NCBI GenBank assembly: GCA_044869265.1
Contig: JBIOXD010000021.1
Coordinates: forward strand, 2,748 to 66,747
Length of the DNA stretch: 64,000 nucleotides
Source of the DNA: Gemmatimonadales bacterium
GTDB lineage: Bacteria > Gemmatimonadota > Gemmatimonadetes > Gemmatimonadales > GWC2-71-9
Direction: 5' to 3'
The notes beneath the pieces were generated by a model. It made no database searches. It saw nothing but the letters and a program-made list of their open reading frames with translations, and was not told the origin of the DNA. A program made the translations under genes and the position numbers. Positions 1 to 64,000 of this stretch are shown here, piece after piece. Each line of letters begins with the position of its first letter. The stretch's first letter is position 1.

Positions 1-2
1 GG

Positions 3-275
3 GTCCAGCCATCGTCTTTCCCGTACGTCCGGATTGCCATTTGGCGTGAGGTGACCCAGCTCGCGGGCGGCTCCTTCCGCGTGGACACCGATGCGGTTGG
101 CTGGTATTTCACTGGACCAAACACGTTTGAGATCGCGTCGGGTGGCAGCGTCACCGTCGAGCGCGTAGGAGCGGGTTACAGGATCGACGGCGGGTCTGAT
201 CTCCGGTTCTCTTCACGGCGCGTCCTCGGTACGTTCAGCGCCAATTGGGTTCAGCTCGAGCTGCTCTGCGGGTAA
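3..275 (+). CDS. 3' part of an unidentified protein-coding gene entering from the left window edge
   Basis: The frame of ORF 51..275 stays open back to nt 3. It ends ...RRVLGTFSANWVQLELLCG*. The last ~30 aa are paralogous to the end of ORF 12659..12913. A hairpin follows at 305..334. Confidence 0.4.
   Translation, partial: VQPSSFPYVRIAIWREVTQLAGGSFRVDTDAVGWYFTGPNTFEIASGGSVTVERVGAGYRIDGGSDLRFSSRRVLGTFSANWVQLELLCG
221..275 (+). repeat. Copy A of a dispersed ~45-55 nt direct repeat (CGTCCTC.GTACGTTCAGCGCC..TTGGGTTCAGCTCGAGCTGCT) containing the 12-bp palindrome CAGCTCGAGCTG
   Basis: Hand alignment gives 42/45 identical to 3244..3288 and 36/45 to 12859..12903. Confidence 0.8.
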
Positions 276-304
276 GCGTCGGTAACAACTAGGGAGGCCC
301 GACA

Positions 305-334
305 GGGGACCGTTGCCCGTGGGCCACGGTCCCC
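305..334. terminator. Hairpin between convergent genes (GGGGACCGT-N12-ACGGTCCCC)
   Basis: Perfect 9-bp inverted repeat read directly. It lies between the stop at 275 (+) and the stop at 360 (-). Confidence 0.5.
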
Positions 335-359
335 GGAAGCTGCTCCGGTTGGCGACGTG

Positions 360-1748
360 CTACGGCACCGCCGGGCGGAACGGGGCGACCTGCTCCTCGA
401 TCTGCTTCAGATCGCCCGTCACCACGATGAGCATCTGCTCCGGTCTGAGGTAGGATCGGGCGACCCGCTGCACCTCGGCGGGAGTCACCGCATGAACCCG
501 GCGGACGTAATTCGCCAGGTAGTCGTCGCCCAGACCGTGCAAGCGGATGAATCCGAGCTGGCCCGAAATGCCCTGGCGTGACGAGTTCTGCAGCACGAAG
601 GTGCCGGCGAGATAGTTCTGGATGCCGCGCAGCTCCTCGGCCGGCGGCGGCTCGTTCCGGAGCCGGTCGATCTCCTTGAAGATCTCCTGCAGGGCCGGTC
701 CGGTGACGTTCGTCGTGACGTCGGCGACCTCGACCCAATAGGCATCGCGGTAGCGCGCCGACGTCTGGCTGAAGGGCGAATAGGTGTAGCCCTTCTGCTC
801 CCGGATGTTGGAGGTGATGCGCGATCCGAACGAGCCGCCCAGCAGCGCGTCGGTCACCTGGAGCGTGATCCAGTCCTGGCTCGACGGATCGACGACCGGG
901 AGCCCCAGGTAAATCGTCGACTGGGCGGCGCCTGGACGGTCGATCAGGTGGACCTCGCGGCCGCGGTGTGGCTTGGGCGCATTGATCAGCGGCGCCGGAC
1001 CGCGGGCCCAATCGCCCAGCGCTGCGCGCGCCGCGGCCTCGACCCGCGCCGCGTCGAAACGTCCCACGACGTACAGATGTGCACGCGCCGCCCCAAAATT
1101 GGCCGCGTGGAAGCCCCGCACCTGCTCCACGGTGTAGCCGTTGAGCCGCTCAGGCGTGGGGAAGATGCGCCCGTACGCGTGGTCGGGATACATCACCTGC
1201 CGGAACTTCTCCAGCGTGATGGACTGCGGCTGGCGCTTGGAGACGCTCAGCTGGCGCACGCGGTTCGCCTTGAGCCGCTCGATCTCGGACCCGGGAAAGC
1301 GGGGGTTCCGCGCCACGTCGGCCACCAGACGCACAAAGTCAGACGCGGCCTCCTCCAGCACGTCGCCCGCGATCGTCGTCTGGTCCGGGCCGACGTTGAC
1401 GGCGAGGTTGCCGCCCATACCGGCTGCCGCCGCGGCCAGCTCCTCACCCGTCCGTGTGCTCGTCCCCTCGCGCATCATGTCGCCCGTCAGATCGGCCAGC
1501 CATGTTTCGGTGGCACTCTCGTTCAGGTTGCCGGCGCGTACCACGAGCGCGACTCGCGCCTTCGGCACGGTACCATACGGGACCAAGGTCACGCCGAGAC
1601 CGTTCTCGAGCTGGAACGTGCGAGCGGCCGGCAGCGTGAAGTCGCGCGGCGGCCCGCCCTCCGGCGGAGCCTGACGCTGGGCCGCGACGGGCGCGGCGCC
1701 GGCGACCAGCGCGAGCGCGACGGCAAACAGGCGGCGGGCGGCGGTCAT
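360..1748 (-). CDS. M16 (pitrilysin) family peptidase-like protein, probably the non-catalytic partner subunit, secreted
   Basis: 462 aa with signal-like MTAARRLFAVALALVAGAAPVAAQ. M16-like throughout, but the HxxEH position reads WLADLTGDMMREGT (no His pair). ATGA overlap with the upstream M16 gene. Confidence 0.8.
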   Translation of the reverse strand: MTAARRLFAVALALVAGAAPVAAQRQAPPEGGPPRDFTLPAARTFQLENGLGVTLVPYGTVPKARVALVVRAGNLNESATETWLADLTGDMMREGTSTRTGEELAAAAAGMGGNLAVNVGPDQTTIAGDVLEEAASDFVRLVADVARNPRFPGSEIERLKANRVRQLSVSKRQPQSITLEKFRQVMYPDHAYGRIFPTPERLNGYTVEQVRGFHAANFGAARAHLYVVGRFDAARVEAAARAALGDWARGPAPLINAPKPHRGREVHLIDRPGAAQSTIYLGLPVVDPSSQDWITLQVTDALLGGSFGSRITSNIREQKGYTYSPFSQTSARYRDAYWVEVADVTTNVTGPALQEIFKEIDRLRNEPPPAEELRGIQNYLAGTFVLQNSSRQGISGQLGFIRLHGLGDDYLANYVRRVHAVTPAEVQRVARSYLRPEQMLIVVTGDLKQIEEQVAPFRPAVP

Positions 1749-3136
1749 GGGGTGCTCCCCGGCCGAGCGGCCGGCGTGACGATGAGGGTGGTCCGGTTGG
1801 TGGGCCGGAGGTACTCCTGCGCCGTGCTTTGGATCAGCGACGGGGTGACGCGGTTGAACTCCGCCTCGAGCCGGTTGAGTCGCGCGGGATCGTCGTCGAA
1901 CAGCGCGAACGACGCCAGCAGGTCGGCGCGGCCGAAGCCGAACAGGCCTTCCTGGAAGGCGTACAGCGCGGAGCGGAGCTTGACGCGCGCCCGTGCGAGC
2001 GTCGCGGAATCCACCGGGGCGCTCCGCAGGCGCTCGATCACCCCGTCGAGACGCGCCACGATCGAATCCGCCGTGCGCGTTGTGTCGTGGATCAGCGACA
2101 GCGTCCAGACCATCGGCCCGTTGTAGTTGAGCATGTTGCCGAGCAGGTTCACGCCGCCGGTGACATTGCCCGACATGCCCGCACGCCGCACCAGCTCCTG
2201 GTAGAGCCAGCTGTCGTTCCCTTGGAGCAGGATCTGGTCGATCAGGCCCATCGCGAAGTACTGGGGGGAGTTGCGCGGCGGCATCTGATAGCCGACGGCG
2301 AGCGCAGGCCGCGAGGCGAGGGAGTCGACCCGGCTGGCGTGCTTTTCGCGCGTCTGGCGCGGCTCCTGCGTGGCGACGACCGGTGGCCGCCTGGCGCTCG
2401 AGATGTTGTCGAAGTAGCGCCGCACCAGTGCCAGGGCCGGTCCGGGCTCGAAGTCACCGACGATCACGAGCGCGGCGTTGTTGGGGGCGTAGTACGTCTT
2501 GAAGAAGGCGCGCGCGTCGTCCAGCGTCGCGGCGTCCAGGTCCGAGAAGTCACCGTAGAAGTTGTGGGCGTTGGCCCAGTTCTCGAACGCGTGCTGGGGC
2601 AGGTCGAGCCACGGGAATCCACCGTACGGCTGATTGATGACGTTGACCTTCACCTCGTTCTTCACGACAGCCTGCTGGTTCGACAGGTTGTCCGGGGTGA
2701 TGTCCAGCCCGCGCATCCGGTCCGCCTCGGCCCAGAGAATCGTCTCGAGCTTGTTGGCAGGGACGATTTGGAAGTAGTTGGTGAAATCGAACCGGGTGGA
2801 GCCGTTCAGTATGCCACCGTTCTTCTGGACCAGCTGAATGAACTCCATCTTGCCCAGGTTCTGGGATCCCTGGAACATCAGGTGCTCGAACAGGTGCGCG
2901 AAGCCGGTGCGCCCGCGCGGCTCGAGCCGGAAGCCGACGTTGTAGTAGACGGCGACTGTCACGATGGGCGCCGTGCGGTCGGGCGAGAGCACCACCTTCA
3001 ACCCATTCTTCAGCTTGTGGTACTCGACCGGCACCGGAGCGGCGGCGGCGGTGCGCTGGGCGGTGCCGGGCGCGAGCGGGAGGGAGAGGGGGACCGCCGC
3101 CAGCGCCGTGAACACCAGTCTGCGGGCCAGCCTCAT
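1745..3136 (-). CDS. M16 family zinc peptidase (catalytic subunit), secreted
   Basis: GFAHLFEHLMFQGS is the inverted-zincin HxxEH motif. Start moved to ATG 3136 (GGGAGG upstream), giving MRLARRLVFTALAAVPLSLPLAPG as a signal peptide. Confidence 0.85.
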   Translation of the reverse strand: MRLARRLVFTALAAVPLSLPLAPGTAQRTAAAAPVPVEYHKLKNGLKVVLSPDRTAPIVTVAVYYNVGFRLEPRGRTGFAHLFEHLMFQGSQNLGKMEFIQLVQKNGGILNGSTRFDFTNYFQIVPANKLETILWAEADRMRGLDITPDNLSNQQAVVKNEVKVNVINQPYGGFPWLDLPQHAFENWANAHNFYGDFSDLDAATLDDARAFFKTYYAPNNAALVIVGDFEPGPALALVRRYFDNISSARRPPVVATQEPRQTREKHASRVDSLASRPALAVGYQMPPRNSPQYFAMGLIDQILLQGNDSWLYQELVRRAGMSGNVTGGVNLLGNMLNYNGPMVWTLSLIHDTTRTADSIVARLDGVIERLRSAPVDSATLARARVKLRSALYAFQEGLFGFGRADLLASFALFDDDPARLNRLEAEFNRVTPSLIQSTAQEYLRPTNRTTLIVTPAARPGSTP

Positions 3137-3243
3137 GCGCACCTCCCTGCCAAAGAAGAGAGAAAACCCGCGAGCGACCTTCAATCATATCACAGGGGCA
3201 CGTTATCGGTAACGGAGTGTTGCAAGAGACTTGCAAGCGATGC

Positions 3244-3296
3244 CGTCCTCTGTACGTTCAGCGCCGGTTGGGTTCAGCTCGAGCTGCTGTAACGGG
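3244..3296 (+). repeat. Copy B of the dispersed repeat (see 221..275)
   Basis: 42/45 identical to copy A. In frame it reads ...FSAGWVQLELL* (end of shadow ORF 1829..3292). Confidence 0.8.
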
Positions 3297-3299
3297 AAG

Positions 3300-3410
3300 C
3301 GGCCGTTCATCGGTCTTGCGTGGGCGGACAAGCTGGCGGCTGGCTGGCCGGCGGCCGCGCGAATGGCGGTGTACTACTTGACGTTTGTGGTGTCGGTCGG
3401 ATCGCTGGGA
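3300..3410 (+). pseudogene. Fragment of a paralogue of the small membrane protein encoded at 12944..13315
   Basis: RPFIGLAWADKLAAGWPAAARMAVYYLTFVVSVGSLG aligns with APFIGLAWADRLATGWPASSRATLYYLMLLVSVASLA of 12944..13315. The first ~45 codons and the C-terminal part are missing. Confidence 0.6.
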
Positions 3411-3600
3411 AACCAGTGCAACGAGCTTCGGATCAAATTGCTGGCCCGAGTACTTCGCCAACTCTTCAAGCGCGCGCATGGGCCCGTGCCCAATCTGCCG
3501 GCGCACTGGAGCCATGAAGTGAAGCCTGGATCATTCCCGCGCTGCTCGGAGCAACGCTGGTCGAGTGCTCGAGCGATTACGTCGCCCTCAACGTGGAGGT
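3405..3600 (-). pseudogene. Relic of the 3' end of an HD-GYP domain gene (paralogue of 16751..18112)
   Basis: HGPMRALEELAKYSGQQFDPKLVALVSQ aligns with LQRAIEELHRYSGRQFDPRLVDLVANSQ at the C-terminus of the intact HD-GYP protein. Upstream similarity is only weak and in another frame (..IARALDQRCSEQR..). Confidence 0.55.
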
Positions 3601-4061
3601 CGTGATTCCGGCCCAGGGTCCGCACGATCCAGGCGGGAGATCTCCACCTGATGTTATGGAGCTACGACCATAACAGCGTGGTTCAAGGAAAATTTCGGTG
3701 AAGAACTACCACGTTTGTACCAACGCCGCCGTATGCCACAAAGCAGTTGCGTCCAGAATCTCAACGACATCACCCTCCACTTTCGCCAAAGCGGCACGAG
3801 GGATGGTATACCCCGAGTTCGCGAGAGCCGCGAACACGCGCTCCAGCCCTTCTTCACCGCCCCCTGATGACGGCCTCGAATATTTTTGCGACGCTTGCTG
3901 CGTACAGAGGCCCGAACAGGCCCATGCAGAACTGGACCTTAACCTTGTCCCATCCACGCGTAAGCATTACGCTGGAGCTGTGCCCGCATCTATTCGACCA
4001 AGAGCCCTCGAGCAACCCGAACTCCCTTCGAAGCCGCTTTCTCAAGCCGCCGCAATGCCGT

Positions 4062-5150
4062 TTAGCACGTGGGAGGAGCGTCCTGTCGCTCTAGCTCGAC
4101 ACGATACTGACCGCCTGCCGTTGCTCTGACGGTTACAGTCCCGTCCCACCCCGTGGCGAACACCGCGTCACGCATCGTCACGCGCCGGAAGTCGCGTACG
4201 CCGTCGGCCACGGACACGCTCTTGGGGGTCGCGCGGCGCCGGCGGATCGCCGCGCTCAGCATGTCGACCGCCACCGCTCTCGGATGGCCGAACTGGTAGG
4301 CGTTGAAGAGGCCGGCGCGCCGCGTGCAGCTCCCCATTGAGATGATCGCGATCTCGGGCTGCACCAGCGCTTCTAGCAGCGACCAGGTCGTCCCATTGTG
4401 CGAGCCGTGATGTCCCACGTGATAGACGTCGGCGTCGAGCATCGGCGAGCCAGCGAAGACGGTGACAAGGTTCTCGATCGCCGGAATCTCCAGATCCCCG
4501 GTGAAGAGAAACGAGGCGCGACCCATGTCTACACGGACCACCAGGCTGTGGTTGTTCTTGTCGTGGAAGTCGTTCGCTCGCCACCCAGGGTTCTCTGCTA
4601 GGTCCGCCGAGAGAATCCTGATCTCGGGGTTTGTGCCAGCGCACTCGACGGGATCGATCTCCGGGGTCGTAAGTCCGAAGTCGGCGACAATGTCGTCCCC
4701 ATCGACATCCACGATACGTATGTCGCGGCGCCTAGTTTGGACCTGCTCATTCAGCCATACCAACGGTCGATCTCCGATGTCGTTCTCTCGACCCCGGCCG
4801 CCGTTCTCCACCACGCTCCGGACCCGAAAGGCCTGCACGAGATCCGCTAGTGAGCGGGTATGATCCACGTGGTTGTGAGTAATGATGATGGTGAGGAGCG
4901 TCGAGTCGAGGTCGGTGCGGCGCGCAAAGAACGTGCCGAGGTATGCCACAAGCTGCTCAGAATCCGCGCTCGATTGGCCTCCGACGTCGATAAGCACTGC
5001 GCCGCACGAGAACTCTAGCAAGGTGGCGTCTCCCTGGCCCACATCTATGAAGTGCGCGATCATCACGCTGTCCGGTAAGCCCTGCGTACGTGCAGCTGTC
5101 GTCCAGGCGAGCGAGACGCATAGCAGAATGAACAGTCGGTTCGTGATCAT
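4062..5150 (-). CDS. Secreted metallo-beta-lactamase-fold hydrolase of the ComEC/Rec2 C-terminal-domain type
   Basis: Motifs HFIDVGQGDATLL, ITHNHVDH (HxHxDH) and YHVGHHGSHNGT. Start reassigned to ATG 5150 (GAGG 6 nt upstream), giving MITNRLFILLCVSLAWTTAARTQG as a signal peptide. Confidence 0.8.
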   Translation of the reverse strand: MITNRLFILLCVSLAWTTAARTQGLPDSVMIAHFIDVGQGDATLLEFSCGAVLIDVGGQSSADSEQLVAYLGTFFARRTDLDSTLLTIIITHNHVDHTRSLADLVQAFRVRSVVENGGRGRENDIGDRPLVWLNEQVQTRRRDIRIVDVDGDDIVADFGLTTPEIDPVECAGTNPEIRILSADLAENPGWRANDFHDKNNHSLVVRVDMGRASFLFTGDLEIPAIENLVTVFAGSPMLDADVYHVGHHGSHNGTTWSLLEALVQPEIAIISMGSCTRRAGLFNAYQFGHPRAVAVDMLSAAIRRRRATPKSVSVADGVRDFRRVTMRDAVFATGWDGTVTVRATAGGQYRVELERQDAPPTC

Positions 5151-5157
5151 GCTTACC

Positions 5158-5655
5158 TCACTCGCCGCCCGGAGTCGCGGAGCTTCCGCTCCCAGACATG
5201 CTGGTCCTGGTCTGCACGTTGCGCAGCTTCGCCATGTTCCGGAGCTCAAGGACTGCATCCAACACCTCGTGCCAGAACTTCGAGCCGAATCCGAGCGCCG
5301 CGCCGGTGATTGCCGACCCTATGACAGCGTAGGCGATGGTGAGAAAGCTTCCTGTCTCTGGTGCTGGGACCCACATCGACCCGCGCATCTGGAGCCAACC
5401 CATTGTTTCCCAGGGAGCGTCCAGGTGGTTCAGCGCAGCAATCAAGTCAGCTTTCAGCACTACGGCGAGCACAATCCCGAGCAAGACGCCTCGGTTGGTG
5501 ATCCCTTGCTCCCGTTGCTTCTCGGTCAGCTTGGTGTCCCGCTCGTCGCGGAGTTGGCGGTTGCCGAGCTTGATAACGTTGGTGATCCGTTCCGCAGCCA
5601 CACTCAGCGCAGTGAGGAATACCAGTAGGTTGATGATTGGCTCAAGGGCACTCAT
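5158..5655 (-). CDS. Small membrane protein of unknown function (165 aa)
   Basis: Start reassigned to ATG 5655 (GAGAGGAAGG upstream). Hydrophobic segments IINLLVFLTALSVAA, VLLGIVLAVVL and FLTIAYAVIGSAITGAALGF. The stop lies 8 nt before the MBL gene start. Confidence 0.55.
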   Translation of the reverse strand: MSALEPIINLLVFLTALSVAAERITNVIKLGNRQLRDERDTKLTEKQREQGITNRGVLLGIVLAVVLKADLIAALNHLDAPWETMGWLQMRGSMWVPAPETGSFLTIAYAVIGSAITGAALGFGSKFWHEVLDAVLELRNMAKLRNVQTRTSMSGSGSSATPGGE

Positions 5656-5938
5656 TCGGACCTTCCTCTCCCGCGTGTGCGGGGATGCGCAACCTGTGGT
5701 GGGCTGGCTTGCCAAGAACAACGCTCCCGCACGCTCGACACTTCCCCGCGCGGAGCACGACGGGCGGCTTCCTCACAGAAAGCTGCCGCGGCGATGGAGC
5801 ATGACTGTGGTGGCAATTAGTCGTAGGAACCAGCCTCGAACGTCTTTCAAACTCGGCGGTCTCAGCAAAGTAGAGTCGGGCATAGATAGTCGTTTCCAGC
5901 CACAGATCATATCGCTCTTGGTCAGGCGCTCGCGCCAT
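5642..5938 (-). CDS. Hypothetical 98-aa protein (weak call)
   Basis: Open frame MARAPDQERYDLWLETTIYARLYFAETAEF... with a CRAC pair. The stop overlaps the start of 5158..5655 by 14 nt. Third-position GC is only moderate and no motif was recognised. Confidence 0.25.
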   Translation of the reverse strand: MARAPDQERYDLWLETTIYARLYFAETAEFERRSRLVPTTNCHHSHAPSPRQLSVRKPPVVLRAGKCRACGSVVLGKPAHHRLRIPAHAGEEGPNECP

Positions 5939-6099
5939 ATCTCCGAAAGTCGCGTCTCTTAAGCATTAGTTTAGCGTCGCCTGGGTCGACGGCCTGGACT
6001 CGCTCGGATGGCGAGCTCGAGAACGAGTAAGACTCCATGCTCGCCGTGGAGAAGAGCGTGATCCGCCTCCGGCCCAAGTACTCGATTCGGACCCGGCGA

Positions 6100-6486
6100 C
6101 TACGGGATGCCTTCGTGGTCCCGTACGAGCTTTGGCTCCGCCTCGGCTGCCGGCGGCGATTGCAGCATGTCATCGACGGTCCTCTCTCCCTCTAAAAGTC
6201 TAGGTTCGCTAAGCTTGGCCTCGACGAGGATCGCGCCTCCCGACAATCCCAGCCACGTCACTACTGTCTCGACGGGACCACTGCTGTTCACATAGAACGC
6301 GAGCGGAGCAGCAACCCACAGGGATACGCAGTTGAAGCAGTCCATCAGCCGGCCGAGCAGGTTGCTGCCCGCGAACGTGCGCAAACGCGCTATCAGGTCC
6401 CACGGCCCGCGCTCTGTAGCAAGCAACCGGCTCACTCTCCAGGTCGCGAGTATTGCGAGGACGAAGCGGAACACCACGGAGCCCAC
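6100..6486 (-). CDS. DUF1360-like integral membrane protein
   Basis: LATWRVSRLLATERGPWDLIARLR...LMDCFNCVSLWVAAPLAF resembles the DUF1360 pattern as I remember it (Arg-rich amphipathic helix, then C-x-x-C...W). The GTG start is immediately adjacent to the TGA of the upstream gene. Confidence 0.6.
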   Translation of the reverse strand: MGSVVFRFVLAILATWRVSRLLATERGPWDLIARLRTFAGSNLLGRLMDCFNCVSLWVAAPLAFYVNSSGPVETVVTWLGLSGGAILVEAKLSEPRLLEGERTVDDMLQSPPAAEAEPKLVRDHEGIP

Positions 6487-7095
6487 TCACTTGTTACAAC
6501 AGCCAGCGGCCCACTTGCACCACCAGCGGCAGTCGCACGAGCAGCAACCCGCACACTTCGTCACGCAGCCGCCGCACCTCCCCACGACGCACCAGAAGTA
6601 TGCCGCCCATGTTCCCGAACAGGTGACTAGCGAGGTGAGGCACGTCGTCACACATGACCGCTTCAGGCACGCTACCCAGCAGCTCCACCAGCTCTTGGCC
6701 TTCTTCAAGTTGTTACTCGCGTCGACTGTGTATTCAACCGCCTGCTGGAACTTCCCATTGGGCGCGACGACGTTGAAGTTGTAGGTATCGGTGTGTGTCC
6801 CCGCCCTCACCGTCACGGTCCCGACGGCCGCACGGTCTTTGGAGCCTCCTTTTTGATACGACTGCAAGCGGATCTCAAACGTCGCGGTGCGACCATCATT
6901 GCTGGTGTACTTCTCCGTGACGCCGAAGTACGCGTCTTTACCGGCAGTTACCGGCTTGAACCCTTGTGACGCGAGGTGGGTGGAGAGAGACTTGATTGCT
7001 GGCCGTGCGGCGGCCGCCTTGAAATGCGCGCTAAGGTCGGCGACCTCCGGGATTTTGGTAGCGACCCGTGACACGAAGATCTTGGGGGCGGGCAT
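6487..7095 (-). CDS. Unknown protein: 134-aa Cys-free N-terminal region plus 68-aa C-terminal tail with 16 Cys and 8 Trp
   Basis: Start reassigned to ATG 7095 (GGAGG 5 nt upstream). The tail is SWWSCWVACLKRSCVTTCLTSLVTCSGTWAAYFWCVVGRCGGCVTKCAGCCSCDCRWWCKWAAGCCNK. Third codon positions are GC-rich in this frame. Confidence 0.7.
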   Translation of the reverse strand: MPAPKIFVSRVATKIPEVADLSAHFKAAAARPAIKSLSTHLASQGFKPVTAGKDAYFGVTEKYTSNDGRTATFEIRLQSYQKGGSKDRAAVGTVTVRAGTHTDTYNFNVVAPNGKFQQAVEYTVDASNNLKKAKSWWSCWVACLKRSCVTTCLTSLVTCSGTWAAYFWCVVGRCGGCVTKCAGCCSCDCRWWCKWAAGCCNK

Positions 7096-7194
7096 CGTTC
7101 CTCCGTGCGCTGGTGGTGAAGAAGTCAAAGCCGCGACGACTGGCTCGCAACTTCAATCCTAGGCTCGGGGCGTCTCAACCTCGTCTCCGAGACA

Positions 7195-8214
7195 TCACCT
7201 AGTTGTCTCGCCTCGCGCTCCGATTGTGCCCGAGCCTTGCGCTCCGGTCTTGGACGGCACCGTGAGGAGCTTCACTTGCCTCAGCTCCCTGATTCCACAG
7301 CTCAGCAAGAACTGCGCTGCCTCCAGATTCGATTCCACCTCGCGGAGAGCCGTCTGCATGCGATTCGACGCAGCATCGGCGGGCTTTGCCGCGGGAAACG
7401 CCGGCGCGTCGGTCCGCACAACCAGCCTTCGGAAATGGCGTCCTGCCTTAATGTCCTCGTACAACGCGACGGTCTCGGGCATGGGGGCGATAGTGAGGTT
7501 CTGATCTAGGAGGCGCGCGCACGCGTCATACTGCCGAATGGCCGCCGCCCGGTCCCCGGCGGCGTAGAGGTACGACATCAGGCTGCGATGCGCGCTCTCC
7601 AACAGGGGATGCTGATTCAGAAGCCGCTGGGCGTAGCCGACCGCTGCGTCCCAGTCCCCTCGGTCCTCGTGGTAGCGCATGAGCCATTCGAGCACGAAGC
7701 GATAGAGTGCTTTGTAGTGCTCGCGCTCGCGAAAGCACCATTCCTCGTCCATTCCTTCCAGGAGATTCCCGCGATAGATGTCCTCGGCTTCCTTCAATAG
7801 CTGCACCTGGGCAGGCGTCAGGTCCGGACCAGGCGGGTTCTTGGCTGCGCGGAGTCTTCGCTGGAACTCTTCGACATCGAGCCAGTATTTGCTTGCAGCG
7901 TTAAAGCCCAATCCATCGCTGGTCAGAACCAGATAAGTCCCTCGCCGTGTGCCGACGGGCTCCAGTATGCGGTGCAGCCGCCAGAGATTCATGCGCAGAC
8001 ACTTCCGCCCGTGTCTCTCGGGCTGGTCACTCCAGAAGGTGTTTGTCAGACTCTCTCTGCTATGAAGACGATCGCGATGCAACAAGAGAAAGGCGAAGAG
8101 GGCTCTTGAGTCGTACGTCGGAAACTGCTCCAAGACGCCCGTGCCAAAGCGGACTTCCATCGGACCAAACAGTCGGATCGTCAGCACGGCACTCCTCCTC
8201 TTCGCGCTCCTCAA
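7195..8214 (-). CDS. SARP-family transcriptional regulator (OmpR-type winged helix + BTAD)
   Basis: IRLFGPMEVRF...ALFAFLLLHRDRLHSRESL...LRMNLWRLHRIL is the wHTH region. The BTAD helices are EAEDIYRGNLLEG...EREHYKALY...AHRSLMSYLYAAGDRAAAIRQYDACARLL. Confidence 0.8.
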   Translation of the reverse strand: MRSAKRRSAVLTIRLFGPMEVRFGTGVLEQFPTYDSRALFAFLLLHRDRLHSRESLTNTFWSDQPERHGRKCLRMNLWRLHRILEPVGTRRGTYLVLTSDGLGFNAASKYWLDVEEFQRRLRAAKNPPGPDLTPAQVQLLKEAEDIYRGNLLEGMDEEWCFREREHYKALYRFVLEWLMRYHEDRGDWDAAVGYAQRLLNQHPLLESAHRSLMSYLYAAGDRAAAIRQYDACARLLDQNLTIAPMPETVALYEDIKAGRHFRRLVVRTDAPAFPAAKPADAASNRMQTALREVESNLEAAQFLLSCGIRELRQVKLLTVPSKTGAQGSGTIGARGETTR

Positions 8215-8324
8215 GATTTGCCAGCGGATGGGAGCCCTTGGAGCACGCTACATCGGATGCAGCCACTTCCCTCACGGTCTGCGGACTCAGTCTCCTAAAT
8301 TCGGTGGAATGCCGCTGGGTCTGA

Positions 8325-9338
8325 CTACTCCGGAATCGCCAGTGTAGCGCCGATGAAGCCGCAGACCAGGGCGACGAGTACCATCGTGCCAGCGGCTTGG
8401 ATCAAACGCGTTGGTGTTATATGGCCGTCCGCCGGACGCCCGGGTCCGATTCTCCAGGACACCCACCACCCCAACGTTGCATCGGCCAGGCCCACCAAGG
8501 CTCCCGCCACGGCTCCTGCCAGCATCGATTCGGCGTATCCGCCAGCCGCGTACCCCACGGCCCCGTAGATCAAAAACGCCCCTGGTGCCAGGAGCGCATA
8601 CCGAAAGCTCAGTTTCTTGGAAGCAACTGCTCCCAGGGAATCGAACGCTAGCACCGTGAGGGTACCCAAAAGCGCTATGAGCAGGACTGGCCCTATTTCC
8701 GACTTGAAGGGCAGCGCAGGCGAGAGGGGACGCCTCTCAGGCCTAACCAGGAGTTCATACCAGGCTTTCACGAAGCCGCGAATGCCGTACTCAGCACCCG
8801 AGGTCCCGATGATCACCTTGCCGCCAACGACCGGAGCCATCGTCTCGGTGAACCCGAATGCCGGATCGCCGACCTTGGTGACCCACTTCTCGTTCCCGGT
8901 CCGCTGGTCGAGCGCGACGAGCTCACCGCCGAGCGTGGCGACGTAGACATTGCCGCCCGCTATCGCCACGCCGCAGTTGTACGGCCCCCAGCCCGCCGGG
9001 CTCACTGACGCATTCTTGTGCTCGTACTGCCACAGCCGCTTCTGGGTCCGCAGATCGAACGCCCGGACGCAGCTGTTCGGGGTCGCCGCCGACGTGATGT
9101 ACATGATCCCGTTGACCACGATCGGAGTGTTCTCGAAGCTGCCAAGCCGCTTGGCCCCGTGCGTAGAGACCGCGCGCAGGACGGGGTTCTTGACGTTGGA
9201 GGTGTTGATCTGCCTCAGGGGGGAGAATCGATTGTTCCAGTAGCTGTGCGCGCACATGAACCAGGTGCCGCTGCTCGCGGCTAGCAGCAGCATCCCTGCG
9301 GCACCGAAACCCTCATTCTTCCCCCACGCCCTGGTCAA
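8325..9338 (-). CDS. Chimeric ORF: N-terminal ~200 aa of a PQQ-dependent dehydrogenase beta-propeller fused to a ~4-TM C-terminal segment. Probably a rearrangement product.
   Basis: The PQQ-ADH-like part is NRFSPLRQINTSNVKN...ENTPIVVNGIMYITS...VRAFDLRTQKRLWQY...GGNVYVATLGGELVALDQRTGNEKW...APVVGGKVIIGTSGAEYGIRGFVKAW. It then switches abruptly to hydrophobic LLIALLGTLTVLAF...GAFLIYGAVGYAAGGY...TMVLVALVCGFIGATLAI. Intact enzymes are several hundred residues longer. Confidence 0.5.
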   Translation of the reverse strand: MTRAWGKNEGFGAAGMLLLAASSGTWFMCAHSYWNNRFSPLRQINTSNVKNPVLRAVSTHGAKRLGSFENTPIVVNGIMYITSAATPNSCVRAFDLRTQKRLWQYEHKNASVSPAGWGPYNCGVAIAGGNVYVATLGGELVALDQRTGNEKWVTKVGDPAFGFTETMAPVVGGKVIIGTSGAEYGIRGFVKAWYELLVRPERRPLSPALPFKSEIGPVLLIALLGTLTVLAFDSLGAVASKKLSFRYALLAPGAFLIYGAVGYAAGGYAESMLAGAVAGALVGLADATLGWWVSWRIGPGRPADGHITPTRLIQAAGTMVLVALVCGFIGATLAIPE

Positions 9339-9470
9339 GCAACGGAACCTCGTTCACGGACTACCAAGGACGAGTCGTGAGGAGCCTACCGCCATCGCCT
9401 GGCTCGTCCCGGTGAACATCCGCGTGTCCACCGTGATTAGGAACAACTGGCTCCCAGACTCACCGCCGCC

Positions 9471-9845
9471 CTACATGAAGCGTACGGGCTCGGTCGCCTC
9501 CCCCACCTCGAGACGACCGTCGTCGTCGATCCGCACGAGCAGCGCACGATCATCGCGTGCGTTCATCACGTGCTCGGCGTGCAGTCGCCGACCGGGGAGC
9601 TCTACCACGACCGTCGCCCGCCCCTGCACCTCGGCGCTCGCCGACGCCGCCAGCCCAACCGACCAATTGGTGCGGACATCGGGGAGTTCGAGCACCTGCA
9701 CGCCGTTCACCGTCACACGCACCGACTCCCCGGCGAAGCCCTCCGTCAGGTAGATGCGCATCGTCGCCAGCTCGAGTGGGGCGCGACGACCCACTGGCCG
9801 CCGCACCCCTGACCTAGTCCCGTCACTCGCACGCATTGCGCGCAC
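9471..9845 (-). CDS. Small unknown protein (96-124 aa depending on start)
   Basis: ORF lies 7 nt downstream of the metzincin stop. Candidate starts are GTG 9845, ATG 9836 and ATG 9761 (MRIYLTEGFAGESVRVTVNG...). Beta-strand-like sequence with no recognised motif. Confidence 0.45.
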   Translation of the reverse strand: MRAMRASDGTRSGVRRPVGRRAPLELATMRIYLTEGFAGESVRVTVNGVQVLELPDVRTNWSVGLAASASAEVQGRATVVVELPGRRLHAEHVMNARDDRALLVRIDDDGRLEVGEATEPVRFM

Positions 9846-9852
9846 CGCCCGC

Positions 9853-12021
9853 TCACGTGAGCGCCGCGGCGCCCTGCGCCCTGACGGTGGCCATCACGTC
9901 CACCCGGAGCTCCTTGCCTTCGAACAATGACACCATCTGAGCCACGGTCTCCGCGGCGGCCTTCTCGTCCCCAGCCTCCTTCTGGGTCCTGGCCAGCCGA
10001 CAGTACACTTGCGCGAGGGAGATGTTGTCGAGCCCCTCGCCACGCGCGGACGCGGAGATGACCGCGCCCAGGTGCGTCTCGGCGTCGCGCTTTCGCGCCT
10101 TGCGGACTGTGAGTTTGCCGTCGGCCGCGAGGTTCCCAAAGGGGCGCGCCGCGTTGAACCCCAGCGCCAGCCGCGCATACATCGTGAGGGGGTGCGTGGG
10201 AAACTTATCGATCGCCTGTTGCAGCTTGTCGTTGCCGGCCGCGAGGTATGTGCTGTCGGAACCCAGCAAATAGAACAGCGTGCCCTGCTCGTCGCCCATC
10301 AGCAGATCGGCGACATCCTCGTCGCCCTCCGTCCGCGGCGGCCGGACCCGGATCTCTAGCGTGTTCGACACCAGGATTGAGCCGTCCTGGGCGGCGTAGG
10401 CTGCGCGCAGCTGATAGGTGCCCGGTGCGTCGAAGGTGAGCCCCTGCTTACCGTACCCGATGTAGGCGCTGTCGTAGATCGCCGGCTTCGAGGCATCGAG
10501 CCGGGCGGTCTCAGGGAGCATGCACGTATCCATCACCGGGTCGTGGATCACCACTAACCCGCCTGGCTTCCGGATGGCCAGGCGCACGCCGCCCGCGTCG
10601 GGATGCAGGTGGCGCTGGACTTCGCGCCGCTTCGCCCCCTCTAGCGAGAGCTTGAACTCCACGACGACAGGCTCGCCCATCCGGTACGACGGCGCCGAGC
10701 GGAGCTCGAATCGGAGCCCACTGGCGTCCTCGTCCGGGTTGGCGAAGTCATCGCGTTCGAGTGCGGCCCCCGTGCCGAAGGGATTGCCGCCCGGGATCAC
10801 GTTGTCACGGAAGCCGTGGCGGAGGTGAATCGTCTCAAGGTCGTCAAACTGGAAGGGGAAGCCTGCCCAGAACGCCGCCTCTCCCGTCGGGAATCGCCAC
10901 GGGTAGTTCATCCACGAGAAGGACATGAGCCGATTGGGCATCGGTGGCGTCATATACTGCTTGTGGAAGGAATGGAACAGGTTGAAACAGTGCCCCAGCT
11001 CGTGCACGCACGTGAAGAGCTGGTTGCGCAGGGCCTGCGCCGTTATGCCACCGAGCCCCTGGTAGAAGACCGCGCAACCTTGCCGCTGGCACCCCTGCTG
11101 GTCGAACATGATGCCAAGGAGCGTCGGCGCCATTTCGTGCAGTCGGGCGTGGAGGAGCCAAACCTTCCACTGGGGCACGTCGCGCCAGAGGCTGAAGTGG
11201 TTCAGCATGGCGTTGTGCAGCTCAGCGTTGCTCCAGGATGCTCCGGGGGGCGCCGGGACGATGTTCGGCGCACCAGCCGCGCGCATATCCACCCCCGCCT
11301 CGTGGTACGCGGCGAGCACTGAAAGGGTACGCGCCGGGCCGCCAGACGGCAGCGAGCCCGTGTTATAGGAGGTGAATGGGGTGACGCCAGCCTCACAGTC
11401 TTGCTCCAGATCCATGCTGCGGAAGAAGGGGGAGACAAAGGGGCAGGTGTAGGTGGCGCCCGGTTGTCCCGCCGCGTTAAACCAGCGCACCGTCGCGGGC
11501 GGCGGCGACGAGAAGACCGATGCGCGCGGGATCGTGACGCGGACCACGTTGAATGTCGTGCTCCAGGTGGTCTTGGCCGTGCCGGCGATCGTCACAAGCG
11601 TCGGCGTGACCGTAATCGCGATTGCGTTGACAACCCAGGAGCCGAAGTAAGTGACGGTGGCGCCCTGGACCCGCAGGTAGTCGCCGCTGAGCCGCCGCAT
11701 GGGCCGCGCGCCGTCCACATCTACGCGGACCTCGGCCCGCCAAGAGCCGGCCATTCCAGCGTAGCGCCCGTGGACGGCGCGGCGCACGATTGGAACCGGA
11801 ATGGGCGGGGCCGGGATCGGCAGGGGCGGGAGCGCCGCGATGAACTCCTCGACTATCTCGGACGCCGTGGGTTCGACGCCTGGGAGGAAGGTCACTTCTT
11901 CTGTGCCAGGAGGCGGTTCCGCCACGTGCAGGGACTGCGCCACCTCCTCGATGCCGTGTTCGACGAGGGTGCTGGGCCCGCCGCCGGCGACGGGTGGCGC
12001 GGAGGGGTCGGGATTGGCCAT
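9853..12021 (-). CDS. Large metzincin-type zinc metalloprotease-like protein (M43/pappalysin-like motif) with no evident signal peptide
   Basis: CVHELGHCFNLFHSF fits HExxHxxxxxH plus the (S/T)F typical of M43-like metzincins. Start reassigned to ATG 12021 (AAGGAGG 5 nt upstream). The N-terminus MANPDPSAPPVAGGGPS is Pro-rich and non-hydrophobic. Confidence 0.65.
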   Translation of the reverse strand: MANPDPSAPPVAGGGPSTLVEHGIEEVAQSLHVAEPPPGTEEVTFLPGVEPTASEIVEEFIAALPPLPIPAPPIPVPIVRRAVHGRYAGMAGSWRAEVRVDVDGARPMRRLSGDYLRVQGATVTYFGSWVVNAIAITVTPTLVTIAGTAKTTWSTTFNVVRVTIPRASVFSSPPPATVRWFNAAGQPGATYTCPFVSPFFRSMDLEQDCEAGVTPFTSYNTGSLPSGGPARTLSVLAAYHEAGVDMRAAGAPNIVPAPPGASWSNAELHNAMLNHFSLWRDVPQWKVWLLHARLHEMAPTLLGIMFDQQGCQRQGCAVFYQGLGGITAQALRNQLFTCVHELGHCFNLFHSFHKQYMTPPMPNRLMSFSWMNYPWRFPTGEAAFWAGFPFQFDDLETIHLRHGFRDNVIPGGNPFGTGAALERDDFANPDEDASGLRFELRSAPSYRMGEPVVVEFKLSLEGAKRREVQRHLHPDAGGVRLAIRKPGGLVVIHDPVMDTCMLPETARLDASKPAIYDSAYIGYGKQGLTFDAPGTYQLRAAYAAQDGSILVSNTLEIRVRPPRTEGDEDVADLLMGDEQGTLFYLLGSDSTYLAAGNDKLQQAIDKFPTHPLTMYARLALGFNAARPFGNLAADGKLTVRKARKRDAETHLGAVISASARGEGLDNISLAQVYCRLARTQKEAGDEKAAAETVAQMVSLFEGKELRVDVMATVRAQGAAALT

Positions 12022-12153
12022 GGGGCCTCCTTCGCTCGAACGCCAAAGGACCCGACATAGGTCCCCGAGTGCTCCCTCATTGGAGCCCACGTGGGTCGGG
12101 CGCGGGGCGTGAGCGAGAGGCAAAACGTACACGCCTATCAACGCGCCGCGCGG

Positions 12154-12558
12154 CTAATTTCGCGATTCCTGCGTCGGTATTCGTGATAGCAGGCGCACCG
12201 AGGCCCTGTAGGTCATAGGTGTCACCCCGACGAAGCGCTTGAACGCCCGCTCAAACGTCCGCACGTCCCGGAAGCCAGACGCATATGCTAGGCGGGGTAT
12301 CGACACGTCGCGCACCTTCATCAGCTCCTTGGCTCGGTTGACGCGGAGGAGACGAAGCCACTCGGTGAACGAGATCCCCACCTTCGAGCGGAAATAGGCG
12401 GAGAAGTACTTCCGCTCGAGACCGGCTACCTGGGATACTTCAGTGAGGGTTATGCGACTGGTGAGGTGCGCTCGTACATGCTCGGCCACTGCACACAAGC
12501 GCGGGTAGTACGCGAACGCCGCGCTATTCAGGCGCGACTTGGGCTCGGGACGACCCAA
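12154..12558 (-). CDS. AraC/XylS-family transcriptional regulator (HTH domain only, 134 aa)
   Basis: ITLTEVSQVAGLERKYFSAYFRSKVGISFTEWLRLLRVNRAKELM...IPRLAYASGFRDVRTFERAFKRFVGVTPMTYR is the double HTH of AraC type. Confidence 0.8.
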   Translation of the reverse strand: MGRPEPKSRLNSAAFAYYPRLCAVAEHVRAHLTSRITLTEVSQVAGLERKYFSAYFRSKVGISFTEWLRLLRVNRAKELMKVRDVSIPRLAYASGFRDVRTFERAFKRFVGVTPMTYRASVRLLSRIPTQESRN

Positions 12559-12658
12559 CCCGTACTTCCCATGGCCCTTCCGGCGGTGAGACCAACTTAC
12601 AATTTATCACTCGCCACACCTGGATATTAGGCTGTTTTTGCGGCACTGACGGGCGCAA

Positions 12659-12913
12659 ATGCGGTACGGAGGGTCTGTTGATGGTCTGCTCCCCGTCTTT
12701 CGGACCACGGGGGAGGGTCACAATGCGGATCCGAGATGCCACCCCACGAACGCGGAGCCGGCACATTCGAGCTCGCCTCGCGCGGGAGCGACGATCAAGC
12801 GCGTGAGACCCGATAATCGCCTCGATGGGGTGGTCGACGTGCAGTTCTCCCCCCGGCGCGTCTTCGCCACGTTCACCGCGGCGTGGGTTCAGCTCGAGCT
12901 ACTTTGCGGCTAA
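12659..12913 (+). pseudogene. Possible relic or paralogue of the 3' end of the gene seen at 3..275
   Basis: Only the C-terminal ~30 aa (RLDGVVDVQFSPRRVFATFTAAWVQLELLCG*) resemble ...RIDGGSDLRFSSRRVLGTFSANWVQLELLCG*. The upstream part looks non-coding. Confidence 0.3.
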
Positions 12914-12930
12914 GCTTCAGTACCAACTGA
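12859..12930 (+). repeat. Copy C of the dispersed repeat (more diverged)
   Basis: 36/45 identical to copy A. Similarity to copy A continues ~20 nt past the stop codon (TAAGC.TC.GTA.CAACT). Confidence 0.7.
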
Positions 12931-12943
12931 CGGCGGGGACCAT

Positions 12944-13315
12944 TTGCAAAGGTTGGCGCGCGTTGCGCTGATGGTGGGCGCGATCGGCTCGCTCGCGTTG
13001 ATGTTCATTCACGGCCGACCGTCCGTGTTCCTGCTGATCCTCTTCACCGGCTGGGTGCTCGCGCCGTTCATCGGACTGGCGTGGGCAGACAGACTCGCCA
13101 CCGGGTGGCCGGCCTCATCCCGCGCGACGCTCTACTACCTCATGTTGCTGGTATCCGTCGCGTCCCTCGCCGCTTACGGGTATGATGTTGCGAGCGGGTA
13201 CGGACGGGCGGTCTGGTTAGTGGCCACTCCGATGGGCGCCTGGGTTTTGATCTTGATTGTCCTACCGATAGCCGTCCTCGCTGGGCGGCGTGCGGAGCGC
13301 TCGAACCTCCGCTAA
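12944..13315 (+). CDS. Small 4-TM membrane protein of unknown function
   Basis: 123 aa with a TTG start (alternative ATG at 12974). Hydrophobic segments throughout. The truncated paralogue lies at 3300..3410. Confidence 0.6.
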   Translation: MQRLARVALMVGAIGSLALMFIHGRPSVFLLILFTGWVLAPFIGLAWADRLATGWPASSRATLYYLMLLVSVASLAAYGYDVASGYGRAVWLVATPMGAWVLILIVLPIAVLAGRRAERSNLR

Positions 13316-13318
13316 AGA

Positions 13319-13397
13319 CTTGTTGACGGGGCCTGTTTCGGAGGCCATCCGAGGTACCCCAAGGTCATACGGCTCAAAGTGTTGACGCCTTGTTGAT
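13319..13397 (+). promoter_or_regulatory. Three TTGTTGA-like boxes upstream of the SARP-ATPase gene, two of them 11 bp apart
   Basis: CTTGTTGAC at 13319, GTGTTGAC at 13379 and CTTGTTGAT at 13389. GTTGAC and GTTGAT start at 13381 and 13392. I could not place a convincing -10 box. Confidence 0.25.
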
Positions 13398-13444
13398 TCG
13401 CATGCCTTATCTCTAGAGCGAATCATTTAAACGCGTGCTGGTGC

Positions 13445-16400
13445 GTGATCCACCATTTCTCGCTGCACTGTCTCGGTGGTCCCGCCCTGTTCACCGCTGC
13501 CGGCGAACAGGTTCGTTTTCGTACGCGCAAGCATTTCGCCCTTCTGATTCGGCTCGCGCTCGACGCCGGCAAGCACTTCACCCGCGACTACCTCGCTGAT
13601 CTTCTGTGGCCTGACGTGGCGCCCAAATTTGCCAACCATTCGCTCGCGCAGGGCTTGTCGGTCATCAAGGCCAAGATCGCGCGAGAGGCCGTCGTGATTG
13701 AACGCGCGAGGGTTGGACTTGCCGCGGGGTGGATCGATGTGGATGCGCTGCACTTGAGTGATGGGGCCGTGAGGATTGACGGTCCATTCCTGGACAGCTT
13801 CGACATCCCCACTGCGCGGCCGTTTGAGGAATGGAAGGATGAGCACCGTGCGCGGCTGGTTCCGCAGATGCGCGATTGTCTGGTACGACTGATGGACGCC
13901 GCTCGTCGTATCGGCGATTTCGCGACCGTCGAACGGCACGCCACGAAGCTGCAGGAGCTCGATCCACTCTCGGAGGAAGGGATCCGGGGCGTGATGGAGG
14001 CGCGCGCGTGGGCGAGCGATCGCAGCAGCGCGCTGAAGGCGTTCGCGCGCTATGAGACCCGGCTGGCGGAGGAGCTGGGAGCCAAGCCTGGGGCTGACCT
14101 CGTCCGGATGGCTGACCTGTTGCGCGACGGTCGTCGCGGGCCCCGGCCGGCAGTGGCCGGATACCCTCCGCCGCGCGTCGATCGCCGGTTCGAGCCGGAG
14201 ACACTGATCGGGCGGGAGCGCGAGTTCAGTGTGCTGTACGATGCGTGGCTCGCGGCCAGGCGGAAGAATCCAAGGATCGTCGTCGTGACGAGCGATCCGG
14301 GCGTTGGCAAGACGACGCTGGTGAATGCGTTTGCTTCGACGTGTCAGATGGATGGTGCAGTCGTTGCCCGCGCGCAGGCCTACGATGCCGAGCGCGAGCT
14401 ACCGTTTGCGGTGCTTGGAGAGTTGGTGAAGCAGTTGGCGATTCAGCGGGCGATTGGGAGTGCAGATCCGGAAGCATTGAGTGAGTTGACCCGGATTAGC
14501 GGGGAAATTCTGAGGCAATTCCCAGGCGTTCCGAAGCCCGTTGAATGGTCTCCTGAGCTGATGCCGTTACGCCTAGCCGATGCATTCCTCAAAACGCTTC
14601 TGGCGGCCGCTATTGATAGCCCAGTGATGCTAGTAATCGATGACATTCATGCCGCTGATAATGCGAGTACCGCCATACTGCACGCAGTGGCGCGAAAGCT
14701 CGTCGACGCACGAGTACTCGTCATCTTGGCTGGTCGCATCGGCGAACTGCGGCTCACGTCCGCACCCGAGGCTCTAACGTCAGACGAGTCACTCTCTGGC
14801 CTATTTTGTCTTGAACTTGATGTGCTGTCCAATGAGTCATCAGAGTTACTTGTGAAAGGGCTAGCAATTGAATCGGGAAAGATAGACCCTCCCCTTGACC
14901 GAGTACTGCGCGCCAGTGCAGGCAATCCGCTTGCATTGGAGTTGCTCACTAGGGAGTGGATAAGTCGTGGGTCAACCTCTTTGCTCAGAGATCTCGAAGC
15001 GCTGAACACACAGCCAGCGGTGACCCTTGGCATTCCGCGCGCGATTGGAAGAATCTTTGAAAGACAGTGTCGTCGGCTCGACGGGAAGACTCGAACGGTG
15101 CTCGATACCGCGGCGATATTGGGGAGGCGGCTGAGTGATTGTGGCTTGTATGCGGCTAGCGGTATAACCCCGGGTTACGCCGCAGAGGCGTTATCGCGTT
15201 TAGTGGACGACGGAATCCTACGCGAGGTGCGTGGCGACTTGGAGTTTCGCAATGAGTTGATCCGCGCCCAAGCATACTACTCCGTAGCCGGTCCCGTGCG
15301 CCGGGACCTTCATGGACGAGTTGCGGATCTCTTATCGCAACGGGGGAAGGAGACCCCCCCGAACCTCGAGATTGGCTGGCATTACATCCGGGCCGGGCTG
15401 CCACAATCTGCAGCCGCCTTTGCCCTTGACGGTGCCCAAGAGGCTCTTGCAAACGGCGCCCCGGCCGAGGCTCAGCAGATCCTGGAGACACTTCTCTCGT
15501 TCGAGCACGCTGAGGATGTCAGTAAAAGAATGCAGCTGCTCCTGGCAAAGGCCCTTCTAGAAAGATCTGAAGCGGCGAAAGCCATGCCGCTTCTGGAGAC
15601 TCTATCACAGCGCGCATCTCTAAGTCCCCGCGAACTCGCCGAGACGACGAGACTTTTTAGCAACGCAGAATTCTTGTTGGCGAAGTCACCCAAGAATCTT
15701 AGAGTAGCGGCAGCCAAGAGGGCCGTGGAGGCAGCAGAGAATACAGGCGAAACGGAGCTGGTACTTAAGGCGCTGTTGGAGTTTGCCCGAACCTGCAAGA
15801 ATCTCGGCGATGACATAGGAATGCGTCAAGTCCGTCATCGGACCGCTGAGATCATCGATTCCGGTGAGCACACGGCGTCCGCGTATCTGACGATCGCGTA
15901 CTGCGACTATTACACCTACGAAACCCATTCCGCGCTTGATGCATTGGAGAAAGCTGCACGCTTAAACGAAAAGGATCTTGCTCAGCTATCGTTCGCCTAC
16001 GGCGGCATGGGTGTTTGCCACCACCTGCTCTGTGATTTTCCCAACGCGCTCACTCATCTTCACAAGAGCTTGGAACTTGCGGAGCGAATTGGGGACGATT
16101 CAAGGGTGTCTCGAATCCTTTCCAACCTGACGACTACAAGTACCACGCTTGGTCGCTACGAAGAAGCAATCAAACTTGGGCGCCGAAGTGTCGAATTAGG
16201 GAAGCGAAGCATAAGCCAACCGGAGCTCCTTACCGCATATACCAACCTTGGCGATGCTTACTTCTTGATTGGTGATCGCGAGCGGGCAGCAGAATGTTTG
16301 GAGGACGCCAAGGAATGGATCGCAACCCACGACGATTGGCACATGACAGTAGTGTTTCTTTTTGAGAATGCCGTCCGAACACTGGCCACTGGAAACGTCG

Positions 16401-16735
16401 CCATGGCACTGCGTACTCAAAAAGAGATTGAGACGCTGACTGGACGCGGAAAACGCCTTCACACGCATGGAGGCATCGCGGCTAAGCTCGAGGTTCTACA
16501 AACCTTCCATGAGAGTGGAGCGACGGCGGCCATGGTCTTAGCGCGAGAGCGAAAAAATTTCTTCAAGAGTCGTGTGCCGCTTTTCTATCTCGACGCCTTG
16601 GCGGCATGCGCATGGGCAGAGAGACTGGGCACGGGGACATACTCATGCGAAACCACCGAAGAACTCAAGGTTTTCGAAACGTGGGGCGCGGTTGGCAAGC
16701 GCGCGTTGCTCCAGGCACAAGGTTTCATCACCTAA
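13445..16735 (+). CDS. Large SARP/AfsR-like STAND regulator: winged helix + BTAD + P-loop NTPase + TPR-like repeats
   Basis: 1096 aa. The N-terminus is HCLGGPALFTAAGEQVRFRTRKHFALLIRLAL. The BTAD region is ATKLQELDPLSEEGIRGVMEARAW...ALKAFARYETRLAEELG. Walker A is VVVTSDPGVGKTTL and Walker B is VMLVIDDIHAAD. A long helical-repeat C-terminus follows. Confidence 0.85.
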   Translation: MIHHFSLHCLGGPALFTAAGEQVRFRTRKHFALLIRLALDAGKHFTRDYLADLLWPDVAPKFANHSLAQGLSVIKAKIAREAVVIERARVGLAAGWIDVDALHLSDGAVRIDGPFLDSFDIPTARPFEEWKDEHRARLVPQMRDCLVRLMDAARRIGDFATVERHATKLQELDPLSEEGIRGVMEARAWASDRSSALKAFARYETRLAEELGAKPGADLVRMADLLRDGRRGPRPAVAGYPPPRVDRRFEPETLIGREREFSVLYDAWLAARRKNPRIVVVTSDPGVGKTTLVNAFASTCQMDGAVVARAQAYDAERELPFAVLGELVKQLAIQRAIGSADPEALSELTRISGEILRQFPGVPKPVEWSPELMPLRLADAFLKTLLAAAIDSPVMLVIDDIHAADNASTAILHAVARKLVDARVLVILAGRIGELRLTSAPEALTSDESLSGLFCLELDVLSNESSELLVKGLAIESGKIDPPLDRVLRASAGNPLALELLTREWISRGSTSLLRDLEALNTQPAVTLGIPRAIGRIFERQCRRLDGKTRTVLDTAAILGRRLSDCGLYAASGITPGYAAEALSRLVDDGILREVRGDLEFRNELIRAQAYYSVAGPVRRDLHGRVADLLSQRGKETPPNLEIGWHYIRAGLPQSAAAFALDGAQEALANGAPAEAQQILETLLSFEHAEDVSKRMQLLLAKALLERSEAAKAMPLLETLSQRASLSPRELAETTRLFSNAEFLLAKSPKNLRVAAAKRAVEAAENTGETELVLKALLEFARTCKNLGDDIGMRQVRHRTAEIIDSGEHTASAYLTIAYCDYYTYETHSALDALEKAARLNEKDLAQLSFAYGGMGVCHHLLCDFPNALTHLHKSLELAERIGDDSRVSRILSNLTTTSTTLGRYEEAIKLGRRSVELGKRSISQPELLTAYTNLGDAYFLIGDRERAAECLEDAKEWIATHDDWHMTVVFLFENAVRTLATGNVAMALRTQKEIETLTGRGKRLHTHGGIAAKLEVLQTFHESGATAAMVLARERKNFFKSRVPLFYLDALAACAWAERLGTGTYSCETTEELKVFETWGAVGKRALLQAQGFIT

Positions 16736-16750
16736 CGCACGCCTTTACGG

Positions 16751-18112
16751 CTACGCGCGGATTCTAAGCGCTCGCAAGCCTTCCTTGATGCTTCGGGGGA
16801 CTGTTGGTTCCGGGGCTACCTGCGGACCGAGGAGCCTCCTGATTCCCTGAGAATTCGCAACCAGGTCCACCAGTCGGGGATCGAATTGACGTCCTGAATA
16901 CCTGTGTAGTTCCTCGATGGCCCTTTGAAGGGGAAGGGCCTTACGGTACGGCCTATCTGTTGTCATCGCATCAATTGTATCAGCAATCATGATGATCCGC
17001 GCCCCCATTGGGATTTGTTCACCAGAGAGACCGTCGGGATAGCCAGTTCCGTCGAAGTTCTCGTGATGGTGACGAATCATCAGTTCAACCGCTCCACGCA
17101 ACCGAGCGGCTGTTGCAACCAGCTCTGCGCTTCGTACCACGTGGCTGCGCATGATAATCACTTCCTCAGGAGCTAGACGACCCTCCTTTCTCAGCAGGGG
17201 CGCAAATTCCTCGTAAATCTTGCCGACGTCGTGCAGTAATGCCGCTCTCTTTACACTGTCGAGATCGGCACTAGACAATCGCAGTTCACGGCCGATGACG
17301 ACCGCATACTCGGCAACACGGCGCGAATGGCCCGACGTATAAGGATCTCTCGCCTCCATCGCCTTGACCATCAGCTCTAGCTTTTCCTCAAGCTCTTCCT
17401 GTAGCTGCAGGTTCTGCTGATATAGCTGCCGAGCTAAGAATAATGGAAAGATAATGACAGCGAGGCCGAGCAACTGAAGTTTGACGTAAAGGAAGGCGAG
17501 CAGAATTGCAAGTGTGCTCGCCAAGAGATCGGTTCTGAGTGCGCTGCCGCTAATGCGACCCCATGCCTCCCGAACTGAAACCCCTCTGCTCGAGAACGAG
17601 ACTGCAAGCGACACGCTTCCGTGATTCACCAGAAAGAAAGTGATCACCAAAGCCACAAACGGGATGAGCGAGAAAGAGAACTCGTCTAAGCTTACTGTGC
17701 CCCCCAACTTCTCATACACCATCGTGCCCAAGCCTACAGCCAGCATGTACTGGGCAGTGTTGTACCAGACGCGAATCGTCGGCTTCCGGCGGACGACGGC
17801 ATCTACCGTTAGCGCTGTGATCCCGCTCGCCAGCATCGGCCAAGGATGTTCGAGAATTGCGATGGATGCCAAGAACGGAATGAAACCGACTGACGTGTTG
17901 ACTCGTGCAAAGGGGATTCTGAAAAAGAACGAATCGCAGATAATGCTCAGAAGAGTGAATGCAGCAAAGGCATTCCAGAAACGCGATGGAAACGGCGCCG
18001 GGCTGTGCCAAGTGACTGACAACAGAATACCCGCCGACGCAGCAGTCACTGCGCCGACGAGCACATAAATCCGCAGGCTCAGAAGTCTCTCTCTCAAGCT
18101 CACCCGGATCAT
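16751..18112 (-). CDS. Membrane-anchored HD-GYP domain protein (putative c-di-GMP phosphodiesterase)
   Basis: The N-terminal half is multi-TM. The C-terminal part has HSRRVAEYA, LLHDVGK and HHENFDGTGYPDGL (HD...GYP). Confidence 0.85.
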   Translation of the reverse strand: MIRVSLRERLLSLRIYVLVGAVTAASAGILLSVTWHSPAPFPSRFWNAFAAFTLLSIICDSFFFRIPFARVNTSVGFIPFLASIAILEHPWPMLASGITALTVDAVVRRKPTIRVWYNTAQYMLAVGLGTMVYEKLGGTVSLDEFSFSLIPFVALVITFFLVNHGSVSLAVSFSSRGVSVREAWGRISGSALRTDLLASTLAILLAFLYVKLQLLGLAVIIFPLFLARQLYQQNLQLQEELEEKLELMVKAMEARDPYTSGHSRRVAEYAVVIGRELRLSSADLDSVKRAALLHDVGKIYEEFAPLLRKEGRLAPEEVIIMRSHVVRSAELVATAARLRGAVELMIRHHHENFDGTGYPDGLSGEQIPMGARIIMIADTIDAMTTDRPYRKALPLQRAIEELHRYSGRQFDPRLVDLVANSQGIRRLLGPQVAPEPTVPRSIKEGLRALRIRA

Positions 18113-18388
18113 CCCAAAATGTGAAGACTGGGGGGGCCCAAGTCCTCGCTACCAACCGACAAGACCCTCTGCGAAAAACAACTTCGCGACTGCCGTGAAC
18201 AGAAAAGCGAGCAGTTGCAACATCGAGCGTCTCACCTCCTCGTAGGGTCCAGCGAGTTGTTACAGCCTCGCCTAGGAGTGGCACGCCTCTCTATGGCGTA
18301 CCCGACGCTTCGCTCGTCTACTGTTCGCTCTGCTCCGCTCTAGCTAGCGGTGATCAGGGGCCCCCTGTTTTGACTGTCGTCCTGCAGA

Positions 18389-18988
18389 CTATGCAACTTT
18401 CCGCGCCTGCAACGCACGACGCATCGCCTCGATAACCACCTCCATTCCATCGGCCTTATTGACGATGGCCCGGACACCGAGACGCCGTAGATCATTTTCG
18501 GCTTTTGCGGGCATTCCGCCCGTGACGATGATCACCAGCGCCGTGAGACCTTTCGACGTGTCCACGAGCCGCTCCACCACCTGTACCGCGTTGAGATCGG
18601 GCAGCGCGTAGTCGAGCACAACTAAATCAGGTTGCACGCGACCGATCTCGAGCAAGCCATCCACGCCCGTCGACGACTCGATCATGTCGAGATCCGGCAT
18701 CTCGCGCTCCACCGTCCGCACCAGCGCCTTCAGATAGCCCGGATCATCCTCCACCACGACCACCGCCAGGCGCTCTCCCGCCGCCGCCAGTTCCGTCGGC
18801 ACCGCCATCCCGTGCGCGTTCAAAAACTCCACCAAATCCCCTGACTCGACCCGCCGCCGACCAGTCGGGGTCCGATGCCCCTTGAGGTGCCCCTGATCGA
18901 TCCAGCTCGCAACAGTCGCCGGCGTCACCTGCAGGGCGCGCGCGACTCGCTGCGTCCCCCAATACCGTTTTGTTTTGACCGAATTCAC
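18389..18988 (-). CDS. Excisionase/MerR-type HTH fused to a response-regulator receiver domain
   Basis: WGTQRVARALQVTPATVASWIDQGHLKGHRTPTGRRRV is the HTH. The receiver is LAVVVVEDDPGYLKAL...PDLVVLDYALPDLNAV...VIIVTG...KAD. Confidence 0.7.
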   Translation of the reverse strand: MNSVKTKRYWGTQRVARALQVTPATVASWIDQGHLKGHRTPTGRRRVESGDLVEFLNAHGMAVPTELAAAGERLAVVVVEDDPGYLKALVRTVEREMPDLDMIESSTGVDGLLEIGRVQPDLVVLDYALPDLNAVQVVERLVDTSKGLTALVIIVTGGMPAKAENDLRRLGVRAIVNKADGMEVVIEAMRRALQARKVA

Positions 18989-19075
18989 GAAACCCGTAAT
19001 ACCGCCAGAATGACAAACTCGCTAGATGGGTTTAACCCTTAAGGGGGAGACAGGTGGGAGGCGGGAAGTCAACTA

Positions 19076-19106
19076 CCAAGACGCCAAGGCGCCAAGACGC
19101 CCTAAG
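19076..19106. repeat. Octanucleotide tandem repeat CCAAGACG/CCAAGGCG/CCAAGACG followed by CCCTAAG
   Basis: Read directly in the intergenic spacer between 19134 (stop) and 18988 (start). Confidence 0.7.
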
Positions 19107-19133
19107 TGGTTATAAAGGGTCAGGTTACAGAAG

Positions 19134-19856
19134 CTAACGGCGGGCGTCGACCCAGCGGTTCGTCGCGTCCAACACCGCGAGCACCGCGCTGCGCTCGGGC
19201 GCTTCTCTGATTTCGCACGTTCCGGTGAGAAGCTGAGCTTCGCGGCCCCCGAGTCCGTGCACAGCGACGAGGACGAACTTGCGATCGAAGGCGCCGATCA
19301 AAGTGACGCCCTCGAGTGCCAATGAATTATCGGGCAGGAGGTCGTCGAGACACGTCGTCGCCGCGCGCGCCGCCGCCTCCACCCGATTGCGCAACGTATC
19401 CGTGGCGACCTCCTCGGCGTGCGCCTCCTTCTCGCCGAATCCGAGCTTCACGCGCACCAGCACACGCTGCTGACGCTCCGCCGGCCGCACCTCGAGAGTC
19501 TTGAACACCACCACGCGGTGCTTCGAGCGCTCGCTGATTGCTTCTTCCTGCAACGCCTCGATCGGCCGTACGTCCGCCGTCTGCGCGACGCTGATCTTGC
19601 GATGATCGATTTTGAAACCGAGCTGCGCCATCAACGCCGACTCGATGTTGCGCACCACCTGCTTGGGCTGGACACCGGCGCGCGTGAGCACGTGCACTTC
19701 GCTCACCTCACCGAGCGGCGTCACTACCACCCGCGCCGACAGCACTCCCGTCAGCGTGGTGATGAGATTCTCGACCCGCTTCATTCCCCACGGATCGGGT
19801 TGGCCCGGCGCGCCCGGCGGGCCCAAGGGCAGCGGCTCCTGTGGATTGGATGTCAC
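19134..19856 (-). CDS. Unknown 240-aa protein translationally coupled to the GGDEF gene
   Basis: The GTG start overlaps the upstream TGA (GTGA at 19853..19856). GC-rich third codon positions. No motif recognised. Confidence 0.55.
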   Translation of the reverse strand: MTSNPQEPLPLGPPGAPGQPDPWGMKRVENLITTLTGVLSARVVVTPLGEVSEVHVLTRAGVQPKQVVRNIESALMAQLGFKIDHRKISVAQTADVRPIEALQEEAISERSKHRVVVFKTLEVRPAERQQRVLVRVKLGFGEKEAHAEEVATDTLRNRVEAAARAATTCLDDLLPDNSLALEGVTLIGAFDRKFVLVAVHGLGGREAQLLTGTCEIREAPERSAVLAVLDATNRWVDARR

Positions 19857-21565
19857 GTCGCAGATTTCTCCTCTCCTGACATGGCAACCCGGTTTCGGCC
19901 GCCGGCCTTCGCGCGATATAGCGCGCGATCGGCCGCGACCAGCACGTCCTCATCCCGCTTCTCTGGACCGTACTCGGCCACTCCAACGCTCGCCGTTACG
20001 AACCCGCTTGGATAACCCAGCCCTACGCCCTGCTGCTCGACCGCGAGGCGCATCTTCTCGGCGACGACGCGCGCGCCGTCCACGCCGGTCCCCACCAGGA
20101 TTATCACAAATTCGTCCCCGCCGTATCGTCCCGCAACGTCGGTCAGGCGAATGTGTTTGTCACACTCGCGCGCCGTCGCCTTGAGCAGCGCGTTCCCCGC
20201 CTCGTGCCCATAGCCGTCGTTCACCCGCTTGAAATTGTCGAGATCGAGGAACAGTACCGCGAACCGGTCTCCCGTACGGTGGCACCGCGCGACTTCGTTC
20301 GCTAGACGGTCGCGCAACACGCGGAACGACGCAAGCCCCGTGAGCGCGTCGATCGCCGCCTGCTGCTGCGCCAGCTCGGCCTGGCGCTCGAGGTAGCGCG
20401 GACAGGACTTCAGGGTCGTCCGACCCTTCGCCGCCGCCACGGCGAACTCCTGGCAGGTCTTGTAGCCGCACGCCCCCGAATCCCACGGCCGGCCGTTGGG
20501 AGCGAGCCCGATTTGCACCAGGATCGACTCCACCGCCTCGACTGTCGGGCCCACGCCGTTCATTTCGACCTCGAATGCCGCCCCGACCCGGATCTCGACC
20601 CCTTCCTTGAGCACGGGGGCGGCAGCCCGTGGCGGCTCGGTGGCCCCCACGATCGCCCGACGCCGGAACAGCTCCTCCTTGGGGCCTAGCAGGGGGTGGT
20701 CCAGGCAGCCCTCGCACGGCAGGATGTCGATGAAGCCGAGGTCGATTCGGTCCGTGCCGACCGCCCGGGCGATCCCCTCGAGCGCCGCCAGCCCCCGGAC
20801 CTTGCGGAACCGGCGGGAGGCGTGCCGCTCCTCTTTCAACAATTCGAGCGGGAGCCCCCCGGCCGTGCTCCAGAAGCGGCGTCGCTCTTCGGGAATGCGG
20901 CTGAAGAAGAGGGGCTGATCCTGAACCCGTACCCCCCTTTTCCTTAGTAACGATTCGAGCTCGGCGAGCGTGATCGCAGCATCGACGTCCTCCCCACCCT
21001 CGGTGAGGCACACCCCCGCGTACACGACCGGCGTATCCTCGCCGTAGAGCGCTTTGAGATACCGGGCCTCCGCCGCGATCGGCGTGGACACAGGGGCGAG
21101 GTGCGGGATCAGCTCGGGGTACTGGTTGCGGATCGTTTCGACGATGACGGGACACGTACTCCGGATTACCGTCCCGCGCTCCCCCCACCCCTCCTCGGCC
21201 CAGAGGTCCAGGTACTCCTTGGCCACCAGCTCGTCCCCCAGCACGCCGCGGTGCACGACGGAGAAGCCGGCGGCGTAGCAGGCGTTAACGACCTGCTCCG
21301 GCGTGGTCGGATAGAAGTAGGCGGCCGATTCGACTGACAGAATGAGCACGGCTTTGCGGCTCTGCGCGAGATCAAGCGCGCGGGTCGAGTCGCCGACGGC
21401 AATGATGGCTTCGTGGGGACACGCGGGGACGCAGAGGCCGACGCGGGTACAGGCCTCCGCGACAATCCAGACTTTCTGATCTTCGACCGCTACGGCGTCC
21501 GAGGGGCAGACTCGCACGCAGGCCAAGCATGCGACGCACAACTCGGGGTCGATTTTGTAGTCCAC
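19853..21565 (-). CDS. Fe-S / [FeFe]-hydrogenase-like sensory domain protein fused to a GGDEF diguanylate cyclase
   Basis: Two ferredoxin-type motifs (CVACLACVRVCP, CTRVGLCVPACP). Hydrogenase-large-subunit-like region with degenerate H-cluster motifs (RSTCPV, DILPCEGCLDH). Extra Cys motif SGACGYKTCQEF...LKSCP. C-terminal GGDEF (RYGGDEFVIIL). Confidence 0.75.
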   Translation of the reverse strand: MDYKIDPELCVACLACVRVCPSDAVAVEDQKVWIVAEACTRVGLCVPACPHEAIIAVGDSTRALDLAQSRKAVLILSVESAAYFYPTTPEQVVNACYAAGFSVVHRGVLGDELVAKEYLDLWAEEGWGERGTVIRSTCPVIVETIRNQYPELIPHLAPVSTPIAAEARYLKALYGEDTPVVYAGVCLTEGGEDVDAAITLAELESLLRKRGVRVQDQPLFFSRIPEERRRFWSTAGGLPLELLKEERHASRRFRKVRGLAALEGIARAVGTDRIDLGFIDILPCEGCLDHPLLGPKEELFRRRAIVGATEPPRAAAPVLKEGVEIRVGAAFEVEMNGVGPTVEAVESILVQIGLAPNGRPWDSGACGYKTCQEFAVAAAKGRTTLKSCPRYLERQAELAQQQAAIDALTGLASFRVLRDRLANEVARCHRTGDRFAVLFLDLDNFKRVNDGYGHEAGNALLKATARECDKHIRLTDVAGRYGGDEFVIILVGTGVDGARVVAEKMRLAVEQQGVGLGYPSGFVTASVGVAEYGPEKRDEDVLVAADRALYRAKAGGRNRVAMSGEEKSAT

Positions 21566-21598
21566 GCCGACTCTTGGATTAGGGTGGCAGGGCCGACG

Positions 21599-23170
21599 CT
21601 AATCTATGGCGTATTCCTTCAATTTCCTATAGAGCGTGCGCTCACCGATGCCGAGCGTCTCGGCGGCTTTGCGCCGGTTGCCACGCGTCTCGCGCAGCGC
21701 GGCGTCGATGGCCGCTCGCTCGACGTCCGACATGGACATCCCCGGCTTGTAGATGACGTGCCCCCCGTTTTGCTGCGGGCTCCCTTCGAGTGGATCGACG
21801 CTGGCCTCGAGGTGCCGGCTCCCGGCACCGGGCTCCCGGCTTCCGGCTCCGACCTCGATGACCTCGACGCGCTCGGCGGGCCGGTCCTCGATTCTCTGGC
21901 GGAGCGCCTCCAACTGCATTTTCAGCTCTACCAACGTCCGGAAGATGAACTCCAACTCCTGACTCCCCCCCCCGGCTCCTGACTCCTGACGCATGGGACT
22001 CGGGATGCGGACCGGCAGCGTACGAGTCCGCTCGCGCACGTCGGGTGGGATGTCGCTGTCGCGAATCTCCCCCTCGGGCGCAAGGACGACCATCGACTCG
22101 ATGAGGTTCTTGAGCTGGCGCACGTTGCCGGGCCAGTCGGCCTCGACCAAGATCTGCGTCGCTTCGGGCGTGATCCCCTTGAACTGGCGATCGTGCGTCC
22201 GTGCGAACTCGGCGATAAAGGTGCGGACGAGCAGCGGGATGTCGCTGCGCCGCTCGCGCAGCGGCGGCAAGTAGACCGAGAGCACGTTCAACCGGAAGAA
22301 CAGGTCGTCGCGGAACCGCCCGAGCGCCACCGCCTCCTTCAGCGATTGATTGGTGGCGGCAATGACCCGCACGTCGACCTGAATCGGCTGCGTCCCGCCC
22401 ACGCGGAAGAAGCTGCGGTCCTCCAGCACGCGCAGCAGCTTGACCTGTGTGGCGGGCGGCATCTCGCCGACCTCGTCGAGCAGGATCGTGCCGCCGTTGG
22501 CCAGCTCGAAGCGTCCCAGCCGGCGCTCGGCGGCGCCCGTGAATGCGCCCTTCTCGTGGCCGAACAGCTCGCTCTCGAGCAGTGTCTCGGGCAGTCCGGC
22601 GATGTTGACAGCGATGAATGGCTTGCCGCGCCGCGGTGACAAATCATGAATCGCCCGGGCGACCAGCTCTTTCCCCGTGCCCGACTCACCCTCGATCAGC
22701 ACCGTGGAGGTGACGGGGGCGATCTGCTCGGTTTTGACCAGGACTTCCTGGATCGCGGGCGATTCGCCGAGAATGCCCGTGCGCTGCTGTAGCCGGCGCC
22801 GCTCGATCAGCCGCCGCACGGTGCCGACGACCTCCATCGGATCGACCGGCTTCACGAGCCAGCCGGTCAGTCCGAGCTCACGGCCAACGCGCTTGGGATC
22901 GTCGGTCGGCTCCACCAGGCCGAGCGTCGAAACGGCGTGCTCGCGCGCGGCGGCGAGGAGCCGTTGGGCGGTCGATTCGTGCAGGCCGCCGCTGAGGATG
23001 ATTGCGTCGGGTTCCCTGCTCCCCGCTCCCGGCTCCCTGCTCCTAACAGCGGAGCGCACGTCATCCAGGGACGAAACCATCGCGGTATCGAATCCCGCCT
23101 GCTCCAGCGCGGCATTCACGCGGACGGCGTGTTCGAGGTCGTCTGTGGTGATGAGAACGCGGTCAGCCAT
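21599..23170 (-). CDS. Sigma-54-dependent response regulator (NtrC family) carrying in-frame repeat insertions
   Basis: Start reassigned to ATG 23170 (MADRVLITTDD...). The AAA+ domain has [21 protein letters not shown] and EVGEMP. The C-terminal HTH is AAETLGIGERTLYRKLKEY. Confidence 0.85.
   Translation of the reverse strand: MADRVLITTDDLEHAVRVNAALEQAGFDTAMVSSLDDVRSAVRSREPGAGSREPDAIILSGGLHESTAQRLLAAAREHAVSTLGLVEPTDDPKRVGRELGLTGWLVKPVDPMEVVGTVRRLIERRRLQQRTGILGESPAIQEVLVKTEQIAPVTSTVLIEGESGTGKELVARAIHDLSPRRGKPFIAVNIAGLPETLLESELFGHEKGAFTGAAERRLGRFELANGGTILLDEVGEMPPATQVKLLRVLEDRSFFRVGGTQPIQVDVRVIAATNQSLKEAVALGRFRDDLFFRLNVLSVYLPPLRERRSDIPLLVRTFIAEFARTHDRQFKGITPEATQILVEADWPGNVRQLKNLIESMVVLAPEGEIRDSDIPPDVRERTRTLPVRIPSPMRQESGAGGGSQELEFIFRTLVELKMQLEALRQRIEDRPAERVEVIEVGAGSREPGAGSRHLEASVDPLEGSPQQNGGHVIYKPGMSMSDVERAAIDAALRETRGNRRKAAETLGIGERTLYRKLKEYAID
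21816..21850. repeat. Five tandem heptamers (CGGCTCC-like; GGAGCCG on the coding strand) inside the sigma-54 regulator ORF
   Basis: CGGCTCC CGGCACC GGGCTCC CGGCTTC CGGCTCC read directly. Translated as ..GAGSREPGAGSR.. Confidence 0.75.
21966..21974. repeat. Homopolymeric C9 (G9 on the coding strand) inside the sigma-54 regulator ORF
   Basis: tgactCCCCCCCCCggctcc. Encodes ..SGAGGGSQ.. between the AAA+ domain and the HTH. Confidence 0.8.
23010..23044. repeat. Five tandem heptamers (NGCTCCC) inside the receiver domain of the same regulator
   Basis: GGTTCCC TGCTCCC CGCTCCC GGCTCCC TGCTCCT read directly. Translated as ..SREPGAGSREP.. Confidence 0.75.
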
Positions 23171-23672
23171 GAGCGTGCGTGGTGCGTGGTGCATGGTGCG
23201 TGGTGTTCGTGCCGCTCAGCAGATCCACAGCGTGATCCAGGAATTGCGCCAGCACCGCCAGTCCTTCGTTTACCCCCTGCGTCGATCCCGGGAGGTTCAC
23301 AATCAGGGTCTTGCCACGGGTTCCCGCCCGGCCGCGGGAGAGCCAAGCCCGGGGGAAGCTGGGGCCTGACGCCGCGCGCAGCGCCTCGGCGATGCCTGCG
23401 GCGTCGCGGTCGAGAATCGCCGCGGTCGCTTCAGGTGTGACATCGCGCTCCGTAAGGCCCGTGCCGCCCGTCGTCAGCACGACGTCCACCTCGTTGGAAT
23501 CGGCCCAGCGGGCGAGCTTGCCCGCGATGCGGTCGGTCTCATCGGCGACCACGCTCCGCACCACGACCTCATAACCGCGCTCGCCTGCCCACTCGAGGAT
23601 TGCGTCGCCGGAGGTGTCGGCACGTTGACCCACGGCGCCGAGATCCGAAATGGTGAGAATGCCGATTCTCAT
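23163..23672 (-). CDS. mogA: MogA/MoaB-family molybdopterin adenylyltransferase-like protein
   Basis: MRIGILTISD...VVLTTGGTGLTERDVTPEAT...LIVNLPGST. The C-terminal tail TTHHAPRTTHAHG is encoded by the GTGCGTG repeat. Confidence 0.75.
   Translation of the reverse strand: MRIGILTISDLGAVGQRADTSGDAILEWAGERGYEVVVRSVVADETDRIAGKLARWADSNEVDVVLTTGGTGLTERDVTPEATAAILDRDAAGIAEALRAASGPSFPRAWLSRGRAGTRGKTLIVNLPGSTQGVNEGLAVLAQFLDHAVDLLSGTNTTHHAPRTTHAHG
23173..23211. repeat. GTGCGTG heptanucleotide tandem array (~5 units)
   Basis: GCGTGCGTGGTGCGTGGTGCATGGTGCGTGGTGTTCGTG. It forms the mogA 3' end and abuts the regulator start codon at 23170. Confidence 0.8.
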
Positions 23673-24781
23673 TTCTTGGTGCGGTGCGGGACGAACGGCA
23701 TTTTGATCACTTCAGCTTCTACCTTCTTGCCCCGGACATCTATCTCGATTTTGGTTCCGGCCTTGGCGCGGTCCCCCCCCGTCGGCAGGTACGTCGTGCC
23801 GATTGCCGCGTTGGCGGTTGGCGTGATGGTGCCGCTGCGCACGATGTCCACCTGCGTGCCATCGAGGAACACGGGGTAGCCGTGCCGCGCGACGGTCTTC
23901 GGCTCGGTGACTCTAAAGCCGACCAGTTTGCGCGGTACGCCTTCGAGTTTCTGGCGCTTGAGCGCCTCGAGCCCCGTGAACGGCGCGCCTTTCTCGAGCT
24001 TCACGATGAAGCCGAGCCCGGCCTCGTACGGCGTGGTCGTATCGTCGATGTCGTTGCCGTAAAGCGGCAGGCCGGCCTCGAGGCGCAGCGTGTCGCGCGC
24101 GCCGAGGCCAACCGGCTCCCCCCGGCCCGCGCCGACGAGCGCATGCCACAGCTTTTCTGCGTCGGCCGCCCGGCAGTACAGCTCGAAGCCGTCCTCACCG
24201 GTGTAGCCGGTGCGCGAGACGAAGCACTGCGCGCCTGCGACCTTGCCCTGCACGAAGTGGTAGTAGGGGATCATCCCCACGCCGAGGCTCGTGAGCTGTC
24301 CGAGGAGCGCTTCGGCTTTCGGTCCCTGTACCGCGAGGAGCGCCGTTTCGTCCGAGATATCGCGCAGCCGGACGTCGGCGCCTCCCTTTTGCGCCACGAT
24401 GTGATCCCAGTCCTTCTGAATGTTCGACGCGTTCACGACCATCATCAGCTTGTCTTCGAAGCGGTACACGAGGCAGTCGTCGACGAAGGTACCGTCTTTG
24501 GTGAGAATCCCGGAGTATTGCGCCTGTCCCGGTTTCAGCGCTCCCACGTCGTTCGATGTGACGCGCTGGACGAAGGCGTTTCGGTCCGACCCGGTGATTT
24601 CGAACTCACCCATGTGCGAGACGTCGAACACACCGACGGCCTCACGCACCGCGCGGTGCTCGGCGTTGATGCCGCCAGGATAGGTGACCGGCATCTCGAA
24701 GCCGGCGAACGGCACCATCTTGGCGCCGAGGCTCACATGGACGTCGTGCAGGGGCGTCTTCTTCAAGGTTTCAGTGGCCAT
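23669..24781 (-). CDS. gcvT: Glycine cleavage system aminomethyltransferase (T protein)
   Basis: Start reassigned to ATG 24781 (MATETLKKTPLHDVHVSLGAKMVPFAGFEMPV...). Family-typical sequence throughout. Confidence 0.85.
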   Translation of the reverse strand: MATETLKKTPLHDVHVSLGAKMVPFAGFEMPVTYPGGINAEHRAVREAVGVFDVSHMGEFEITGSDRNAFVQRVTSNDVGALKPGQAQYSGILTKDGTFVDDCLVYRFEDKLMMVVNASNIQKDWDHIVAQKGGADVRLRDISDETALLAVQGPKAEALLGQLTSLGVGMIPYYHFVQGKVAGAQCFVSRTGYTGEDGFELYCRAADAEKLWHALVGAGRGEPVGLGARDTLRLEAGLPLYGNDIDDTTTPYEAGLGFIVKLEKGAPFTGLEALKRQKLEGVPRKLVGFRVTEPKTVARHGYPVFLDGTQVDIVRSGTITPTANAAIGTTYLPTGGDRAKAGTKIEIDVRGKKVEAEVIKMPFVPHRTKK

Positions 24782-25680
24782 TAGCTCATCAGGGTTGCGA
24801 GTAGCGCTTTCTGAACGTGCAAACGATTCTCGGCCTCGTCCCATACACGCGACTGAGGTCCGTCGATTACATCAGCCGTCACTTCCTCGCCGCGATGTGC
24901 CGGCAGGCAGTGCAGGAAAATGGCCTTCGGGTCCGCGAGTTTCATGAGCTCGGCATCGACGGTGTAGCCCTTGAAGGCGTTGCGCCGCGCTTCCGCTTCG
25001 CCTTCCTGTCCCATCGAGGCCCAGACGTCGGTGTTGACCACGTGCGCCCCTTCCACTGCTTCTTCGGGAACCTCCGTCACCATCACGCATCCGCGCTTCT
25101 TGGCGTCTTCGTACTTGGATATGTGGGGCTCGAACCCCTCGGGGCAGGCGAGCCGCAGCTCGAAACCCAGGACCGCGGCAGCCTCGAGCCAGGCGTTGGC
25201 CATGTTGTTGCCGTCCCCCACCCACGCAATTCGCTTCCCTTCCCATCCGCCGAGATGTTCCTTGACCGTGAACAGATCCGCGAGGACCTGGCACGGATGT
25301 GTCAGGTCGGTCAGGCCGTTGATGACCGGAACGGTTGCGAAGCGAGCCAACTCCTCGACTTCGGCGTGATCGTAGGTGCGGATCATGATCCCGTCGACGT
25401 AGCGCGAAAGCACGCGGGCGGTATCGGGAATCGGCTCGCCGCGACCGATTTGAATGTCTTTGCTAGACAGGAACAGCGCCTGGCCGCCGAGCTGGTAGGC
25501 GCCCACCTCAAAGGAAACGCGGGTTCGAGTGGAGGACTTGGCGAAGATCATAGCCAACGTCTTCCCGGCGAGGGGGGTCTCCCGGTAGGATCGGGCCTTC
25601 ATCCGCCTGGAGAGGTCGAAGAGCTGTTCGATCTCCTTGCGGGTGAAATCGGTGATTTGGAGGAAGTCTCGCTTCGCCAT
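24781..25680 (-). CDS. argF: Ornithine carbamoyltransferase
   Basis: MAKRDFLQITDF..., STRTRVSFE, HPCQVLAD and HCLPAHRGEE motifs. Start chosen at ATG 25680 (the ORF opens at 25698). Confidence 0.85.
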   Translation of the reverse strand: MAKRDFLQITDFTRKEIEQLFDLSRRMKARSYRETPLAGKTLAMIFAKSSTRTRVSFEVGAYQLGGQALFLSSKDIQIGRGEPIPDTARVLSRYVDGIMIRTYDHAEVEELARFATVPVINGLTDLTHPCQVLADLFTVKEHLGGWEGKRIAWVGDGNNMANAWLEAAAVLGFELRLACPEGFEPHISKYEDAKKRGCVMVTEVPEEAVEGAHVVNTDVWASMGQEGEAEARRNAFKGYTVDAELMKLADPKAIFLHCLPAHRGEEVTADVIDGPQSRVWDEAENRLHVQKALLATLMS

Positions 25681-25779
25681 GGGCCCCGAGTCGGTCAAAA
25701 TGACAGGAATGTGTGACGGATTTTACCCGGAGGCCCGGGCTGAGACAAGGCTTAGGGTAACGGGGGGTCGGTCGCTTGG

Positions 25780-27306
25780 CTAGAGAATGTACTTCCGCAA
25801 GTCCTCATCCTCGACGATACGCATCAGCCGTTCCCTCACTGCGGGCCCATCGAACACGATGTGCTTCGACGGGTAATCGGGCAGCTCGAACATCACGTCT
25901 TCGAGCAGCGTCGTCATGACCGTGTGCAACCGCCGCGCCCCGATGTTCTCCATCCGCTCGTTCACCTTCGCCGCGATGCGCGCGATTTCCTTGACGCCAT
26001 CGGGCGTGAACTCGAGCGTCGCGCCATCCGACTGGCACAGCGCCGCGTACTGTTTGGTCAGCGCGTTCTCCGGCTCCGTCATGATGCGAACAAAGTCCGC
26101 TTCGCTGAGCGACGAGAGCTCGACGCGAATCGGGAAGCGGCCCTGGAGCTCCGGAATCAGGTCGCTCGGCTTGGCGATGTGGAACGCACCCGCCGCGATG
26201 AACAGGATGTGGTCCGTGCGGACATACCCGTAGCGCGTCTGGACGGTCGAGCCTTCGACGATCGGCAGCAGATCGCGCTGCACGCCCTCCCGCGACACAT
26301 CCGGGCCCGTGCGCTCACCGCGGGCGCCTGTGATCTTGTCGATCTCGTCGATGAAAATCACGCCATGATTCTCGACGCGGTCGAGGGCCTCGTTGACGAC
26401 GTCGTCCATGTCCACCAGCTTTTTCAGCTCTTCGTCGATGAGAATGCGCCGAGCTTCATGCAGATGGACCGTGCGGCGCTTTTTCTTCTTCGGGATCAGC
26501 TCCTGCAGCATCTCGCCGAAGTTGATGTCGGGTCCTTCCATCCCCTGCGGCGGCTGCATCATCTCGAGCATGGGGAAGCCCTGCTGCTGCACTTCGACTT
26601 CGACGTCGCGCTCTTCGAGCAATCCGTCCTTGAGCTGCTGGCGAAGCTTTTCACGCGTGCGGCGCCGGCGCTCCTGCGCCTCCGTCTCCGCCTCGGGGAT
26701 CTTGGATTGCACGTCGCCCTTGGAGGACACCACGAATAACGGGCGCTGCCCGGGCTGCTCGGTGGCCGCCGGGGAGGCAGGTGAAGCGGCGGCGGAGGGC
26801 GGCGAGGGAAGCGGCGGCAAAAGCAAATCCAATAGCCGTTCTTCTGCCCTTTGCTCGGCTGTGGGATAAACGTCGTCTTCCCTCTCACTCCGCACCATGT
26901 TGATCGAGACGTCCACCAACTCGCGGACCATCGACTCGACGTCGCGGCCCACGTAGCCGACTTCGGTGAACTTCGAGGCTTCGACCTTCAGGAACGGCGC
27001 GCCCGCCAGCCGCGCCAGCCGGCGCGCGATCTCGGTTTTTCCTACCCCCGTCGGACCGATCATGATGATGTTGTTCGGCATGATCTCGTCGCGGATTTCC
27101 TCGGGGGCCTGCGCGCGGCGCCAACGATTGCGCACGGCGATCGCTACGGCTTTCTTCGCCGCCTCCTGGCCAACGATGTAGCGATCGAGCTCCGCCACGA
27201 TCTTGCGGGGCGGCATCTCCTCCAACCACGGCATGGTCTCGTCCGAGGACGGCGCTGCGGGGGCGGTAGGAGGCGGTAGAGGAGTTTCGGTTGGTGACTT
27301 GGCCAT
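25780..27306 (-). CDS. hslU: ATP-dependent protease ATPase subunit HslU (long N-terminal extension and Pro/Ala-rich I-domain insert)
   Basis: [52 protein letters not shown] and the C-terminal ...[11 protein letters not shown]. Confidence 0.9.
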
Positions 27307-27308
27307 GT

Positions 27309-27851
27309 CTATAACTCAAGTACGGTAATGTTTGTGTTGGTATACACGCAGATCTCCGCGGCGATCTCCAGACCCTTTCGAACGATCTCGGCCGGACTCA
27401 GCTTCGACTCCTTGAGCAGCGCTCGCGCCGCCGCGAGGGCGAACGACCCTCCGGAGCCGATCGCCAGAATGCCGTCGTCCGGCTCGATCAGCTCGCCGGA
27501 GCCGCTGATGACGTAGCCATGCTCCTTGTCGGCGACGACGAGCAGCGCCTCGAGGCGGCGCAGGACCCGATCGGAGCGCCAGTCCTTTGCGAGCTCGACG
27601 GCCGCACGCGGCAGGTTCGTGGGATACCGCTCGAGCTTTTCTTCGAACTTGTCGAACAGGGTAAATGCGTCCGCCGCGGCGCCGGCGAATCCCGCCAGAA
27701 TCTTGCCACCTTTGAGCGTGCGCACCTTGTTGGCGTTGGCCTTCATCACGGTCTCACCGACCGTGACTTGCCCATCGCCGCCGATGGCCACTTTGCCATC
27801 GCGGCGCACGCAGAGAATCGTAGTGCTGTGAATGCGTTGATATACGTTCAC
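27309..27851 (-). CDS. hslV: ATP-dependent protease subunit HslV
   Basis: GTG start. [23 protein letters not shown] (N-terminal Thr protease). Confidence 0.9.
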
Positions 27852-27860
27852 GTGTCTTTC

Positions 27861-27892
27861 CCCAGGCCCCCAGGCCCCAGGCCCCAGGCCCT
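27861..27892. repeat. CCCAGGC heptanucleotide tandem array (4 units) filling the xerC-hslV spacer
   Basis: CCCAGGC CCCCAGGC CCCAGGC CCCAGGC CCTA read directly. Its end overlaps the xerC stop codon. Confidence 0.8.
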
Positions 27893-28802
27893 AAGCTCTA
27901 GGATGCGCCTGCTGATAGACCTTTCTCAGTCGCTCCACCGACGTATGAGTATACACCTGCGTGGTGCCGAGCGAAGCGTGGCCGAGCAATTCCTGCACAG
28001 ATCGTAGATCAGCGCCCGCGTCGAGCAGGTGTGTGGCGAACGAATGACGCAACGCGTGCACGTGCAGCTGGGTTCCCCGGGCCAGCGTGGCGAACAGCTG
28101 CTTCATGGCGAGCTGAATGCCGCGCGCCGAGATCCGCCGCCCTCGTTGGTTGACGAAGACGGCATGAGCCCCCCGAAACCGCCGGTCCCGATACTGGAGG
28201 TACTGTCGCAGCGCTGCCCGCGCGCGTGATCCAACCGGCACGATGCGCTCTTTCTTTCCTTTGCCGCGCAGCTTGACCTGATCGGAGACGAGATCGACAT
28301 CGCCATCGTTCAGCCCCGCCAGCTCCGACAGCCGCATGCCGCTCGAGTAGAACATTTCCAGCATGGCGAGATCGCGCGCTTCGGGAAACCCGCCCGCCCC
28401 CGCGCGTGCCTCCGCCTCGGCGAACAACATCTCCATCTCGGCGCGATCCAGGTACGCCGGCAGCGTCCGTTCGAGCTTGGGCGTGCGCGCCGCGCGCGCG
28501 GGATTCACCTCGACGCCCTGCGTGGCGTTCAGAAAGCGGTAGAACGTGCGCAGCGCCGAGAGCGCGCGGGCCCCAGAGCGTTTCGATACGCCGCGCCGCT
28601 GCTCCGCCGCCAGAAACCCGCGCACCGCGAGGCGATCCACGCCGGCCCAGGTCCAGGGCCCACCGTAGTAGTCGTTACAGAACGTCGCGAATGCCCCCAG
28701 GTCACGGGCGTAAGCCTTGACGGTGTGGGGGGAGTCGTTGCGCTCTTTGGTGAGGAACGTGACGAATTCGGAGATTTCTGGAGAGATGGGTTGTGTCTTC
28801 AT
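27891..28802 (-). CDS. xerC: Tyrosine recombinase XerC/CodV-type
   Basis: HALRHSFATHLL...LGHASLGTTQVYTH catalytic region. Sits in the topA-trmFO-xerC-hslV-hslU order known from the Bacillus codV operon. Confidence 0.85.
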   Translation of the reverse strand: MKTQPISPEISEFVTFLTKERNDSPHTVKAYARDLGAFATFCNDYYGGPWTWAGVDRLAVRGFLAAEQRRGVSKRSGARALSALRTFYRFLNATQGVEVNPARAARTPKLERTLPAYLDRAEMEMLFAEAEARAGAGGFPEARDLAMLEMFYSSGMRLSELAGLNDGDVDLVSDQVKLRGKGKKERIVPVGSRARAALRQYLQYRDRRFRGAHAVFVNQRGRRISARGIQLAMKQLFATLARGTQLHVHALRHSFATHLLDAGADLRSVQELLGHASLGTTQVYTHTSVERLRKVYQQAHPRA

Positions 28803-30247
28803 TGGGTTGTTCCCACCCTGAAGGGTGGGCTCGGCTCAGCATTGTCCTGAAGGACATTCGTGAAGCGCTCCATCTCTCTCAACGCCCGCTCTGCGAGGGC
28901 TTCCTTCTTTTTGAACTTGTCCCGTGGCGCGTTCTCGAGCGGGTCGAGCAGACCAAAGTTGGCGTTCATCGGCTGGAAGCGGCCGGGTTCGGTCTCGCGC
29001 AAGTAGCGATACAACGCGCCGAGCATCGTGGTCGCCGGTGGGATGAGCGGTTCGTCACCCATGAGCATCCGCGCGAGATTGATCCCCGCAACGATCCCCG
29101 TCGCTGCCGACTCGGTGTAGCCCTCGACCCCAGTGAGCTGGCCCGCAAACAGCAGGTGAGGGTCGTCTTTGGCGGACAGGTGCGGCGTCAGCGCCTGCGG
29201 CGCATTGAGGTAGCTGTTGCGGTGAATGCTCCCAAACCGCAGGAACTCGGCGTTCTCGAGTCCGGGGATCATCCGGAAGATGCGCTGCTGGGCTGCGGTC
29301 TTGAGTCGCGTCTGGAACCCCACAAGGTTCCACATCTGCGCTGCCCGATCTTCTTGTCGTAGCTGAACGACGGCGTACGGTTCACCCTGCCTTTCTGACC
29401 CCGGGCGCAAGCCCGGGGTCTTGACCCTGGGATCTTGCAACCCGATCGGCTTCATCGGTCCGAATCGTAGTGTCTCGACGCCTCTATCTGCCATCTCCTC
29501 GACCGGCAAGCAGCCCTCAAAATACGGCACCTTGTCGAATTCGTGCCCGGGCACGTACTGCTCGCCGGCGATCAGCGCTGCCACGAACGCCTCATACTGC
29601 TCTCGAGTGAACGGCGCGTTCCAGTAGTCGTCGCCGCCACCTTTGCCGTAGCGGGAAGCCTTGAAAAGGCGCCTGTAATCGAGCGAATCAGCCGAGACGA
29701 TGGGCGCGATCGCGTCGTAGAAAGCGAGTGACTGCACGCCCAGCCTCGCTGCGATCGCAGTGGCCAGCGTGTCCGAAGTGAGTGGACCGGTTGCGATGAT
29801 TCCGGGGCTCGGAAGATTGGTGATTTCGCCGCGAACTATCGTGATGTTCGCGTGCCCCGAGACCCGAGCCTCGACCCCCCTGGCAAATGCGACGCGATCC
29901 ACGGCGAGCGCGCTACCGCCCGGGATGCGCGCCTCGTCCGCTGCCTGCAGCACGATGCTGCCGAGCAGGCGCATCTCGGCCTTGAGGAGTCCGTGCGCGT
30001 GCAAGGTCTCGACGGATTTGAACGTGTTGCTGCAGACCAACTCGGCGAGGGCTTGGGTCTGATGCGCCGGCGTCATTTTCACGGGACGCATCTCGTGCAA
30101 CGTGACGCGGAAACCACATTCTGCGAGGGCCCATGCGGCTTCACAGCCGGCCAGACCACCGCCGACGACGCGCGCCCCTACGTTGCCACCTCTTCGGCTT
30201 CGGGGGTCTCCGACTCGACCGTGATCTGATGCCCGCACTTCAGGCAT
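28799..30247 (-). CDS. trmFO: Methylenetetrahydrofolate--tRNA-(uracil-5-)-methyltransferase TrmFO (start uncertain)
   Basis: ARVVGGGLAGCEAAWALAE...MRPVKMTPAHQT...LVCSNTFKS. The first canonical start upstream of the FAD motif is ATG 30247, which overlaps the topA 3' end by 70 nt. Confidence 0.75.
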   Translation of the reverse strand: MPEVRASDHGRVGDPRSRRGGNVGARVVGGGLAGCEAAWALAECGFRVTLHEMRPVKMTPAHQTQALAELVCSNTFKSVETLHAHGLLKAEMRLLGSIVLQAADEARIPGGSALAVDRVAFARGVEARVSGHANITIVRGEITNLPSPGIIATGPLTSDTLATAIAARLGVQSLAFYDAIAPIVSADSLDYRRLFKASRYGKGGGDDYWNAPFTREQYEAFVAALIAGEQYVPGHEFDKVPYFEGCLPVEEMADRGVETLRFGPMKPIGLQDPRVKTPGLRPGSERQGEPYAVVQLRQEDRAAQMWNLVGFQTRLKTAAQQRIFRMIPGLENAEFLRFGSIHRNSYLNAPQALTPHLSAKDDPHLLFAGQLTGVEGYTESAATGIVAGINLARMLMGDEPLIPPATTMLGALYRYLRETEPGRFQPMNANFGLLDPLENAPRDKFKKKEALAERALREMERFTNVLQDNAEPSPPFRVGTTQ

Positions 30248-32574
30248 TTGCGTGTCGTTTCTCCCGTGGTCTTGGCCTTGATCTCTTCCATCCCGACGAA
30301 GCCGCAGTTGGGGCATGGAACGACGACCGGCTTGTTCCAGGTGGAATAATCGCAGTCCGGGTAGCGCAGGCAACCGTAGAACGTCCGTCCACGCTTGGTG
30401 CGCCGTTCGGCGAGATCGCCCATGCCGCACTTGGGACACTTGATGCCGAGCGGGACGGGCTGTGTGTACTTGCACTTGGGGTAGCGGGTGCACGCGAGGA
30501 ATTCGCCATAGCGGCCGGTCTTGATGACCATCGGCGCGCCGCATTCCTTGCAGATCTCGTCCGAGGGCCGATCGGGAACTTTGTCCTTCTTGACGGAGCG
30601 CGAGTAGTCGCACTCCTTCGTGGCGTAGCGCGTGCAGGCGATGTAGGGGCCGAAGCGGCCGCTCTTCACCTCGAGCGGTGAGCCACACTTGGGGCACTTT
30701 TCCTTCTCGAGCCCCGTGAGATCGTGCACTTCGTGGATGATCTTGTTCACATCCACGGCTTCGAGTGCAATGCTGAATGGCTTCCAGAAATCGCCCAACA
30801 CGTCTTGCCAGGCGAGGTCGCCCTCTTCGACCTTGTCGAGCTCGGTCTCCATCTGCGCCGTAAAGCCCACCTCGAATACTTCCGGGAACGAGCGCTTGAG
30901 GACTTTCCAGACCGTCTCGCCCTGTGGCGTGGGATGGAAGCGGCGGTCTTTCGCCGTCGCGTACCAGCGCATGCGCAGCGTCGAGATGATGGCCGCGTAG
31001 GTCGACGGCCGGCCGATGCCCAGGCGCTCGAGCTCCTTCACGAGGCTCGCCTCGCTGTAGCGCGGCGGTGGCTCGGTGAAGTGCTGGCTCGGCACGACCT
31101 GCTTGACCGCGACCCGGTCGCCCTCCTTGAGCGGCGGAATCGGCTCGAGGCTGCCTAATGTCTTGGCGTCCTCGGCCTCGTAGGCTTCCTGGTAGACTGC
31201 GTGGTAGCCGTCGAAGATGACTCGCGAGCCCGTCGCCCGGAACAGGAATTTCCCGTTGGCCAGGTCGAAGTCGACCTTGGTCGCCTCATACACCGCGGGA
31301 TTCATTTGCGAGGCGACGAACCGCCGCCAGATCAACTGGTACAGCTTGAAGAGGTCGCGCTCGAGATACTTCTTGAGGTCTTCGGGGCGGAGCCCGACTT
31401 CGGTGGGCCGGATCGCTTCATGCGCGTCCTGCACCTTCGAGCCGCGGCCTCCCTTATAGACGTTCGGCTCTTCGGGGAGGTAGCGCTTGTCGAACTGCGC
31501 ATTGACGTATTCGCGAGCCTGCTGGATCGCCGCGTCCGACACGCGCACCGAATCCGTGCGCATGTAGGTGATCAAGCCGACCGATCCCTGGTCTCCCAGC
31601 TCGACGCCTTCGTAGAGCTTCTGGGCTGCCCGCATCGTGCGGCCGGCCGAAAAGCCCAGTTGTTTCGCGGCTTCCTGCTGCATCGTGCTGGTGGTAAAGG
31701 GGGCGGGCGCCTTGCGGCGGCGCTCGCCGGTCGAGACGGACGTCACGACGAACGGCAGCTTCTCGACTTCGGCGACGATGTCGCGCGCGTCTTTCTCGGT
31801 CTTGATCTCGGGCTTGTGCCCGTTGAGCTTCTGCAGCCGCGCCTGGAACGGCTGGCCATCCTTCTCGAGATCGGCCGCAATGGTCCAGTATTCCTGGGGC
31901 ACGAACTTCCGGATCTCTTCCTCCCGCTCGATGATCAGCCGCAGCGCGACGGTCTGGACCCGACCGGCCGACAGGCCGGTCTTGATGCTTTTCCAGAGAA
32001 CCGGGGAGGCCTTGTATCCCACCAACCGATCGAGCACACGCCGCGCCTGCTGGGCGTCCACCTTGCGTTGATCGATGTCCAGCGGATTCGCCAGCGCTTT
32101 GGCGACCGCGTCCTTGGTGATTTCGTGAAACAGGACGCGGCGGATCTTGCCGTCACCGCCGTCCGGGGCCCCGTTGAGCTGGGACGCGACGTGCCAGGCG
32201 ATCGCCTCGCCCTCGCGGTCCGGGTCGGTGGCGAGCAGCACGCGATCGGCCGCTTTCGCGGCTTTTTTGATTTCGGCGAGCGTCTTCGCCTTTTCCTTGA
32301 TGGTGACGTATTTGGGCGCAAAGCCGTTGTCGACGTCGACGCCCAGCTCGCGCTTAGGAAGGTCGCGCAAGTGCCCCACGGTCGCCTTCACGGTGTAGCC
32401 GCGACCCAGGTACTTGCCGATTGTTTTGGCCTTCGTGGGGGATTCGACAATGACGAGTGCGCCGCCCTTTACAGGAGCGGCGTCGTCGGTCTCGACCTCG
32501 AGCTCGACCTCAGCCTCGATCTTCTTCTTTCGAGGCCTCCGCGTTTTTTTCACAGCGTCGTCATTATCAGGCAC
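30178..32574 (-). CDS. topA: DNA topoisomerase I
   Basis: The TOPRIM N-terminus is ALVIVESPTKAKTIGKYLG. Topo IA core. C-terminal repeated CxxC zinc ribbons (CPKCGSPL, CKECGAPM, CPKCGMGD, CPNCGF, CLKCGH). Confidence 0.9.
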   Translation of the reverse strand: MPDNDDAVKKTRRPRKKKIEAEVELEVETDDAAPVKGGALVIVESPTKAKTIGKYLGRGYTVKATVGHLRDLPKRELGVDVDNGFAPKYVTIKEKAKTLAEIKKAAKAADRVLLATDPDREGEAIAWHVASQLNGAPDGGDGKIRRVLFHEITKDAVAKALANPLDIDQRKVDAQQARRVLDRLVGYKASPVLWKSIKTGLSAGRVQTVALRLIIEREEEIRKFVPQEYWTIAADLEKDGQPFQARLQKLNGHKPEIKTEKDARDIVAEVEKLPFVVTSVSTGERRRKAPAPFTTSTMQQEAAKQLGFSAGRTMRAAQKLYEGVELGDQGSVGLITYMRTDSVRVSDAAIQQAREYVNAQFDKRYLPEEPNVYKGGRGSKVQDAHEAIRPTEVGLRPEDLKKYLERDLFKLYQLIWRRFVASQMNPAVYEATKVDFDLANGKFLFRATGSRVIFDGYHAVYQEAYEAEDAKTLGSLEPIPPLKEGDRVAVKQVVPSQHFTEPPPRYSEASLVKELERLGIGRPSTYAAIISTLRMRWYATAKDRRFHPTPQGETVWKVLKRSFPEVFEVGFTAQMETELDKVEEGDLAWQDVLGDFWKPFSIALEAVDVNKIIHEVHDLTGLEKEKCPKCGSPLEVKSGRFGPYIACTRYATKECDYSRSVKKDKVPDRPSDEICKECGAPMVIKTGRYGEFLACTRYPKCKYTQPVPLGIKCPKCGMGDLAERRTKRGRTFYGCLRYPDCDYSTWNKPVVVPCPNCGFVGMEEIKAKTTGETTRKCLKCGHQITVESETPEAEEVAT

Positions 32575-32610
32575 TGATCAACCTTTGTTCAAACGTTCGG
32601 GCTTGCATCT

Positions 32611-33129
32611 TTACCAACCTGCACTGATTTGCGCAAGTCGGACGACCTCGGCAGTCACCTGCTCGGGCGTTTTCGCCTCGGTCAGGACGGTCGCATCGGC
32701 AGTCGTGTAGAACGGCTCGCGCGTTGTGAACAGCTCGCGCATCTGCGTCACAGGATCATCACCCATCAAAACGGGCCGTGTTCCCGAAGGCGCGGCGCGT
32801 GCCGCGGCGATCTCGGCGCGTGCCTTGAGATAAACCACGTACGCCTGAGGCCGTGCTGCATCGAGCGCTCCCGGCTGTGCGGCCCAGCCTCCACCGGGAA
32901 CGATAACAGCCGGCTCCCCGGCGAGCGCGCCCTCGACTTCTTTGCGTTCCATGTCGCGAAACGCGGGCTCGCCCTTCTCGGCGAAGATCAGCACGATCGG
33001 TTTGCCTTCCTTGCGCATCAAGATCGAGTCGATGTCGACGAACGTCGTCTGCAAGCGCTCCGCGACGAGTCGGCCGACCGTCGACTTCCCCGCCCCGGGC
33101 AGGCCGATGAGCACGAGGTGCTTCTTCAC
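32611..33129 (-). CDS. aroK: Shikimate kinase
   Basis: LIGLPGAGKSTVGRLVAE. 172 aa. ATGA overlap with aroC. Confidence 0.85.
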   Translation of the reverse strand: MKKHLVLIGLPGAGKSTVGRLVAERLQTTFVDIDSILMRKEGKPIVLIFAEKGEPAFRDMERKEVEGALAGEPAVIVPGGGWAAQPGALDAARPQAYVVYLKARAEIAAARAAPSGTRPVLMGDDPVTQMRELFTTREPFYTTADATVLTEAKTPEQVTAEVVRLAQISAGW

Positions 33130-34310
33130 GACGCCGCACCTCTGGGCGTTCGCGCCCGCACCTGCGCGAGATAACCCTCGACGTTACGCTTCAATTCGCT
33201 GAGCGCATCGCCGCCAAATTTCTCCAGCAGCGCCTCGGTCACGACGATCGCCATCATCGCTTCGGCGATGACGCCCATGGCGGGCACCGCCGTCACGTCG
33301 GAGCGCTCCGATTGCGCTTGCGCCGGCCCGCCGGTCTTCAGGTCCACCGTCTTGAGCGGTGACATGAGCGTGGAGATCGGCTTCATCGCCACGCGCGCAA
33401 CCAAAGGCTCGCCAGTCGTCATGCCGCCCTCGGTCCCACCCGCGCGGTTGGTGGCACGCGCAAAGCCCGGCAGAATCTCATCGTGCACTTCAGAGCCTTT
33501 GCGGCGTGCCGCCTCGAAGCCGAGGCCCAACTCGACGCCCTTCACGGCTGGAATCGACATGAAGGCCTGTGCCAGGCGGCCGTCAAGCTTGGTGTCCCAG
33601 GCGACATGGGAGCCGAGCCCCACCGGCACGCCGAGTGCAACGACTTCCACGATACCGCCGAGGGTATCTCCTGCTGCCTTCGCCGCGTCGATGCGCCGAA
33701 TGATCTCGGCTTCCGCCTCGGGATCCAGACACCGTACCGGACTCTGGTCCGCCCGCTCGTTCAGGGGAGCGGGGAGTGGGGAGTGGTACTTGGCGGTGAC
33801 TCCTCCCAGCTCTGCGACGTACGAGCCGATCTCGATGCTGAATTCCCGCAGGAGCTTCTTGCACACGGCGCCGCACGCCACGCGCACGACTGTTTCACGA
33901 GCACTGGCGCGTTCGAGAATATCGCGTGCGTCGGTGCGGTCATACTTGAGCGATCCCGCGAGATCTGCGTGCCCGGGCCTCGGGCGTGTGACTTGGCGGC
34001 GCCGTCCCTGCGGATCGGGGGTGGCGTCGGCTTCCGGCGCCATCACATCCTGCCAATGCTCCCAATCGCGGTTCCAGATCAGCATTGCGATAGGAGAGCC
34101 GATGGTCTCCCCCGCGCGGACCCCGGCAAGCCACTCGATGCGGTCGGATTCGATCTTCATGCGTGCACCGCGTCCGTACCCCCCCTGGCGCCGCTTCAAC
34201 TCCGCGTCCACATCGGCAGCCGACACGGGGAGACCGGCGGGGATCCCTTCGAGGATGCCCACGAGGCCGCGGCCGTGCGACTCGCCTGCCGTTGTGAAGC
34301 GGAACGTCAC
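33126..34310 (-). CDS. aroC: Chorismate synthase
   Basis: FRFTTAGESHGRGLVGILEGIPAG...RPGHAD...SARETV family signatures. Confidence 0.9.
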   Translation of the reverse strand: MTFRFTTAGESHGRGLVGILEGIPAGLPVSAADVDAELKRRQGGYGRGARMKIESDRIEWLAGVRAGETIGSPIAMLIWNRDWEHWQDVMAPEADATPDPQGRRRQVTRPRPGHADLAGSLKYDRTDARDILERASARETVVRVACGAVCKKLLREFSIEIGSYVAELGGVTAKYHSPLPAPLNERADQSPVRCLDPEAEAEIIRRIDAAKAAGDTLGGIVEVVALGVPVGLGSHVAWDTKLDGRLAQAFMSIPAVKGVELGLGFEAARRKGSEVHDEILPGFARATNRAGGTEGGMTTGEPLVARVAMKPISTLMSPLKTVDLKTGGPAQAQSERSDVTAVPAMGVIAEAMMAIVVTEALLEKFGGDALSELKRNVEGYLAQVRARTPRGAAS

Positions 34311-34344
34311 GAATTCCTCCTCGCTCCTGCTCCATTAAACAGCG

Positions 34345-34367
34345 GAGCCCGACGGAGGGTCGGGCTC
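34345..34367 (-). terminator. Hairpin GAGCCCGAC-GGAGG-GTCGGGCTC downstream of the lipoprotein gene
   Basis: Perfect 9-bp stem read directly. Only a partially T-rich tract follows on the minus strand. Confidence 0.45.
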
Positions 34368-34403
34368 GCGCATCCAGCACCCGGGCCCAGAAACGCCCGG
34401 CGT

Positions 34404-36971
34404 CTAGCGAATCGGCGGCCCCCATGGCGGTTTCACTGGGAACGGGTTGTTGATGACCTGGAGCTCCACCATCACGACGCCGTTCGCGGTGACGCCGAAC
34501 AGCCATTGGCGCGTGTTGTTGCGGTTTCGGGCAACACGCAGCGGTCCAATGATGGGGTCGCGCACGACGATTCCGCCAACCCTACCATAGAAGAAGGTAT
34601 CCCAGACGTCGATGTTGCCGTCAGGGCGTGCAGAGAACGCTATGCGGTCATTGGGGTTACCTGGGCCACCGAAGATCGGCGTGCCGGGGTCGCCCGCCAG
34701 GAACGCATGGTTGTAATTCATGTCCATGCCGAACGCCCCGATCGGCGCCTCGGCCGTGCCTTTCAGCTTCATCCCCTCGTCGAGAAAGTAGATCGAGTCG
34801 GCGCGAACGAGGTTCGTCCCACCGTTGAAGTTCGTCGCGACCGAGTGGATGTTGACGCCGGTGTTGCTGATGAAGTCGCTGACGTCGATGAACGGCGTGA
34901 TGCCGAGGTCGCGATGGTTTTCGCCCGTGTCGGCCGTGAGCAAGCTGCCGTTCGTGTAGCACGACCGCAGGGTGCTCGGCCCCTTCAGCAACGGCGCCTT
35001 GGTCGTATAGCCCACGACGCGCGCGAACTCGCTGGTGATGTTGCCACCCTCACCCATGATGGCGTGCGTGAAATTCCCGGAGTTGCGCACGTACGTCGAG
35101 TCGCCCAGTCCGAATTCTTCCAGCGCAATGGTGACCCCGTTGCACGCGGACAGCTGCACGCGCTGCTCGTTATAGGGGCGGCCGCGGCGCATCTCGATGC
35201 GCAGAGTGTCGCGGCTCGTGCTGGTCAACGTACTGTCACCCGCCAGCTCCCAGAAGAAGTGGCTGAACAACTGCGCCGTATCGGGCGTGTCGATCAGCTT
35301 CTCCATCCGCAGCGTGGCCTTGTTGGCGAACGGCGGTGTGCTGCTCGCCGTGGGCAGCGTTGAGTAAATGGCGAACACCGAGTCGGCATGGCAGTTCGGC
35401 GTGCCCGACGTGACCCGGCAGACCGACGCCACGTATTGCGGCCGGTCCGAAAGGTCGAACACCCTGATTTCTTCGCGGATCGGCGCGGTCAGCACGCGGT
35501 AGGTCTCGATCAAATAGTCCGGCAGGTCCTGCCGCCACGCCAGGCGCCGAATCCCCGGACGCACGTCGATGACAGAGAGCTCCACACCGCCCGAGTTCGC
35601 GACGACAATCGAGTCTTTGTAGTTGCCCAGCGTATCCAGCGGCCACAACGCGATCCCCCACGGCTGCGGGCCGGCGGTCGGGATGCCGGCCGCAACGAAC
35701 GCGGTGTTCGCGACCTGGAAGATTTCGACGCGCCCCAGCGCCGGATTCGTCAGGTAGAGGCTGCTGTCGTTCCCGTTGAAGATCGCGTCCGCGATCTTGC
35801 CGCCGAACGGCAGCGGCCGCGTGACCCCCGCCACGACGATGACCGTGTCGATGAGCGCCATCGGCGCCGGACGCGGGGCGGGGGCCGGCGCGCTGCCGAA
35901 CCTGATGGGTGGGCTGGGAATCAGCGTGGTGCTGTTCGTGAAGTCACAGTTGCGCGCGATCGCCGCGTCGCAGGCGTAACCCCGCACGACGATTGTATGC
36001 GGCAGCGGCTGGAGACCTTGCAGGCCCAGCGTGAAGTGACGCGTCACGTCGGTCAAATTCCCGGCGCCGACGTAGAGGCTGTCGAACTTCATGAGCACGT
36101 TATTCGTATCGACCCGGAAGCCGATCCACGCAATCGCACTCGGGTCCTGGGCGCGCACGTGTATCGTGTCGTCCACTTCGACGCGCTGGCCGATGCGGTG
36201 CGCGACGACCGGGACTTGATTGTCCGTCGCCACGGACTGAATGACCACCGTGATGACGCTCGTGAATCCGCGCCGTCCGGCCGAGTCTTCTGCGAAGCCG
36301 ACGACGTTGAAGGTGCCGCTCGAGGGAACGACCACAAGCGTGTCGACGTACTCCACCGAATCGGCGAACGGCGGCGTGAAGACGAGCGAGTCGTTGGGTG
36401 GCGTGGTCGGGTTGGTGACACTGCTCGCTGGTGACACGAGGAACCCGATCTTCGCAATACCCGAGTTCTGGACCGCGATCACGTCGACCGGCAGGCCCTT
36501 CCCGGTCGAGGCCAGCGCGCCCGGTGACGGGACAACCAGCCGCACGCGCAGCGCCTGCACGTTCGACAGAAAGATGCTGAGCGTGTCTTCGGAGAAGTTG
36601 CCCGCGCCGTCCGTGGCGCGTCCAATGATCTGAATGTCGCCGCCGACCCCGGAGTTGGACCCGAAGGTCAGGGTGCGGGACACCGCATACGTCTTGACTT
36701 GGCCGGTGAAGTTGGTGTCCGCGATGCCGATCAGTCCACCGCTGAACCGCAGGCTGATGCTCTTGAGCGCGAGATTATCGATCGCCTGGATGCCGAATTG
36801 CAGGCCGCTGGCGATGTCCTGGGAATCGCCGGCGGTGTTGACCAGGAGGATGGCCGGCGGCGTGACATCGCGCTGGATGCCGCCCGGATTACGCGTTGTC
36901 TCGCACGACCAGATGGCCAGGGCGAGCGCGCCTATCCCCCAGACTGCGGTGCCGCGAGTAACCAGCCGCAT
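34404..36971 (-). CDS. Large (855-aa) predicted lipoprotein of unknown function immediately downstream of pilQ
   Basis: MRLVTRGTAVWGIGALALAIWSC is a lipobox-like signal. Repetitive beta-rich sequence with no motif recognised. 30-nt gap to the pilQ stop. Confidence 0.6.
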   Translation of the reverse strand: MRLVTRGTAVWGIGALALAIWSCETTRNPGGIQRDVTPPAILLVNTAGDSQDIASGLQFGIQAIDNLALKSISLRFSGGLIGIADTNFTGQVKTYAVSRTLTFGSNSGVGGDIQIIGRATDGAGNFSEDTLSIFLSNVQALRVRLVVPSPGALASTGKGLPVDVIAVQNSGIAKIGFLVSPASSVTNPTTPPNDSLVFTPPFADSVEYVDTLVVVPSSGTFNVVGFAEDSAGRRGFTSVITVVIQSVATDNQVPVVAHRIGQRVEVDDTIHVRAQDPSAIAWIGFRVDTNNVLMKFDSLYVGAGNLTDVTRHFTLGLQGLQPLPHTIVVRGYACDAAIARNCDFTNSTTLIPSPPIRFGSAPAPAPRPAPMALIDTVIVVAGVTRPLPFGGKIADAIFNGNDSSLYLTNPALGRVEIFQVANTAFVAAGIPTAGPQPWGIALWPLDTLGNYKDSIVVANSGGVELSVIDVRPGIRRLAWRQDLPDYLIETYRVLTAPIREEIRVFDLSDRPQYVASVCRVTSGTPNCHADSVFAIYSTLPTASSTPPFANKATLRMEKLIDTPDTAQLFSHFFWELAGDSTLTSTSRDTLRIEMRRGRPYNEQRVQLSACNGVTIALEEFGLGDSTYVRNSGNFTHAIMGEGGNITSEFARVVGYTTKAPLLKGPSTLRSCYTNGSLLTADTGENHRDLGITPFIDVSDFISNTGVNIHSVATNFNGGTNLVRADSIYFLDEGMKLKGTAEAPIGAFGMDMNYNHAFLAGDPGTPIFGGPGNPNDRIAFSARPDGNIDVWDTFFYGRVGGIVVRDPIIGPLRVARNRNNTRQWLFGVTANGVVMVELQVINNPFPVKPPWGPPIR

Positions 36972-37001
36972 ATCAGCCTCTCCCACTGCACGTCCCGCCG
37001 G

Positions 37002-38921
37002 TTACTGACCGGTGGGCGGGACGAGATCGTCGATGATGTGGGGCGTGATCAGTATCAGCAGATCGCGCCGGTTTTCCTGCTGTTGCGTGAAGCCGAACAG
37101 CTTGCCCAGAATCGGCAGATCTACAAGGAAAGGGATACCGGACTTGGTTACAGTGACCTCAGTCACCGTAAGTCCGCCAATTACGGCCGTTTCGCCGTCG
37201 TTGACCAGGATCTGATTGTCCGCCTGCTGGGTTTGGAAGGTGAACCCGATGTCCACCGAGGCCGGCCGGACGTTCGAACGCTCGGCGTGCACTTCCATCA
37301 GGATTTGCCGATTGGCAGTGACGTGCGGCGTGACGCGGAGGTTGATACCGGTCTGCTCGAACGACACCGTGGCCCGCGGGACGTTCTGCTGCTGGGCCCC
37401 GGCGGTGGCGGTCGAGCTGACGTCGATGATGCGGATCGGCACGCGGTCGCCGACGAGGATTTCGGCTTCACGGTTGTCCAACGTCGTGATCGTCGGCTCG
37501 GCCTGGATGTCGGCCAGCTCGACGCGCTGCAGCGCCTGCACGAACGTCGTGAGATCGAAGTTCCCGATCGCCGTCGAGAAGATCAGATCGAGCGCCGGAT
37601 TGATGACCTGCTGGCCCGCGTTGCCGAGCGCCGACAGCGAGTTGCCGCCCAGCGCGACGATGGTTTCGTTGGGCGCGAAGGTTTCCGTCGGCACGAGCGC
37701 GTCGGGAACGCCGTCGAGGTCCGTGTCGACGGGCTCCGCCGTACGCGGATCGGGCCGCTGCACGAGCCGGTTGAAGAATTGATTGGTCGTGCCGAGGTCG
37801 TACTTCACACCCAGCTCTTCGACATCCGTGCGATCGACGAAGATGATCTTCGCCTGGATCGAGACCTGCGGCGTGCGCAGGTCGAGGCCCTTCACGAAGT
37901 CGACGACATCATCGATCCGTGAGCTGACCTCCGTGATCACGAGCGCATTGCTGGTCGAGTCGGCGACCACCTGGCCGCGCTTCGTGAGGATCGACTGCAC
38001 CGACGGGACGAGTGACGACGCCCTCGCGTAGTTGATGCGCACGAGCCGCGTCGTGATCGGCACGGTGGAGTCGGCGCGCGCCAGCTCGACCTTGCTCACG
38101 ACATTGAGAATGCCGCCGGGCAGTGTCTGCACCGCCAGGCCCTGCGACTCGAGCACCGCGTTGAGCGCGAGGTCCCACGGCTGATTCTTGATCTCGGCGG
38201 TCACGTTGCCGGTGATGCCCTTGGCGAGGATGATCGTGCGGCCGCTGAAGGCGGCGAATCCGGCGATCACATCCTCCATCGACGCGTTGTCCCACTGCAC
38301 CGTGATCCGTGGCGCTTGCGACTGCGCGGCCTCGGAGCGGTGCGCGGCGAGGTACTCTTCGATCGACATGGAGCGGCCCAGCGACATGGAGCGACCCAGC
38401 GCGGGCGTCGTGACGCGCGCCGCCTGTTCCGGTCCGCCGGTGACCGCGGGCGCGACCTCACCCCCCCGCCCCCTCTCCGCTACGCGGAGAGGGGGAACGG
38501 GGGGTGAGGACGACCACGCTGCGAAGCTCGTTCGCTCGCTGCCGATGCGCACGCGCACCTGTCCGCCCGCGCGGTCGACCTGATAGTCCTTCAGCGCATC
38601 GAGGTCGATCACGACACGAACAATATCCGGCTTGAATTGTCCGTAGCGGATGTTCCGGACGCCGCCACGGTTCAAGCCATCGTACATTGCCGCGGGCACC
38701 GTGAGCCGCGTCCCGACCAGGTCGATGACCAGGCGCGCGGGATTGGTGAGCGTGAAATCGTTGACCTGAGCGACTCCTCGCAGATCGATGACGATCTCGA
38801 CCTTGCCGCTGGCCGGCAGCACACTCACTCCCCGGACTTCCCCGTCGCGAACCGCCGTCCCGGCAAGGGCCCCGGGAACGGCGGCCGCGAACAGGGCCGC
38901 GTGGAGCAACAGAGCCTTCAT
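37002..38921 (-). CDS. pilQ: Type IV pilus secretin PilQ
   Basis: Signal peptide, AMIN-like N-terminus and secretin C-terminus (..GETAVIGGLTVTEVTVTKSGIPFLVDLPILGKLFG..). Follows pilMNOP. Confidence 0.9.
   Translation of the reverse strand: MKALLLHAALFAAAVPGALAGTAVRDGEVRGVSVLPASGKVEIVIDLRGVAQVNDFTLTNPARLVIDLVGTRLTVPAAMYDGLNRGGVRNIRYGQFKPDIVRVVIDLDALKDYQVDRAGGQVRVRIGSERTSFAAWSSSPPVPPLRVAERGRGGEVAPAVTGGPEQAARVTTPALGRSMSLGRSMSIEEYLAAHRSEAAQSQAPRITVQWDNASMEDVIAGFAAFSGRTIILAKGITGNVTAEIKNQPWDLALNAVLESQGLAVQTLPGGILNVVSKVELARADSTVPITTRLVRINYARASSLVPSVQSILTKRGQVVADSTSNALVITEVSSRIDDVVDFVKGLDLRTPQVSIQAKIIFVDRTDVEELGVKYDLGTTNQFFNRLVQRPDPRTAEPVDTDLDGVPDALVPTETFAPNETIVALGGNSLSALGNAGQQVINPALDLIFSTAIGNFDLTTFVQALQRVELADIQAEPTITTLDNREAEILVGDRVPIRIIDVSSTATAGAQQQNVPRATVSFEQTGINLRVTPHVTANRQILMEVHAERSNVRPASVDIGFTFQTQQADNQILVNDGETAVIGGLTVTEVTVTKSGIPFLVDLPILGKLFGFTQQQENRRDLLILITPHIIDDLVPPTGQ
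38456..38509. repeat. Near-perfect 54-bp palindromic element inserted in frame in pilQ
   Basis: CCTCACCCCCCCGCCCCCTCTCCGC-TAC-GCGGAGAGGGGGAACGGGGGGTGAGG. Translated as ..PPVPPLRVAERGRGGEV.. in the linker after the AMIN region. Confidence 0.8.
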
Positions 38922-39340
38922 GGCGTCTCCCCCTGCTTGGTGAGCGACAGGGTCTCCTGCCGTTCGAAACCGAATTCCTGCACGGTGAACACGACCTCGC
39001 GCGGACGGATCTGCGTCACCTTCAAGCGCCCGACGATGTCGCCCGTTTTCACGCGATAAATGCGCCGGTTGGTGATGTCCCGAAGCACCGCGACGCTGCG
39101 CGCGGCGTAGCGCCCGTCGTAGACGATGGTCGTCAGCTTCAGGTCGGAAATCAGCGGCCGCACCTCGCCCGACCTGAGCAGCGACATGAAGGGGTCGCGT
39201 CCGCCGCCCTCATACGCGAACACCTCGCGCTGGAGCGTGGCCGCCGCCACCGTGGTGTCTCCAGCGGTGTCGCGTTGCTGTCCCGTCACTGTCGCTGGAA
39301 TAGCCGCGCTCAACACCAGGGCGAGGCTAATTGGACGCAC
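38918..39340 (-). CDS. pilP: Type IV pilus assembly protein PilP-like
   Basis: 140 aa. ..GRDPFMSLL...LKLTTIVYDG...AVLRD...YRVKTGDIVG. Position between pilO and pilQ with overlapping stops and starts. Confidence 0.75.
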   Translation of the reverse strand: MRPISLALVLSAAIPATVTGQQRDTAGDTTVAAATLQREVFAYEGGGRDPFMSLLRSGEVRPLISDLKLTTIVYDGRYAARSVAVLRDITNRRIYRVKTGDIVGRLKVTQIRPREVVFTVQEFGFERQETLSLTKQGETP

Positions 39341-39959
39341 GCGCCGGCGCTCCTCTCGTCGGCGTCGCCGACGCGGTCGTCGACTTTACGAATGTGCGGA
39401 TTGCGAACTCCGCGAGCAGCAAGGACCCCGCCGTGTCAGCGAGCAGCTTCTGCGCGGCCGGTGATGCCGCTGAGAGCGTCACTTCCTGCGGCACGACGAT
39501 GCGCGGCAGCGAGGCGATGTCGGCGATGTATTCGCCAAGTTGGTCGTAGTGGCCGTACACCTCCAGCCGGTAGCGATAGGTGTCGAACGGAGACCCTGGT
39601 TCGGGCGTCAGCGGCTGGATCTTGCCCAGCGTCACGCCGCGGACTTTGGCCTTGGTCGAGATGTCGTCGATCAGAGTCGGGACTTCGTTCTTGTCGGGCA
39701 CCAGACGCCGCATCAGCTCGAGCGCACCCTGATAGCTCTCGACACGCCGCTGGAGATCGGCGGTGCTGCCGGTCTCGAGGTCCCGCTTGGCCGCTTCGAC
39801 GATCCGCTCCAGGCTGTCGGCTTCCTGGTTCGCCGTGGAAATCCGCGCGCTTTGCGGCTCGTGCACTTTCGTCCAGAACAAGTAGCCGCCTGCGAGGGCG
39901 ACGAGGACGAGGAGCGCCATGATCTGGCCGCGTTGGTCGGTGGGTAACCCAAGTGCCAT
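39327..39959 (-). CDS. pilO: Type IV pilus assembly protein PilO
   Basis: N-terminal TM helix, coiled coil and C-terminal ferredoxin-like part. Conserved operon position. Confidence 0.75.
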   Translation of the reverse strand: MALGLPTDQRGQIMALLVLVALAGGYLFWTKVHEPQSARISTANQEADSLERIVEAAKRDLETGSTADLQRRVESYQGALELMRRLVPDKNEVPTLIDDISTKAKVRGVTLGKIQPLTPEPGSPFDTYRYRLEVYGHYDQLGEYIADIASLPRIVVPQEVTLSAASPAAQKLLADTAGSLLLAEFAIRTFVKSTTASATPTRGAPARASN

Positions 39960-39965
39960 GGCGCG

Positions 39966-40676
39966 CTATCTCATCGATTGCACGAAGGGAACCGTGCGGA
40001 TGTAGACGGAATCCGCCGGGCGATATCGCACCGTCACGTTGAACGCTGTGACCGGGCGGTCGGCTTCGATCACCGTCTGGGAACTCGCAGGCGTCACGTC
40101 GGTGAACCAGGGCGACGCGGCGAGCTGGCGCAGGAACGTGGTGTAGGCCTGGATATCCACCGTGCGGCCGTCGATCGACACGCGCACGAGGGTCGCGCCC
40201 ATCGAATCCGTATCCATCGCGACCGGGCCGCTGGGCTGTCCCGGCGTCGCGGCGACCATCGGATTGACGGACTGAATGCGGGTGAGCCACGTATAGGGCG
40301 GCAGCGCCTTGGTCGTCTGATCGAGCACGTGGGGCCAGATATACCGATCGGCGTCGATCTGACGGATCATGTTGATCTGATACAGCAGCGAGTCCCGCAC
40401 CTTCTCGAGCTGACGCTTCTGCGCGATCACAATGTCGTAGCGGCGCTTCTCGGCGCGGATATTCTCGAGACGCGATTCGGCGCGGGCGAGCCGCGCGCGC
40501 TCGGTGATGAACAGCAGCGCGCCGCCGCCGCCCACGATCACCCACGCCACCACCGCCGCGATGAGCCAGGGATCCTTGACCTGCGCAAACAGCGCCTTGA
40601 AGTCGGGCATGGACAGCTTCATGCCCGCTCCCTTGACGCTCCTCTTCTTTCCCGGGAGTAGGTTTATCTCAATCAT
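39966..40676 (-). CDS. pilN: Type IV pilus assembly protein PilN
   Basis: The MIEINLLPGKKRS N-terminal motif, followed by a TM helix. Confidence 0.8.
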   Translation of the reverse strand: MIEINLLPGKKRSVKGAGMKLSMPDFKALFAQVKDPWLIAAVVAWVIVGGGGALLFITERARLARAESRLENIRAEKRRYDIVIAQKRQLEKVRDSLLYQINMIRQIDADRYIWPHVLDQTTKALPPYTWLTRIQSVNPMVAATPGQPSGPVAMDTDSMGATLVRVSIDGRTVDIQAYTTFLRQLAASPWFTDVTPASSQTVIEADRPVTAFNVTVRYRPADSVYIRTVPFVQSMR

Positions 40677-41725
40677 GCGGCGCGCCTCAGCGCCAGACCC
40701 ACCGCCAGCATCAAGAGCGGCGCGACCTCATCGACCGGCACCGTCTCGAAGACGTCATCTTTTACGCGCAGCCGCTGCACCGGATTTGCGAGCTCGATCG
40801 GCACTCGGAGGCGCGCGCCGAGGACGTCGTTGAGCCCCGGGACGCGCGCGCCGCCACCAGTCGTGTACACGCGCGACAAACCGCCGGCATTGCGGGAGGC
40901 GGTGGCGAGGAATGCCGCGGCCCGCTCCACGCCGACCGCGATCTCCTCACCGCGCGCGCTCACGTAGCCGCCGAGATCGGCGTGCTGCGCCGAGCCCTGG
41001 ATGACTTGCTCGGCTTCCTCGCTCGCGAGCCCCTTCTCACGCTGCAGATCCTCGCGGAAGCGCCGGGTGCCGACCGAGAGATCGCGCGTCAGCACGGGCA
41101 CGCCATCCTCGAGGACGTTCACGTTGGTGACTTCGTGCCCGATGTTGACGAGACCGACGACGCCCTGCATCGCGTCGGGGTGATTCAGCTCGAACGCGTT
41201 GTGGATTGCGAACGCATCGACGTCGATGATCGAGGGATCGAGACCGGCTTCGCCGAGGAGCGCGACGCGACTCTCGACCAGCTCCCGCTTGGCGGCGACG
41301 AGCAGCACGTTCATCTGCAGCCCCTCGGCGTCGGGATCGAGGATCTGGAAGTCGAGCTCCACGTTGGCCATGTCGAACGGCACATGCTGCTCGGCTTCCC
41401 AGCGGATCACCTCGCGGGCGTCCGCTTCCTTCATCCGATCCATCTGGATTTTCTTGACGATGACGTCGCGGCCGCCGACGGCTGTGACAACGGATTTGCG
41501 CTTCACCCCGGCCGCCTCGAACAAACCCCGAATGGCCTCGGCAACGAGTCCGGGATCCATGACTTCACCCTCGACAATCGCGTCGGCGGCGACCTCGGTG
41601 GTGGCGACCTTGGTCAGCTCCGGCTCGCTGCCGCCGTGATCTACGACGACGAGCTTGATGATCCCTGAGCCGATGTCGAGACCGACCGAGGTTTTTTTAC
41701 CACCCAAAAAGCCAAAAAGGGCCAT
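40673..41725 (-). CDS. pilM: Type IV pilus assembly ATPase-fold protein PilM
   Basis: VGLDIGSGIIKLVVV is the actin-like fold N-terminus. 350 aa. Heads the pilMNOPQ operon. Confidence 0.9.
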   Translation of the reverse strand: MALFGFLGGKKTSVGLDIGSGIIKLVVVDHGGSEPELTKVATTEVAADAIVEGEVMDPGLVAEAIRGLFEAAGVKRKSVVTAVGGRDVIVKKIQMDRMKEADAREVIRWEAEQHVPFDMANVELDFQILDPDAEGLQMNVLLVAAKRELVESRVALLGEAGLDPSIIDVDAFAIHNAFELNHPDAMQGVVGLVNIGHEVTNVNVLEDGVPVLTRDLSVGTRRFREDLQREKGLASEEAEQVIQGSAQHADLGGYVSARGEEIAVGVERAAAFLATASRNAGGLSRVYTTGGGARVPGLNDVLGARLRVPIELANPVQRLRVKDDVFETVPVDEVAPLLMLAVGLALRRAA

Positions 41726-41858
41726 TAGCGCCTTTTCTTAGAGACAAGAAGGGGGCGAGGGCAAACTACAATAGGCCCTGCCCCTTATCCTGTCAATCCT
41801 CGAATCGACTTTAGCCCGAAGCAACAAGTGTCGCCCCCGCATTTACTTAGGTCGTGTT

Positions 41859-43010
41859 TTAGAAGAGCGCAACCCACCCCCGCTGACGCATCATTGAGAT
41901 CTGACTGGTCGCTTGCAGCGCGGCTAAGATCGTGCAGCTAGAGAAGTTGAGTGTTGCTTTACCGCTGATGCTCTGCGAGGACAAATCCGCGTTCTTGGCC
42001 AGCACGCCCCCCCAGAAGTGTGCTTCTTCGGTGCCACCTCCGGCGGTCTTCAAGTCACCTTGAATGATCGTGATTCCGAAAAACTGATACGACCCTTGAA
42101 CGTTCAAGTCGCCATCTACCAACAAGATACCTTGCCCCTGGGTGCCGTTGAGCGTCAGCGAGCCCGCGACGTGAATGATGGGGAAATAGTCCTGACAGGG
42201 CTGGCCGGGGTTCATTCCGTCGCCCCAGTTCGTCAGCACGTTCCTGTCGCAGGTGCCGCCGCTGACGGCAGGGGCGGTCGAGTAGGTGCCGCCGGCAAGC
42301 ATGATATTGGCGCGGGCCGCCAGCTGCTCATAGGTCGCGCCGCCAAAGACCGTAAAGGTGTTGTTGCTGATCGTGGGGTCATTGAGGACGGGCGGGTTGC
42401 CGGCCACGTTGGCGTTGCCCGTTTCGGTCACGTTGCCGCCCTGGTCGCGAATGCCCGCCTGTGGAGGACCCGGGGGATCGCAGCTCACCCACCCTGGTGG
42501 GACCTGGTCGATACCGTCTACCGTGGCGTTTCCCGACATCGCCACCGAGCCCTGTGTCGTTAGAGACGCCTTGATGCCGAAATCGACCGGGGCGATGCGG
42601 GCGATGATGCCGACGCGCTGCCGGGCGCCGCCGCCGCCGGCAATCGGGCCGCTGGCGCTGGCGCGATCCAGCCCCGTGACGTCCAAGAGCCAGAGATTGG
42701 GACCCACCTTGTAACTGTAGCCCCCGTAGCTGCCCGTGCCGCTGGGGGCGGGGTTTGGACCGATGACGACGGAATCCCGTGGCCACTGCGGCCGCCTATT
42801 CATGATCGTGGGGTCCCAGGTCAGGACCCGCTCCTGGGCGCCTGCTTCTGCGACACCGAACGCCGCCTGGACGCGGCGCTGGTTCTCTCCAACTCGCTGC
42901 TCCTGCGTGCCGGCGAAAAAGGCTCCGGCGATCATCGCTCCCACAACCACCAAGACAAAGATCGCGATCGCGAGCGCCATGCCGCGCTCGTCTCTCAGAA
43001 TCGCTTTCAT
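41859..43010 (-). CDS. PilX-N-like pilus-associated protein (383 aa), paralogue 1
   Basis: MKAILRDERGMALAIAIFVLVVVGAMIAGAFFAGTQEQRVGENQRR is an N-terminal hydrophobic helix without the G-F-T-L-x-E prepilin motif. Closely similar to 43113..44267 along its whole length. Confidence 0.65.
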   Translation of the reverse strand: MKAILRDERGMALAIAIFVLVVVGAMIAGAFFAGTQEQRVGENQRRVQAAFGVAEAGAQERVLTWDPTIMNRRPQWPRDSVVIGPNPAPSGTGSYGGYSYKVGPNLWLLDVTGLDRASASGPIAGGGGARQRVGIIARIAPVDFGIKASLTTQGSVAMSGNATVDGIDQVPPGWVSCDPPGPPQAGIRDQGGNVTETGNANVAGNPPVLNDPTISNNTFTVFGGATYEQLAARANIMLAGGTYSTAPAVSGGTCDRNVLTNWGDGMNPGQPCQDYFPIIHVAGSLTLNGTQGQGILLVDGDLNVQGSYQFFGITIIQGDLKTAGGGTEEAHFWGGVLAKNADLSSQSISGKATLNFSSCTILAALQATSQISMMRQRGWVALF

Positions 43011-43112
43011 TGTGGCTCCCTCAGGGCGCTACATGAGCCGGTCCGGTCCAAGCGACCGGCTCACGTTGCGTTTTCCTCAGGGCGCCTTGAGGTATTACGA
43101 CACTGCGATCAA

Positions 43113-44267
43113 CTAGTACAGCTGGACCCAACCCCGCGACCGCATCATGGAAATCTGACTCGTGGCCTGCAGGGCCGAGAGAATGGCACAGCTCGAGTAG
43201 TTCAAGGTCGCGTGGCCGCCAATCGTTTGTGTCGACAAGTCGGCGTTCCGGGCCATAACGCCGCCCCAGAAGTGCGCATCAGAAGTACCACCACCCGCGG
43301 TAATCAAGTCCCCCTGAATGATCGTGATGCCGAAAAAGTCGAATGAACCCTGGATCGTCAAGTTCCCGTCCACCAACAGAATGCCCTGCCCCTGCACGCC
43401 GTTGAGCTGCGTGCTCCCCGTGAGGTGAATAATCGGGAAATACGTACCGCAGGGCAGGTTTGGATTGTGCCCGTCACCCCAGTTTGTCAGCACGGTCTTG
43501 TCGCACACGCCGTTGGTTACCGCTGGCGCGACTTGGGTGTAGGTACCACTGGGCAACGTGATCGTAGCGCGCGCCGCCAGCTGGGCGTAGGTCGCGCCCC
43601 CAAAGACCGTAAACGTATTGTTGTTGACCGTCGGATCGTTGAGAACTGGGGGATTCCCCGTCACGGTCGACGTACCCTGCGTCGTGACCGTGCCGCCGGC
43701 GTCGCGGACACCTGCCTGGGGGGGACCCGGAGGGTCGCAGCTCGCCCACCCTGTCGGGATCTGATCTGCGCCGTTCACGTTGGCATTACCACTCACCGCC
43801 ACTGATCCTTGCGTGGTGAGCGACGCCTTGATGCCGAAATCAATGGGTGCGATACGCGCAATCATGCCGATGCGCTGACGCGCGCCGCCGCCCCCGGCAA
43901 TCGCCCCCGCGGCGCTGGCTCCATCGCGACCGGTCACGTCGATCAGAAAGAGGTTGGGCCCCACCTTGTAGCTGTAGCCGCCGTACGAGCCCGTGCCGTT
44001 CGGCGCAGCCGCGTTCGGTATGACGACCGAGTCCCGCGGATACAGGTTCCGCTTGTTCATGGTCGAGGGATCCCACGTGAGCACACGCTCCTGGGCGCCC
44101 GCTTCCGCGACGCCGAACGACGCTTGCAGTCGGCGCTGGTTCTCACCGACCCGCTGTTCCTGCGTGCCGGCGAAGAACGCTCCGGCAATCATGGCCCCAA
44201 CGACGACTAGGGCGAAGATCGCTACTGCGAGCGCCATCCCGCGCTCGTCTCGCAAGATCCGGTTCAT
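43113..44267 (-). CDS. PilX-N-like pilus-associated protein (384 aa), paralogue 2
   Basis: Start reassigned to ATG 44267 (MNRILRDERGMALAVAIFALVVVGAMIAGAFF...) by analogy with the paralogue. Confidence 0.65.
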   Translation of the reverse strand: MNRILRDERGMALAVAIFALVVVGAMIAGAFFAGTQEQRVGENQRRLQASFGVAEAGAQERVLTWDPSTMNKRNLYPRDSVVIPNAAAPNGTGSYGGYSYKVGPNLFLIDVTGRDGASAAGAIAGGGGARQRIGMIARIAPIDFGIKASLTTQGSVAVSGNANVNGADQIPTGWASCDPPGPPQAGVRDAGGTVTTQGTSTVTGNPPVLNDPTVNNNTFTVFGGATYAQLAARATITLPSGTYTQVAPAVTNGVCDKTVLTNWGDGHNPNLPCGTYFPIIHLTGSTQLNGVQGQGILLVDGNLTIQGSFDFFGITIIQGDLITAGGGTSDAHFWGGVMARNADLSTQTIGGHATLNYSSCAILSALQATSQISMMRSRGWVQLY

Positions 44268-44298
44268 GCTACTCTCCGTCATAGGGTTCCGGTCGGCC

Positions 44299-45219
44299 TT
44301 AGAACCGCCGGTTATTCCGTAATGCCACACTGGTGACGACGCTGTCGACGACCGTCGCCCGTGCCGCATCGCCACTGCGCACCGCAGCGGCGGTCCGGGC
44401 ACGGACCGTGATGTCGATTCGCGCCACATTGGTCCGAATCGCGGTGACGTTGCCGTTGGCGTCGAAGTACTGGAACGTGAGACCGTTGGTGAGCACGGGC
44501 CCGATCAGCGGCTGCATCGTCCCGGTCGCGCCCTGGAACCCGACATACCACGAGGTGTCGCCGGCGGGCTGATACAGCTGATAGACGACGTGCTCGTAGC
44601 CCCGCACGGGCGCACCCACCGGGATCGCGTTCGCCACGTTCGGGCCGAGACCGAGCAGGTTCAGCGAGAAGTTCACGCGCACCGCGGGCTGTGGGCCGGG
44701 CGGGTTGGGGTCCGGGCAGGTCGTCGGCGCATTCGGAATGGCGTTGAACGTGCCGCGCGACCAGAAATCATCCTGGCGTGAGGTCGGATCGCCGTCATAG
44801 TAGATCAGCATCGTATCGACATTGATGTTCGGCTCGCGCGCGCCGAAGAACATCGGCTGTCCCGGCGTGCCGCCGCGGATCGTCATTTGGAGCCCATTCA
44901 AGCCGGCGCCGCCCAGTACCGGCGGAACGCAGATGAAGCTCAGCCAGCGCATGACGCGCAGCTCGAGCCGTGTCGGCGTCATCGAGATGATGTCGCCATC
45001 GAACGCGTCGAGCTCGCGAAACTCCGCCGGCAGAATCGACCCCGCGGCGCGGATGTTCTGCGCCAGATCAATGCGCTGTGTCTGCGCCATATACAGCCGC
45101 TGATTGTTCACCAGCACGCGGTACAACGCAGTGCTCACCAGGCCCAGGAGCACGAGGGCCACGATGAGCTCGACGATCGTGAAACCGCGGCGCGCGCGGA
45201 TCATAGGAAGTTGTTGCAT
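44299..45219 (-). CDS. pilW: Minor pilin, PilW-like
   Basis: RRGFTIVELIVALVLLGLVSTALY is the prepilin N-methylation motif. Candidate starts are ATG 45219 and ATG 45204 (ATGA overlap with pilV). Confidence 0.7.
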   Translation of the reverse strand: MQQLPMIRARRGFTIVELIVALVLLGLVSTALYRVLVNNQRLYMAQTQRIDLAQNIRAAGSILPAEFRELDAFDGDIISMTPTRLELRVMRWLSFICVPPVLGGAGLNGLQMTIRGGTPGQPMFFGAREPNINVDTMLIYYDGDPTSRQDDFWSRGTFNAIPNAPTTCPDPNPPGPQPAVRVNFSLNLLGLGPNVANAIPVGAPVRGYEHVVYQLYQPAGDTSWYVGFQGATGTMQPLIGPVLTNGLTFQYFDANGNVTAIRTNVARIDITVRARTAAAVRSGDAARATVVDSVVTSVALRNNRRF

Positions 45220-45590
45220 GTGATCGTCGTCTCCGTCGAATCGCTGCGAACGCGATTCTGCGTTGTTCTGTAGGTGCTCACGATCTTCAGCCGGTAGTTC
45301 AGGTTGCCGAGGTCCGTGTACGTCCACCGGTTGATCGAGGTCCACGTCGAGCCGCGGTACAGTGTGTCGGTACCGTTGACGCGCAGTGCCGCTGTGCACG
45401 CCGCGACGCGCATCCGCTCGATCCGTCGCTGCGCGAAGGCAGTCGCCGCCGCGGAGCGCTGCCCGCGCGCGATCATGCGCGTCACCAGCGCCGCCGTCGT
45501 CACCATGCCGAGCACGCCGACGGTCAGCACGATGATCGCGATGATGATCTCGATGATCGTGAAACCCTTGCGATTCTTGATGATCTTCAT
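45201..45590 (-). CDS. pilV: Minor pilin, PilV-like
   Basis: Start ATG 45590 (ATGA overlap with the upstream gene). MKIIKNRKGFTIIEIIIAIIVLTVG. Confidence 0.7.
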   Translation of the reverse strand: MKIIKNRKGFTIIEIIIAIIVLTVGVLGMVTTAALVTRMIARGQRSAAATAFAQRRIERMRVAACTAALRVNGTDTLYRGSTWTSINRWTYTDLGNLNYRLKIVSTYRTTQNRVRSDSTETTITCNNFL

Positions 45591-46042
45591 TGGCGCTTCA
45601 CTCTCCCGAGCTCGTTGATGACTACCGAGTCTTGGTAGTTCGGACCGATGACATGAATCGTGGTAGGTTGGAAGACCGTCGCGATGCCGCGTGGATCGTA
45701 TACGATCGAGCCGCTGCTCGAGCTGAGCTGCACGTTGTAGGCACTTCCCACGAGCTTCTTCGTCCCCACCTCCACCAACGCGGCCGGCGGATTCACGCCG
45801 CACGCCGTCACCCAGATGCTGTCACCGGTGATGTTGAGCGTCGCCGCGCAGCCTCGTTGAATGGCCGTCCCGCGCGCCGTCGCCGCCATGGTGGCGATCA
45901 GAGCCTTGGAGCTGCGCACGTTCTGCTTCTCGAGCCCCCGACGCAGCCGGGGAAACCCGATCGAGGCAATCAAGCCGACCAGGATGATCACGAAGAGCAG
46001 TTCCACCATGCTGAAGCCGTTGCGGCGCATGAAATCCCCCAT
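45587..46042 (-). CDS. Minor pilin, FimT/GspH-like
   Basis: MGDFMRRNGFSMVELLFVIILVGLIASIGFPRL. Start ATG 46042 or ATG 46030. Confidence 0.65.
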   Translation of the reverse strand: MGDFMRRNGFSMVELLFVIILVGLIASIGFPRLRRGLEKQNVRSSKALIATMAATARGTAIQRGCAATLNITGDSIWVTACGVNPPAALVEVGTKKLVGSAYNVQLSSSSGSIVYDPRGIATVFQPTTIHVIGPNYQDSVVINELGRVKRQ

Positions 46043-46161
46043 TGGCCGGGCTGCTATTACAGGATCTGTGCCTGAATCTAGGTACCTGATATACAAAGAC
46101 TTACACTAGGAAGGGACAACGCGAAGGCGTGCAGAACGCTTCATACGCGCAAGATCTTGCA

Positions 46162-47496
46162 TTAGGTGATCCCATAGCGGTCGATCTTGTAAAACAGCGT
46201 TCTGAGGCTCACGCCGAGGCTCTTGGCGGCTTGGCGCCGATTGCCGTTGCACCGCTCCAGTGCTTCGGTGATCGCCTGCCGCTCAGCTGCACCGACGGCA
46301 TCGGCGAGGGTGCCGAGTGGTGCGTGGGGCATGGTGCGGGGTGCTTCGCCGAAGTCGTTCGGCTCGAGCGCTTGCTTGTTCGAGAGCACCGCGGCGCGCT
46401 CGATCGCGTTCTCCAGCTCCCGCACGTTGCCGGGCCATTCTTGGTCTTCGAGCCATGTCAGCGCCGCATCGCCAATCGACAGCGGGTGCGCGAAGCGCTT
46501 GGCCAGCTGCGCCGCGAAGAGGCGCGCCAGCGGCGCGATGTCCTCACGTCGCTTCCTGAGCGGCGGCAGCTCGATTGCCACGACGTTGAGGCGATAGAAC
46601 AAATCCTCTCGGAAGCGCCCAGCGCGCGTTTCGGCCTCCAAGTCGCGAGCGGTAGCAGCGAGCACGCGGACATCCACCTGCCGCGTTTTCTGATCGCCGA
46701 CCCGTCGGATCTCGCCCTCCTGCAGGACGCGGAGGAGCTTCGCCTGCAACCCAACGGGAAGCTCCCCGATCTCATCGAGCAGCAGCGTTCCACCGTTTGC
46801 CGCTTCGAACAGCCCCGTCTTGTCGGCTGTCGCTCCCGTAAACGCGCCGCGAACGTGACCGAACAGCTCGGACTCGAGTAGTGCTTCGGGAATGGCGGCG
46901 CAGTTGATGCCGACGAAGGCCTTGCTTGCGCGTGGGCTGGCCCGATGAATCGCACGGGCGATGACCTCTTTACCGGTGCCGCTCTCGCCGGTGATCAGCA
47001 CCGTCGTATTGTGCTCCGCCACGCGCGCGACCAAGGCCAGCGCCTGGCGCATTGCGCCGCTCTCGGCGACGAGACCGCGCTCGGCGGGTCCTGTCGCGAG
47101 TTGCGCTCGGAGCCCGGCGACTTCCTCGCGGAGCCGCTCGCGTTCTTCCGCTTTGCGCAGCGTGAGGACAACCTCATCGGGACGGAACGGCTTGGGCAAG
47201 TAATCGTAGGCGCCTTCCTTCATCGCCGCGATGGCCGCGTCCTCGCCGCCATAGGCGCTCATGACGATGACCAGCGCGCTGCCGCCGCGCTCACGGTAGT
47301 GACGGAGGAAGGTGAGACCATCCATCTCGGGCATACGGACGTCACACAGCACCAGATCGAATGGCTCGGCCGTCGCTCGCTCGAGCGCGCGGCGGCCGTT
47401 CTGCTCGGCGCTCACCGCATAACCGGCATCGGTGAGCAGGAGACCCAGGCTCTGGCGCAGGCCCGGTTCGTCGTCGACAACCAGGACTCGCTTCAG
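46162..47496 (-). CDS. pilR: Sigma-54-dependent response regulator (PilR-like), apparently with a CTG start
   Basis: The receiver continues upstream of the listed GTG as (L)[27 protein letters not shown]... up to an in-frame TGA. AAA+ motif [18 protein letters not shown] motif [16 protein letters not shown]. Confidence 0.75.
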
Positions 47497-48716
47497 TCCT
47501 CACCCCCGGGCCCCTTCTCCCGATGGGAGAGGGACGATGGGACGGCGACCGGGAAGAAGAGCTTGAACGCTGCTCCCCCCTCTCGCGCGACGTCGACCCA
47601 CACGACGCCGCCCATCTCGTGAACCGTCCGCGCGACAATCGCCAGCCCAAGACCCGTGCCACGGCCCGGATCCTTCGTCGTATAGAAGGGCTCGAAGACC
47701 TTCTCCCGATCCCCCGGTGCGATGCCCGGGCCCGAATCAGCGACGAAGACCAGCGCTCCCGGTTGCCCCGCCGCAAACTCCATTCGAGCGGGCCGGCGCT
47801 CGGCCGCCCGCGGGAACACTGCGAAACCGGGATCGCTGTTGCGTTTCGGCGGCGATCGCCCCGGCTCGTACGCCCAGCGGCGTACCCCAATCACGATCGT
47901 CCCGCCAGGTGGCGTGGCGTCGACGGCGTTGAGCAGCAGGTTCACCAGGGCCTGCTGGAGCACGTGTGCGCGCCCGGCGATCTCGGGGACGTGCGGGAAA
48001 ATGTCGGTGTTTGCGTTCACGGCGCGAAACGCCCCCTGCGCACGCAGCAGCTCGAACGCTCCCCGAACGATGCGAGATGGGTCGACCGGAACGAGGGGAT
48101 CTTCCTGGGGCCGTGCGTAGTCGAGGAGGCTGCGAACGATCCGATCCAGCCGCTCGAGCTCCTGAGCCATCCCTTCGGTGACTTGCTGATCGGCGCCTCG
48201 GCGGCGCAGCACCTCGACGTAGGTGCCGATCGCACCCAGCGGGTTGCCCACCTCGTGGGCGACGCCGGCTGCCAACCGGCCGATGCTCGCCAGTTTTTCA
48301 CTGCGCACGAGCTGGCTCTGCGCATCGAGCAGGCGTTCGGTCATTCGGTTCAGACGTTCGGCAAGGGTCGCGAAGTCCCGGGTATCGGCACCGGGGGCGC
48401 GGGCTCCCAAGTCGCCATCTGCCACCGCATCCGCCGCCTGCATCACGCGGTCCAGCGGCCTCAGGACCAGGCGGCTGACCAGCCACCGGCCGTAGAGGAC
48501 GAATATCGCGACCTCGACAGCGATGAGGATGATGACGAGGATGACACCACTCTCGGGGGCCATGGCCAGCGTCAGCAGCGAGGTCGCGACGCCGACCAGG
48601 AGCGCGAAAGCGACAAGAAATGTCAGGTAGAACAGCAGCTCGACGCGGAGCGCCGGCTTGGGGCGGCCCCCCTTTGGCGAGGGGGGAGGAGCAGAGACGG
48701 TCTGAGGCGCTGCCAC
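47493..48716 (-). CDS. Sensor histidine kinase (two TM helices, HAMP, HisKA, HATPase) paired with the PilR-like regulator
   Basis: H-box AAGVAHEVGNPL, N-box LLNAVDA, and G-boxes DSGPGI and GTGLGLAIV. Confidence 0.85.
   Translation of the reverse strand: MAAPQTVSAPPPSPKGGRPKPALRVELLFYLTFLVAFALLVGVATSLLTLAMAPESGVILVIILIAVEVAIFVLYGRWLVSRLVLRPLDRVMQAADAVADGDLGARAPGADTRDFATLAERLNRMTERLLDAQSQLVRSEKLASIGRLAAGVAHEVGNPLGAIGTYVEVLRRRGADQQVTEGMAQELERLDRIVRSLLDYARPQEDPLVPVDPSRIVRGAFELLRAQGAFRAVNANTDIFPHVPEIAGRAHVLQQALVNLLLNAVDATPPGGTIVIGVRRWAYEPGRSPPKRNSDPGFAVFPRAAERRPARMEFAAGQPGALVFVADSGPGIAPGDREKVFEPFYTTKDPGRGTGLGLAIVARTVHEMGGVVWVDVAREGGAAFKLFFPVAVPSSLSHREKGPGGED
47496..47534. repeat. Partial copy of the palindromic element family at the kinase/regulator junction
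   Basis: GTCCTCACCCCCGGGCCCCTTCTCCCGATGGGAGAGGGA. Encodes the kinase C-terminal tail ..[13 protein letters not shown]. Confidence 0.65.
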
Positions 48717-48775
48717 GGTGCAACAATATGCACTATCAAGTTGGAAGGAGGTTCAAACGGCCTGATTGACCCAGA

Positions 48776-48810
48776 TAAAAAGGCGGCGGGGATCTCTCCC
48801 CGCCGCTCTT
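48776..48810 (-). terminator. Rho-independent terminator after pilA copy 1
   Basis: The minus strand reads GCGGCGGGGAG-AGAT-CCCCGCCGCC followed by TTTTT. Confidence 0.75.
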
Positions 48811-48831
48811 TCATGCCTCAGGCCAGAGGCC

Positions 48832-49200
48832 TTATTGGCACTTCGGCTCGCCTTCCTTGTTGGCAGGCGCCAGCGGAGTCGACCCGACGTAGATCGCGCA
48901 AGTCTTGGTGGTCGTGGTGTGGGACACCGTCGCGGTGAACCCGTCAGCCGTCACCGTTATGGTGGGGCCAACCACGCCAGTGGTGGTGTTGTATTGCGTA
49001 CCCAGGTTGCTGGTGTACTTGACCGAGTCGGCGAAATACGCCTCTTCAGCCGTGATCAGGTTGCGCAGATCTGACTTCATCGAGGCGAGGTACGCCTTCT
49101 CCTTCGTGTTCGCGAACTTCGGAATCGCGATCGCGGCCAGAATACCAATGATCACAACCACGATGAGAAGTTCGATCAGTGTGAAGCCCTTACGGTTCAT
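48832..49200 (-). CDS. pilA: Type IV major pilin PilA, copy 1
   Basis: MNRKG/FTLIELLIVVVIIGILAAIAIP is the class III signal. C-terminal Cys pair (..KTCAIYVG...EPKCQ). Confidence 0.9.
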   Translation of the reverse strand: MNRKGFTLIELLIVVVIIGILAAIAIPKFANTKEKAYLASMKSDLRNLITAEEAYFADSVKYTSNLGTQYNTTTGVVGPTITVTADGFTATVSHTTTTKTCAIYVGSTPLAPANKEGEPKCQ

Positions 49201-49344
49201 CCGGACGACCTCCCTCCCTCAGGGGAACAACGCGGGCGGGCACGCCTCAACGATCCGCATTGAGTCGCGCCCCACTCTGTGCCGCAGGTCACCATTTACG
49301 CGGGCGCGAACCCGGGGATTTCCTTGATGGGGGAGTTTGGTTAC

Positions 49345-49380
49345 AAAAAAAAACGGCGGGGATCGCTCCCCGCCGCTCTT
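49345..49380 (-). terminator. Rho-independent terminator after pilA copy 2
   Basis: The minus strand reads GCGGCGGGGAG-CGAT-CCCCGCCG followed by T9. Confidence 0.75.
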
Positions 49381-49401
49381 TCATGCCTCAGGCCAGAGGC
49401 C

Positions 49402-49770
49402 TTATTGGCACTTCGGCTCGCCTTCCTTGTTGGCAGGCGCCAGCGGAGTCGACCCGACGTAAATCGCGCAGGTCTTCGTGGTCGTGGTGTGGGACACCGT
49501 AGCGGTGAACCCGTCAGCCGTCACCGTGATGGTGGGGCCAACCACGCCGCTGGTCGTCGCGTACGCCGTACCCAGGTTGCTCGTGTACTTCACCGAGTCG
49601 GCAAAATACGCCTCTTCAGCCGTCACGAGGTTCCGCAGGTCCGACTTCATCGACGCGAGATAGGCCTTCTCCTTCGTGTTAGCGAACTTCGGAATCGCGA
49701 TCGCGGCCAAAATGCCGATGATCACGACCACGATCAGAAGTTCAATCAGTGTGAAACCCTTGCGGTTCAT
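49402..49770 (-). CDS. pilA: Type IV major pilin PilA, copy 2
   Basis: Start reassigned to ATG 49770. 122 aa, differing from copy 1 at I48V and in GTQYNTTTG versus GTAYATTSG. Confidence 0.9.
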   Translation of the reverse strand: MNRKGFTLIELLIVVVIIGILAAIAIPKFANTKEKAYLASMKSDLRNLVTAEEAYFADSVKYTSNLGTAYATTSGVVGPTITVTADGFTATVSHTTTTKTCAIYVGSTPLAPANKEGEPKCQ

Positions 49771-49830
49771 CTCGACTACCTCCTGAAAAGATCCGAAACA
49801 GGGCACATCCTTATGTTCCACCCTGGGATC

Positions 49831-49847
49831 AAGCACGATTCATGCCT
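49831..49847 (-). promoter_or_regulatory. Candidate sigma-54 (-24/-12) promoter upstream of pilA copy 2
   Basis: The minus strand reads AGGCATGAATCGTGCTT versus consensus TGGCACG-N4-TTGCW. GG and GC are at the correct spacing, ~60 nt upstream of the ATG. Two sigma-54 activators are encoded nearby. Confidence 0.45.
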
Positions 49848-49963
49848 TTGATGGATAGCACGGCCGCATATTGCATTGCTGCAATGACTTACGTCGTCAG
49901 GTTAGTGATTGCCGACCACCCCAAAAGCGCTGAAACTCACGCTTTTTGCAAGGCCCCGGCCAC

Positions 49964-51502
49964 CTACTGCAAGTATTGCCGGTACCAGGAGGCTTCCCCT
50001 GGCAGCTCCTTTGCTGAGTCCGCGATGGCACGCGCTAATCCAGGCTGATTGCGCGCGCGCGCAAGCAGAAACCGCGCTCTACGCGTCATCCGCACCCCCA
50101 CCTTCGTGCTCTCACCTCGCGCGATGAGCGGCAGGGCAGCCGCCGTGTCCCCGATGCCGATCAGAAAAATCGCGTGCGCACCGTCGAGATAGGGATCGCC
50201 TGAAAAGAGCGAGTCCGCCGTTCGGTATTCGCGCCGCGCTCCGGCGGTGTCACGGAGTCCGGCGAGCACCGCAGCGGCGGACGCGTGGGCTCGATACGAC
50301 TCGGGATGATCGATAAGCAGCGTCAGCAATTGCGCGCGGTTGTCTTGCCATGCGGGGAGCCGTGCGAGCGAGCGTGCGCCGGCAGCAACGACGAGAATCG
50401 CGGTCGCGAGCGCGGCCGGGCGCGCGCCGCGCTGAACAGCGAACCAGGCCGCGCCCCAGCCCACGAGGACCGCCGGAAGTGCAACCGCGAGATAGAGATT
50501 GCGCTCCGCCAGCGCCACGCCTGACGGGAAGAAGAGATTCGCCGTCGGCAGATACGAGAGCAGGGCGAGACCCGCTGCGAACGAGATCGCGGGAGCGCGC
50601 CGCCGGCACCACAGTACGAGAGCCGGAACGAGGACGACGATACCGAAGCCGAGCAGCGCAGCAAGCGAAACGCCGGTGCGCGCCGGAAGCACTTGCGGGC
50701 TATAGTCGACCGAGAGAGATGCGGGCCAGACCAGCAGCCACGCCGCCTGAAGCACCGCCGGCAAGGCAATCGCCAATCGTCCCCATGTTCCCCTTCCGTA
50801 GAATACTGCCGCCGCGTCGCTCTCTCCGACCCAACCGATGGCCAACCAGGCAGCAAGGAAACCGGCGGTCACGATCCCGAGAACGACCCAGAAACCGGCA
50901 CTCGCATTCCGGCGCACGGCGCACGGCGCACCGCGCACGGGTGACAGCCACTTATCGAGCAGTATGACGACACCAGCAATGACACCGTGCTCCTTGCCGA
51001 GCATCGCCAGCACAGCACAGACCACGGCTACGATCCACCAACCGCGACGTACCGCGAGCACGCCCCCAAAGATGCCGACAGCCACGAGAAGCTCCGCCCG
51101 CCCGACGAGGCTCGCGACGGCCTCGACATGCACCGGGTGCCAAGCGAATACGAGGCCCGCCGCGGCGGCGCCGATCGGCGGAAGCCATCGTGCGATGATG
51201 CAGACAAACAACACGGTCGCGAGACCGTGCCAGAGCGCGTTCATCAGGTGGAGCCATCCGGATCGACCACGCCCGATGGTCCAGTCGACGGCGAAACTGA
51301 GGATCGTAAGCGGTCGATACAGCCCCGCCCCCGCCTCGGGCGGCCAGTAAGGTTCGTCAAACGCACGCAGCGCGGCGCCGATGGAATGCGTCGCCGGGTT
51401 CGAGACGATGATCGAGCGATCGTCCTGGACGTAGCCGTATCGCGACGTGGGGAGATACAGCGCCACTGCCGCGACAAAAATGACAACGAGGTTGCGTCTC
51501 AC
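49964..51502 (-). CDS. TMTC-like GT-C membrane glycosyltransferase candidate with C-terminal TPR repeats, copy 1
   Basis: YVQDDRSIIVSNPATHS...LYRPLTILSF matches my recollection of the eukaryotic TMTC N-terminal loop motifs (F-x-DD-x-x-AI-x-N; YRPLT-x-L-S/T-F). About 10 TM segments followed by TPR-like helices. Confidence 0.6.
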   Translation of the reverse strand: MRRNLVVIFVAAVALYLPTSRYGYVQDDRSIIVSNPATHSIGAALRAFDEPYWPPEAGAGLYRPLTILSFAVDWTIGRGRSGWLHLMNALWHGLATVLFVCIIARWLPPIGAAAAGLVFAWHPVHVEAVASLVGRAELLVAVGIFGGVLAVRRGWWIVAVVCAVLAMLGKEHGVIAGVVILLDKWLSPVRGAPCAVRRNASAGFWVVLGIVTAGFLAAWLAIGWVGESDAAAVFYGRGTWGRLAIALPAVLQAAWLLVWPASLSVDYSPQVLPARTGVSLAALLGFGIVVLVPALVLWCRRRAPAISFAAGLALLSYLPTANLFFPSGVALAERNLYLAVALPAVLVGWGAAWFAVQRGARPAALATAILVVAAGARSLARLPAWQDNRAQLLTLLIDHPESYRAHASAAAVLAGLRDTAGARREYRTADSLFSGDPYLDGAHAIFLIGIGDTAAALPLIARGESTKVGVRMTRRARFLLARARNQPGLARAIADSAKELPGEASWYRQYLQ

Positions 51503-53190
51503 GGCGCGCGCGCCAACAGTGAGTCGGCCACAGCGTTATCACCGCGGGATCGGGCAGCAAGTGCCTGCGTGCGGTACGAGCCCGGACAGCGGAAGCAGAG
51601 CTGCTCGGCGCGGGCGAGCATCGAATCCGCAAGTGCCGGTCGGCCCAGCGTAAACGCCGCATCGGCTGCCGCGATGAAGAGCGTGGGATCGCGATCGTAC
51701 GTGCGCATGGCCGTCCGCAACTCGGCGAGCGCCTGCTCCGGTCGTCGATGGCTTTGGTAGATCGCCGCTGCTCTCGCGTGACCGCGATAGGAACGTGGTG
51801 AGTCCTCGAGGATGCTCGTCGTGACCGTTACGTCATCACGCCAGACGGGTACGCGCAGCGCCGACCGAATCGCGCCCGCGAGCACGAGGACGCCAACGAC
51901 CACGCGCAACCGCTGGGGTAAGAGACTCCCCGCGTTCCCCCTCTCCCGAAGAGCCTGCCCTGAGCGCAGCGAAGGGGAGAGGGGGTCAGGGGGTGAGGAC
52001 GCGAGTGTCGCCCCCAAGGCGAGTACCAAGCCCACCGATGGGAGATACAGCGTGCGCTCGGCGATCAAGACGCCGGTCGAGAAGAGCAGATTGGCGACGG
52101 GCAGAAATGCGATCGCGATCCAACCCAGGCCGAACGCCTCCACCCGCCGTCCCCTGCGCCACGCGAACAACAGCAGCGCAGCCCAGAGAGCGAGGCAGGC
52201 CAGGCCAATCACGAATCTGCTGTCCACCATGCTCTGCACGATCGTGCGCTCGGCCGGCGAATAATCGACGCGCAGCGTGACGGGTACGAGCAACAACCGC
52301 AGGACATCCCAGAGAGCAGCGACGGCCGTTAACCGCCCGTCGAAGAAGCTTTCGCCAAGAAACACCGGCGCGGTGGCGTTCAGCCGGGCGTATGGGGCTA
52401 GGACGACCGCCCTAAGCGGCAAGTACACAGCAAGGACAGCCAACCAGCTGCCCGCATAGGCCAGGATGCGAGCACGCGGTGGCCGAGCGATCCCCACGAT
52501 CCATGCCCAGGCGATGAGCCCCGGTCCCACGATGGCGTTTTCCTTACTCAACAAGCCACCGGCGAGCGCGAGGGCGCTCCAACCGACGCTGTCTTTGACG
52601 ACCGCCGCGTAGACGGCGAGGCAGACGCCGAGTGCGGCCATCAACTCGCCACGGCCAATTACGTTCGCGATGGCTTCGACGTGTACCGGGTGAACCGCAA
52701 ACAGAAGACCGGCGATGAGACCCACCCCCTGGCCCCCTGTCCCGTGGGGAGTCCTCACCCCCTGGCCCCCTGTCCCGTTGGGAGTCCTCACCCCTTGGCC
52801 CCCTGTCCCGTTGGGAGTCCTCACCCCCTGGCCCCCTCTCCCTTCGGGAGAGGGGGAACTAAAACGAAGGGCAAGTGCCGTGACGACCACCGCCATCGCG
52901 GCGTGCCAGAGCAGGTTCAGCGCGTGAAACCAGGCGGGATGGCCGCCCGTGATCGCCCAATCGATCGCAAAGGTCGCAAGTGGCAGCGGACGGTACATCT
53001 GGCCACCCAGGTCCGGCGGCCAATAGGGGGCCGCGAACGCGTTCCACACCCCACCCAGCGAATGCACCAACGGATTCCAGGCGATGATGTAGAGGTCATC
53101 CATGGCAAGCCCATTCCACAGGGCTCCCAGGTGTGGAACGATGGCGCACACGGCGACGGCGACGTAAAGCCGGCGGTCTTTACTGTCCAT
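51499..53190 (-). CDS. TMTC-like GT-C membrane glycosyltransferase candidate with TPR repeats, copy 2 (carries in-frame repeat insertions)
   Basis: LAMDDLYIIAWNPLVHS...MYRPLPLATF. Paralogous to copy 1. ATGA-type overlap with copy 1. Confidence 0.6.
   Translation of the reverse strand: MDSKDRRLYVAVAVCAIVPHLGALWNGLAMDDLYIIAWNPLVHSLGGVWNAFAAPYWPPDLGGQMYRPLPLATFAIDWAITGGHPAWFHALNLLWHAAMAVVVTALALRFSSPSPEGRGGQGVRTPNGTGGQGVRTPNGTGGQGVRTPHGTGGQGVGLIAGLLFAVHPVHVEAIANVIGRGELMAALGVCLAVYAAVVKDSVGWSALALAGGLLSKENAIVGPGLIAWAWIVGIARPPRARILAYAGSWLAVLAVYLPLRAVVLAPYARLNATAPVFLGESFFDGRLTAVAALWDVLRLLLVPVTLRVDYSPAERTIVQSMVDSRFVIGLACLALWAALLLFAWRRGRRVEAFGLGWIAIAFLPVANLLFSTGVLIAERTLYLPSVGLVLALGATLASSPPDPLSPSLRSGQALRERGNAGSLLPQRLRVVVGVLVLAGAIRSALRVPVWRDDVTVTTSILEDSPRSYRGHARAAAIYQSHRRPEQALAELRTAMRTYDRDPTLFIAAADAAFTLGRPALADSMLARAEQLCFRCPGSYRTQALAARSRGDNAVADSLLARAP
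51937..52000. repeat. Palindromic-element copy inserted in frame in TMTC-like gene 2
   Basis: CCCCCTCTCCC-N26-GGGGAGAGGGGG followed by TCAGGGGGTGAGGAC. Translated as ..PDPLSPSLRSGQALRERGNAG.. Confidence 0.7.
52721..52856. repeat. 33-bp tandem repeat (about 3.5 units) ending in a CCCCCTCTCCC-TTCG-GGAGAGGGGG hairpin, in frame in TMTC-like gene 2
   Basis: The units begin CCTCACCCCCTGGCCCCCTGTCCCGTTGGGAGT. Translated as (GGQGVRTPNGT)n. Confidence 0.85.
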
Positions 53191-54658
53191 GGTTTACGGC
53201 GAATAGCCAACGGCCGTCAGACCAGCGGTACAATGCGGTGAACAATCGGGGGTAGGCGTCGAGCAACGCCTTGAGCTGCCGTGCCGACGGTGAGCTCGAG
53301 CTCGCTAGCAAAACGTGGGTGACGCGCATCCGATCGAGGTACGCCCGATGCTCGGCCGGCGTGGGCGTAATGAGCTCGCGGCCACGATAGCGCTCGAGAT
53401 ACAGCGGCACACTCTGACGGCGGCTGTACAACCACACCAGTGTTTCATCGTCGCTCGCGAGAACGGCTGAATCCGGCAGCGTCTGAACGACGGGAAGCAG
53501 CTCCACGAAATTGGCGGAGATGTTGCGCGCCTGCGCGTCCCACCACCGGCCTGCAAAGCCGCGGATCTCATAGTTGAGGTAACCACCCACGATCAGGGTG
53601 ACGAGCAGGCCAAGCGGAAGACGAACCTCTCGCCGTGGCCAGCGTCGCCAAAGCTCCAGTGCGCCCGCAGCCCACGCCAATGCGAGCCACGGCAATACCG
53701 CCCAGAGAAACCGATCGGGTGGATGAGGCCAGACGGCGAGAATGAGCAGATAGAAGATCAGCGCGAGACCGATGGAGGACCGCCGCGCCAGCAGAGCAAC
53801 CCCGTACAGACCAATGCCGAGGGCCACTGTCGCAAGGATGTGGTAGAGCCACCTGACGGGGATCCAACCGAGCGTAATGGCCTCGAGCGGCCGCGACAGA
53901 TCGGGGACGTTCACCCTAACAGCGGTGAGTCCGGCTTGACTCAGATGCGCCGAGTAATTGCCATAGCCGAGTGCGAGCTCCGGGTCGATGGCGCGCTGAT
54001 GCGCCATGACCCAGGCGGACCAGGCCAGCGCGGCCGCGATGACCGGGAGCAGGACCGCGACCAGGGCGCGGCGCGGTGCGCGCTGGACAAGCAGAAAGAC
54101 GACCACGCCGGCCGCTCCGGCGATCCCGATCGACCGCGTCAGGAGCACGAGGGCCGCGGCAATGCCCAGGATCCAGGGACGATCGCCCCGGTCGCCCAGG
54201 ACGATGACGATCGCGAGCAGCACGGTGAACAGGGGCTCGGCAAAGACAACGGTCTGGGTGGCGAGAACCGGGATCGAAATGGCGGCTCCGCCCACGATGA
54301 CCGGAGCGAGCCAGCGCGGCGCCGTTGGTCCGAGCAGCGCCGTCCTTGTCGCGTGCCATGCGATGAGACCGGCCGCGGCAGCGCCCAGCAGCGCATTCAG
54401 CAGCTTCGCCGCGAGCGCTGCACCGGCAACGGAGAACAACCCAAAGAACGGGGCCAGAACAACTGGATACAGCGGAGGATAGTGAACCGCAGCCGGTGTC
54501 CCGGGCAGATTCGGGTGGGCGTAGCCGAGCCCGTTCGCGAGCGCAGTCGCGAGGCTGGCATACAGACCATCGTCGTAGAAGACTCCGACGAGCGCCTGAT
54601 TAAGGGCGAGCACGCCGACGACGAGCGTAGCGCCCGCCGCGAATGCCGCGCCTTTCAC
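53180..54658 (-). CDS. Polytopic GT-C-fold (ArnT/PMT-like) membrane glycosyltransferase candidate
   Basis: More than 10 TM segments. The first-loop acidic motif is VFYDDGLYASLATALANGLGY. Start set to GTG 54658 (GTGA overlap with the GT2 stop). Confidence 0.5.
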   Translation of the reverse strand: MKGAAFAAGATLVVGVLALNQALVGVFYDDGLYASLATALANGLGYAHPNLPGTPAAVHYPPLYPVVLAPFFGLFSVAGAALAAKLLNALLGAAAAGLIAWHATRTALLGPTAPRWLAPVIVGGAAISIPVLATQTVVFAEPLFTVLLAIVIVLGDRGDRPWILGIAAALVLLTRSIGIAGAAGVVVFLLVQRAPRRALVAVLLPVIAAALAWSAWVMAHQRAIDPELALGYGNYSAHLSQAGLTAVRVNVPDLSRPLEAITLGWIPVRWLYHILATVALGIGLYGVALLARRSSIGLALIFYLLILAVWPHPPDRFLWAVLPWLALAWAAGALELWRRWPRREVRLPLGLLVTLIVGGYLNYEIRGFAGRWWDAQARNISANFVELLPVVQTLPDSAVLASDDETLVWLYSRRQSVPLYLERYRGRELITPTPAEHRAYLDRMRVTHVLLASSSSPSARQLKALLDAYPRLFTALYRWSDGRWLFAVNHGQ

Positions 54659-55386
54659 TTCTCCAGAGACCGCCAACCGTTTGAATTGCTCGGGACGAAC
54701 AGGTTATACCGCACGATGTGAAACAGGGCCGCCACGCCATCTTTCCAGGTGATCTTCTTCCCTTCCGAATACGTGCGGCCGCTGTATGAAATCGGCATCT
54801 CCCAGATACGTGCGCGCGCCTGTGCCAGGCGCGCGGTGATCTCGACCTCGAATCCAAACCGGTTCGACCTCAGCGGCACGCGCTTGATCAGGTCCATCCG
54901 CACGAGCTTGTAGCAGGTCTCCAGGTCGGTGAGGTTGAGATTGGTGAACATGTTCGACAGCAGCGTGAGAAAACGATTCCCGAGATAATGCCAGAAATAG
55001 AGCACGCGATGCGGGCCGCCCTGAAACCGGGAACCGTAGACCGCGTCTGCCTTGCCTTCGCTGATGGGCTTCAGCAAGGCGGGGAGGTCGGCCGGATCGT
55101 ACTCCAGGTCGGCATCCTGGACGACCAGCGCGTCACCCGAAGCGGCTGCGACGCCGCTCCGAATCGCGGCGCCCTTGCCGCGGTTCCTCTCGTGGTGCAC
55201 CACGCGGTCGACCAACCCCTCGGCGGCCAGTTTGTCCAGGATCTCTCGTGTTCCGTCGGTTGAGGCGTCATTGACAACGATGATCTCCAGACGGAGTGGC
55301 ACACCGCGCACTCGCCGCAGGGCTGTTTCGACGGTTTGCGCTTCGTTATACGCCGGCATCACGATCGAGACGAGCAGGTTTTTCAC
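54655..55386 (-). CDS. GT2-family polyprenyl-phosphate glycosyltransferase-like enzyme (DPM1/ArnC/GtrB type)
   Basis: Start set to GTG 55386 (GTGA overlap). IVMPAYNE...IIVVNDASTDGT...GKGAAIRSG...VVQDADLEYDP. Confidence 0.75.
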   Translation of the reverse strand: MKNLLVSIVMPAYNEAQTVETALRRVRGVPLRLEIIVVNDASTDGTREILDKLAAEGLVDRVVHHERNRGKGAAIRSGVAAASGDALVVQDADLEYDPADLPALLKPISEGKADAVYGSRFQGGPHRVLYFWHYLGNRFLTLLSNMFTNLNLTDLETCYKLVRMDLIKRVPLRSNRFGFEVEITARLAQARARIWEMPISYSGRTYSEGKKITWKDGVAALFHIVRYNLFVPSNSNGWRSLEK

Positions 55387-56075
55387 CGAGCCTCGCCGAT
55401 CGTGATCAGGGACTGACCGACGCGCCAGGGCAGGAACCGCTCCAGTCTGAAGAGCGGAACGAGCGCGTCGTACAACCGGAGCGAGCCGGCGGGAATCATC
55501 TGTCGACGGAGGACTCGGCCGGCGAGCCACCATCCCGGAACCCCGGCGAGATTGAAATACTCGATGTGGCGCACGCGAAATCCGGTTCGCTCGAACTTCC
55601 CTTCGAGCTCCACGCGGGTGTAGCGGCGGTGGTGACCGAGCGCCTCGTCGATCGTGCCGTACAGCGCCGGCAGTGCGGGGACCAGGAGAACCAGCCGGCC
55701 GCCAGGCTGGAGCAGCCTGTGAATCGCCGTGAGCGACCCGATGTCGTCGTCCACGTGCTCCAGCACGTTGAGGCAGATGACCGTGTCGAACAGCTCACCG
55801 GCGAGCGCGGCGTCACGGGGCAAGTACAGGCGCGCGACCGAGATGTTGGGAAGTCCCTCGAATCGCTGCCGCAGCCGCGCGAGATACTCCTCCCGCGTGT
55901 CGGTGAGCACGACGTGCGCGCGATCGACCAGGAACGCGGAGAGCGTGCCGATGCCCGACCCGACCTCCAGGACGCGGCTGCCGATCCACGGCCGGATCCG
56001 GTCGAACATCCAGCTGTTATAGCGGACCGCATCGGCCAGGCGATCAAGCGTTGCCGCTCCGACCGGGTCATTCAC
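55383..56075 (-). CDS. Class I SAM-dependent methyltransferase
   Basis: VLEVGSGIGTLS is motif I, plus DTVICLNVLEHVDD and LQPGGRLVLLVP. Start GTG 56075 (alternative 56117). Confidence 0.75.
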   Translation of the reverse strand: MNDPVGAATLDRLADAVRYNSWMFDRIRPWIGSRVLEVGSGIGTLSAFLVDRAHVVLTDTREEYLARLRQRFEGLPNISVARLYLPRDAALAGELFDTVICLNVLEHVDDDIGSLTAIHRLLQPGGRLVLLVPALPALYGTIDEALGHHRRYTRVELEGKFERTGFRVRHIEYFNLAGVPGWWLAGRVLRRQMIPAGSLRLYDALVPLFRLERFLPWRVGQSLITIGEAR

Positions 56076-57483
56076 CCCGGTGGTTATCGGACTCCGCTCC
56101 AGCAGTCGAGCCCTCATAGCGGCTCAACTTCCGGTACAACGTGGATGGATCGATGCCCAGGACCTCGGCCGCCCGAGTCTTGTTGCCGCCTTCACTCTGG
56201 AGCACCCAGGTGATGTACGCCCGCTCGATCACGTCGAGCGAGGGATTCTTGTGTAGACGCTCGGCGACGAGAGGCTCCGCTTTGCGCTCGGTGATCTTGT
56301 CGGGAATCGCGGCGCGCGGGATGACATCGCCCTTGGTGAGCGTGACCGCGCGCTCGAGTGCGTTTTCAAGCTCGCGGACGTTGCCTGGCCAGTCGTACGC
56401 CAGGATCACTTCCTCGGCCTCGGGCGAGACGGTTTTCGGGCTCTCGCTGCGCTCGGCAGCGATATGCCCAAGGAATTCCTTCACGAAAATCGGAATGTCA
56501 TCGCGCCGCTCGCGGAGCGGAGGCAGATGAATGTTGATCACGTTCAGCCGGTAATACAGGTCCGTGCGGAAGCGTCCGCGCTTGATGTCATCCTCCAGAT
56601 CGCGATTGGTCGCGGCGACGACGCGAACGTCGACGGGAATGGCTTCCGTGCCGCCGACGGGTATCGCTTCCCGTTCCTGGAGCACGCGCAGGAGCTTCAC
56701 CTGCGTCGCGGGCGACATCTCACCGATTTCGTCGAGAAAGAACGTGCCGCCCCGCGCGGCGGCGAACAGGCCCTGCTTGTCGCGCACCGCGCCCGTGAAC
56801 GAGCCTTTGATGTGACCAAACAGCTCGGACTCGAGCAGGCTTTCGGGCAGCGCGCCGCAGTTCAGCGAAAGGAAAGGTCCCTCAGCCCTGGCCGAGAGCT
56901 CGTGCAAATAGCGGGCGATGACTTCCTTACCGGTTCCCGATTCACCCTGGATCAGGACTGTGCTCTCGGTGGGCGCCACCTGCTCGGCAAGCCGCAGAAC
57001 GTCGGAAAACAGCCGTGACTTGCCCAGCGGCTTGACCTTCCCCGACTGCTCCCGACGCCGGATTTCCTGCTTGAGCTGCTTGTTCTCGGCTCGCAGCCGG
57101 CGGTGCTCGGCGGCGCGGCGGCAGATCGCCACCATGTCGTCGTTGGAGAAGGGTTTCTGGATGTAGTAGAAGGCGCCCTCGTTGACGGCCTGGATCGCCG
57201 TCTGCAGCGAGGCCTGAGCGGTCATGAGAATGACGGGCGTTTCGGGGTCTTGCCCGCGAACGGCCGACAGGATCTCGATGCCGGTCACGCCGGGCATCTT
57301 CAGATCCGTCAGCACGATGTCCGGCGCCGAGCTCTTGAGCTGCTCGAGCCCGGCCTTACCGCCCTGCGCGGTCGTAATATCGAACCCTTCGTTCTTCAGC
57401 AGGATCCTCAGCGTTTCGAGGATGCCCTGCTCGTCATCTATTACGAGTATCGAGGGTGCGGTAGCTGTGGAAGGCGGATTCAT
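56068..57483 (-). CDS. Sigma-54-dependent response regulator (NtrC/PilR2-like)
   Basis: ILVIDDEQGILETL...[26 protein letters not shown], and the HTH AAEVLGIDPSTLYRKL. Confidence 0.85.
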   Translation of the reverse strand: MNPPSTATAPSILVIDDEQGILETLRILLKNEGFDITTAQGGKAGLEQLKSSAPDIVLTDLKMPGVTGIEILSAVRGQDPETPVILMTAQASLQTAIQAVNEGAFYYIQKPFSNDDMVAICRRAAEHRRLRAENKQLKQEIRRREQSGKVKPLGKSRLFSDVLRLAEQVAPTESTVLIQGESGTGKEVIARYLHELSARAEGPFLSLNCGALPESLLESELFGHIKGSFTGAVRDKQGLFAAARGGTFFLDEIGEMSPATQVKLLRVLQEREAIPVGGTEAIPVDVRVVAATNRDLEDDIKRGRFRTDLYYRLNVINIHLPPLRERRDDIPIFVKEFLGHIAAERSESPKTVSPEAEEVILAYDWPGNVRELENALERAVTLTKGDVIPRAAIPDKITERKAEPLVAERLHKNPSLDVIERAYITWVLQSEGGNKTRAAEVLGIDPSTLYRKLSRYEGSTAGAESDNHRGE

Positions 57484-59144
57484 TATGCAGCCTCCTCTTT
57501 TCGGCGGGCGGCTGGGAAATAGATCGTGAAGGTCGTGCCCTTCCCTGCTTCACTATCTACGAGCACGAGACCGCGATGCGCTTCTACGGCACGCTGCACG
57601 ATGGCGAGGCCGAGTCCGGTCCCGCCTACGCGTCCCGTGGCGAACGGCACGAACAGCCGGTCCTGCAGCTCCGCGGGAATCCCCGGCCCGTTATCGATCA
57701 CGCGCAGCGAGACAGGGTTTTCGATACCGGCGCCGCCCGGCAGCTCACTGTGCACGGCGCGCCCGGTGCGCACCCTGACCTGTGCGCGCGGGCCTCCGGC
57801 CTGCACCGCGTTCAGCACGAGATTGGATACGACACGGTGCAGCAGGTCTTCATCACCTTCCATCGGGGTCGGCGTGCCTTCGAGCGCGATCTTCACCCCG
57901 GGGCCGCAATCGGGGTGCTGCCTGACCAATCGGATGGCGGCTTCAGCGACTTTTTGCAGATCGACCGACCGGCATTCGGTGACGCGGACGCGCGAAAAAT
58001 CGAGGAACTCCGACAGCAGGCGCGAGAGCCGGTCACTTTCGCGCACGATGAGATTGGCCAGGAACTTCTCGTCCTGATTGGAGCGCGACGAACGGGAGAG
58101 CTGCTCGACCGAGCTGCGAATCGACGCGAGCGGATTCTTGATTTCGTGGGCCAGGCTCGAAGACAGCTCCGCCACGGCCTCGAGCCGCTCGGCACGCAAG
58201 TGCAGCTGCTCGAGCCGTTTCGAGTCCGAGATGTCCGTGAAGATGGCCGACACCCGCGGTTTGGCCCCGGGAGGGGCATCGAGGGTCGTGGTGGTTAGGC
58301 CCAGAGGGAACGTGCGATCCGGCCGGTGGACCGTGGCCTCAACGCGCATCAGACGCACGCCCCGGCGCGCGGTGGACGTCATCGCCGCCCAAAACTCGGG
58401 AGCGAGCCTCGCGAACTCCGGCATCACCGAACGGCCAAGCCACTCCCGGGCCTTGAAACCCAGGATTTCTTCGGATGCAGGGTTGGCGTAGAGCAAGCAG
58501 CCGTCGGCATCCACCGTGATGACGCCCGTGCGGATGTTGCGCAGCACATCATCGGCTTCGAGCTGCACCTGGCGCACTTCAGCCGCGAGGGCTTCCCGCT
58601 CCGCGCCCATCACATTCACCCGGCTGCCCACGTAGGCCGTTACCACGGCAACGACCACGAAGACGCCAAGCTGCACCCAGACGCTGGGAGCGACCGTCGC
58701 GGCGTGCCCCCAGAAGATATCGGAGAAGTAGACGAGCCCGGCGAAGAGTGTGACCAGACCGGCACTGGCCGGCGGCATGAGGACTGCGGTGATGGCAATG
58801 AGAAGGACGTACAGGCCAGCGAGGTCACTCTCCGCGCCGCCGGTCATGTGGACGACCGCGGTGATCAGCAGGACGTCGAACACGGCCTGGAGGTACAGGA
58901 ACGTGGGTCCCGGCAGTTTGCGGCGGAGATGGGTGTGCCAGTAGGAGGCGAGCGTGACGACCGCGGCCGAGACGAGCAGCAGCGAGGTGACGAGTATGTC
59001 GAGCGGCGCGGCAACCCGGATCTTGAGAGCGATCGTGACATACATGGCGATCGCCAGGCACATCCGGCCCACGTAGACGGACCGAAGCAGTGCCCTCGCG
59101 GACGGGATCGCGGATCCCTGCGAGTTGATCCCTAGCCAGCGCAT
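57483..59144 (-). CDS. PilS-like sensor histidine kinase (polytopic N-terminus, PAS, HisKA, HATPase)
   Basis: About six N-terminal TM helices. H-box SSSLAHEIKNPLASI. VIDNGPGI and GTGLGLAIV. TAATG overlap with the regulator gene. Confidence 0.85.
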   Translation of the reverse strand: MRWLGINSQGSAIPSARALLRSVYVGRMCLAIAMYVTIALKIRVAAPLDILVTSLLLVSAAVVTLASYWHTHLRRKLPGPTFLYLQAVFDVLLITAVVHMTGGAESDLAGLYVLLIAITAVLMPPASAGLVTLFAGLVYFSDIFWGHAATVAPSVWVQLGVFVVVAVVTAYVGSRVNVMGAEREALAAEVRQVQLEADDVLRNIRTGVITVDADGCLLYANPASEEILGFKAREWLGRSVMPEFARLAPEFWAAMTSTARRGVRLMRVEATVHRPDRTFPLGLTTTTLDAPPGAKPRVSAIFTDISDSKRLEQLHLRAERLEAVAELSSSLAHEIKNPLASIRSSVEQLSRSSRSNQDEKFLANLIVRESDRLSRLLSEFLDFSRVRVTECRSVDLQKVAEAAIRLVRQHPDCGPGVKIALEGTPTPMEGDEDLLHRVVSNLVLNAVQAGGPRAQVRVRTGRAVHSELPGGAGIENPVSLRVIDNGPGIPAELQDRLFVPFATGRVGGTGLGLAIVQRAVEAHRGLVLVDSEAGKGTTFTIYFPAARRKEEAA

Positions 59145-59209
59145 GGGGACGCATTATTGGACGGACTGTCGCAAAATGCAAGAGCGGAGGGCACAAAGCT
59201 GCCGGTAAT

Positions 59210-59315
59210 GCGACGCTAGGATACAGCGACGCTAGAAAAACGCGACGCTAGGGTGAGGCGACCTCGCCTGATCCTAGCGTCGCCTTGCCCTAGCGTCGCC
59301 GTGTCCTAGCGTCGC
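59210..59315. repeat. Symmetric inverted array: 3 x GCGACGCTAG (16-bp phase), a central 14-bp palindrome AGGCGACCTCGCCT, then 3 x CTAGCGTCGC (16-bp phase)
   Basis: Direct copies start at 59210, 59226 and 59242. Inverted copies start at 59274, 59290 and 59306. Both sets and the palindrome 59256..59269 are centred on 59262.5. Confidence 0.85.
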
Positions 59316-59324
59316 CTTATCCAG

Positions 59325-60533
59325 TTACTGCACCGCGTTCACCATATCGAAGATAGGCAAGTACATGGCCACCACCATGCCGCCGACAATGACGCCCAGC
59401 ACCACGATCATGATGGGCTCGAGCAAGGACAGCAGCGCGCTGACCGCCGCGTCGACTTCATCGTCGTAGAAGTCAGCGATCTTCGTGAGCATCTCGTCCA
59501 ATCCGCCTGTTTGCTCGCCCACCGCGATCATCGAGATCACCATGGGTGGGAACACTTTGGACTTTTGCAGCGGCGCGGCGATTGTCTCACCGCCCGCGAT
59601 CGAGGCCCGTGACTCCATCACCGCATTGTGGATCACCATGTTGCCGGCGGTGCGCGCCGTGATCTCGAGTCCATCGAGAATCGAGACGCCGGAGGAGATG
59701 AGCGTGCCGAGGGTCCGCGTGAAGCGCGAGACGGCGGACTTCCGCAGCAGATCGCCGAGCACCGGCAGGCTCAGCAGCAGCTTGTCGATCTGTAGCTTAC
59801 CAGGCGCCGTCTTGTAGTAGCGATTCAAGCTGAAGATCGCGAACCCGAGGGCGCCGAGGATGGCCCACCAGAAGTTCTTCAGCAGATCGCTGGCGCCGAT
59901 CACGATGCGCGTCGGCAGGGGCAGCTCCAGGTTCACCGACGCGAACATGTTCTGGAACGTAGGGATTACGAAGATGAGCAGGACGGCAATGGCGATCCCT
60001 GCGACCGCGAAGATGACGGCCGGGTAGATCATCGCGCCTTTCACCTTCCGCACGATGGCGTCGTTCTTTTCCAGGAACACCGCGAGGCGCAGCAGAATGG
60101 TGTCGAGAATACCGCCCGCTTCACCGGCAGCCACCATGTTCACGTACAGATCACTGAACGCCTTGGGATGTTTCCGCAGCGCGTCGGCGAGCGTGTGCCC
60201 GCTCTCGACGTCGTAGACGACCTGCCGTGTCACGTCGGCGAGCACCTTGTTCTCGGTCTGCTGTGACAGAATGTCGAGCGCTTGCACGAGCGGCAGGCCC
60301 GAGTTGATCATCGTGGCGAACTGGCGCGTGAAGATGACGACGTCGCGCGTCTTGATGCCCGCCTTGAAGAGGTCGGCAAGACCGCCGCCCTTGCCCTTGG
60401 CTTCGCGCACCTGCACCACGATCATGCGGTTCTTGCGCAGGTGGGCGATCACGTCGTCGCGCGAGGCGAGATCGATCTTGTCCCGCACGAGCTCGCCCTT
60501 CAGGTTGCGCGCAGTGTATTCAAAGACCGGCAT
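59325..60533 (-). CDS. pilC: Type IV pilus platform protein PilC
   Basis: 402 aa with a duplicated GspF-type domain and three TM regions. Adjacent to pilT and pilB. Confidence 0.9.
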   Translation of the reverse strand: MPVFEYTARNLKGELVRDKIDLASRDDVIAHLRKNRMIVVQVREAKGKGGGLADLFKAGIKTRDVVIFTRQFATMINSGLPLVQALDILSQQTENKVLADVTRQVVYDVESGHTLADALRKHPKAFSDLYVNMVAAGEAGGILDTILLRLAVFLEKNDAIVRKVKGAMIYPAVIFAVAGIAIAVLLIFVIPTFQNMFASVNLELPLPTRIVIGASDLLKNFWWAILGALGFAIFSLNRYYKTAPGKLQIDKLLLSLPVLGDLLRKSAVSRFTRTLGTLISSGVSILDGLEITARTAGNMVIHNAVMESRASIAGGETIAAPLQKSKVFPPMVISMIAVGEQTGGLDEMLTKIADFYDDEVDAAVSALLSLLEPIMIVVLGVIVGGMVVAMYLPIFDMVNAVQ

Positions 60534-60535
60534 TG

Positions 60536-61678
60536 CTACCTCCGGACTGCCACTTTAGGTGGTCCGGCCTGGGCAGGCGCGCCGGCAGGCAACGGCTTGT
60601 CGTCTTCGGGCGGTGTTTCCCCGATCGACCGCAGGAACTCGTTGGGCTTCGACGTCACGCGCAAACATTCGTCCTTGGTGACTTCGCGCCCCATATAGAG
60701 CTGGTAGAGCGCGTCGTTCAAGGTCTGCATGCCGTACTTCTTTCCCGCCTGCATCGACGATTCTATCTGGTGGACCTTGTCGTCGCGAATAAGCGCGCGG
60801 ATGGCGGGCGTGCAGATCATGATTTCGGCTGCCATGACGCGGCCCCGCCCCTTGGCGCGCTGCAACAGCGTCTGCGTGACCACGCCCTCCAGCACGAAGG
60901 CGAGCTGCGCGCGCACCTGCGATTGCTGGTGCGACGGGAAGACGTCGATGATACGGTTGATCGACTCGGCCGCGGAGTTGGTATGCAGCGTCGCGAACGC
61001 CAGGTGGCCAGTCTCGGCGATTGTGAGGGCCGCCTGGATCGTCTCGAGGTCGCGCATTTCGCCGACCAGCACGACGTCCGGGTCCTGGCGGAGCGCGTAT
61101 TTCAGCGCGGACTGGAAGCTGTTCGTGTCCGTGCCCACCTCGCGCTGGTTGACGATGCACACCTGGTGCCGGTGGATGAACTCGATCGGGTCCTCGACCG
61201 TGATGATGTGCCCCTTCAGCTCTTTGTTGATCTTGTCGATCATCGCCGCGAGCGTCGTGCTCTTGCCGGAGCCCGTGGGGCCGGTAACCAGCACCAGACC
61301 GCGGGGACGGTCGGCGAGCGACGCCACGATCGCCGGCAGGCCAAGCTCCTGAAAGGTCTTCACGTTGAACGGGATCTGCCGGATGACGACGGATACGCAG
61401 CCGCGCTGCTTGAAGACGTTTCCGCGGAAGCGCGCGAGGTTCTGAATGCCGAACGAAAAGTCGAGCTCGTTCTCCGTCTCGAAGCGCTTCTTCTGGTTCT
61501 CGGTCAGCACCGAATACGCGAGCGACAACGTGTCCTTGGGCGTCAGCACCTCATCGCTGGAGGCGTTGACGATATCGCCGTCCACGCGGACCTTGGGACG
61601 CTCGCCCGCCACGAGGTGGAGGTCGGAAGCGTCCTTCTCGATCATTTCCTCGAGCAGAGCCCGGAGGTTGACTGGCAT
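60536..61678 (-). CDS. pilT: Twitching-motility retraction ATPase PilT
   Basis: ASDLHLVAG, GLVLVTGPTGSGKSTT, AALRQDPDVVLVGEMRD and HLAFATLHTNSA. Has a ~35-aa Pro-rich C-terminal tail. Confidence 0.9.
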   Translation of the reverse strand: MPVNLRALLEEMIEKDASDLHLVAGERPKVRVDGDIVNASSDEVLTPKDTLSLAYSVLTENQKKRFETENELDFSFGIQNLARFRGNVFKQRGCVSVVIRQIPFNVKTFQELGLPAIVASLADRPRGLVLVTGPTGSGKSTTLAAMIDKINKELKGHIITVEDPIEFIHRHQVCIVNQREVGTDTNSFQSALKYALRQDPDVVLVGEMRDLETIQAALTIAETGHLAFATLHTNSAAESINRIIDVFPSHQQSQVRAQLAFVLEGVVTQTLLQRAKGRGRVMAAEIMICTPAIRALIRDDKVHQIESSMQAGKKYGMQTLNDALYQLYMGREVTKDECLRVTSKPNEFLRSIGETPPEDDKPLPAGAPAQAGPPKVAVRR

Positions 61679-61693
61679 GAGGCTTCCTCTCCT

Positions 61694-63403
<1,710 letters not shown>

Positions 63404-63449
63404 CTCGTTGAAAATGAGGGGACTAACATGTGAATCGGCCCCAACTGGG

Positions 63450-63860
63450 TCAAGGTTTTGGGGGCGAACCGGCTGAAAAAGACACAAATGGCTGGATTGC
63501 TTTGAGAAGCGCGGGTCCGACGCCTGAAACACTGTCGAGACGAGTGAGACTGCCAAAAGCGCCATGTTGTTCGCGCCAAGCTACGATACGCTGGGCCAAG
63601 GCTGGCCCGACGCGCGGCAATCGTGTGATTTCGCTCACGTCTGCCACATCGAGATCAATTTTCTCCCCTGGCAGCAGTGGTCGGGAGAGTTGCGCCGCGC
63701 GCTTTGCTACCTGCTGCAGCGCGCCTGGTCGACTTTCGGTGGTGGATTGGAGTCGAACATCACCTGGCGGCGCGTCTGGCGAGGGCGAGAGGAAGTACCG
63801 AACGCCTGCGCCCGCAAGAGCCAGGCAAGCCAGCATGAGCGCGGCGCGACGATCATCCAT
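63450..63860 (-). CDS. comEA: ComEA-like helix-hairpin-helix DNA-binding protein
   Basis: N-terminal TM helix. C-terminal ITRLPRVGPALAQRIVAWREQHGAFGSLTRLDSVSGVGPALLKAI. Confidence 0.8.
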   Translation of the reverse strand: MDDRRAALMLACLALAGAGVRYFLSPSPDAPPGDVRLQSTTESRPGALQQVAKRAAQLSRPLLPGEKIDLDVADVSEITRLPRVGPALAQRIVAWREQHGAFGSLTRLDSVSGVGPALLKAIQPFVSFSAGSPPKP

Positions 63861-63863
63861 CTA

Positions 63864-64000
63864 GTGGTGCGTGGTGCGTGGCGCGTGATGCGTGGTGCGT
63901 GGAACTACCGTGCGTGGTGCGCGGTGCGTGGTGCGTGGGACTACCGTGCGTGGTGTGTGGTGCGTGGTGCGTGGAACTACCGTGCGTGGTGCGCGGTGCA
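63864..64000. repeat. GTGCGTG heptamer array with a 36-37-bp higher-order unit (GAACTACC + 4 heptamers), running to the window edge
   Basis: Read directly. A TAG at 63861..63863 (minus strand) directly precedes the comEA ATG, so the array may encode the C-terminal tail (..PRTTHH*) of a gene beyond the window. Confidence 0.85.

What the first reader, a model, noticed from the sequence alone, without database searches (positions are those of the whole stretch)
6100..7095. Protein with a 16-Cys/8-Trp C-terminal tail, translationally coupled to a DUF1360-like membrane protein and preceded by a SARP regulator
ORF 6487..7095 (ATG with GGAGG 5 nt upstream) has a 134-aa N-terminal region with no Cys, no Trp and no signal peptide. 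This is followed by SWWSCWVACLKRSCVTTCLTSLVTCSGTWAAYFWCVVGRCGGCVTKCAGCCSCDCRWWCKWAAGCCNK, which by my count has 16 Cys and 8 Trp in 68 residues. Its TGA is directly followed by the GTG of a DUF1360-like membrane protein, and a SARP-family regulator sits immediately upstream on the same strand. SARPs are classically pathway-specific activators of secondary-metabolite clusters in actinomycetes. The architecture (a large N-terminal domain plus a small, hydrophobic, Cys-dense C-terminal module) recalls the halocin C8 precursor, where the C-terminal Cys-rich peptide is released and the N-terminal part acts as immunity. That is analogy only, and I cannot show homology. Alternatives are a metal- or Fe-S-binding tail or a disulfide-knotted membrane-active module. 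I do not know a characterised family with this tail.
Basis: partly seen in the sequence, partly recalled or inferred. Interest (0 to 1): 0.85.

Follow-up and report, generated by a model that had tools for sequence, protein, structure and literature searches.

The report
Undescribed disulfide-ladder protein with helper genes
The gene is real and founds an undescribed protein family, found in many bacterial phyla and some methanogens, whose very cysteine- and tryptophan-rich tail is probably a disulfide-stapled helical hairpin working outside the cell; copies without an export signal, like this one, carry dedicated cysteine-motif helper genes of unknown function.

Summary
ORF 6487..7095 (minus strand) encodes 202 aa: 134 aa with no Cys or Trp, then 68 aa with 16 Cys and 8 Trp. 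A DUF1360 gene abuts it and a SARP/BTAD regulator precedes it.

It has no Pfam, NCBIfam or PDB sequence match, and the confident AlphaFold model (pLDDT 90.5) has no Foldseek match. It belongs to a real family of about 190 clusters in at least ten bacterial phyla and in methanogens. The tail is the conserved part (64% identity, against 34% for the N-domain).

Cys presence and absence covary in nested pairs: 139-185, 143-181, 148-177, 152-174 and 189-199. This points to a disulfide ladder between antiparallel helices, not a RiPP core, and favours disulfides over metal binding.

All 13 signal-peptide members surveyed have no helper gene. Of 38 signal-less members, 36 have Cys-motif helper genes immediately downstream. 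Here these are DUF1360 (DCFxC) plus an overlooked overlapping 83-aa M-x-C-C protein at 5922..6173. This two-gene cassette also follows unrelated signal-less Cys/Trp-rich proteins elsewhere.

A conserved SARP-box-like repeat lies upstream. Halocin C8 homology is not supported and remains only an analogy. Function is inferred: probably an extracytoplasmic, membrane- or envelope-targeting protein.

The parts
7195..8214 (-). SARP-type regulator (winged-helix DNA-binding part plus BTAD domain), 339 aa counted from the first possible start codon
   Evidence: Pfam BTAD E 7.9e-25 and a weak Trans_reg_C hit (E 8e-4). Partial NCBIfam AfsR/SARP hits. The same BTAD-then-target order is seen in L029 and L096.
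7171..7209 (-). SARP-box-like direct repeats: GAGACA (7204-7209), GAGACG (7182-7187) and GAGACG (7171-7176), spaced 22 and 11 nt apart
   Evidence: Read from the sequence. GAGACRN5GAGACR occurs once in the 64-kb window, against 0.07 expected by chance. The two proximal repeats and their 11-nt spacing are conserved in L096.
7156..7161 (-). -10-like hexamer TAGGAT, 9 nt downstream of the last repeat
   Evidence: Sequence and alignment with L096, which has TAGCAT at the same distance. The generic sigma-70 scan found nothing here, so this is an inference only.
7100..7104 (-). Shine-Dalgarno sequence GGAGG, 4 nt before the ATG
   Evidence: Sequence.
6694..7095 (-). N-terminal alpha/beta domain of the target protein (residues 1-134): no Cys, no Trp, no signal peptide
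   Evidence: In the AF2 model it forms eight strands plus two helices at pLDDT 91-98. Mean pairwise identity in the family is 34%.
6490..6693 (-). C-terminal Cys/Trp-rich domain (residues 135-202): kinked antiparallel helices with an inferred disulfide ladder, net charge +6
   Evidence: 16 Cys and 8 Trp. Helices 136-147, 150-158, 163-174, 176-185 and 193-196. Covarying Cys pairs 139-185, 143-181, 148-177, 152-174 and 189-199. Family identity 64%. Cationic in 93% of members.
6100..6486 (-). DUF1360-type small membrane protein with an invariant D-C-F-x-C-x-S-x-W motif and a disordered acidic C-terminal tail. Its start abuts the target's TGA; a second GTG lies at 6477.
   Evidence: Pfam PF07098. 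93 homologues. Invariant residues in alignment A2. Helices in a low-confidence AF2 model.
5922..6173 (-). 83-aa protein starting MTCCNRRRQ, overlapping the 3' end of the DUF1360 gene by 74 nt. It is the third conserved gene of the module.
   Evidence: Conserved downstream of DUF1360 in L001, L009, L012 and L031 and in L097-L101. It scores E 5.7e-31 against the family HMM. No Pfam match.

Best explanation
Shown or strongly inferred: ORF 6487..7095(-) encodes a member of an undescribed protein family scattered across at least ten bacterial phyla and methanogenic archaea. An N-terminal alpha/beta domain is predicted to pack into one unit with a cationic, Trp-rich C-terminal mini-domain. That mini-domain is two kinked antiparallel helices held by a ladder of nested disulfides: 139-185, 143-181, 148-177 and 152-174, then probably 159-169, 189-199 and two more. 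Such a domain folds in an oxidising compartment, so the family is basically extracytoplasmic. About a third of complete members carry Sec-type signal peptides, one has a Tat-like signal, and a few are fused to PAN or beta-propeller repeat modules.

Inferred: signal-less members such as this one depend on a dedicated set of Cys-motif helper genes placed immediately downstream. Here the set is a DUF1360 membrane protein (DCFxC) plus an overlapping M-x-C-C small protein. With the target they form a three-gene unit driven from a SARP-dependent promoter. The helpers most likely do the job that the signal peptide and general Dsb machinery do elsewhere: bring the protein to or across the membrane and get its 14-16 cysteines oxidised.

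More speculative: the mature product acts on the membrane or envelope of other cells, like a bacteriocin, with the N-domain serving as carrier or pro-domain.
For: - Family and spread: 43 close homologues; 192 clusters at 50% identity; 17 genome loci from Armatimonadota, Planctomycetota, Actinomycetota (including Streptomyces and Rubrobacter), Chloroflexota, Bacteroidota, Ignavibacteriales, Acidobacteriota, Omnitrophota, a betaproteobacterium, Methanothrix and Methanosarcinaceae.
- Fold: pLDDT 90.5 and pTM 0.86 as one unit, with no PDB or BFVD match.
- Disulfides: on 175 unique tails, Cys presence/absence covaries in nested pairs. Counts are both present / both absent / mismatched: 139-185 is 69/103/3 (p 3e-45); 143-181 is 103/70/2 (p 6e-47); 148-177 is 155/16/4; 152-174 is 163/10/2; 189-199 is 164/9/2. 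The residue numbers of the four ladder pairs sum to 324-326, as expected for antiparallel helices.
- Even Cys counts: 114 of 120 signal-less tails have an even number of Cys, and 101 of them have exactly 14.
- Extracytoplasmic setting: 57 of 151 complete members have signal-peptide-like N-termini and P0046 has an RRTFIKR Tat-like motif. Fusions to PAN and to DUF346 propeller repeats occur.
- Signal peptide versus helper genes (with the window added by hand): signal peptide and no helper 13, signal peptide with helper 0, no signal peptide with helper 36 (type B 31; type A 4 plus the window), no signal peptide and no helper 2.
- Cassette portability: DUF1360 plus the M-x-C-C protein also follows unrelated signal-less Cys/Trp-rich proteins of 705-805 aa and occurs in a phage contig. 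DUF1360 keeps 13 invariant residues across these different partners, which fits shared machinery better than a co-evolving immunity protein.
- Membrane-active hint: the tail is cationic in 93% of members and carries conserved motifs such as C-[RK]-W-W-C-[RK]-W.
- SARP box.
Against: - No experiment, and no homology to any protein of known function, supports any of this.
- I could not read model coordinates, so S-S distances were not checked. Pairwise covariation is also compatible with two-coordinate metal-thiolate sites.
- The window protein has no export signal, and no known translocase lies nearby. How a signal-less protein would leave the cytoplasm is unknown.
- DUF1360 topology is unresolved, because its AF2 model is poor (pLDDT 63).
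- Two signal-less loci (L033, L034) have no helper gene.
- The two helper sets, types A and B, show no detectable homology to each other.
- Signal peptides were called with my own hydrophobicity heuristic, not with SignalP.
- High conservation of the tail is unusual for a diversifying toxin.
- Signal-peptide forms sit in unrelated contexts with no obvious immunity gene.
- Antagonistic activity rests only on composition, the patchy distribution, the tandem duplicated pairs in L014 and mobile-element neighbours in Streptomyces.
Confidence: 0.4

Rival explanations
1. Colicin-like toxin-immunity-release operon. The signal-less protein is a cytoplasmically made toxin. The DUF1360 membrane protein (or the type-B partner) is its immunity protein, and the small M-x-C-C protein helps release it by lysis or leakage. 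Signal-peptide forms need no partner because they never fold inside the producer.
For: - The gene order, toxin then small membrane protein then small protein, with tight coupling and overlap, resembles bacteriocin operons.
- In the Rubrobacter locus L014 the target and its partner are duplicated together as diverged pairs, at 49% and 46% identity.
- The distribution is patchy and the Streptomyces loci sit next to mobile elements.
- The tail is cationic and Trp-rich.
Against: - The DUF1360 partner is highly conserved, with 13 invariant residues and 45% mean column identity, even though it sits next to unrelated proteins of 202 to 805 aa. Immunity proteins normally co-diversify with their toxin.
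- The invariant Cys motifs in all helper proteins are not explained by this model.
- Signal-peptide forms would still need protection from outside, and no conserved neighbour exists.
Confidence: 0.2
2. Metal-thiolate protein. The Cys-lined helices bind Cu(I), Zn or another thiophilic metal, as in copper-storage proteins or metallothioneins. DUF1360 (CxxC at a membrane helix) is a small metal transporter, and the M-x-C-C protein is a metallochaperone that loads the cytoplasmic form.
For: - Cys residues sit at i/i+3-4 spacing on helices.
- All helper proteins carry CxxC or CC motifs.
- The window protein has no export signal.
- Pairwise Cys covariation between neighbouring helices could reflect two-coordinate metal sites.
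- Small 2-3-helix membrane proteins with Cys pairs that carry metals are known (MerT, MerF; from memory).
Against: - About a third of the family is Sec-exported, so it folds in the oxidising envelope of aerobes, where 14 free thiols would be oxidised.
- Members are fused to PAN and propeller modules typical of extracellular proteins.
- One rung swaps position by exactly one helical turn on both helices (139-185 versus 143-181, almost mutually exclusive). That is what a structural staple does.
- Six conserved Trp residues and a +4 mean charge are atypical for metallothioneins and copper-storage proteins.
- There is no match to any metal-binding family.
- No metal-resistance genes are nearby.
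Confidence: 0.15
3. Structural or adhesive envelope protein with no role in antagonism. This would be a disulfide-cross-linked surface, sheath, coat or matrix component, or a ligand-binding module, and the helper genes would anchor or assemble it at the membrane.
For: - Strong conservation of the tail fits a structural or binding role better than an arms-race toxin.
- Fusions to PAN and propeller modules also occur in adhesins.
- Signal-peptide forms occur in ordinary chromosomal contexts.
- Phage contigs place DUF1360 next to structural-looking genes.
Against: - The distribution is very patchy: 17 loci among about 185,000 species genomes.
- The protein is small and single-domain, with no repeats and no anchoring motif.
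- Tandem diverged pairs and mobile-element neighbours fit accessory or conflict genes better.
Confidence: 0.15
4. RiPP or halocin-C8-type precursor. The N-terminal part is a leader or immunity part, and the Cys-rich tail is cleaved off and enzymatically modified into a peptide antibiotic under SARP control.
For: - The architecture resembles ProC8, and the tail (68 aa) is close in size to mature halocin C8 (76 aa; bioRxiv 10.64898/2026.07.27.741052).
- Some members have long Gly-rich linkers between the two halves (P0124, P0129, P0176), which could be protease-accessible.
- A SARP lies upstream.
Against: - No member hits TIGR04449.
- No maturase, protease or ABC transporter is conserved nearby. 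The MNIO gene in L009 lies 2.8 kb away on the other strand and appears only in that locus.
- The tail is more conserved than the N-part, and it is confidently predicted to be folded and docked on the N-domain. That is the reverse of leader/core behaviour.
- Cys residues pair with Cys, not with Ser or Thr.
Confidence: 0.05

Closest known systems
Halocin C8 precursor ProC8 (HalI immunity part plus HalC8 peptide; TIGR04449)
   Same: A larger N-terminal part is followed by a hydrophobic, Cys-dense C-terminal module of about 70 aa. The family occurs in both archaea and bacteria, and a regulator gene sits upstream.
   Different: There is no sequence homology: no member hits TIGR04449. The window protein has no Tat signal, there are no ABC transporter neighbours, and the tail has 14-16 Cys against 10. 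The two halves are predicted to fold as one unit, and cleavage has not been shown.
Plant alpha-hairpinins (CX3C...CX3C helix-loop-helix antimicrobial peptides; PMC11591084)
   Same: Antiparallel helical hairpin stapled by nested disulfides (outer Cys with outer, inner with inner), with CX3C spacing on each helix. The peptides are cationic and antimicrobial.
   Different: Alpha-hairpinins have two rungs. The inferred ladder here has four to five rungs, plus a further Cys/Trp-rich C-terminal segment. This protein is prokaryotic, the hairpin is attached to a 134-aa domain, and no homology is detectable.
Glycocins such as sublancin 168 (from memory)
   Same: Bacterial helical-hairpin bacteriocins with two nested disulfides, whose gene clusters encode dedicated thiol-disulfide oxidoreductases, including the membrane protein BdbB. 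This is a precedent for a dedicated membrane Cys-motif helper.
   Different: Glycocins are about 40-aa peptides with a leader, an S-glycosyltransferase and an ABC transporter. None of these is conserved here, and DUF1360 is not a DsbB/BdbB homologue.
Twin CX3C / CX9C proteins (small Tims, CHCH domain, Mdm35; from memory)
   Same: Helix-helix hairpins held by parallel rungs of disulfides, which need a dedicated oxidation relay (Mia40/Erv1) in place of a classical signal peptide.
   Different: These are eukaryotic mitochondrial proteins with two rungs. The Foldseek hits to Ups1/Mdm35 complexes were insignificant (E 0.36 or worse, TM about 0.1).
Copper storage proteins Csp1/Csp3 and metallothioneins (from memory)
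   Same: Helices lined with many Cys. Exported (Csp1) and cytosolic (Csp3) versions of one fold both exist.
   Different: Csp proteins are four-helix bundles with no Trp enrichment and use Tat rather than Sec export. There is no sequence or structure match here, and the rung-swap covariation fits disulfides better.
DUF1360 (Pfam PF07098), for the partner gene
   Same: The partner is a member: its score is above the gathering threshold, and 93 close homologues mostly carry the same Pfam tag.
   Different: The family has no assigned function; only two papers in the searchable library mention it, both in passing. Its pairing with an M-x-C-C small protein and with Cys/Trp-rich upstream genes is not described in the literature I could search.

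Membership tests
Halocin C8 family (TIGR04449 halocin_C8_dom) | Sequence match of the C-terminal peptide to the halocin C8 domain model | tested here: not met
   NCBIfam scan of the window protein and of all 43 members of A1 at E up to 10: no hit.
Halocin C8 family (TIGR04449 halocin_C8_dom) | Tat signal peptide on the precursor | tested here: not met
   The window protein starts MPAPKIFVSRV with no hydrophobic stretch. Only P0046 has an RRTFIKR-type motif.
Halocin C8 family (TIGR04449 halocin_C8_dom) | Proteolytic release of the C-terminal peptide; N-terminal part acts as immunity protein | not testable with these tools
   Needs mass spectrometry and activity assays. The AF2 model shows the two halves as one compact unit, which neither proves nor excludes cleavage.
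RiPP precursor | Conserved modifying enzyme(s) encoded next to the precursor | tested here: not met
   Neighbourhoods of more than 50 loci. Only small Cys-motif proteins are conserved, and none has a Pfam match to a known maturase.
RiPP precursor | Conserved leader with a variable, unstructured core | tested here: not met
   The tail is 64% identical across the family against 34% for the N-part. The tail is predicted helical at pLDDT 86-94 up to about residue 180, falling to 55-80 over the last 20 residues.
SARP-controlled gene set | Adjacent regulator with winged-helix and BTAD domains | tested here: met
   The same arrangement is seen in L029 and L096, and BTAD genes lie nearby in L022, L026 and L083.
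SARP-controlled gene set | Direct repeats at 11-nt phasing just upstream of the -10 region of the target promoter (feature recalled from memory) | tested here: met
   GAGAC[AG] occurs three times, spaced 22 and 11 nt apart, 9 nt before TAGGAT, and this is conserved in L096. The pattern is unique in the window, against 0.07 expected by chance. Binding itself was not tested.
SARP-controlled gene set | Secondary-metabolite biosynthetic enzymes in the regulated cluster | tested here: not met
   Flanking genes are an MBL-fold protein, M16 peptidases, a PQQ-like fragment and an unassigned 762-aa protein. None is conserved in related loci.
DUF1360 (PF07098), partner gene 6100..6486 | Score above the Pfam gathering threshold, including the CxxC-containing helix | tested here: met
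   25.1 bits against a 21-bit cut-off; residues 42-89 match model positions 51-99. D-C-x-x-C-x-S-x-W is invariant in A2.
Nested-disulfide helical hairpin (alpha-hairpinin-like architecture; structural class, not homology) | Helix-loop-helix with Cys pairs connected outer-to-outer and inner-to-inner | tested here: met
   Helices 136-158 and 163-185. The covarying pairs 139-185, 143-181, 148-177 and 152-174 have residue numbers summing to 324-326. The chemical bonds themselves are not shown.
Metallothionein / copper-storage / Fe-S proteins | Match to a known metal-binding family, or Cys loss in sets of three or four ligands | tested here: inconclusive
   No family match. Cys are lost and gained strictly in pairs and Cys counts are even. 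This favours disulfides but does not exclude two-coordinate metal sites.

The most novel reading that the evidence does not exclude
DUF1360 plus the overlapping M-x-C-C small protein is a previously unrecognised, portable two-gene machine, found in bacteria and phages. It delivers signal-less, Cys/Trp-rich proteins to or across the cytoplasmic membrane and oxidises them (or anchors them through its cysteines), so it stands in functionally for the Sec signal peptide and Dsb. Its 202-aa client here founds a new class of disulfide-ladder antimicrobial proteins shared between Bacteria and Archaea.
Probability: 0.2. Interest if true: 0.85.

Novelty: new variant of a known kind. Interest (0 to 1): 0.65.

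Why it matters
If the reading holds, three things follow.

1. It adds a widespread protein family that is missing from Pfam, NCBIfam and the PDB. The family has an unusual architecture: four or five disulfide rungs between two helices, six conserved Trp residues, and a confidently predicted fold with no Foldseek match in PDB or BFVD. The domain is compact, probably very stable and cationic, which makes it a candidate antimicrobial or scaffold.

2. It gives DUF1360 its first functional context. DUF1360 is an orphan Pfam family also present in phages. Here it appears as part of a two-gene cassette, with an unannotated overlapping M-x-C-C protein, attached to signal-less Cys/Trp-rich proteins.

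3. The clean split between signal-peptide forms and helper-gene forms is a natural experiment. It makes a concrete question testable: how do bacteria export or oxidise a disulfide-rich protein that has no signal peptide? The test needs only a three-gene operon and its own SARP switch.

Tried and rejected
Family and structure searches
- Pfam and NCBIfam scans of both halves and of all neighbours gave nothing for the target.
- A PDB sequence-profile search gave 0 hits at E up to 10.
- Foldseek of the confident model against PDB and BFVD gave no hit at E <= 0.001, with best TM about 0.25.

Interpretations rejected
- Halocin C8 homology.
- RiPP precursor. No maturase is conserved, and the tail is more conserved than the N-part.
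- Read-through or selenocysteine fusion. The in-frame TGA between the target and DUF1360 (window 6487..6489, then GTG 6486) is not conserved: the two genes are out of frame or spaced apart in L001, L009 and L096 (coordinates). I treat it as simple stop-start coupling.
- Common origin of the two helper sets. hhalign of type-A helpers against type-B helpers gave probability below 1%. The only resemblance is a weak D..I.R...G..[DE]CxxC stretch.

Searches that led nowhere
- The AF2 model of the DUF1360 partner was too poor for a fold search (pLDDT 63, pTM 0.34), so the last Foldseek job was not used.
- No homologue of the target occurs in viral contigs.
- Generic sigma-70 and terminator scans found nothing useful.
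- Literature searches for DUF1360/PF07098 and for Cys/Trp-rich bacteriocins found no description of this family.

- Model coordinates are not readable in the sandbox, so S-S distances could not be measured.
Full report
**1. Observation**

All features lie on the minus strand. ORF 6487..7095 (ATG, with GGAGG 4 nt upstream) encodes 202 aa. Residues 1-134 contain no Cys and no Trp. Residues 135-202 are the quoted 68-aa string, with 16 Cys and 8 Trp.

The TGA is followed directly by the GTG of ORF 6100..6486, in the same frame. That ORF matches Pfam DUF1360 above threshold. ORF 7195..8214 is a BTAD/SARP-type regulator.

The ORF is a real gene:
- It has 43 close homologues and 192 clusters at 50% identity.
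- Homologues occur in low-GC genomes where the antisense ORF is not conserved.
- Homologues begin at the same MPxPK.
- AlphaFold2 on the family alignment gives pLDDT 90.5 and pTM 0.86.

**2. No known family**

The target has no Pfam or NCBIfam match, either alone or across all 43 aligned members. This includes the halocin C8 domain model TIGR04449. A PDB sequence profile finds nothing at E up to 10. Foldseek of the confident model against PDB and BFVD gives no hit at E <= 0.001, with TM at most about 0.25. Full-text searches found no description of the family.

**3. Anatomy of the protein**

The model is a single compact unit. It has eight strands and two helices in residues 1-134. The tail then forms short helices at 136-147, 150-158, 163-174, 176-185 and 193-196.

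The tail is the conserved part. Mean pairwise identity is 64% (55% without the Cys columns), against 34% for the N-domain. Six Trp positions (136, 137, 163, 191, 192, 195) are each Trp in 74-82% of tails. The tail is cationic in 93% of 177 members, with a mean charge of +4 and +6 in the window protein.

On 175 unique tails, the presence and absence of Cys covaries in pairs:

| Pair | Both present | Both absent | Mismatched | p |
|---|---|---|---|---|
| 139-185 | 69 | 103 | 3 | 3e-45 |
| 143-181 | 103 | 70 | 2 | 6e-47 |
| 148-177 | 155 | 16 | 4 | 9e-19 |
| 152-174 | 163 | 10 | 2 | 1e-14 |
| 189-199 | 164 | 9 | 2 | 2e-13 |

The residue numbers of the first four pairs sum to 324-326. They are therefore rungs between two antiparallel helices, as the model's secondary structure suggests.

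Pairs 139-185 and 143-181 are almost mutually exclusive alternatives, one helical turn apart. The window protein is one of only 4-5 tails in the set that carry both, which is why it has 16 Cys where most members have 14.

Cys counts are even in 114 of 120 signal-less tails. I read this as a disulfide ladder:
- Four rungs are shown by covariation.
- 159-169 is inferred by extending the register.
- 189-199 is shown by covariation.
- Two more bonds among 184, 187, 193 and 200 are unassigned.

I could not read the model coordinates, so bond geometry is unchecked. Two-coordinate metal sites remain a formal alternative.

**4. Where the protein works**

Of 151 complete family members, 57 have a signal-peptide-like N-terminus by my hydrophobicity heuristic. 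One of the ambiguous cases (P0046) has an RRTFIKR Tat-like motif. Members are fused to a PAN domain (P0114), to DUF346 beta-propeller repeats (P0094), or to further Cys-rich extensions. These point to an extracytoplasmic protein, which fits a disulfide-rich domain.

**5. The helper genes**

I clustered neighbourhoods with my own ORF calling, BLAST and HMMs. I used loci from the genome scan, the metagenome scan and exact-protein look-ups.

Non-redundant loci with a complete gene and at least 500 nt downstream split as follows:

| N-terminus | Helper genes | Loci |
|---|---|---|
| No signal peptide | Type B | 31 |
| No signal peptide | Type A | 5 (4 counted plus the window) |
| Signal peptide | None | 13 |
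| Signal peptide | Any | 0 |
| No signal peptide | None | 2 (L033, L034; a separate subclade) |

L096 is a further type-A locus, found later through its DUF1360 gene.

Type A occurs in the window, L001 (Planctomycetota), L009, L012 (Armatimonadota), L031 and L096. The order is target, then DUF1360, then an overlapping protein of about 80 aa that begins M-x-C-C followed by basic residues.

Type B occurs in Actinomycetota, Chloroflexota and others. The order is target, then a protein of about 125 aa ending ...E-C-x-x-C-x-x-R-[RK]-x-x-L-N-R-x-x-V-W-G-W-W. A helical protein of about 160 aa is often present as well.

Types A and B show no detectable homology to each other. In the Rubrobacter locus L014, the target and its partner are duplicated together as diverged pairs, at 49% and 46% identity.

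**6. The cassette is portable**

The DUF1360 partner has 93 close homologues, far more than there are type-A targets. Their contexts are:
- L096 repeats the window's arrangement: BTAD, then target, then DUF1360.
- In L097, L098 (a Longimicrobium MAG), L099 and L100, the same DUF1360 and M-x-C-C pair sits beside unrelated proteins of 705-805 aa. It lies directly downstream in L097, L098 and L100; in L099 an M-x-C-C gene comes between the large protein and DUF1360. These proteins are signal-less and rich in Cys and Trp. Examples are 39 Cys and 20 Trp in one, and 21 Cys and 34 Trp in another, with runs such as AWWWWWS.
- A phage contig (L101) carries both cassette genes. In another (L105), the small-protein motif is fused to the C-terminus of a large Trp-rich protein that precedes DUF1360.

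Across these different partners, DUF1360 keeps 13 invariant residues: E22, G24, P25, R33, L44, D46, C47, C50, S52, W54, A56, W75 and S79. That looks like shared machinery or an enzyme rather than a co-evolving immunity protein.

Its AF2 model is poor (pLDDT 63). It shows five helices and a disordered acidic tail. Topology is unresolved.

**7. Regulation**

Three copies of GAGAC[AG] lie between the SARP stop codon region and the target: GAGACA at 7204-7209, GAGACG at 7182-7187 and GAGACG at 7171-7176. They are spaced 22 and 11 nt apart. A 9-nt gap and then TAGGAT (7156-7161) follow.

L096 conserves the two proximal repeats, the 11-nt spacing, the 9-nt gap and a TAnnnT hexamer. The repeat pattern is unique in the window, against 0.07 expected by chance. 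From memory, this is the layout known for SARP-dependent promoters.

SARP adjacency is not a family trait, however. It is seen in the window (and L029), L096, L022, L026 and L083 only. No biosynthetic genes are conserved, so this is not a secondary-metabolite cluster.

**8. Interpretation**

*Shown:*
- An undescribed, widely scattered family.
- A conserved tail with paired cysteines.
- The split between signal-peptide forms and helper-gene forms.
- A portable cassette of DUF1360 plus an M-x-C-C protein.
- A SARP-box-like element upstream.

*Inferred, with moderate confidence:*
- The tail is a disulfide-stapled helical hairpin that functions outside the cytoplasm.
- The helpers replace what the signal peptide and Dsb do for the other members.

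*Speculative:*
- The product is a membrane- or envelope-targeting antagonistic protein. This rests on its cationic, Trp-rich composition, the patchy distribution across domains of life, the tandem diverged pairs, and transposase, methylase and phage-type neighbours in Streptomyces.

The rivals are given with probabilities in their own section: helpers as immunity and release proteins, a metal-thiolate protein, a structural envelope protein, and a RiPP or halocin-type precursor.

**9. Comparison with the known, and novelty**

In logic, the protein most resembles disulfide-rich precursor bacteriocins (halocin C8, glycocins). In architecture, it most resembles nested-disulfide helical hairpins (plant alpha-hairpinins, PMC11591084; twin CX3C proteins). 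It is not a member of any of these, because the defining sequence matches were tested and failed.

I rate it a new variant of a known kind, namely a secreted disulfide-rich protein with dedicated accessory genes. There is a minority reading, at about 0.2, in which the DUF1360/M-x-C-C cassette is a categorically new delivery or oxidation device.

Noticed in passing
window 5922..6173 (-): A conserved 83-aa ORF (MTCCNRRRQ...) overlaps the 3' end of the DUF1360 gene by 74 nt. It is absent from the searched protein database for this contig. Homologues always overlap or abut DUF1360 genes.
   Followed up: yes
window 19853..21565 (-): A 570-aa protein combines 4Fe-4S ferredoxin motifs, an [FeFe]-hydrogenase large-subunit C-terminal domain and a GGDEF diguanylate cyclase domain. 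It may be a hydrogenase-like sensor coupled to c-di-GMP synthesis.
   Followed up: no
window 9853..12141 (-): A 762-aa ORF carries an HExxH-type motif (VHELGHCFNLFH) but has no Pfam match. It may be an unclassified metalloprotease.
   Followed up: no
window 8325..9338 (-): The N-terminal 180 aa of this ORF match PQQ-type beta-propeller repeats, and its C-terminal part is hydrophobic and unrelated. It looks like a truncated or frame-shifted gene, or a mis-called ORF.
   Followed up: no
window 13445..16735 (+): A second, large BTAD-AAA-TPR (AfsR-like) regulator lies 6 kb from the target gene.
   Followed up: no
window 6487..6489 / 6486: The target and the DUF1360 gene are in the same frame, separated by a single TGA. 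This is not conserved in L001, L009 or L096, so read-through or selenocysteine is unlikely.
   Followed up: yes
L100 1307..3493; L097 1032..3449: Large signal-less proteins lie upstream of the same DUF1360 cassette and have extreme Trp and Cys content (34 Trp and 21 Cys; 20 Trp and 39 Cys). They contain runs such as DAWWWWWS and WCCGWWPWWWWRL and have no Pfam match.
   Followed up: partly
L105 1324..3951 and 4020..4355; L101 4989..6027 (viral contigs): Phage contigs carry DUF1360 relatives. In L105 the preceding 875-aa Trp-rich protein ends with the small-protein motif (YTGMKTGARYRF...). In L101 an MSCCGDRRR small protein follows 0.5 kb downstream.
   Followed up: partly
L009 1448..3142: An MNIO (MbnB_TglH_ChrH, PF05114) gene with small flanking ORFs lies 2.8 kb upstream of the homologue, on the other strand. 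It is seen only in this locus and is probably a separate RiPP cluster.
   Followed up: no
L014 394..2637: A Rubrobacter MAG carries two tandem copies of the target-plus-partner pair, diverged to 49% and 46% identity.
   Followed up: yes
L026 7809..8537 and flanks; L024 flanks: In Streptomyces the homologue has lower third-position GC than its neighbours and sits beside a DDE transposase, a C-5 DNA methylase and a phage zinc-binding-domain protein. This suggests horizontal acquisition.
   Followed up: partly
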